This document shows positions 1-33,442 of a stretch of 33,442 nt of DNA, one piece after another. This DNA comes from Ylistrum balloti (taxonomy: Eukaryota): NCBI RefSeq assembly GCF_031769215.1, contig NW_026781947.1, forward strand, positions 62,001 to 95,442, read 5' to 3'. The notes under the pieces are model-generated. The model worked only from the letters and a program-made list of their open reading frames with translations. It was not told where the DNA came from and searched no databases. Position numbers and translations under genes: made by a program. Each line of letters opens with the position of its first letter. Positions within the stretch are counted from its first letter, which is position 1.

Positions 1-1609
1 TCTCAATGAGATCACTATAACGATAGTAAAACTTCCCCATAATTTTCAACAACTTTCATTTTTAGAAAAGTATTACGAGTTTCTCCATAAGTAGAGTTTT
101 GCTTAAAATGTGGACATATATTCTGATGATAACGAAGAGCTGCTATTTTAGTCGCATTATTACATACATCTTTTGTTAGAAGCACAAATGTCCTTTCACT
201 GGGACATTTCATGCCACTCAGTGATGGCCATTTATTCTGAAGACTTATTTAGTCGACTAAATAAGGTTTTATTAAAGAAATATGAGCACGACGATGATGT
301 TTTAATGGCGTTTAAAATAACAGACGTGTGACAACCTGTTATCATGGAAGACAAAAGGTTTCTCTATCGACAATTTTCACCAAAACACCTCTTCAAAAGG
401 ATAAAGGGCTTCATTTTGTTAATGGATATTCTGAAGATGTTATCAACAATATTTTGATCGTACAAGAATGACTTTTTCAAGGGAGAGCTATGTATCACTC
501 CATACAAACATGAAAGACTTCACAATACCAATATCAATGAAACGTTTAGTGTGGTTCCTATCAATGTAAAGCATCGTTAAATTCGCCTTGTGGTATCAAA
601 CGCTTTAAACACCTTCGACTCGACATAATCTTCTAAGTTTGGTTGACACGAACCTTACTTCTTTATTGTACCCTATTGCAATACTGTTTACTCGATTTCA
701 CAACCGCTGAAGGTACTTTTATGTGTATTTCATAACATTTCGAACACCTTCGAAACTTATAATGAAACAGTTCACTATAGCAACATAGATTTTCCAGTCA
801 TTCTATTCATTCCAAGCTTGCGGACTTTCTTTTCAAAGACTTTTGAATGACTATGTAAGTAAATGTTTTTGTACTATCCCAGATCGCATTTCATGAAAAG
901 TATATATATGTTTAGTTTTAAGCCAAGATAAACACTGAGGTTGTAGTCGTAAATTTGACTACATTTCTAATTAATTAATATTTCGTTGCATTTGGCGGCA
1001 TCCTCTTTTTACATACAAGAATTCACATGCTGGCAAAATGTGCCCCTCTCTTTGTTGACATGTTTTGGTTGTCTAAGGAGAATGTATTTGTCAAAGAGCT
1101 TGTATCAAAACTAGTCACAAACACCTCGCAAAATTGAGATTAAAAAATAAAAAGATACAAAATTAGGAGACAAATAGGCTCGGTTTTAGCTTAATTTGCC
1201 TTTAGTTTAAGTTTAAACCATATTTTATTTCATTCATTTTTATGTATACATAATATGCATAATTAATATAAGGATTCAGAAAAAGTATTACATACTTATA
1301 TGAATCTGTCTCCTTAAATAATGACAAGCAGGTGACAACACTAAAAACTTTACAACATACTTAGTAAGAAATATGTTTGAAATAGACAAGTGATAAACTT
1401 TGTAAATATATGAAGGAAAGAAAGACGGAGAGTGAAAGAAAGAGAGAGAGGAGGGGGCAGGGGAGAAAGGGGGATAATGAAGTGTTTTAATACCATTATG
1501 ATACTAAACTGTAGTTGCTACATTGTACATAATTACATATTGTACATCAATTAAACATACGCAAATGTGTTAGTTCACACAACTCTCTGGGATCAATGAG
1601 GTAGCACTA

Positions 1610-4002
1610 TTAATTTGCGAAACGTTTGGTTTTAGAAATAAAATATTGTATACAACGGAAAACGTTTTCATTTTCATTGATAGTTAGATTTGGATCTCCG
1701 TACAAAAGCATGTCGAGTGTGTAATTTTCGGGCAAATTTAAAAAACATCCATTTCTTATGTCTGTATAATTAGAACAAAATAGAAGAAAATGTTCAGTAG
1801 TTTCGTGTGACTGTCTACAGGAGCAATAAGGACTATCGACAAGATTACGACTAAACAGGTGGGCATTTAAAGAACTGCAGGACATCCTTAACCTAGCGTG
1901 ATGAACCTGGTCAAGACGATTCCCAAAATTATAATAAGGAGGGACAGTACGGGAGTGTCTGTGTAGGTAGTTTTTCAGATTACTTATAGAGGGGTTATTT
2001 TTTACTAGTGGTGGTAGCGAGTTCCAAAGGTCGATAGAAGAAGGAAGAAAAGATTTCTTAAATAAATTAGTTTTACAAAATACATTACTCAGATTATCAG
2101 CATCACGTGTATTATATTGATGAGCGTCGGTTCTGCGCTGAGGAAGTAGTTGTGAGAGATATGGGGAGAGAGACCAAAAATCATTTTGTGTATTTGAACT
2201 GTTTTCTTAACATTGCGTCTATATTGTAGACTATCCCATCCAGTTTCCTCATAAAGCTTAGCATGACTAGTTAGTTTAGTCCCACCCGTCATAATTCTAG
2301 CAGCTTCAAGCTGAATATTCTCCAAAGACTGACATTGTTGAATAGTTAAGTTATCCCAGACCATATCGCCATATTCTAGAATAGGTCTGATAAATGAAAA
2401 ATACAAAGTTTGTAGAGAGTTTCTGTCTATTTTGAACTTAAATTTCCGTAAAACAGCGAGTTTATTAGAGGCTTTCTTTATCATAAAGTTAATATGTTCA
2501 GACCAAGTACCATCATGAGAGAAGAAGAGTCCTATATGTTTGTGATGTTTGACCTCATTAACAGGAACGTCATTCATAAGTAAAGGTGGGTGATGGGGCT
2601 TATTGAGTTTTCTACTAATCAGAAGAGATTCAGTTTTATCAGGGTTAAAAGTAACCAACCATTTTTCAGACCAGGCATATATTTTCCTTAAACTGTCATT
2701 CAGTAAGTCTGCACATTGAAGCGGAGTATCTACTATAGCATAAAGTGAAGTGTCGTCGGCAAATAGTTTTATTATTGCGTTAATGTCGTCAACTATGTCA
2801 TTTATAAAAATTAGAAACAGTAGAGGGCCTAGTATTGACCCCTGGGGAACACCAGCCCTTATTACTTTCCACTCAGAGGTTTTACAATTTATAACTACTC
2901 TTTGCTTTCTGTTATCTAAATAACTTCTAAACCACAAATGCAAACTCCCCCCAATGCCTATTTTATGTAATTTAAAAAGTAGCCCTGCATGCCATACTCT
3001 GTCGAAGGCTTTGCTGATATCACAAAAGACCATTCTAATTTCTTTACCTTTATCTAAAGCCGAATATATATCATTAGTAATGGCGAGTAATTGATTAATT
3101 GTAGAGTCACCAGCCCTGAATCCGGATTGGGAAGATGATAATAGAGAGTTCTCAATAATAAACTTATACAGATATTTATATACACATCTTTCCATTACCT
3201 TTCCGACAATAGATATTAATGATATAGGACGATAATTGTTGAGAAGAGAAGGGTTATCTTTTTTAAACACTGACGTAACATTAGCTAATTTCCAATTATT
3301 AGGAAAAGATGAAGTAGTTAAAGAGTTATTGAAGATTACTTGGAGGGGGTAACTCAAGATTATTGCTGCCTCCTTAAGGAGTCTAGGATTAATTAGGTCA
3401 GGTCCGACTGCCTTAGAGCAATCTAGATTTAATAGAACAGAAATAATGTCATTCCTATCTATATATATATGACTAAGAAGAGGTTCGTTGTTAGTAGTAG
3501 GTGGAAGTTCAGCATTAGTATCATCGACGGTAGAGTTGAGACAGAAGAATTCATTAAATGCATTTGCTTTATCAATGTCATCAGAAAAAATAGAAGTTTG
3601 TGTATGAATGGGTGGTATATTACAGGTTTTGTTGGTGTTAAGCATAAGTTTACCTACCGTTTTCCACCAAGACTTCCCACGTGTATTGTTACCCAGCATT
3701 CCACATAGTTTACGGACATATTTAGTTTTTGCATTACGTATTGTATTTACACATTTGTTCCTAATTTTTTTATACTTACACCAATCCTCTATGGTTCCTG
3801 ATCTCTTAGCTAATCTAAATAATCTTTTACGTTTCCGAGCTAACTTACGAATTTCACTGGTCATCCACGGAGGTTCTCTGCTACGTATAGTAACTACTTT
3901 GTTTGGAACACATTCCTTAGCGGTGTTAATGAGTATATCAGCAAAGCCATCGACAGAGGCATCTAAATCATCATATGTTAAAACAGTATCCCAATCAACC
4001 CC
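1610..4002 (-). pseudogene. LINE A ORF2 remnant: reverse transcriptase plus C-terminal CxC..E..H..C motif, no endonuclease, one frameshift at ~2161-2166
   Basis: RT motifs KAVGPD, NYRPISLIS, DISKAFDRVWH, GVPQGSILGPLLFLIFINDI and FADDTSL (2752-2763). Homology starts at GVDWDTVL (~4002), upstream of the track's Met. Shifting frame at the G4 run (2163-2166) gives an open read YLSQLLPQRR...SFLPSSIDLWNSLP...HARLRMSCSSLNAHL into the 1610-1885 ORF. Confidence 0.9.
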
Positions 4003-4220
4003 GGGGGGTAGGGATGACTAGGTGGAGTGGTATACTGAGGCTGGGGCTGAAACCCAGGTTGGCCAGGAGTAAGACTCATTGTATCTCGTAGAGTGAACAC
4101 CTCAGAAAGTTCAGTTAGTTTGTGTCTCTTAGGATCCCGGGGGGTGAGTGAGCCGGTCGAGGAGGAGGAGGATGAACTAACTCGATTACGTTTTTCTCCT
4201 TGAAAAGACGATACAGACAT
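4003..4220 (-). pseudogene. N-terminal ~72 codons of LINE A ORF1, truncated by internal deletion
   Basis: ATG at 4220 begins MSVSSFQGEKRNRVSSSSSSSTGSLTPRDPKRHK, a basic/Ser-rich start similar in style to LINE B ORF1. It abuts ORF2 homology out of frame at CCCCGGGGGG (~3999-4008). Confidence 0.6.
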
Positions 4221-4439
4221 GTGTGCTAAAAGTACATATGAATTGGCAGTTTCAATATTACTAAAACAGTTCAGCGTAGATAACTGTAGGTAAATATGGA
4301 CACCTACATGTTATCATCGGGATACATATACAATGGCTGCCACAGAATGCACGGGCCAGGCATGAGTACTCACTGTTCAATATGAAGGCCAAAATATAGC
4401 TACAAATTGTCAATAATGTGGCATTTTATCGCACTGTGG

Positions 4440-4570
4440 TATAAGGAGGCCTCTAAAAACCCGCCATTTGAATTATGGACCTCAGGACCTCGCTGAATTA
4501 CCTTTTACATTTTTGTTTACCGGAGCTGTTTAGGTTGACGTCATTTCGAGGCCAGAGCGCCATGTTTAAC
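4440..4570 (-). promoter_or_regulatory. Candidate LINE A 5' promoter region (YY1-like and CRE motifs)
   Basis: Minus strand reads AAACATGGCG (~4558-4567), TGACGTCA (4536-4543) and CAAATGGCGG (~4461-4470) in a CpG-richer patch upstream of the ORF1 ATG. These are motif matches only. Confidence 0.3.
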
Positions 4571-4749
4571 GTCGAAACGTCTGCAGTAGTCTGGTGTAGA
4601 AGGAATGCTACCCTAGCAAAGAAATTTATTCAACCACACAATATTTACCTCTTACATATTCATTGAGAAATATTCTATTTCTTTGTATGATATGAAGCTG
4701 GACGTGTTTGATGCTCGTTAGTTTGCACGTTGGTTCCGTTGTTGTATAC

Positions 4750-4800
4750 CTTGTTCTCATTTGACATTACTCACTTGGATTGACCAAGATTTACATGACG
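4750..4800 (+). repeat. Dispersed repeat fragment related to 13904-14010 and ~11040-11105
   Basis: CTTGTTCTCATTTGA..TTACTCACTTGGATTGACCAAGATTTAC here versus CTTGCTCTTATTTGA..TTACTTACACGGATTGACAAGATTTAC at ~13904-13955. Confidence 0.5.
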
Positions 4801-5960
4801 AGTATCGTCTTGTATTTGATTTAGTTTTAATGAATTATAAAATCATTTTTAATTCGGCAATTTTCGACGGAACACTGAACCCTGCTTCAAGTAGTCTTTC
4901 TATCCTATAGTTTCACACTTCAGAAATTGGCTAATGGTGTGTACGTAACAAACACATCACTTAAGATTTACCTGAATATATATTTCTGTTTACAAAAAGA
5001 CAGAAAAATGAGACTAATAAATAATCGAAAAAAATCCTTTCTGACGGTACGGGATTTTAAAAGAGACATCCATTTAATGTTTACCTATATCATGTCTATA
5101 TAATGCGTATCTATATATAAAGGCTAGTCACGTGTGGCACTTCGTAAACAAAACATTTCAAATTGCGAATTATATGTTATGTATGTAATCAACCTATTTT
5201 TTTTCTGAATTAGGAAATAATTATTGTATTCTTACATATTCAGAAAATAAATAAACCCGATCTCACACTTATCTATAGGTAATTTCCAAATTTATATAAA
5301 CCACGATAAAATCGCACATCTGTGCGATAGAACGGCAGAGCTTGCACACAAATGTGCGAAAGCTTATTTCGTTTTCTTTTTTTCCGCACATCCCTCATAG
5401 TGTAACGTTTTATGATTCCACAGCTGTACGTATTACTAATGGAACATGTTACACTTTGTTTTTACGACGGTGTTAAACACTGTTAATGATTTTTTTACTT
5501 TGCTTATATAAAAATGAGATTGTTCCCAATGCTCAAGGTCTCACAAAGATAACAACATTATTTTTTGATGTTTTATGGGTTACTTCTGTGGTGAAGTTTA
5601 CGCTTGCATACATGTCCCAGATTAATTTTATTCTTATTTTATCATGATTATGATTCCTTTCCCTATTCCATTAATCTCAGTTATTCCTCAATTAGTAAAA
5701 CCCTTTTTTACGATTTCCTAATAAACGATCTAGACGTATCACTAAAGGAACTGTTTATTCTCATTGGGTGCGGTTTAAATCTAAATCATATAACATCATA
5801 CATGTAGCTTGTAAATCTAATGTTTATGTTAGTAACGTCGTGATTTTAAATTGGTTCCATCATGGTTTGATACTGCTCATGTATGAAGGGTTTGTATAAA
5901 TATGGATCGAATAATTTTTCGTCCTAATCGACTGACGAGAATTGCTTTGTCTCTTTTCAG

Positions 5961-6469
5961 GTGCCTTATGCGGAGAATATTGCCATATCCCCACTTTGTT
6001 CTTCAAGATTATCTTCTGGCTCGGATACTGTAATTCTATGATAAACCCTATCATTTACGCTTGTTCGAGTCGTGAGTTCCAGAGAGCATTTCGTCGGATC
6101 TTGAGATGCAGAGTTCATAGAAACCCAAGGTTGTTTTACAAATCTAAGTCTAGGAGTACATCGATATCTGATTTGAACTCATCCCACCAACTGTCAGTGA
6201 AAAAATCACCAAATATTTTGTTTAGGTCTGAGTTTTCTCGGCATTCAATGAGGCCAATTTTCCATCCAAGCGTGGTGGTGGATAATGGACGACGAAATGA
6301 TTCACATCTTTACTCTAAAGAATTATATTCGGCGGAATCAGAAAACGGTAAATTATCACCCTGCATGAAGCATTTGAAAATCTGTGAGAGTTGTGATAGT
6401 GAAAACCTCTCTCTCAGTGACGACCAAATGGAGGCTTTAAAGGAGGAATGTCTGCAACATTTACGGTGA
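5961..6469 (+). CDS. ADRA1: Terminal coding exon of an alpha-1 adrenergic receptor-like class A aminergic GPCR (ECL3, TM7, helix 8, C-tail)
   Basis: Acceptor TTTGTCTCTTTTCAG|G at 5960/5961 (phase 1). Translation [32 protein letters not shown] has the NPxxY motif, the ADRA1-type YxCSSxEF helix-8 entry and a possible palmitoylated Cys. Stop TGA at 6467-6469. The upstream exon(s) with TM1-6 are not in the window. Confidence 0.85.
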
Positions 6470-6741
6470 CAGTTATCAACAGTGAAACACCACGAAAACA
6501 ATGGCAAAAAATATATCGACAAGACTAAAAGTGCTGTTTTTCTCATATGGTATCACATTTTCGGCAATCAACTGTGTCTCGAATCATGCGAGAAAAGCTG
6601 TGAGCTAGAACAATATTTATAAAAACGAATTGCTCTGTAGCTTTTGATTATGGCATAAATAGCTGCATGGTGTGGTATAAAAAAAAACATCACGAGCAAA
6701 GACTATAAATGCTTGTGTCTACTTGTTACGAATTCTATTTG

Positions 6742-6747
6742 AATAAA
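6742..6747 (+). terminator. Candidate polyadenylation signal of the GPCR gene
   Basis: AATAAA ~270 nt after the stop codon, followed by GT/T-rich sequence. Confidence 0.4.
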
Positions 6748-7529
6748 GATTGTTTTTGTCTATATGATCGAAGCCGGTCGGTGATGTTTTATGTTTGATG
6801 TGAAAAGATATCCTGAAAACTCCACACAGGGCAACATCTGTTCCTAACCTCTAATATTGGAGAGAATTACTTTTAACATATAATCACCTTACCATCAATG
6901 ATGTGATCGCTGGTGTTTTCAGTCAACCTTTGCTGTCAACTTCGTCGTTAACGATAATCTCATGCTTATTATTTCAAATAAACAAAAATGACAATTTGCG
7001 CAGAATCATCATCGTTAATAAAATGCAATACAGTTAGAGCAAAAATGAAAAAAGAAAGATTTACACGCATACTTCGGAAATGTAAATCTTGGTCAAGTGA
7101 GTACATGCAACGCATGCTCTCTTATGACAACAAGATATACATCAACGGAGCAATTAGGCAAACTAACGAACATCAAACACGTCCAGCTTCATATCGCACA
7201 AAGAAATGTAATATTTCTCAATGAGATAGCTACGTTGACCATAAAACTTCCATTATTCTCCCTAGCCTTTATTTCTCGAAATCCCGTGTTGTGAATTTGC
7301 ATGTCACCTGACGGCATCTAGCACGGTAGCAGGCCTCGACACTCTAATCAGTTGTGACATGTAAACGCCGTAGGTGGGGATGCAGATACGTTACTATCTA
7401 GAAATGGAAAATTCACAATAGGGAAATTGAAGTCATCACGCTTATCGTACAATTTGGAGGAAAACTGTCCATGTTGGTTTCGTTTATTTAGTAGAGTCTA
7501 CCCTGTCTTTGATTTTTAACTCTGGTGAA

Positions 7530-8880
7530 TAAAAACGATGAACAAGGTCAAAAATCCTCAGCTATTTAAAGACAAGACCTCATAAATTTATCTGAATGTG
7601 GAAATGAAGGCCTTTGCAAGGAACATGAAGCCCTGATGTCCCAGTGCTGGATAGCATCATTGGTATACTTTCTGTCCTAGTCTTGATCCCAGCTTGTCTT
7701 ATCTTCTCGTTCTAGCATCATCACTAGTCTTGCCTTCGTTACCTTGTACACCTCTATCACAGAAGTTATAGAGGTAATGTTCAGTTATAAAGCCCAACGC
7801 TAAAGAAACTGGTGGGACTCCAAGCCACCTAAGCAGCTAGCTGCTGATGAAACTTTTCAGTCCTTCCTCTCTGGTTAATGGAACCTCTTATGCATGTCGC
7901 TGTATGGGCTATATGGGTCTTGACAGGAGTCAATGTTTGAAGATCGATCTGTCTTAAACATTCCTAGTAGGTCTGACTTACAGATCTTCCAAAGCCTCAA
8001 TTGCATGTTTCTGCGTGTTGATGATGATACTAGTATATTTCAGTGATACATTAAGCAACTTCTATATACACTAAATCAACCTGTCCACTACGGATGTGAT
8101 GTCCTCGCCTTGTTATTTTAGCTTGATCTGATAGGTTAGTTATACCCTCTTTTTAATCAAACATTTAGGCTTAACCACACTACTGTCAGGTTCCCTCGCC
8201 AGTACATAACCTCTCTGATTAGCTGGTTTATCCAATTGGTATGTTCCACACAACCTGAAAAGCCTTTGCCTTGCATTGAACACTCAGCAGGGAAATCGTT
8301 CTGAATTGCATTATATCATTTAAAGCCTTCTCCTTTGGAACAAAATATTCGTCTTCATTCTGACAACATGCTCGAATAATATCTTTGTTCCACACTTTCT
8401 TCATTAACTTCTACAGTCTTCTTACATACTTTTAAGGTCATCTAGGGGCCTGGTCCTGATGCAGGCCTTGCTTTCATGATATCATGAATCTCCTTTAAAT
8501 TAAAGTCAAGCGGAAACTAAAGGTGATCTTCTGTCTCCGTTCGAGAGCAATTCCCAAGTTGAGCGTTCCTTTCTTCATTTCCATTTGTTTACTCTCTGTA
8601 AGACCTGACCATTTTCTTCTTGAATTCTTTATAAATGAGTATGGGTCGTCCTCTCCCTTGCTCTTTTGTTCCTGGCCTTCATAATCTGCTCAGATTTCCT
8701 GAGCCACACTCTCTAAGGCGTCATCTTGCAGATGCTGCAATCCTATCATTTTTGGATCATTCGCTCAGTTCTTGTCCAAGTCTATCTATGCTTACTCAAA
8801 GTTCTCATCTAAACATCTCTAGGTTGGTTGTTGTTCAAATTTGCCTATTCAAGCTCTCCATCATCCAAGATGTAATCGTT
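7530..8880 (-). mobile_element. Degraded non-LTR retrotransposon RT region, Hero-like (R2-superfamily, RLE type)
   Basis: Frame-hopping translation gives KARPASGPG, KLMKKVWNKDII, FVPKEKALNDIMQFRTISLLSV, GFSGCVEHT..INQLIRE, GNLTVVWL, LRWLGVPP, YKVTKARLVMML and QAGIKTRT. There are many stops, frameshifts and deletions. Confidence 0.75.
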
Positions 8881-10689
8881 CTACATGATACTTAGTCACT
8901 CAAGGAAAACTAATTCATAAAGACACACAAAGTGACTGCTGCAATAGTACTGACTCCAGTCAGTATTAGATTTACTACATAACATGGAAAGTCGTTCTAT
9001 TTTTCGGCAATACATAGAAAAACACTGATATCGTAATAGTGACGTTTATCAGTTGATGGTTGCTGTTGAATATCTCATCATATGATCATGCTCCCATCCG
9101 CACTCCTGACCGCTCATATTTGCTCCAGTAGATAGTTGCTGCCGCCTCCGTTTATGTAGTTGGTTAATCTTGTTAGTGGTTCCGAAAGGATCTCTGTTGT
9201 TGGCGAAACATCCAGGTGGAAATTCAACTATCAACACTTATATAGATTTTCCCTCATCATTCATTAAATATGACATAGAAAATAACTTCGTTACTGAAAT
9301 TATGATTATAGCCTAAGATAGGACAAAAGATCCTATGGATTCCAAACTAACTGTTGTATATCTTTACTCCACTATACACTTTCCGACAACTTATGGCTTC
9401 CATATTATTTCTACCACGGACACATTCTCACTTGTACACTCTTTCCATTGCAGTATTAGTTACACGTGTATGTGCAATGATACATATACAAGGTACCCAT
9501 AAGTGCAACAGCAGTTTATCACAAAACACTACTAGTAAATACCATCCTAAAATAAGCATGATACACAACACAAAAGATGCGCATGATTGAACCACACGAA
9601 TGACTGATTGCTTATATGTGTAACTTATCAAAATATGACAATAAAATAGCAAGATTGATCAAGAAAATTTACGAGGCATCTTTCACAGTGGGTAATCTAG
9701 TAAATATTTCGAGTGTATTTGGAATCGTTCACCTGATCACATACCCGTACGGTTGCCGAACAGTACGAAGACAAGTTATACATGTATCCGAGCTGGAAAA
9801 CAATTTTCTACACATGAAGATTTTCGTCCTTTTTATCAGATTCTCGTTCACCTGATGCGAAGCAAAAACGTTTTGTAAGTAGGCAAGGAGGATGTCGACG
9901 ACGATTTCCAAATGATAATAGACATTCAAAATAAGCAATTAAACTACAAAAACAAAAAGTGCTTCTGACACTATATAACTAAACACATTGGATTTTAATG
10001 ATATATTTTATGGACCCAGATTTACAATTGGACGATTGTATTAGAGAGAAGGGGGAGAACTCCCATAGCGCGGGGAAAAAATAGAGGCAGACGCGATTGT
10101 TCCAGGTCAAATTCACCACGAAGCTTAAAATGCATCCTGCATTTAATATTTATTTCTTTATATATAAAAAATTACAAATCTTTGATTCATTTTGACGATG
10201 ATCGTATAAAGGAGCGGGAAACACTCATTTTTAAAGAAAAAAACAATGTATTCTTTAAACATTTGATAAAGCATGGTGTTATAACATAAGTTCTTTAATA
10301 ATTAGGCAAATCTGGGATAGATATAGCACTGTTACTAATGCAAAACGATATTGTTGGCAGTAATGCAGTTAAGTACTACATATATACAGTTACAAGACAA
10401 CAATATATATAAAGCATTTCCATGTATGAAAATGGCTAACATCAAACTGGATACTAATAATTAATGTAATTACACACAAACCCTTTAGGAAGTAAACGAA
10501 CTATTTCATCAAATAATTTCTACTAGAGTTTGCTTTTGCTTGTTAGAAATATATGCTTTAAAATGTTGCATACTTATCAATAATTGACGGAAACCTTCAT
10601 TCTTACAATCAAAAACGAATTCATTTGGGTTAAACGTTTTTGTCGACACCAGCCATACGTTCAGATTAAGTAATGTCCCGTATTCAAAG

Positions 10690-11110
10690 TGAAAAGAATG
10701 GCTTTAACACTATCATATGATGTTCTTCATACTAACTTGCCAGAATTGAACATCAAAGATACGACATACCTTTCTTTATCAGCCGCTTATCTCGATCTTT
10801 TCCTACAACAAAACAAACATGGACAACTTTCCACAAAAGCTGTATAATAAGCCTTATAATAATTTCCTTATGATTAATTTTCCATTTCAGGATAGCAACA
10901 TCCCTGCATCCTCTAACTACGGTGTTTACATTTCGCAGTTGACTCGATATTCAACAGCCTGTTCGTCATAATTAGAAAATACATATTGTATTCTATTTTT
11001 GTGAAAGTGGACATTTTTGATGCTAGTTTACCTCAGATTACACCGATTAACCAATATTACATATTGTCGATGTTCTCCAGGATACTTACTCTTCTGGAAC
11101 ACCTTAATGT
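10690..11110 (+). mobile_element. Degraded Penelope-like element fragment (RT C-terminal part plus terminal-repeat remnant; probably Naiad-type)
   Basis: Translation PELNIKDTT..SAAYLDLFL...LSTK/LYNK..NF.MINFPF.DSNIPASSNYGVYISQLTRYSTACS (~10740-10970, one frameshift). It is followed by AGGATACTTACTCTTCTGGAACACC, which resembles the terminal repeat of such elements. Confidence 0.7.
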
Positions 11111-11515
11111 ATTCTAATTGTACTTTTCGACGCGTCTTTGTGTATATCTTTTAATTTATTGACCTAGTTCTATCGAATAGAAATTTTAATGACGATCCTG
11201 TTGCTATGTCCATCTTTTTTATCGTTGTGTGTGTCGCTTCTCTTTTTATGTGATTCAAATAGATTTACAAATTGTGTATATTGTATTAATGTATTATCAA
11301 TTGCAAGGCAGTGACGGTTGATCATTGACAGCATTATTAGTGGTGTATCACAGAGACAAGGATCCCGTTAAAGATTCAATGGCTTTGTTTATTATTATTG
11401 GCGATGCAATCGTATAACTTCATTCTCTTGGTCCAACGATTTCAAATTCAGACTTTGCAATAAAATAAAATTCTCTTTCTTTTTTTTCTCTCTTCCTTTA
11501 TCCGGATATTTTCTT

Positions 11516-12013
11516 TTATTCTTCACTGAAAAATGTGTCAAATCCTGTGATTGGATGTAGGCCATCATCAGCGTTCATCTCGAGACCTTTTTTTCCTTTC
11601 ATTTTATCTTGTTTTCCTTTCCTTTTATCTTGTTTTCCTTTCCTTTTATCTTGTTTTCCTTTCCTTTTATTTTGCTTTCCTGAAGAATGTTTTCCGGGAA
11701 TTTTCTTTTTCTTTTCATTAAAATCAATAGAATCAAATGTGTCAAATCCTGTGATTGGATGTAGGCCATCATCAGCGTTCATCTCGAGACCTTTTTTTCC
11801 TTTCCCTTTATCTTGCTTTCCTGAAGAATGTTTTCCGGGAATTTTCTTTTTCTTTTCATTGAAATCAATAGAATCAAATGTGTCAAATCCTGTGATTGGA
11901 TGTAGGCCTTCATCAGCGTTCATCTCGAGACCTTTATCTGGAGGATTATCAAAAAGGTGAGGACTGGCTGTTATAGAGACGACAAGAAATGCGAGGTTGA
12001 TATACGTTTTCAT
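11516..12013 (-). CDS. Putative secreted 165-aa repetitive protein or propeptide with alternating acidic and Lys-rich blocks; no recognised family
   Basis: ATG at 12013 lies 14 nt after the acceptor-like TTTCATTTTAG (exon start 12027). It has a signal-peptide-like N-terminus, MKTYINLAFLVVSITA. Three copies of KGLEMNAD(E/D)GLHPITGFDTF are spaced 141 and 204 nt apart, with 21-nt KRKGKQD sub-repeats; all lengths are multiples of 3. Stop TAA at 11516-11518; AATAAA on - at 11388-11393. Confidence 0.7.
   Translation of the reverse strand: MKTYINLAFLVVSITASPHLFDNPPDKGLEMNADEGLHPITGFDTFDSIDFNEKKKKIPGKHSSGKQDKGKGKKGLEMNADDGLHPITGFDTFDSIDFNEKKKKIPGKHSSGKQNKRKGKQDKRKGKQDKRKGKQDKMKGKKGLEMNADDGLHPITGFDTFFSEE
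11532..11935 (-). repeat. Coding tandem repeat: 141-nt unit; second unit expanded by 63 nt of 21-nt sub-repeats; third unit partial
   Basis: GTGTCAAATCCTGTGATTGGATGTAGGCC starts at 11535, 11739 and 11880. The sub-repeat CCTTTTATCTTGTTTTCCTTT recurs across ~11600-11680. Confidence 0.95.
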
Positions 12014-12612
12014 GATGACTTGATAACCTAAAATGAAACACGTTAGAAATTGCAGTCCAGTAAAGACGGGAAACTTTGTCATTTTGAGAGTACTTAACTG
12101 AAAAAAATTGTGAAAATATCGGATATCACTGCTACAAATGTACACACGTATTACTATTTAGTCTGTGAAGTAACTGGGACTTATAACAACTACAATGATT
12201 TTACATCACATATAACCTAAATCAAAGCAGTAGGAATTGTAGACAGAAATTTACAGGGCTTGTATAACAGCTATCTATTTAAAGCGACATCATAGGTTAA
12301 AAAACGTGTTTCCATAACAACAAGATACAGATTGATAGATTTTACAGAAAGGTTTACTCCTGTCATCATGACCATTTTTAGGCAAAATTGGATTTTAATT
12401 TGCGAACTGAAAGAAGATATACTGTCTATTAACTGCGCTTATTTTCACGTAATATGTGATTACTGAAGTTTTATTCGACATCTGCCGTTAATTAAGAGAA
12501 CTTTTAAAATTTTGATAAAAAAAAAAAAAAAATTCTTTGTCTTGCTATTGATTTTGAACAACAATGAATTAATCTCATGTCGATTTATACATGTTTGTGG
12601 TAACAAGAATGG

Positions 12613-12644
12613 TACATACATACATACATACATACATACATACA

Positions 12645-12674
<30 letters not shown>
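12613..12674. repeat. (TACA)n microsatellite, ~15 units
   Basis: Directly visible perfect tetranucleotide run. Confidence 0.97.
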
Positions 12675-12676
<2 letters not shown>

Positions 12677-13613
12677 CTTATTATTTATATGGAAAATCAA
12701 TGTATTACACTAACATTGTCCTTTTAAGGTTTTGAAATTTCGAGATACAGAGATAAGTGACGTATACATTATAGAATTATGAAATTTGCGGAGATATACC
12801 TCACCTTTATAAGCAAAGAAAAGTTAAAGTATGTTCAACCTCAACTCTTTATAGAATGAAAAGATTTCTTTTCGGATTTTGGAGAGTTATTGATAAAATT
12901 ACGACTAAATGTACTGTAAGTGTAGACGGAAGAGATTTGGAGTTGATACTTGGCCTTTCTTCTTCACGTAAGGAAAAATTATATTCAAAATCACATGCAT
13001 AAAAGGAACAAAAAAATCTATACTAACAACATTTCTTAACGGAAAAAATATAAATTGAATTTTTTATTTATTATCATGTTTTTAAATGATATTGTTTTCA
13101 ACTGATGAAATTTATATTTTCGCTGTTGTATTGCGTGTATTTATTTTATCGATTACCGGGTAGTCTTCACATACATTAAAGTGTTGGAAATGACGCTAAC
13201 ACAAAAATATATTATATATAAAACAACATGTATTTGGAATGTTCATGCAAATTACTTGCAATGCCTGGATAAGGTATATAATCGCATTGAACAAAATAGC
13301 TTAATGTTCTTGTCTAACAACAAGAACATATATATATGGTTACTGCGTGCACACAAGACAGATTATCAGTATTCCTACTTATTTACATCTACTGTAACGT
13401 TCTTGAAAAATTTCAGGGTGTAACCAATTGGTTAAAAAATGAGAAAGGTTTATTTTTACATTTTCTCAATATATTTCCACGCCTTAATACTGAACTTACA
13501 GATAAATGACATACTTACGTACTTTGATCAGGTGCTGCCATTAAGAACCTGCTAAAGAAAGAATGGGATTATTAATATATAGAAGGCAGGCAAACAAAAA
13601 CAATATGTGCACG

Positions 13614-13661
13614 AATTTCATTGGTCAAAGTCATCATAATTTCATTGGTCAAAGTCATCAT
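13614..13661. repeat. Perfect 24-bp tandem duplication
   Basis: AATTTCATTGGTCAAAGTCATCAT occurs at 13614-13637 and 13638-13661. Confidence 0.95.
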
Positions 13662-13903
13662 ACCATCAAGCTGATATAGTCATCCCATCTGTTCATCATG
13701 TAATTAATGACGCGTGCTTGTTCCCATTTAATAGATAATTTGTAATCATGTTTTGTTTTAAAGTTTTAAACACCCAACACCTGGGATCACAATAATTCAC
13801 ACCATTTGAAATAAAAATTAAGTTGAGAAATGTTCTATTTTTTAATGCGATATGAAACTGGAAGTGTTTGGTGTTCGATAGTTTGCCTGTTGGTTCTTAA
13901 TAC

Positions 13904-14010
13904 CTTGCTCTTATTTGAGAACGTGACGTTACTTACACGGATTGACAAGATTTACCTGGCTAGTGTCGTCGATAAAACAGGACATGCTTCGTCTTCCGGA
14001 ACACATAATC
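13904..14010 (+). repeat. Degenerate Penelope-like terminal-repeat-derived dispersed repeat
   Basis: GGATTGACAAGATTTAC followed by CAGGACATGCTTCGTCTTCCGGAACAC, similar to CAGGATACTTACTCTTCTGGAACAC at ~11078-11102. Confidence 0.45.
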
Positions 14011-15055
14011 TTACATATATTTGTATTGTTTTAGGAGTCTCAGTGAATATATTTCTTTTGTTCATATTTTGCTCAAGTTTTATTAAATTTGAATTCGAAT
14101 CATGATAACATTGACATGTTGCTATTTTCTTGTAAGTTGTTTTGACATTGAGATAGAGGGGGAAAGGTGGTTATGTACAGACCGACTAAGTACATAACAC
14201 AATCTTCTTCGTGTAATTAATTGCATATTAGGAATATCAATATCATTTTTGCAAAGGAATCTCTGCGTTCTAGTTTAGTATCTTAATAGTTTCTACTGTC
14301 TTGTAATCAAGCACTTTTTACCAGACAATCACTCTCTTCTTGTTTTATTCTAAAAGTATATTTGGAGGTTATGAACACAAAAGGATACAGGTTATTGTAT
14401 CTCATTACGTTCATACCGTCATAAACGCAACATCTTTATTGTTGATATTTGTATTATTATAAAACTACGTTACCTGTTCAGTGGAGTAAATATGGTACGC
14501 TTGGTGGTAACGTTAACACAAGTCATATTTCCAATGACGGCTTCTATCATCTTAGAATGATTGCTAATATTATACAAAAGACACACAAATGAATATCATC
14601 TTTTCATAATGTTAAATGAGATACAAACAATAACAATAATAGTTGTGTAAATTAATTCATATTAATTCAATTTAATTAATATTTGATAACGAATACACCA
14701 GAAAACAATTTGTGTGGCGATTTTGTATAAATGAACCCACCCGCTTGCCCAACGTAATTATTGGTCACGTGATGGTGTAATGGACACACATACTTGAAAG
14801 AGCTCCCAGGTGAGGTGGGGTATTATTGTAATATTTAAGCAGAGTATTGACATGAAATCTACCAACAGTTGTCCATAAGCATTGTCATTGTTGTGCTTGA
14901 TGAACTTTTTCAACTATAATACGTGTATTTCTGCGTAATAGTGATTTACACTGTTCAACCTCCCTGGTTGTACACGTGAACTGTGTTACCTGTGGAACAC
15001 GTACATTCCTATACACGCCTATACTGCATGCCTAGTGTATACCATTTAGTATCGT

Positions 15056-15934
15056 ATGGCCGGCAAATTTTCAACGCCATCTACAATTTCCAAACGCAAA
15101 ATTGAGGAAAGTGTAAGCCCCGACTCATTAGTAGCAGGTGCCCCAGTGTCGAGTCGTAGGAGATCGTCCCTACCCGATTTGCCCAGCATGACCTCTACAA
15201 TTACTAATGAGAGTGATCCTATCAACCTAACTGAACTTATACATGCCTCGGTCACGTCACCTACATTTATAAGCGCGCTCGTCCCGAGCCTGGCTACTGC
15301 TCTTGGACCAGCTATCAGCCAACAAATTTCTTCTGCCATGGCCCCTTATACTGAACAAATCAAAACTCTAACTGATCAACTGAATACGGTGACCCAATGT
15401 AATCGCCAACTTACAAACAAAGTTCAGCAGTTGGAAACCACAGTTAAGCATCTGGAGTCCTCTTTAGAGGATCTTGAGCAGTATGGGCGCCGTACCAGCC
15501 TCCGGTTTCATGGCGTACCCTTACGGGAAAATGAAAAACAAACCACCGATGCGAAGGTCGTTGAGATTTGTAAACGTATTGATGTAAATATCTCTACCGA
15601 TGACATCAACAGATCTCACGTGATTGGTGACATACGTAATGGAAAGTCTCAAATCATATGTAGATTGCGCAACTGGAAAATCAAGAACAGTATATACCAG
15701 TCGCGTCTCAAATTAAAGAATCTCCAATCCGACCAGTTTCGTGTTTTTATAACTGAAGACCTGACATCATTCCGACAAAAGATCATCGCGGGTTTGTCAA
15801 AAGCCAAAAGAGAGAAGAAAATCCACTCATTTTGGACGAACGACGGTCGAGTATTCTACAGGGCTACATACAATTCCGCGAAAATCCTAGTGAAGCAGTA
15901 CGAGGATATATCTCACTTGACTTCCTCTAGTTGA
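15056..15934 (+). CDS. LINE B ORF1p (coiled coil plus L1-ORF1-like RRM/CTD)
   Basis: Heptad region (IKTLTDQLNTVTQCNRQLTNKVQQLETTVKHLESSLEDLEQYGRR) followed by LRFHGVP, IICRL, VFITEDLT and WTNDGRVF, typical of L1-type ORF1 in invertebrate CR1/L2-group LINEs. Confidence 0.85.
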   Translation: MAGKFSTPSTISKRKIEESVSPDSLVAGAPVSSRRRSSLPDLPSMTSTITNESDPINLTELIHASVTSPTFISALVPSLATALGPAISQQISSAMAPYTEQIKTLTDQLNTVTQCNRQLTNKVQQLETTVKHLESSLEDLEQYGRRTSLRFHGVPLRENEKQTTDAKVVEICKRIDVNISTDDINRSHVIGDIRNGKSQIICRLRNWKIKNSIYQSRLKLKNLQSDQFRVFITEDLTSFRQKIIAGLSKAKREKKIHSFWTNDGRVFYRATYNSAKILVKQYEDISHLTSSS

Positions 15935-16069
15935 GCCAATTCATATACAAGTACATTGTACCTGACATCACGTGTCTATCATCATGTGGACATTCTATTG
16001 TGTTAATAAGTAACAATGTCTTCTGGAAATAAGGCTACCTTGATTATACATCACTTTGAAAAAATTGAA

Positions 16070-16830
16070 AGGAAAAACGAGTACACATACCTATACTGAA
16101 TATATTCATGCAATTAATGCCCATTATGCCATTATGCGTATATATCTATTTGTATTTACAAGTACCAAACTTGGTCTTCTGGTGACAAGTTTAACTTTAT
16201 ATGCGTACATTACTCTCATGCTTCTGTTTTTTTTTTTTTTTTTTAGTTATTACACTTTTGTACAAGTGCGCTTACGAATGCATACGTAATACAAATATAT
16301 ACTAAATATATACTTACCATCTGTGTTCATTCGGCGTACTTTACTCACATGTTAAAAATAATCAAAAAAGTTTTTTTTTTTTTTTTTTTAATCATGAATA
16401 AGGAGTGATATTTTTGTACATGAGCGCTTACGAGCGCATACAATATACTATACATATACTGAATATATAAATACCATCTGTCTTCATTCTGCATACATTT
16501 ATCACACGATAAGAAAAATCCAAATGCTTTTTTTGAATCATGAATATGGAGTTATTACATTTTTGTACATGTGCGCTTACGAATGCATACATTATACTAT
16601 ATTCATACTGAATATATACATACCATCTGTGTTCATTCAGCGTACATTCCTCACATGATTAAAAAAAAAAAAATGTTTTTTTTTTTTTTTTTTCCCCCTT
16701 TTGAATCATGGCTATGGAGTTATTTTTTCGTTCATGTGCGCTTACGAATCCATACATTATACTGTATATATACTTACCATCTGTGTTCATTTTGCGTACA
16801 TTCCTCACATGTTAAAAAAATCAATTGTTT
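16070..16830 (+). repeat. Tandem array of four ~150-165-bp units plus degenerate partial units in the ORF1-ORF2 spacer
   Basis: G(T/A)GCGCTTACGA starts at 16266, 16422, 16571 and 16736 (spacings 156/149/165). TACCATCTGT(G/C)TTCATT occurs in every unit, followed by an A-tract; units 1-3 then have a T-tract and AATCATG. Confidence 0.9.
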
Positions 16831-17267
16831 ATAGTGTGGTATTATTAATACGAACTTATATTTATACATGTGTGATATTCATCGGATGGATATATACTTT
16901 GCGCATATGCGTTTTTCTAATGTAACCCATGTATATAGTTTTGCCTTTAGTATTACCAACTATTCCTTACGGATATCCAGTATATAAACATACAATTTTG
17001 TTATATGTCTTTACATACGTTAATATACCCAATACCTACCCCTCATTCCTCGGTATTCGACATGATACTTATCTGTTTCATTGTTATACCTTCCCTTTGC
17101 TGTCTACTATACTATAGCTTCATCTTTCCAATGGCGCATTGTCATCCTCCCTCTCCACAGTTATTCTCTTTTCTCGATTCCTCCCCAACCTTAGGATATG
17201 TCTGTGCACCCCTTTTTTCGTTGGTAGTCCTCCACCTATTTCTATTTTTTGTCAACTTCCAACCTCC

Positions 17268-20200
17268 ATGACAGGTAACGACGTGTGTGCATGGAGGGCT
17301 GCCATAGGTTGTTTTTATAGTAAATTATCGTGTATTTCAATCACCTTTGTTCTTAAAGTTAAAAATTGTTTATTTTTATTTCTAGCATTGCTCTCCAATC
17401 TAAATTGCCTCCATCGGATCTATCTTTTGCTTTTGCAGTTGTCCCATTGCATCCACAATCCTTATAATTCAGCTTTAATTGTTTTATTGATAGCGGGCGA
17501 TATTCATCCAAACCCCGGACCTAGTTCTAATAGTAGTTCATCTATCAGTGCTCTTAGTATATTACACCTAAACATTCGTAGCTTACGTAACAAATTAAAT
17601 TATATGTCCTCACTAGTAGACGATGTTGATATTTTAGCCATTACTGAAACACATCTCGACAACTCTGTACCAAACTCCGACATCATAATTGATGGTTTCT
17701 CTGAACCATTCCGGAAAGATAGGAATATGTTTGGTGGTGGAGTTGCCATGTATTTTTCTGAATCCCTTATCGCCAAGCGTAGAACTGATCTTGAATTTGG
17801 AAACTCTGAAATGATATGGTCACAAGTCAAACTCCAAAATTTTCTTTATTTAATATGTAATATTTACAGACCTCCCTCATCCAACGCCAATGTCTTATGG
17901 CAGCATCTTCGACATTCAGTTGATATAGCACTCGAAGAAACACCAAACGTAATAATTACAGGTGATTTAAATATCGATTTTTTGAAAAATGATAGAGTTG
18001 ATCTAAGTAATATTCTTTCCCAATATAATCTAACAAATGTTATTACCGAACCAACCAGACGTACTGATACTTCTTCTACACTCCTTGACCCCATTATTGT
18101 TAGTGATACTGTAGATGTAGTTTTCTCTGATGTGATCGAAATTGAGCGAGCAATTAGTGACCATGATGCTGCTTTCGTCGTCATTAATATTCCTGTAACA
18201 ATTAAACACAACTTCAGAAGAAAAGTATGGCTGTACAATCAATCCAATGTGGACGAACTTAAAAATATGATCAATAGTATTCCGTGGCTAGAAAATTTCA
18301 CCCATATGTTAAACGTTAACGAAATGTGTAATTATTTCACCGAGAAATTCTTAAATGCTGTAAATACGTGTATACCCTCGAGAGAAGTATTAGTGCGTGA
18401 TGGTGACAAGCCCTGGATGAATGGTCTGCTAAGACGCAATATCAGAAAAAGGGATAGACTTAAAAGAATAATGTTTAATAATAGTACTGAGCGTAATAAA
18501 AATAATTATAAGTACATGAGAAACAGAGTAAACAATATGATTAAAAGAGCCAAGGAATTATTTTATGAAAATGTAAATACGGTGATTGACAAAAGTAATA
18601 GCAATCCCAAAACGTATTGGAAACTTCTACGAAGTATTCTTAAGGGCAAAACAAATATTGAAATTTCCCCCCTACTAGACTCTTTTACAAACGAAATTTT
18701 ATATGACAATGACAGTAAATGTGAATTGTTGAATAACTATTTTAGTTCTGTATGTAATCTATCAGAAAATGACATAGACAAAGATTTACCTTTTTTTGAA
18801 CGGCGCACCAACTCCGTTTTATCTGAAATCCATATAGCTCCTGGTGAAGTTGAAGATATTATAAATATTCTTAATTTAAATAAAGCAACAGGTCCTGATG
18901 GTATAAGTCATAAAATGCTCAAACTTGTAGCCAATGAAGTTTCTGTACCACTGTCTATTATATTTAATCGATCACTATCTTCCTCTGTATTTCCTGATTT
19001 GTGGAAAATTGCCCACGTAATGCCCGTATTTAAAGCTAACGATCCAAGTGTCACTTCTAATTATAGACCAATTTCACTCATAAGTTGTATAGGTAAACTG
19101 TTTGAACGTGTGATATATAAGCACATCTACAATTTTTTGATTGAAAATGATCTTATTTACAAGTATCAGTCAGGATTCCTACCTAATCATTCCACAACTC
19201 ATCAACTAATTGAGTTATATCACTCTATAATTACCTCCTTAGAAAAATTTGAACATTCTATTTTAATTTTTTGTGACTTTTCCAAGGCGTTTGACAGAGT
19301 CTGGCACAAAGGCCTTATATTTAAACTAAACAACTACGGTATTTCTGGATCACTTCTCCGATGGATAACCAGCTATTTGTCTAACAGAAAGCAGGCCGTC
19401 TTTATTAAGGATTCATTATCCTCGTTCAAGACTATTAATGCTGGCGTCCCTCAAGGTTCTGTACTAGGCCCTCTCTTCTTCTTAATATATATAAACGATA
19501 TTTCACATAATCTTTCTTCTTTATCTAGACTTTTTGCTGATGACACTTCCCTCTCATATTCATCACAAGACTTAATCTATATTGAAAATGTAGCCAAATC
19601 TGATTTGAGGAAACTTGAAATTTGGTCCAAAGATTGGCTTATGTCCTTCAACCCTAAAAAAACTGAAGCAATGATTATCTCTAATCGGCAACTTCCTTTT
19701 ATCCCATCCCTTACCTTTGATAACACCCCAATTCAAATTACAAATCAACACAAACACCTCGGAGTTATTCTTTCTAACGATGGTAAATGGAATGCCCATA
19801 TTCAGTATATTCTAAGCAAAGTAACCAAATATGTAGCAACCCTCCGAAAGCTTAAACTTATTTTAAATAGAAATAATTTGGAAAAGTTGTATCTTACCTA
19901 TATCCGTCCCTTACTTGAATATTCATGTGAGCTATGGGACAACTGCGGTGTAGTAAATTCTTTAATTCTGGAAAATATCCAACTAGAAGCTGCAAGAATA
20001 GTCACAGGGCTGCCCATATACACAAAAATAGATTTTTTATATCAAGAAACTGGATGGGTTCCTCTTTCCAAAAGACGAGAAGCTCGAAAACTTGCTCTAT
20101 TTTTCACTATTATTAATAACACAGCACCGAATTTTCTAATAGACTTATTGCCAAATACTGTAGGAAATGCTACTCCTTATAATCTACGTAACAACCATCT

Positions 20201-20702
20201 ACTCAGAGAACAGCCTCTTCGTTTACAACTATCACAACTTTCTTTTTTTCCTTCTACATCAAAACTTTGGAACGATTTAAATGTTACTATCAGAAATTCT
20301 CCATCCCTTAACTCATTCAAGAATAATGTTAAAAAATCCATACTAATAGATACTAATATCTGTAAAACTTTTGTAAACCATGGTCCTAGGAAACTAAGTA
20401 TTCTTCATTGTAGACTCAGAAATCGAGCAAGTCCCCTAAATTATGACCTTTTTAGAGCCAATTTACTAGCTAGTGCTGAGTGCCGTTGTGGGCATCCCTG
20501 TGAAGATTCCTATCACTTCTTTCTAATCTGTCCTGTTTATGCCAATCTGCGTCGATCTCTATTAACAGAACTAGCATGGTTTGAAGGTAATATTACAATA
20601 GATCTTCTATGCAAAGGTGACCCGAATATATCTGATGTTAACAATGCAAAAATTGCAAAGGCTGCACAGCATTTCCTCAACAGGTCGGGTAGGTTCGACT
20701 GA
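17268..20702 (+). CDS. LINE B ORF2p: hydrophobic N-peptide, 2A-like motif, APE endonuclease, reverse transcriptase, C-terminal Cys/His motif
   Basis: First in-frame ATG at 17268 (the track starts at TTG 17139). EN motifs ILHLNIRS (17559), ITETHL, GGGV, NIYRPP, TGDLN and SDH (18156). RT motifs KATGPDG, NYRPISL, DFSKAFDRVWH, GVPQGSVLGP and FADD (19533-19544). C-terminal CRCGHPCEDSYHFFLIC (20481-20531). No internal stops. Confidence 0.95.
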   Translation: MTGNDVCAWRAAIGCFYSKLSCISITFVLKVKNCLFLFLALLSNLNCLHRIYLLLLQLSHCIHNPYNSALIVLLIAGDIHPNPGPSSNSSSSISALSILHLNIRSLRNKLNYMSSLVDDVDILAITETHLDNSVPNSDIIIDGFSEPFRKDRNMFGGGVAMYFSESLIAKRRTDLEFGNSEMIWSQVKLQNFLYLICNIYRPPSSNANVLWQHLRHSVDIALEETPNVIITGDLNIDFLKNDRVDLSNILSQYNLTNVITEPTRRTDTSSTLLDPIIVSDTVDVVFSDVIEIERAISDHDAAFVVINIPVTIKHNFRRKVWLYNQSNVDELKNMINSIPWLENFTHMLNVNEMCNYFTEKFLNAVNTCIPSREVLVRDGDKPWMNGLLRRNIRKRDRLKRIMFNNSTERNKNNYKYMRNRVNNMIKRAKELFYENVNTVIDKSNSNPKTYWKLLRSILKGKTNIEISPLLDSFTNEILYDNDSKCELLNNYFSSVCNLSENDIDKDLPFFERRTNSVLSEIHIAPGEVEDIINILNLNKATGPDGISHKMLKLVANEVSVPLSIIFNRSLSSSVFPDLWKIAHVMPVFKANDPSVTSNYRPISLISCIGKLFERVIYKHIYNFLIENDLIYKYQSGFLPNHSTTHQLIELYHSIITSLEKFEHSILIFCDFSKAFDRVWHKGLIFKLNNYGISGSLLRWITSYLSNRKQAVFIKDSLSSFKTINAGVPQGSVLGPLFFLIYINDISHNLSSLSRLFADDTSLSYSSQDLIYIENVAKSDLRKLEIWSKDWLMSFNPKKTEAMIISNRQLPFIPSLTFDNTPIQITNQHKHLGVILSNDGKWNAHIQYILSKVTKYVATLRKLKLILNRNNLEKLYLTYIRPLLEYSCELWDNCGVVNSLILENIQLEAARIVTGLPIYTKIDFLYQETGWVPLSKRREARKLALFFTIINNTAPNFLIDLLPNTVGNATPYNLRNNHLLREQPLRLQLSQLSFFPSTSKLWNDLNVTIRNSPSLNSFKNNVKKSILIDTNICKTFVNHGPRKLSILHCRLRNRASPLNYDLFRANLLASAECRCGHPCEDSYHFFLICPVYANLRRSLLTELAWFEGNITIDLLCKGDPNISDVNNAKIAKAAQHFLNRSGRFD

Positions 20703-21039
20703 TATATAATTATACTTCTATATACAAAATAAGGAGTTTCTCTCTCTCTCCCTCCCCCTCTTTTCCCGTCTCTCCCCCACCTCTCTCCCTCTACCTCTCG
20801 CCTCTCTCTCTCCCTCTCTCTCATTATCAATATTATAACTTAAGTGGCTATTCAATTAGTTTTTTTCATCTCTTGTGTATGATACGCATTCATTTATATA
20901 TGCCACCATGTGACTTGTTTTTGTACTATATTGTATATATATTGTTGGGAGAAGTCGTCTATAAGTTGGCAAAACTTACTGACCAATCCCTTTGACTTTT
21001 CTTTGTCAATAAAATATGTTTAAACTAAACAAAAGTACA

Positions 21040-22400
21040 TATAGTAGGATTTCCCAAAAAACGCGTTAAACGCGCATTTCTATTGGGGTCCTTAAAATGG
21101 ATTTACAAATACATTTCCCTCAATAATATACATAACAACTATCATGATTCTCTTGCGTTTTGTTTTGAAAGTTACGTTTCACTTGGATTTTGAACTTAAG
21201 CTTGTTTGATGTACTTTTAATATAACCTGGAAGAAAATTCCATTCTTTTGCGCCGGTAAAATAGAAAGTTGTAGATTCTTTACCTTGTACTGATGGGAAA
21301 ATGAAATTATATGCTGATTACAGGGTATTTTGAAGACATGGATTCTTGTTAAATTATACATGTAGTTTGGAGCCTTTTCATGGAAAACATGAAACATATG
21401 ATTCATTCTGATTAGTACAATAGTACAATGAAATGATATATTTTTTCTATCGCGTACGTACGCGATAATAAAAGGAAAAAATATCTTTCCCTATCGCGTC
21501 CCCACGCGGTAGCTATTGCACGCGATAACTATATGTACGAAAGTTATCGCGTTTATACGCGATATTTATTGCATGGGTACGCGATAGCTACCGCGTGGGT
21601 ACGCGATAGGAAAAGATATTTTTCCTTTTACTAAAGCGTGTTTTTCAAGTACTTTCGTAGATTTAACAAATCCTATAATTAATGTCTAGCATGTTTGTAC
21701 GCAAAAATAACTGCATTTTATACTGTGCCTATTTTGAACATTCAAAATAAATCTTATTACTGTACTTTGTTTTCTGCTACCTGTAATTTATTTTTCAAAA
21801 TATTTTTTCACAACCCTTCATACCAACCAGCACAGGAATAGTCGAAATGATAAAAAATCAATGCCGCGCAAAGCGTTTTTCTCGACTTATACGATAGACA
21901 TTGCTCATTTCTGTAGAGAAATTTTAGTCGATGATTTACTTTTTTAACAGTTGAATCTATTTTTTCTTCACCTGATAGCAAATCGTTAACGTCTATAAAA
22001 AGATATTTTATACACTTCATAGCTTAAATGTCGTGATTATTTCACTATTTTGAATTTCATATTTGTAGCTTTATCCAGATTTCTTTTGGGGCCAGAAATA
22101 ATACTTTCTGTTTTATCTAAATGTAGAGAGAGCTTGTTATACATTAAACGTTCTTGACAAGATTCCAACACCAAAGACATTTTTTGCGATATTACTGCTA
22201 GGTTTAGATGGGAAAGTATAGCAGAATCGTCTGCATACAACATCAACATGCAGTTAGAATCAATGCTGACTTGCATATCATTGACATATATCAAGAACAG
22301 AAGAGGACCTAACAAACTCCCCTGAGGTACCCCATATTTTATGTTACATGACCCCTGCGCAGTGACCTTTTGATTTGATCTGTGAAAAATGCGTATTAAG
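21040..22400 (-). mobile_element. Old, 5'-truncated, degraded L2/Crack-like LINE fragment, tail-to-tail with LINE B and interrupted at 21415-21659
   Basis: Fragments GVPQGSLLGPLLFLIYVNDM, LYADDSAIL, NKLSLHLDKTES, KKVNHRLKFLYR..RKTLCAALI..HFDYSC..WY, KLQVAENK, MNHMFH..KAPNY and TFYFTGAKEWNFLP, with a stop at 21120-21122. There are several frameshifts. Confidence 0.8.
21415..21659. mobile_element. MITE-like nested inverted-repeat insertion rich in TATCGCGT/ACGCGATA
   Basis: ~47-bp inverted arms at 21469-21516 and 21584-21630, an inner hairpin at 21520-21552 and a palindrome at 21448-21467. Imperfect terminal IRs TACAATAGTAC / GTACTTTCGTA. It interrupts the RT reading frame of the surrounding LINE fossil. 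Confidence 0.65.
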
Positions 22401-22625
22401 GCCATTACAAAAATAAGTTCATCTTGTACAACTTAATATCTTGTATGTACGTGTACTATTTTTGTTTTACTTACAAATTATTATCATGCAGGTATAAATT
22501 ATTATTGTGTACGTTCAACATATGATACCTAGACGGATCCGTTAGGGGAAGAATTTGCAACATGACCAACTTGAACGGGTTCTGTTCTTTATTTTCCAGT
22601 ATTTTTTTCACTAACTTAATCGGAT

Positions 22626-22860
22626 TTCTAGTCCACCATCATGAGGTGGTGAAATTGATCCTACATCCGTGATTCTTGTTCTGTCTGTCCGTCCGTAAAC
22701 ATTCCTGTTACCGCTCTTTCTCGGAAAGTACTACAAGGATCCTTCTCAAATATCATACGGTTGTTATTCGTACGTTGCACAGGCTCCATTTTTGAACCAG
22801 TCGTAGTTAGATTTGCCGACAAGTGACCATCTTGAATTTCGACAAGAAATCTTTTCATTT
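22626..22860 (+). mobile_element. 5' fragment of a Helentron-associated non-autonomous element (HINE/pearl-like)
   Basis: T-rich start with the hairpin CACCATCATGAGGTGGTG, then the CTGTCTGTCCGTCCGT microsatellite remnant characteristic of such elements. Confidence 0.45.
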
Positions 22861-23053
22861 GATAGTTCCCCTGGTCCTTAGTTGTACTCTATGGTTGTAC
22901 TGGTTTATGACATCAAAGAATATCACTGACATACATTTATCTAAGAAAGATCTTAGACCTTCTCACATACTTCTTGTCCATGTTATTCTAATGTTATTGA
23001 ATGCTTAAAAGAATGCAAAAAGAAGATTAGGGGAGCAGGGGACGGCTCAGTAA

Positions 23054-23311
23054 TAGTTTGTTTGATTGTGTTTATCGCCCCTTGAACAGCCAGGGTCATT
23101 TTGAGGCGGGGCCTCCTTGTAGTAGTTGGTGACTACCTTACTGAACAACATACGGGAGACCTGCCGCATGTCATCCAAAACAATCAGGATAAAGTGTCTT
23201 GTCCAAGGACACAACCAATGACAGCACAGACTGGTCATATCTCGGCTTCCCGAGAAACACAAACCGCCACCGTCAGCGACCAACGCTCAAACCGACTTAG
23301 CTATCGCGGAT
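23054..23311 (-). mobile_element. tRNA-derived SINE with a CORE-like central motif
   Basis: Minus strand has a head CCGCGATAGCTAAGTCGGTTTGAGCG (A-box-like), a centre TGTGTCCTTGGACAAGACACTTTATCCT (similar to the CORE motif) and a 3' ATGACCCTGGCTGTT...TAAACACAATCAAACAAAC tail. Confidence 0.7.
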
Positions 23312-24464
23312 CGGTCATAGGACTGACGTAGATGATTCTATGATGGGCGCAAAATGCCTCTGGGATCTCTTTTTTTCACATGTCAATTTCAGAAAAAAGG
23401 GCATTGATGATAAAGCTCACGTTTTTAGTAAGCATTAAATGAGAAGAAAAATCAAAGTACTAAAATTACTCAAGACACAAGTGTTATTTCCATAAAAACA
23501 AAAAAAACTAAACAACATACTATAGCCTATATCATACCACGGACTGTCCAATGTCCATTTGGACTTAACTATTTGAAATCTGTTCGGGGATTTTGAAGCG
23601 GGATGATTTGAAGATACCAATAGTTATTTCCAGCAAAATATATCAGTTGGACTACAGTTTGTACGTAGGAATGGGAATAGAAAACAATAAACAAGGGAAG
23701 TTCAGCTGAACTGATACAAAGACAGACAATCGCCCAACTTGCATTCAAAATTTAACCTCATTTTCCGTAATGATAATGTAGTCTTTGTCAATAACAGACT
23801 CCGTTTTATTAATTTCGTTGATTGATTTTAATTCGCTAGGCACAGTTAGCGTACGCTTATTCTAACTGTACAATGTACATTGACATACATGTAAGTCTCG
23901 CTCCCGACTTAGACGCGAGCGTCTTAGAGATAAACAAAACCACGTGATACATTATACCAGATAGACAAGCGTAGCATTCCAATATTTATTTCTGAAGTAT
24001 AAAAATAGAGCTTCCTGGTTTCATTTATTATTCCGTACATTGGTTAGGCCGAACTTAACGGTAGTTACATACATGTACATTATTAAATGTAGCTAGACAG
24101 GTCTAAGCAGTATAGACAGAATCGAGCGAATCCTTCAATGCCAATAAATCACTTTGTCATTTATTTTCTTAAATTTCACTGCACTATGTTTCCTGTGAAA
24201 GTTAACGTCAGGGACAAAGTCTGTGTACAGTAGTAATCGTATCGATATATCAACGTGGATGGTTGGCTATTTTTAAGTAAATCAACTAATCACAACCCTC
24301 GTTATATGGGAAGTTAACGATCCCAATGAAGGTCACATGATCATATACATACTTACTGTGTAAGTTTGGTGCGCTTCATGAACAGAAGTATACATATTGA
24401 ATAGGAAATATTAACATTGTTCTATATTGATCACTTATCAGACTGTGGCATTTGATGGTATAAT

Positions 24465-24790
24465 TATCGACCTTTGACTTACTTAACAACATTCTAACAT
24501 CTGCAGATGAAAACTATACTATCTAGATTAGAATTGATTACTTATCTGACCTATAACCTTTCATTACCTATATATTGACCCTTGACCAACTTAATACTGT
24601 TTTAACATGTGCAGATGAAAACTATACTATGCTGATCGCTTATTTGACCTGTTATAACATATATATTGACCTTTGACCTACTTAACACCGTTGTAACATG
24701 AAAGCTATACTATATTGATTAAAATTGATCTCTTCTTGACCTATAACCTTTCAAGTTGTAATTTGATTGCTTTTGGACCTTGTGAACACG
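24465..24790. repeat. Three diverged ~90-110-bp tandem units (probably HINE core repeats); related pieces at ~25585-25655 and ~25905-25990
   Basis: GACC(T/C)TTGAC at 24469, 24577 and 24668. GCAGATGAAAACTATACTAT recurs at ~24503, ~24611 and ~25606. Confidence 0.65.
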
Positions 24791-25041
24791 GTAACTTAGG
24801 TAAATATGAACAGGACCGTTTTGAGAACCTTTTTAATACCATTTTATAAAAAGATCCACATTTTTAGTGACATTATAGTCAGGTGAATGTTTCACCTCTT
24901 GTTATGAAAGGTATGGTCCTTTGTGACTTTGAATTTTGTTTCACCTGCTTGGCACTTAAATTTAAAATCTTTTAATCTAGGTACACTTGAGATAGTATCA
25001 GAAGAAGACAAACGTTAACAGTGTACCATGCATCAATTGGT

Positions 25042-25084
25042 GGTGCTCAGTAGGTAGAGATTCCGTCTGGAGGTCGGAAGGTCC
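25042..25084 (+). repeat. Truncated tRNA-like SINE head (A box to variable loop, no B box)
   Basis: GGTGCTCAGTAGGTAGAG...CCGTCTGGAGGTCGGAAGGTCC, ending before a T-arm. Confidence 0.3.
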
Positions 25085-25119
25085 TAAAATAGGGAGGGAG
25101 GAATGATTTTTTAAACATT

Positions 25120-25312
25120 GCATTTCAAGGTTCTAAGGTCAAGGTCGCCATTGCTAAGAACAGAATGTCCTCAACTAAACACTTTATTCTTTCACAGGTT
25201 TGGGTCAAACTTTTGTTAATACAAACATCAAGTATGAGTGTACTCAGTCAGACATTTTTGTGTTACAGGGCAGCGGGAGCATTTATGTCTTACAGACATT
25301 TTCTAGTTTTGT
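25120..25312 (+). mobile_element. 3' remnant of a HINE-like element
   Basis: AAGGTCAAGGTC core motif and terminal GCAGCGGGAGCATTTATGTCTTACAGACATTTTCTAGTTT resembling HINE 3' ends; degenerate. Confidence 0.35.
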
Positions 25313-26419
25313 CAAAAATTTGGTAAGACAAAGAAGAGAGAAGTGAAAAATACTTCCATAATATAAGTGAAAAATAACTATTTATTAGATTTAAGAAACT
25401 TAACCTATACCAATGTAAAGGTGAAATGTTGCAAGTTATGGAACTATCAGCAATTTTTTTATAAAATGATTCTATAACGAGATATTAAGCTTTGTTTAAA
25501 TTACCATAAAATTCCGCGCTTGTGCAACACCGAAAGGCCGCAATAGCTACACATGCATGACATATACGTTGACGTTTAGCTATTAAAACACTGTTCTAAC
25601 ATAAGCAGATGAAAACTATACTATGTTGATTACTTAGTTGAGCAGTGACCCGTGAAAATATATACATTCTGCGCTGAAAAAGAGAAAAGAACTGCTAAAC
25701 TAGTTCATACAGTATATTATCCTATTATATATGGATACATCCGATATCTTTTTTGTTTTCTGTATACTTTGTACATGTACGTGGGTCCTCTCTCCAATGT
25801 CCTTGATATCATGTCATCATTGTATTAAATATGTAAACTTATGGACCTTAAGGTCCTTTGAATAAAATTGAATTGATAACAATTATAAACTAAACTTTGA
25901 AACTTGACCCGTGATAACCTACATGTATATATTGATCTTTTATCTACTTAGCACAGTTCTAACATGCGCAGATCAAAATTACTATATCGGAGGTGTACAT
26001 GTAAATCTGTGAGGTTTTGCCTTGCGCCACGAGATCTGGCATGTGTGTTTAACTAAATGCAAATTTCATTAACTAACTTTCGTATCGTTCATAAGCCTCT
26101 AGCTTGTGTTTGACCTTGAGCTGTTACGTATGGTGACTGATTTGTGACATTTCGTTAATTCGTTATTTCGCCCCGAAATAACAACATTTTAGTTTTATCT
26201 AAATTGAAAAGACGACAAAAGTAGAGTGAAAAAACGAAATAAATAACCGCAAATAAGCAACCTACAAATATCGTCTTTTCGCGTTACGAATGTCGTATTT
26301 TCGTCTTTCCTACTTTTCAAAAGGCGAAAAGACGACATTTTAGTTTTATTCAAATTGTCTTCTTTTCGCGGCGAAAAGACGACAAACATAGAGCGAAAAA
26401 ATGAAATAAATACCCGAAA

Positions 26420-26590
26420 GGTAAGGGTCACCTGCCCGACCACGTGGCTTGTCCCCGGGTACTCCAGCTTCCTCCCACAATAAGACTCTTCGCGCGCTTA
26501 CATCCGAGTCAACAAGAGTGATAAGTATAAGTTGAAATAACGTGTTTCGCAGTTGTTGTAAAATAAATAAAGTTTATACTTATAGTATAT
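26420..26590 (+). mobile_element. 5'-truncated V-SINE-like insertion with 9-bp target-site duplication
   Basis: V-domain-like CCCCGGGTACTCCAGCTTCCTCCCACA and tail AAAATAAATAAAGTTT, flanked by TACCCGAAA at 26411-26419 and 26591-26599. Confidence 0.8.
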
Positions 26591-26612
26591 TACCCGAAAT
26601 TAGCGACATATA

Positions 26613-26880
26613 GATATCGTCTTTCGCGTTACAGATGTCGTCTTTCGCGTTACAAATGTCGTCTTTCGCGTTACAGATGTCGTCTTTCCGCGTTACAGAT
26701 GTCGTCTTTCGCGTTACAGATGTCGTCTTTCGCGTTACAAATGTCGTCTTTCGCGTTACAGATGTCGTCTTTCCGCGTTACAGATGTCGTCTTTCCGCGT
26801 TACAGATGTCGTCATTCGCGTTACAAATGTCGTCTTTCGCGTTACAGATGTCGTCTTTCGCGTTACAAATGTCGTCTTTC
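26613..26880. repeat. 21-bp minisatellite, 12 full copies plus a partial
   Basis: Unit TCGTCTTTCGCGTTACA(G/A)ATG. GCGTTAC at 26626, 26647, 26668, 26690, 26711, 26732, 26753, 26775, 26797, 26818, 26839 and 26860. Three units have an extra C. Confidence 0.97.
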
Positions 26881-27239
26881 CGACTTTTCAAAAGACTATA
26901 GATATATATTAGAGGCATTTGTATCGAATTCGGTAAGTAAGGTAGCTAGCAAAGGAAATCTGGAAATCGTGTGCAGTTAACCAGCACTGTTGATTTCGTA
27001 AATAAAAAATATATACTGATATGAAGATATCGTCGAACTTACCAGAAAGAACTACATATCTAATGAAATGCATTTGAAATAAGAGTTGCATTTTGTTATT
27101 CAGTAAGTATATTATAGAATAAGATTTGCAATATACAGCCGGTAATTGTCATTTGCATCAAACGATAATCTTTTAAACAGTCATCTGTACACTTGTTGTT
27201 TTCGTTAGATGTTTTATGCGCTATTCTTTACAGGGGAGG

Positions 27240-27320
27240 AAAAAACGCACGGCAAGTCCCGGGCTCGAACCCAGGACACTCCGAACTCCTAACAGTCGCT
27301 GTGCTTTCTGTTATAGTTAT
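27240..27320 (-). repeat. tRNA-derived pseudogene or SINE head remnant
   Basis: Minus strand has B box GGTTCGAGCCC (27261-27271) in CCTGGGTTCGAGCCCGGG, followed by TTTTTT. The A box and acceptor stem are degenerate. Confidence 0.4.
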
Positions 27321-28044
27321 GATATCGCTTTTATTTACTGTTCAATATCTAACATACTAAAACGGAACTGTTATTGTTTCGGTTGTTCATGTTTATGATT
27401 TTTATAACATTGTTTGATCTTAATGTTCGTATGTAGCTTGTTTTGAATTGTTTACTTGTGATTACAAGATTGTTTTTCCATTTCACAATGATTTATGTAA
27501 GCAACACATGTCGCATATCTGTAAAAAGTAACAAATTTGCCTGCCCTACCTTTTTGCCGTAGGATGCCTTCAGGTTTCTTTTTCTGTACAATTGATAGTA
27601 TATATGTTTGAATTTCATCAATAATAGATATATATTCCAAATTATCAAAGTTGTACTTGACAATATGAAATTTATATATTTACTGCAGTATACAGTATGA
27701 TTTGTACTGCTTGTGCATTGCTTCAAGAATCAAAGCAATGTAAGACATCATCACAACACAAGAGAGTTCAGAATAATTTCAGCTTGTTACTAAAAGTGCT
27801 TGTTCGAATGACAAAAGTCAAGATCAATGTTACTTTAATAGAAATCGGTTTCTTGGCAATATCACGAGCTCCTTTTGGTTAATCATACCTACACTTTATA
27901 CAGTGTTCCTTACTCTAGTATTTGCTTGGAAATGGTGTTTATGTGACGTGACAAAGGTCTCAAACGTTTTTGCGATAAACCTTTTCTCGAAAAAAATCAA
28001 TCGGAAACTATACTGGCATTTCAGACATCCAATTTTAGCTTTTT

Positions 28045-28420
28045 TAGGTCATCTGACCCGAAAGGTCACCATGACCTATTGCCATCGTGCTTTTTTTTAA
28101 CGATTTTTACTAAATAACCGTAATGCTTACGGTACTGATATTTGGCCTGTAGCATGCTTGGAGATGAAGATATACCAAAATTTGTTCAAATGAATGTCCG
28201 CGACCCACTTCCAAGATCAATTAGGTCAAAAGTGTTAAAATATTCTAAGAACTTATTTTCAATAACCGAAACTCCAAAGGTGCTGATATAAGACCTATAG
28301 CTTCTTGGAACGAATATCTGTTCAAATGAAAGTCATTGGTCACAATCAAGTTCAAATCAGTTAAAGTATCAAAATCTTGTGTTTTTGTCAGATGACCGTT
28401 AAGGCCGATGGACCTCTTGT
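28045..28420 (+). mobile_element. Short, complete-ended HINE (Helentron-associated non-autonomous element)
   Basis: Subterminal inverted repeat GGTCATCTGAC (28047-28057) / GTCAGATGACC (28387-28397). 5' hairpins TAGGTCAT/ATGACCTA and TGACC-CGAAA-GGTCA. Two diverged ~148-bp core units (AATAACCG at 28113 and 28261). 3' end AGGCCGATGGACCTCTTGT; T-rich insertion context. Confidence 0.75.
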
Positions 28421-30063
28421 ATTGTTCAATTAAGAATTTTATCTTTTTCTTCAGCTTGTTTTGCAGGTGTCTGTCACTTCCAAGCAGTGAAATTATTTCA
28501 TTGTATTGCTATGTACATATTCATTATTGCACCAAATACAATTATGGAAAAAACACTATTTCTAAAAAAATAATTCTTGATCATATATATGCCATGATTC
28601 CCATCAAATGTTCAACTTTATTTGTACGTTTAATATGAAGCGTTAGATGTAGTTCAGCTACATCTATTTCAATGTTATATCATGTACCGGATTTATAACA
28701 TAACAGAATCAATACATGAGTGAGATTTTATTGCTTCCAGTTTTAATAAAATGAACACTTAAACATGAATACTTTATACACACCTCTTTCACGACGGATT
28801 GCAAGAACACTATAAACAGTATCATATATTGTAAATGGAAACACAATATGTCTTTTTATTTGTTTTCCAATGAACATGTTACTTGATTTTGAAATTATGC
28901 ACTTGTTTGGAATATAGAATAAACGAAAATTGCCGATTTGGTTACAAATTCCTGTACATTCCTTATAAATGATAAACATTTCAATTGCTGACTGTTATGC
29001 AATAACTGGTTGGACAAATGTACATGTATTCAATTTGTCCACCTGATTGAAAATTAAGAATAAATAAAAGCTACAGCGCCGTCAACGATTTCTTAAATCC
29101 CTCGTACAGTCATCTTGACGAGTTCCCCGCCATTTTGAAATTTACACTGAAAAATATGACCTACAACTATCAATTGTTTGATTTTAACTTATTCTAAAAT
29201 GTAGTTACCTCCATTTCCTTGTAAAAAATTGATGTTAATTTTGTATTCAGCTCTGACTGCAACAGTATTTTAAAGCAAAATCTAACGACTTCGCTATGAA
29301 AACATAAGAGGGAAATTATCTTTCGTCTATTTCTTAAATAAAAGAAATGTTATTTGTACACTACATATATGGTGGAATTGCTCAGTAATTCATTACAACT
29401 GTTTAACGAACGAATACATTCATACATAGGTAGTTGGATTCATTTGCAGTTGATAAATGACCAGAGTTTTCCGGATCCTAAAACATGTGAATCCAGAATT
29501 GACACTCCTTGCTTGTTTGACCGCCACCATCGCTCCATTCGCTTAAAGGATATATAAATGAATGTATATACATGACACAGCAACAATACATACATTTTTA
29601 GTGATAGTAACTGCAAGAAAGACATTTATATCCAAACAAACATAATATTATTACACAATATATACACCAATAAAAAGTCATCAACGAAATTATTCGTGTC
29701 TGAGGAATGATTAAACAGTGGCTGAATTCGCCGGTTATTGGTTTTATCATAGATATACAGAACAAAATTATGTGTCAGAATTTTCAATATTATATGCATA
29801 TTGACAAAATGATTGGATGTAAAATAAAACCTTCCATATGCAATGCCAAAATTTTAGATTTTAGAATAACTGCCGCAAAAAAGAACATGCATTAAAATGG
29901 TTTGGAATCATAGCATTTATAAATCAATATATATGTAATAGTATGTTGCTTATTACTATTGGGAATAAGATATACATATGTATATGAAAAATTGTTTTGT
30001 ACAAAAACAACAATTGCAAGCTTTCGAAACCATCTGTCTCCTTGTCAAGCAAAGAGTACAGTG

Positions 30064-30172
30064 GCCGGATGTCGGGCTCTAACCGCTGAAATCAGTTCAA
30101 AACCCATAATGAGACGGGTAAGATCAATGAATCAATGAATCGAGACGAGGGGGATAACGGCTGAGCTATTTT
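30064..30172 (-). repeat. Degenerate tRNA-derived SINE head
   Basis: Minus strand has A-box-like TAGCTCAGCCGTT (~30158-30170) and B-box-like GGTTAGAGCCC (~30074-30084). The spacing is long. Confidence 0.25.
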
Positions 30173-30699
30173 TCTGACGCTATTTCAATATCCACCAAAG
30201 ATGTAAACATCTTACATGTCTCCATGACTGCCTAGTATTGAAGTCATTTAGCCAAAGTGTTGCGAATTTGACAGCTAACTGCACAGTATCGGTTCTTTAG
30301 TCAACTGATTTCACTGAACTGCTTTTTTGTGGACCCGCAAAAGCAATTTCTGCTATGCGTATTCACATACGTTTCATTGGCTTATTTTTTTGGATACAGC
30401 ATGACAAAATAAAATTCCCGTCGTTCGAGTAAATGATGACTGATTGATATATTGAAATGATCTTTGGTTGCATCAAGTGTTAGATAGTGTGTTTATACCT
30501 ACTAATCTATGTGTGTACGAAGGAAAGTAAACAGCTTAAGGATCTATTACAAGTTTTTATTATACGACTGTCAAGTATAAGATCAGATTAACATTGACAG
30601 GATATATATCTTACATGTCGCACGACAAATGTATAGTTCGGAAATTATACAAAGTTAGCGTTTCTAATGTTTTTATCAATTACCCTTAAAGTGGTGGGT

Positions 30700-30870
30700 C
30701 AACGTCATATGACATCGTTGACACCAGGATATTATCAACATTGGTACACAAGATTCTCATTTTAAATACGGAACAATAAAAACTGAAATTCTAGCCCAGG
30801 TTGAGATTGCGACTGATTAACTGACTGAAGGACGGCCGGCCGGACGAACGAGAACAACCTATATAAGGTA
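30700..30870 (-). mobile_element. Degenerate HINE-like fragment
   Basis: GACTGA/GGACGG microsatellite remnant (GACTGATTAACTGACTGAAGGACGGCCGGCCGGACGAACG, ~30811-30850) followed by AACAACCTATA. Confidence 0.3.
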
Positions 30871-31899
30871 ACAGATGAGGATATTCTCTCCTTCACCTCC
30901 CGAGACCCTGCCGCAGCGTTATTCCGGACCCCTTGCGGTTTACCTCCAGTATATTAGCGTAAACTTAACTTATTTTCCTTCAGGTACACCCCTTACCGCT
31001 GTGTATATCTAACTTAAGATGAGAAGGATTTAGTTTCAATATTGACTTCTCTTTGTGAAACATGGTAGGCCTATACAGATGCAAAGTCTTCATAGTGCAC
31101 AAGAAATGCATATTAAATATTGCTAGTCCTACTGTAATATCACAAACAAAACATCAATAAAAACAAATATAAAAATAAACACCTTTGTTTTAACTTCCAA
31201 TCTGCAAACGGCGTCCGTTCATTTACGCATGTCGACCGGAAGGCGAAAAGACGACATTTAATACTTAAATGTGTGATTCTTGATTCTATAAAACGAACTT
31301 AATGTTCGTATAAAACGGGACTGGTGGAAAAGCGGTTAGCTCACTCTCCAAGAAAAACATGTTCGTTGTTGCTGAAAACAATACTCATTCAGATGGATCG
31401 CAATGAAAATGTTACAATAGACACCAAAAGATATAAATCGTGTATCAAAAATAATATGAAAAGGCAACTGAACCTTAACAGAGCGTATCCTTAGTTAAAA
31501 GAGACAGTATGAGATAAGATTCCAATTATTTAAAATAGATAAGTTTATGAAATGAATGTTTTGGTATGAAAAAGACAAAGCCTTATAAGAGAGCAGCTAG
31601 TGAATCTCTTATGTTTACTGAGAATTATTCATAATGAAATTTACTAATTCAGAATGGATAAGATATTCATTATACAAAGTCAGCAAGTCGAGGAATATGA
31701 CGAAATTGGAGCCGAGTACGACTGGAGCGAGTGCAAATAGAATTATTCCTACCGCTGGATAGGGATCAGCATGGTGATGACGTAATACATCACGCAACGT
31801 CAGATTTCTCTGCCAATTTTACGACTTTTCATGTGATTATGAGCCTAACTTGGTCCAGTAATGGGCCGGACCTGGCCTTGAACAACTGATATGTCAATA

Positions 31900-32397
31900 A
31901 ATTCTCATAGTACAGCAATATAATTATAAGATTTAGGCACCAATCCTTTTGATAGTTGTTTGATAGTCTGAAACATCGTTGTTGATATCAATAACACTGT
32001 CAGAAGTGGAGTCTAACATAAATTCTCAAAAATCACATGTTTTTACCCCAAAATATCTGAACCTGTAAAACAATTTCCTGTAAATTGAGGGTAGGTGTTC
32101 AGTATGATGGTATCAGTAGTACTAGTGTGCACAAGCTTTAACGCGGTCGGATATCAAGAATAGTGTAAAAAGTGGAGTTTAACACAAATCCTCACAAATA
32201 CCAAAACCTGTCAATCAATTTCCTTTGTGTTAGGGACAGGTGATAAGTACAGTTGTATGAATAATGTGACCAAGTTTGAATCAAATCGGATAACTATAAG
32301 ACTGTGAAAAGTGGACTTTAACGCAAATGTTGACGCAGTCGCCGCCGCCGGAAAAGTAACACCTTAGTCTCGCCTGCCTCGACTATTGAGACAAAAA
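31900..32397 (-). mobile_element. HINE/pearl-like element: 5' end plus three diverged core repeats
   Basis: AAGTGGA(G/C)T(C/T)TAAC at 32004, 32170 and 32309. GACGCAGTCGCCGCCGCCGG microsatellite remnant. Terminal GTCTC...GAGACAAAAA inverted repeat. The other end was not located. Confidence 0.6.
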
Positions 32398-33442
32398 CGA
32401 TATCAAAATTAAATTTGAATCGGCATCTAGACATTATGCAATAATGATTGAAACAATTATTTGCTTTGATGACTACCATTAATTTGAATTTAAATTTTCA
32501 AATACATTTTTTTCAATGAAAATTTGAAACATTTCGTAATCCCTTGCAAATACAGTGATGATGAAATAAATCTCTTGAAATCGTATGTTTCGTCAAATCA
32601 TCGAAGCCGCAAATGCAAGTGCGAACTATCATCTGATTTTCACGTTAATTCCATAAAAAAATCCAGGTGCGGTGAATAACTTTTGGCCGGGTTGATATCA
32701 ATAGTTTTTGTTAAACCGTGATAATAGTTTCCACAGTACAATGTCCATTACTAATTACACAAACCTGGTTTAAAGAACGTTTATTTACTTCAAATACATT
32801 TTTACTCTAAAGTTTGTTCATGACGTAATACTACTAATATGAAAGGGAGCATTATGACGGCAGCAATTTTGGTATTTTAGCAATATTAAATAATTTTAAT
32901 GATGATTTAATAATTGAATAAACATTGTTTATTGTTAACAATTATGCTTGACAATCTCACTAAAGGACATGTTTTTCAACAGCAGTTAATAATCATCTTT
33001 TTTTGATTCCACGAGGTAGGAGGGGAAGATTCTTATATGTGCTTTCACATATTTATTTGAATTAAATTCCTGAACTCATTGACAAAGTAATTAATGTATT
33101 CCGCTTAAAGAAATCATGGTCAACTCTGTGAAATAAAAGACTTGTTCATTGAATTCTTTAGCAATAATTTGATTAGTTCTGCACGAATGACGGCCTGGAT
33201 CTCGATTTGATACCCAGACTAACCGGATCTCAGACTGAAACACACTTTTAGTCGGTGTCTCGGATGTCGGGATTTTTGTGTGTTTTGAATTGGTTCCTGT
33301 ATTAAGGAGAAATGATTTAAAACAAGAAGGTTGTCATTTATTGATACAAAACACACCCAATGAACGCCATAAGCGACAACAATTTGCATATTTACATTAG
33401 AAATGGTGGTACTCGGTTGTATCGAATGGAGTCTGGGACCTC

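What the first reader, a model, noticed from the sequence alone, without database searches (positions are those of the whole stretch)
11516..12013. Orphan secreted protein of alternating acidic and lysine-rich blocks, possibly a new propeptide or biomaterial protein
Seen: a 165-aa ORF with a signal-like N-terminus (likely cleavage near ITA|SP), no Cys, and a 47-aa unit. The unit has a 26-aa acidic/aromatic block (GLEMNADDGLHPITGFDTFDSIDFNE, 7 D/E) and a 21-aa block with 10 Lys. The second unit gained three 7-aa KRKGKQD-type inserts. Every repeat length is a multiple of 3 and the copies are nearly identical, suggesting a recent expansion that kept the frame. The acidic blocks are bounded by K/KK and KKKK. 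Inference: (a) convertase cleavage could release three near-identical acidic peptides, and the internal FDSID loosely recalls pedal-peptide/orcokinin motifs; or (b) the intact protein is a block polyampholyte of the kind used in shell matrix, adhesive or mucus coacervates. I do not recognise it as any described family.
Basis: partly seen in the sequence, partly recalled or inferred. Interest (0 to 1): 0.75.

Follow-up and report, generated by a model that had tools for sequence, protein, structure and literature searches.

The report
Orphan secreted charge-block repeat ORF
A single-copy, unannotated open reading frame in a probable scallop genome would encode a secreted, disordered protein of alternating acidic and lysine-rich blocks. 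It has no relative in any protein database searched, but it shares its splice site, start codon and signal peptide with one other small acidic-protein gene in the same genome; whether it is expressed could not be tested.

Summary
A 165-codon minus-strand ORF (12013 to 11516) has a signal-like N-terminus, no Cys, and three near-identical acidic blocks separated by Lys-rich spacers. All repeat lengths are multiples of three.

It is single-copy DNA, not a transposon or satellite. It has no Pfam match, no hit among 1.84 billion protein representatives, and no exact entry in the 15-billion-protein collection.

New here: one other locus in the genome (contig C190, L003) shares a sharply bounded 80-nt block. 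The block covers a splice acceptor, a short 5'UTR, the ATG and the signal peptide, and is followed by a 73-aa hyper-acidic ORF. A 1-nt indel between acceptor and ATG marks that stretch as UTR. This makes a real two-member secreted-protein gene family plausible.

Points against a working gene:
- No RNA run holds the locus.
- Codon usage is indeterminate.
- The Lys spacers are 83% purine minisatellite.
- One sampled individual carries a premature stop, and three carry K2E in the signal peptide.
- Tandem arrays nearby also give long open frames.

The pedal-peptide/orcokinin link is not supported. The function is inferred only: either an intact charge-block matrix protein or an acidic-peptide precursor. 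The scan noted a different hidden multi-copy peptide-precursor gene elsewhere in this genome (s1-258770), not this sequence.

The parts
12028..12043 (-). Pyrimidine tract and AG of a putative splice acceptor (AG at 12029-12028), conserved in the paralogue L003
   Evidence: Alignment. The segment -30..0 relative to the ATG scores z=6.8 against shuffles, while segments further upstream score z<1.6.
12014..12027 (-). 14-nt 5'UTR part of the coding exon, with A at -3 of the ATG
   Evidence: L003 has 15 nt here. This 1-nt indel would break a reading frame, so the stretch is non-coding and the ATG at 12013 is the start.
11966..12013 (-). ATG and 16-codon signal peptide, with inferred cleavage after ITA
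   Evidence: Translation. BLASTP against L003 gives 12/17 identities, E=2e-6. DNA 0..+51 scores z=18.8. It passes a crude signal-peptide rule that 5 of 102 local ATG-ORFs pass. No SignalP run was possible.
11933..11965 (-). Unique 11-aa lead (SPHLFDNPPDK) before the first acidic block
11792..11932 (-). Repeat unit 1: 26-aa acidic/aromatic block plus 21-aa Lys-rich block (47 codons)
   Evidence: It differs from unit 2 by 1 synonymous and 3 non-synonymous codon changes.
11588..11791 (-). Repeat unit 2: the same 47-aa unit expanded by three extra 21-nt (7-aa) repeats. The heptad array is roughly 11588-11671 and the Lys-spacer DNA is 83% purine.
   Evidence: TRF 21-nt period, 4.5 copies. Three of the heptad copies are identical at DNA level.
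11519..11587 (-). Repeat unit 3: truncated acidic block (23 codons) ending FFSEE
   Evidence: A 12-nt deletion relative to units 1 and 2 removes DSID.
11516..11518 (-). TAA stop, at a position where units 1 and 2 have a Lys codon
   Evidence: Sequence. Degenerate unit homology continues to 11498 (D5).
11515..11520 (-). AATAAA overlapping the stop codon (candidate polyadenylation signal). A second AATAAA lies at 11388-11393.
   Evidence: Read directly from the sequence. Use of either signal is not shown.
11977..12038 (-). Block shared with the paralogous locus G000:C190:935320-935382 (86% identity)
   Evidence: Exact and degenerate signal-peptide patterns find only these two loci in 648.5 Mb, with 0 control matches.

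Best explanation
This is most likely a real but unannotated, lineage-restricted gene. Its last exon starts at the acceptor at 12028-12029 and holds the whole coding sequence, from the ATG at 12013 to the TAA at 11516, with AATAAA overlapping the stop. The product would be a secreted, cysteine-free, largely disordered protein of about 149 residues.

Shown:
- It is one of two paralogues. The other is on contig C190 (L003:1527-1745:+), a 73-aa hyper-acidic secreted ORF. The two keep the acceptor, a short 5'UTR, the start codon and the signal peptide, and are otherwise unalignable.
- The body was built very recently by in-frame tandem duplication of a 141-nt unit, and by slippage of a 21-nt purine-rich repeat.

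Inferred:
- The protein acts intact outside the cell as a block polyampholyte.
- The Asp/Phe-rich blocks (net about -7 each) bind cations, mineral or basic partners.
- The Lys blocks (net about +9 or more) bind polyanions or the acidic blocks of neighbouring molecules, giving electrostatic self-association in a secreted matrix, mucus or shell/byssus-type material.
For: - ORF, units and frame-preserving repeats.
- Single copy in the 648.5-Mb genome, with single-copy read depth, so not a transposon or satellite.
- The paralogue shares a sharply bounded block from -30 to +51 around the ATG (z=6.8 and 18.8), while all flanks and the mature part score z<1.6.
- Only these two loci match the signal-peptide pattern, and the reversed control pattern matches none.
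- A 1-nt indel lies between acceptor and ATG, against no indel in the 51 coding bases.
- Both loci have A at -3, then an acidic ORF, then a stop with AATAAA 0-80 nt downstream.
- The paralogue's synonymous codon usage is coding-like (+0.11 bits per codon, above the 95th percentile of 246 random open frames).
- Charge blockiness exceeds all but 15 of 2000 shuffles.
- The AF2 model is mostly low-confidence (mean pLDDT 53), in keeping with disorder.
- The paralogue's mature part has no Lys or Arg at all, so the family's shared product is an acidic polypeptide, not a convertase-cut peptide.
- Acidic proteins (MSP-1, Aspein, Asprich) and basic Lys-rich proteins (KRMP, shematrin) are both known shell-matrix classes in pteriomorph bivalves: PMC8217771.
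Against: - No transcript evidence. None of the 5 runs that hold the locus is RNA, and all laid data are genomic contigs.
- No protein database holds it or any relative, although other follow-up notes of this scan (unchecked here) describe homologues in other molluscs and scallops for other genes of this genome.
- Synonymous codon usage of the non-redundant ORF (-0.035 bits per codon) lies between random frames (-0.059 +/- 0.078) and real coding pieces (+0.069 +/- 0.096), so it decides nothing.
- The Lys spacers are 83% purine with AAA:AAG = 25:6, the composition of a minisatellite.
- Differences between units are 1 synonymous to 3 non-synonymous.
- Among four sampled genomes there is a premature stop (G157*, run X3) and a K2E change in the signal peptide n-region (three runs). 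SNP density in the ORF is similar to that in the flanks.
- Tandem arrays elsewhere on this contig also give long open frames.
- No tissue, proteome or material data link it to any matrix.
Confidence: 0.4

Rival explanations
1. It is a non-functional or not-yet-functional ORF. A short duplicate of the 5' end of the C190 gene (acceptor, start, signal peptide) lies next to unrelated DNA. In that DNA a purine-rich minisatellite and a 141-nt duplication happen to stay open. It may be untranscribed, or transcribed without a selected protein product (a proto-gene).
For: - No RNA holder.
- Absent from all protein collections.
- Codon usage indeterminate and nearer to random frames.
- AAA-dominated spacer that is 83% purine.
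- The opposite strand is also open, and other arrays give long ORFs.
- A nonsense allele and a K2E allele are segregating.
- No excess of synonymous change between units.
- The mature part has no significant similarity to the paralogue.
Against: - The shared block ends sharply at functional borders (acceptor to end of signal peptide). It does not decay gradually as a neutral duplicate would.
- About 130 non-redundant codons are open in DNA of about 34% G+C. My estimate, using about 0.075 stops per codon, is roughly 0.2 such frames expected per 33-kb window.
- Every repeat length and the 12-nt deletion keep the frame.
- The stop is followed at once by AATAAA.
- The nonsense allele removes only the last 9 residues.
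Confidence: 0.33
2. It is a multi-copy peptide precursor. After signal-peptide removal, prohormone convertases cut at the KK, KKKK and KR sites and carboxypeptidase trims the basic residues. This would release three near-identical acidic peptides of 23-37 residues as hormones, neuropeptides or pheromones. The Lys-rich spacers would be discarded.
For: - A signal peptide followed by repeated near-identical blocks, each flanked by basic residues. Unit 2's spacer also has three KR pairs.
- The language-model feature search placed it nearest a multi-peptide precursor family (apidaecin), but at a score of 0.77 and recognition of 1297, both below the tool's own usable levels.
- Another hidden multi-copy peptide precursor was noted elsewhere in this genome (s1-258770, unchecked).
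Against: - Spacers of 21-42 residues are far longer than usual. Most flanks are Lys-Lys, not Lys-Arg or Arg-Arg.
- The first block is preceded by a single Lys only.
- There is no Gly amidation signal.
- The paralogue's mature part has no basic residue at all, so it cannot be convertase-processed.
- No similarity to PP/OK or any other precursor. The F-D-x-I-D match to orcokinin (NFDEIDRSGFGFN, PMC5656890) lies at the C-terminal end of the block, without the following G-F..F part.
- No neural expression data.
Confidence: 0.2
3. The Lys-rich blocks are the products (cationic host-defence-type peptides) and the acidic blocks are neutralising pro-pieces, as in apidaecin-type multipeptide precursors.
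For: The architecture alternates anionic and cationic segments. The nearest language-model cluster is apidaecin precursors, at a weak score of 0.77.
Against: - The Pfam apidaecin family (PF00807, the family named) is not among the Pfam matches.
- The Lys blocks are wholly hydrophilic (K, G, Q, D, S), with no amphipathic or Pro-rich character. They contain Asp, and they are the fast-slipping purine minisatellite part, while the acidic blocks are the ordinary-complexity part.
Confidence: 0.04

Closest known systems
Repetitive low-complexity shell-matrix proteins of pteriomorph bivalves: acidic MSP-1, Aspein and Asprich; basic Lys-rich KRMP and shematrin (PMC8217771)
   Same: A signal peptide followed by biased, repetitive, disordered sequence. 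The family is lineage-restricted and evolves fast. Acidic domains and Lys-rich basic domains are both recognised functional classes in shell matrices.
   Different: No sequence similarity (0 hits). The whole mature protein is not acidic (D+E 17%, K+R 22%, net about +7), unlike the >20% D+E and pI<3.5 class. Acidic and basic blocks alternate within one small chain. No mantle expression or shell-proteome evidence.
Pedal peptide/orcokinin-type neuropeptide precursors (PLDSVYGTHGMSGFA; NFDEIDRSGFGFN; PMC5656890)
   Same: A signal peptide and several copies of an acidic, Phe/Asp-containing peptide between basic residues. It has an F-D-x-I-D motif.
   Different: The blocks are 26 aa, not 13-15. The motif lies at the C-terminal end, with no following G-F..F. 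The flanks are KK/KKKK with long Lys-rich spacers, not KR. No detectable homology.
Secreted-peptide gene families with a conserved signal sequence and hypervariable mature part (for example conopeptide superfamilies; from general knowledge, not tested here)
   Same: The two paralogues keep the splice site, 5'UTR and signal peptide at 86% DNA identity, while the mature parts are unalignable.
   Different: Only two members. No Cys framework. Mature parts are acidic and disordered, not folded toxins. No expression data.
Apidaecin-type multipeptide precursors (PF00807)
   Same: Tandem units of oppositely charged segments behind one signal peptide. This is the nearest cluster by language-model features.
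   Different: The score of 0.77 is below the usable range. PF00807 is not among the Pfam matches. No Pro-rich peptide and no processing motifs of that family.

Membership tests
Pedal peptide/orcokinin-type precursor | Detectable sequence homology to PP/OK precursors | tested here: not met
   phmmer against 1.84 billion representatives gives 0 hits at E<=0.001. Pfam at E<=10 gives only two chance-level, unrelated families.
Pedal peptide/orcokinin-type precursor | Copies of a 13-15-aa peptide with an N-terminal x-F/L-D-x-I/V motif and a C-terminal G-F/L..F part (prototypes in PMC5656890) | tested here: not met
   By inspection, F-D-S-I-D lies at residues 19-23 of a 26-aa block, and G-F precedes it instead of following it (prototypes).
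Pedal peptide/orcokinin-type precursor | Peptide copies separated by dibasic KR/RR cleavage sites | tested here: inconclusive
   The flanks are DK, KK and KKKK. KR occurs only inside the spacer of unit 2. No cleavage predictor or peptidome was available.
Generic secreted multi-copy peptide precursor | N-terminal signal peptide | tested here: met
   It passes a crude n/h/c-region rule that 5 of 102 local ORFs pass, and it is conserved in the paralogue. SignalP was not available.
Generic secreted multi-copy peptide precursor | Expression in neurons or endocrine cells and detection of the processed peptides | not testable with these tools
   No RNA run holds the locus. The single reads call showed only genomic contigs.
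Acidic shell-matrix proteins (MSP-1, Aspein, Asprich class) | Asp+Glu above 20% and very low pI across the mature protein (PMC8217771) | tested here: not met
   The mature protein has D+E 17.4%, K+R 22.1% and net charge about +7. Only the 26-aa blocks are acidic. The paralogue L003 would meet this criterion.
Acidic shell-matrix proteins (MSP-1, Aspein, Asprich class) | Presence in the shell proteome or mantle-specific expression | not testable with these tools
   No expression or proteome data were reachable.
Apidaecin precursors (PF00807) | Match to the Pfam model | tested here: not met
   PF00807 is not among the matches. The ESM feature score is 0.77, below the usable level.
Transposable element or satellite-borne ORF | Multiple dispersed or arrayed copies in the genome | tested here: not met
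   Protein and DNA searches of the 648.5-Mb genome find only this locus plus the 62-nt paralogous block. Depth over 11223-12491 is single-copy level, against hundreds to thousands for flanking repeats.
Two-member signal-peptide family with G000:C190 locus (L003) | Significant similarity of acceptor, 5'UTR and signal peptide | tested here: met
   86% identity over 62 nt, E=4.7e-10. BLASTP gives 12/17, E=2e-6. z=6.8 and 18.8.
Two-member signal-peptide family with G000:C190 locus (L003) | Homology of the mature parts | tested here: not met
   The co-linear GLE and ITG matches give a local score of 25, equal to the shuffle mean (2619 of 5000 shuffles reach it). DNA +51..+220 scores z<0.5.

The most novel reading that the evidence does not exclude
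This could be a gene caught shortly after birth. A duplicated splice-acceptor, start and signal-peptide module from an older acidic-peptide gene became joined to new sequence. In-frame duplication and purine-minisatellite slippage then built that sequence, within the life of the species, into a secreted block polyampholyte, or into a three-copy acidic-peptide precursor founding a new signalling-peptide family. It may still be polymorphic for start-region and stop variants.
Probability: 0.2. Interest if true: 0.55.

Novelty: new member of a known kind. Interest (0 to 1): 0.3.

Why it matters
If it is expressed, it adds a small, cleanly structured example to the many lineage-restricted secreted repeat proteins of bivalves. 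In this example the steps of origin can still be read: capture of a signal-peptide module, a 141-nt in-frame duplication, and 21-nt slippage. Its strict alternation of about -7 and +9 blocks would also make it a simple natural model for charge-patterned self-association. It further shows that current annotations and protein collections miss short single-exon secreted ORFs in this genome, since neither paralogue is in any collection. If it is not expressed, it is only a repeat-derived open frame.

Tried and rejected
- **Transposon or satellite origin:** rejected. The locus is single-copy.
- **Exon of a larger coding sequence:** disfavoured. The paralogue has a 1-nt indel between acceptor and ATG, and the upstream in-frame ATG at 12082 lies outside the conserved block.
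- **Opposite-strand ORF 11535-11960:** has no ATG and is simply the complement of the repeats.
- **Homology of the mature part to the paralogue (GLE...ITG):** not above shuffles.
- **More family members:** exact and degenerate signal-peptide patterns, DNA searches from both loci, and protein searches find only the two loci.
- **Shared upstream exon:** blastn of the window against 20 kb around L003 finds only transposon fragments and a microsatellite.
- **Route to other scallops by synteny:** the only conserved neighbour is the terminal exon of a rhodopsin-type GPCR (5942-6469). Its upstream exons were not found in 50 kb, and a 175-aa piece cannot retrieve full-length orthologues, so this route was abandoned.
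- **Expression:** the one run search returned only DNA-like runs, and the one reads call showed genomic contigs that break at the repeats. Neither transcripts nor repeat copy number could be read.
- **Other searches that gave nothing:** ESM Atlas (weak or none), AF2 single-sequence model (low confidence), metagenome scan, literature search for the peptide strings, Rfam.
- **Codon-usage test against HSP70 genes of this genome:** low power and indeterminate for this ORF.

Full report
**1. The observation**

The minus strand of the window carries an open frame from 12145 to 11516. From the ATG at 12013 it encodes 165 residues plus TAA. The N-terminus reads MKTYINLAFLVVSITA|SP. It has one Lys, a nine-residue uncharged hydrophobic core, and small residues at -3 and -1.

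The rest has no Cys or Trp and is dominated by Lys (31), Gly (19) and Asp (18).

The units are:
- Unit 1, codons 28-74: a 26-aa acidic/aromatic block plus a 21-aa block with ten Lys.
- Unit 2, codons 75-142: the same, plus three further 7-aa repeats.
- Unit 3, codons 143-165: truncated.

Tandem Repeats Finder reports a 141-nt period (96% matches, no indels) and a 21-nt period of 4.5 copies. The repeat finder places the acidic-block copies 204 and 141 nt apart.

Three things should be added:
- Unit 3 continues in degenerate form beyond the stop (11498-11531, 76-79%). The TAA replaces a Lys codon of the unit, and a 12-nt deletion removed DSID.
- AATAAA overlaps the stop (11520-11515).
- The opposite strand is also open across the repeats. 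Unrelated tandem arrays on the same contig and near the paralogue give open frames of hundreds of codons in several frames. ORF length in repeated DNA of this genome therefore proves little.

**2. What it is not**

It is not a transposon or satellite.
- A six-frame protein search and a DNA search of the 648.5-Mb assembly find no second copy of the body.
- Depth in four genomic data sets is at single-copy level over 11223-12491, against hundreds to thousands over the flanking repeats at 10800-10940, 13761-14183 and 14466-14606.

It belongs to no described family.
- Pfam gives only two chance-level matches.
- The word-indexed search of 5.8 billion clusters gives nothing.
- The exhaustive phmmer search of 1.84 billion representatives gives zero hits at E<=0.001.
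- The exact sequence, with either candidate start, is not in the 15-billion-protein collection.
- A metagenome scan with the first 53 residues is empty.
- The peptide strings occur in no paper of the library.
- The language-model search gives only a weak lead to apidaecin-type multipeptide precursors (score 0.77, recognition below the useful level).
- Rfam finds no RNA family in the window.

**3. The new evidence: a paralogue of the gene's 5' end**

The DNA search of the genome found one other match: G000:C190:935320-935382, 86% identical to window 11977-12038 (reciprocal). That locus (L003) has a 73-codon ORF (L003:1527-1745:+). It begins MKTYILLAFLVV and continues as a hyper-acidic sequence with no Lys or Arg after the signal peptide. 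A stop follows, with an AATAAA about 75 nt downstream.

The alignment shows the same pyrimidine tract and AG directly upstream (tttcattt[t/c]ag|gtta) and A at -3 of both ATGs.

Segment-wise alignment against shuffles shows that similarity is confined to -30..0 (z=6.8) and 0..+51 (z=18.8). Segments further upstream, and everything after codon 17, score z<1.6.

BLASTP sees only the signal peptide (12/17, E=2e-6). The co-linear GLE and ITG tripeptides that catch the eye in the mature parts are no better than shuffles.

Between acceptor and ATG the two loci differ by a 1-nt indel (14 against 15 nt), while the 51 coding bases have none. That stretch is therefore untranslated, and the ATG at 12013 is the start. 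This argues against the ORF being an internal exon of a larger coding sequence.

Exact and degenerate patterns for the signal peptide find only these two loci, and the reversed control pattern finds none. Apart from transposon fragments and a microsatellite, 20 kb around L003 shares nothing else with the window.

A block that begins at a splice acceptor, ends at the end of a signal peptide, and lies between unalignable flanks is what selection on a gene start would leave. It is not what neutral decay of a duplicate would leave. This is the main reason I rate a real gene as somewhat more likely than not.

**4. Evidence against a working gene**

- No sequencing run on record as RNA holds the locus. 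The five holders are genomic, from two studies.
- The single reads call showed contigs that break at the repeats, so neither splicing nor repeat copy number could be read.
- Those contigs reveal several variants (effects computed):
  - 12010 T>C = K2E in the signal peptide, in three of four runs.
  - Two synonymous changes, at 11798 and 11696.
  - 11545 C>A = G157stop in run X3, contiguous with unique flank, which removes the last nine residues.
- Variant density in the covered ORF (4 in about 420 nt) is like that of the flanks.
- Differences between units 1 and 2 are one synonymous and three non-synonymous.
- The Lys spacers are 83% purine, with AAA:AAG 25:6. They are a slipping purine minisatellite.
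- Synonymous codon usage was scored against 3,624 codons of this genome's HSP70 genes:
  - Non-redundant ORF: -0.035 bits per codon.
  - 246 random open frames: -0.059 +/- 0.078.
  - Real coding pieces: +0.069 +/- 0.096.
  - Bona fide GPCR exon next door: +0.004.
  - Paralogue: +0.112, above the 95th percentile of random frames.

  The test has little power and decides nothing for this ORF, but it favours the paralogue as coding.
- A crude signal-peptide rule passes 5 of 102 ATG-ORFs of 60 residues or more in 103 kb of local DNA. Two of the five are these two loci. A signal-like start is uncommon by chance, but not rare.

**5. Context**

The ORF lies in transposon-rich DNA.
- Reverse-transcriptase ORFs lie at 2089-3864 (-) and 22037-22405 (-).
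- A LINE has a coiled-coil ORF1 (15056-15934) and an endonuclease-RT ORF2 (17139-20702).
- The only other host gene piece is the terminal exon of a rhodopsin-type GPCR at 5942-6469 (+), on the other strand and 5 kb away. The ORF is therefore intergenic.
- Notes by other agents of this scan call the genome a scallop. I did not test that.

**6. How it most likely works**

Shown:
- The architecture, the recent in-frame expansion, the paralogous gene start, and the strong charge segregation. Acidic blocks carry about -7 and Lys blocks +9 or more. A kappa-like index is 0.30 against about 0.18 for shuffles, and 15 of 2000 shuffles reach the observed value.
- Prediction of little fixed structure. Mean pLDDT is 53, and the only helix lies in the heptad Lys repeats.

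Inferred: secretion and function.

I favour action as an intact extracellular polyampholyte, for these reasons:
- The paralogue's mature part has no basic residue and so cannot be a convertase substrate. The family's common product is then an acidic polypeptide.
- The spacers are long, Lys-Lys-type and evolving by slippage, unlike processing linkers.
- Pteriomorph bivalves are known to secrete both acidic and Lys-rich low-complexity matrix proteins (PMC8217771).

The precursor reading remains possible, because blocks are flanked by KK/KKKK and there are KR pairs in unit 2. The specific pedal-peptide/orcokinin link fails. The prototypes (PMC5656890) are 13-15-mers with the motif at the N-terminus and a G-F..F tail. 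No homology is detectable.

**7. Verdict**

I put a real, lineage-restricted secreted-protein gene at roughly 0.6 overall, split between an intact polyampholyte (0.4) and a peptide precursor (0.2). I put a non-functional repeat-derived frame at about one third.

It is a new member of a known kind, the taxonomically restricted secreted repeat proteins of molluscs. It has a nicely legible origin but no functional evidence, so interest is modest. The decisive step, transcript evidence, could not be run with the calls available.

Noticed in passing
L003:1527-1748 (G000:C190:935346-935567, + strand): An unannotated 73-codon ORF for a signal peptide plus a 56-aa hyper-acidic tail with no Lys or Arg. 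It has no Pfam, word-search or Atlas match. Its codon usage is coding-like, and AATAAA lies about 75 nt after the stop. It is the only paralogue of the finding's 5' end.
   Followed up: partly
window 5942-6469 (+): Terminal exon of a rhodopsin-type GPCR (TM7 with NPIIY, aminergic-looking WLGYCNS motif, long C-tail). The upstream exons were not found within 50 kb.
   Followed up: partly
window 15056-15934 and 17139-20702 (+): An apparently intact LINE: a coiled-coil ORF1 and a 1187-aa ORF2 with endonuclease and reverse-transcriptase domains. Further RT fragments lie at 2089-3864 (-) and 22037-22405 (-).
   Followed up: partly
window 13761-14183, 14466-14606, 10800-10940: Very high-copy short repeats. 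Summed contig depth is about 8000x, 2700x and 800x, against about 12-20x for unique DNA. The many 'joints' between 11085-11105 and 14033-14054 show these belong to one dispersed family.
   Followed up: no
window 10689-10971 (+) and L012:1096-1395: Fragments of the same widespread repeat-borne protein (motifs ...LEIKD...HGQLSTK... and ...FPF.DS.IPAS..YGVY...) occur near both paralogous loci. This is a transposon family, not synteny.
   Followed up: no
L017:1-4200 (G000:C90:22001-26200): A large satellite whose three forward frames are all open for 130-614 codons (YLVCRFVPSIWCVGLSPVFG-type units). It is a useful caution that tandem arrays in this genome mimic long ORFs.
   Followed up: no
window 26612-26880: A 21-nt / 85-nt nested tandem array (12.7 copies, 94%) that gives short repetitive ORFs.
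   Followed up: no
window 12613-12674 and 12517-12532: A (TACA)15 microsatellite and an A16 run about 500-650 nt upstream of the ORF. Genomic contigs of all four runs break there.
   Followed up: no
G000:C235:616000-668500: A tandem cluster of at least nine near-identical intronless HSP70 genes (same score, about 5-7 kb apart), seen while building a codon-usage reference.
   Followed up: no
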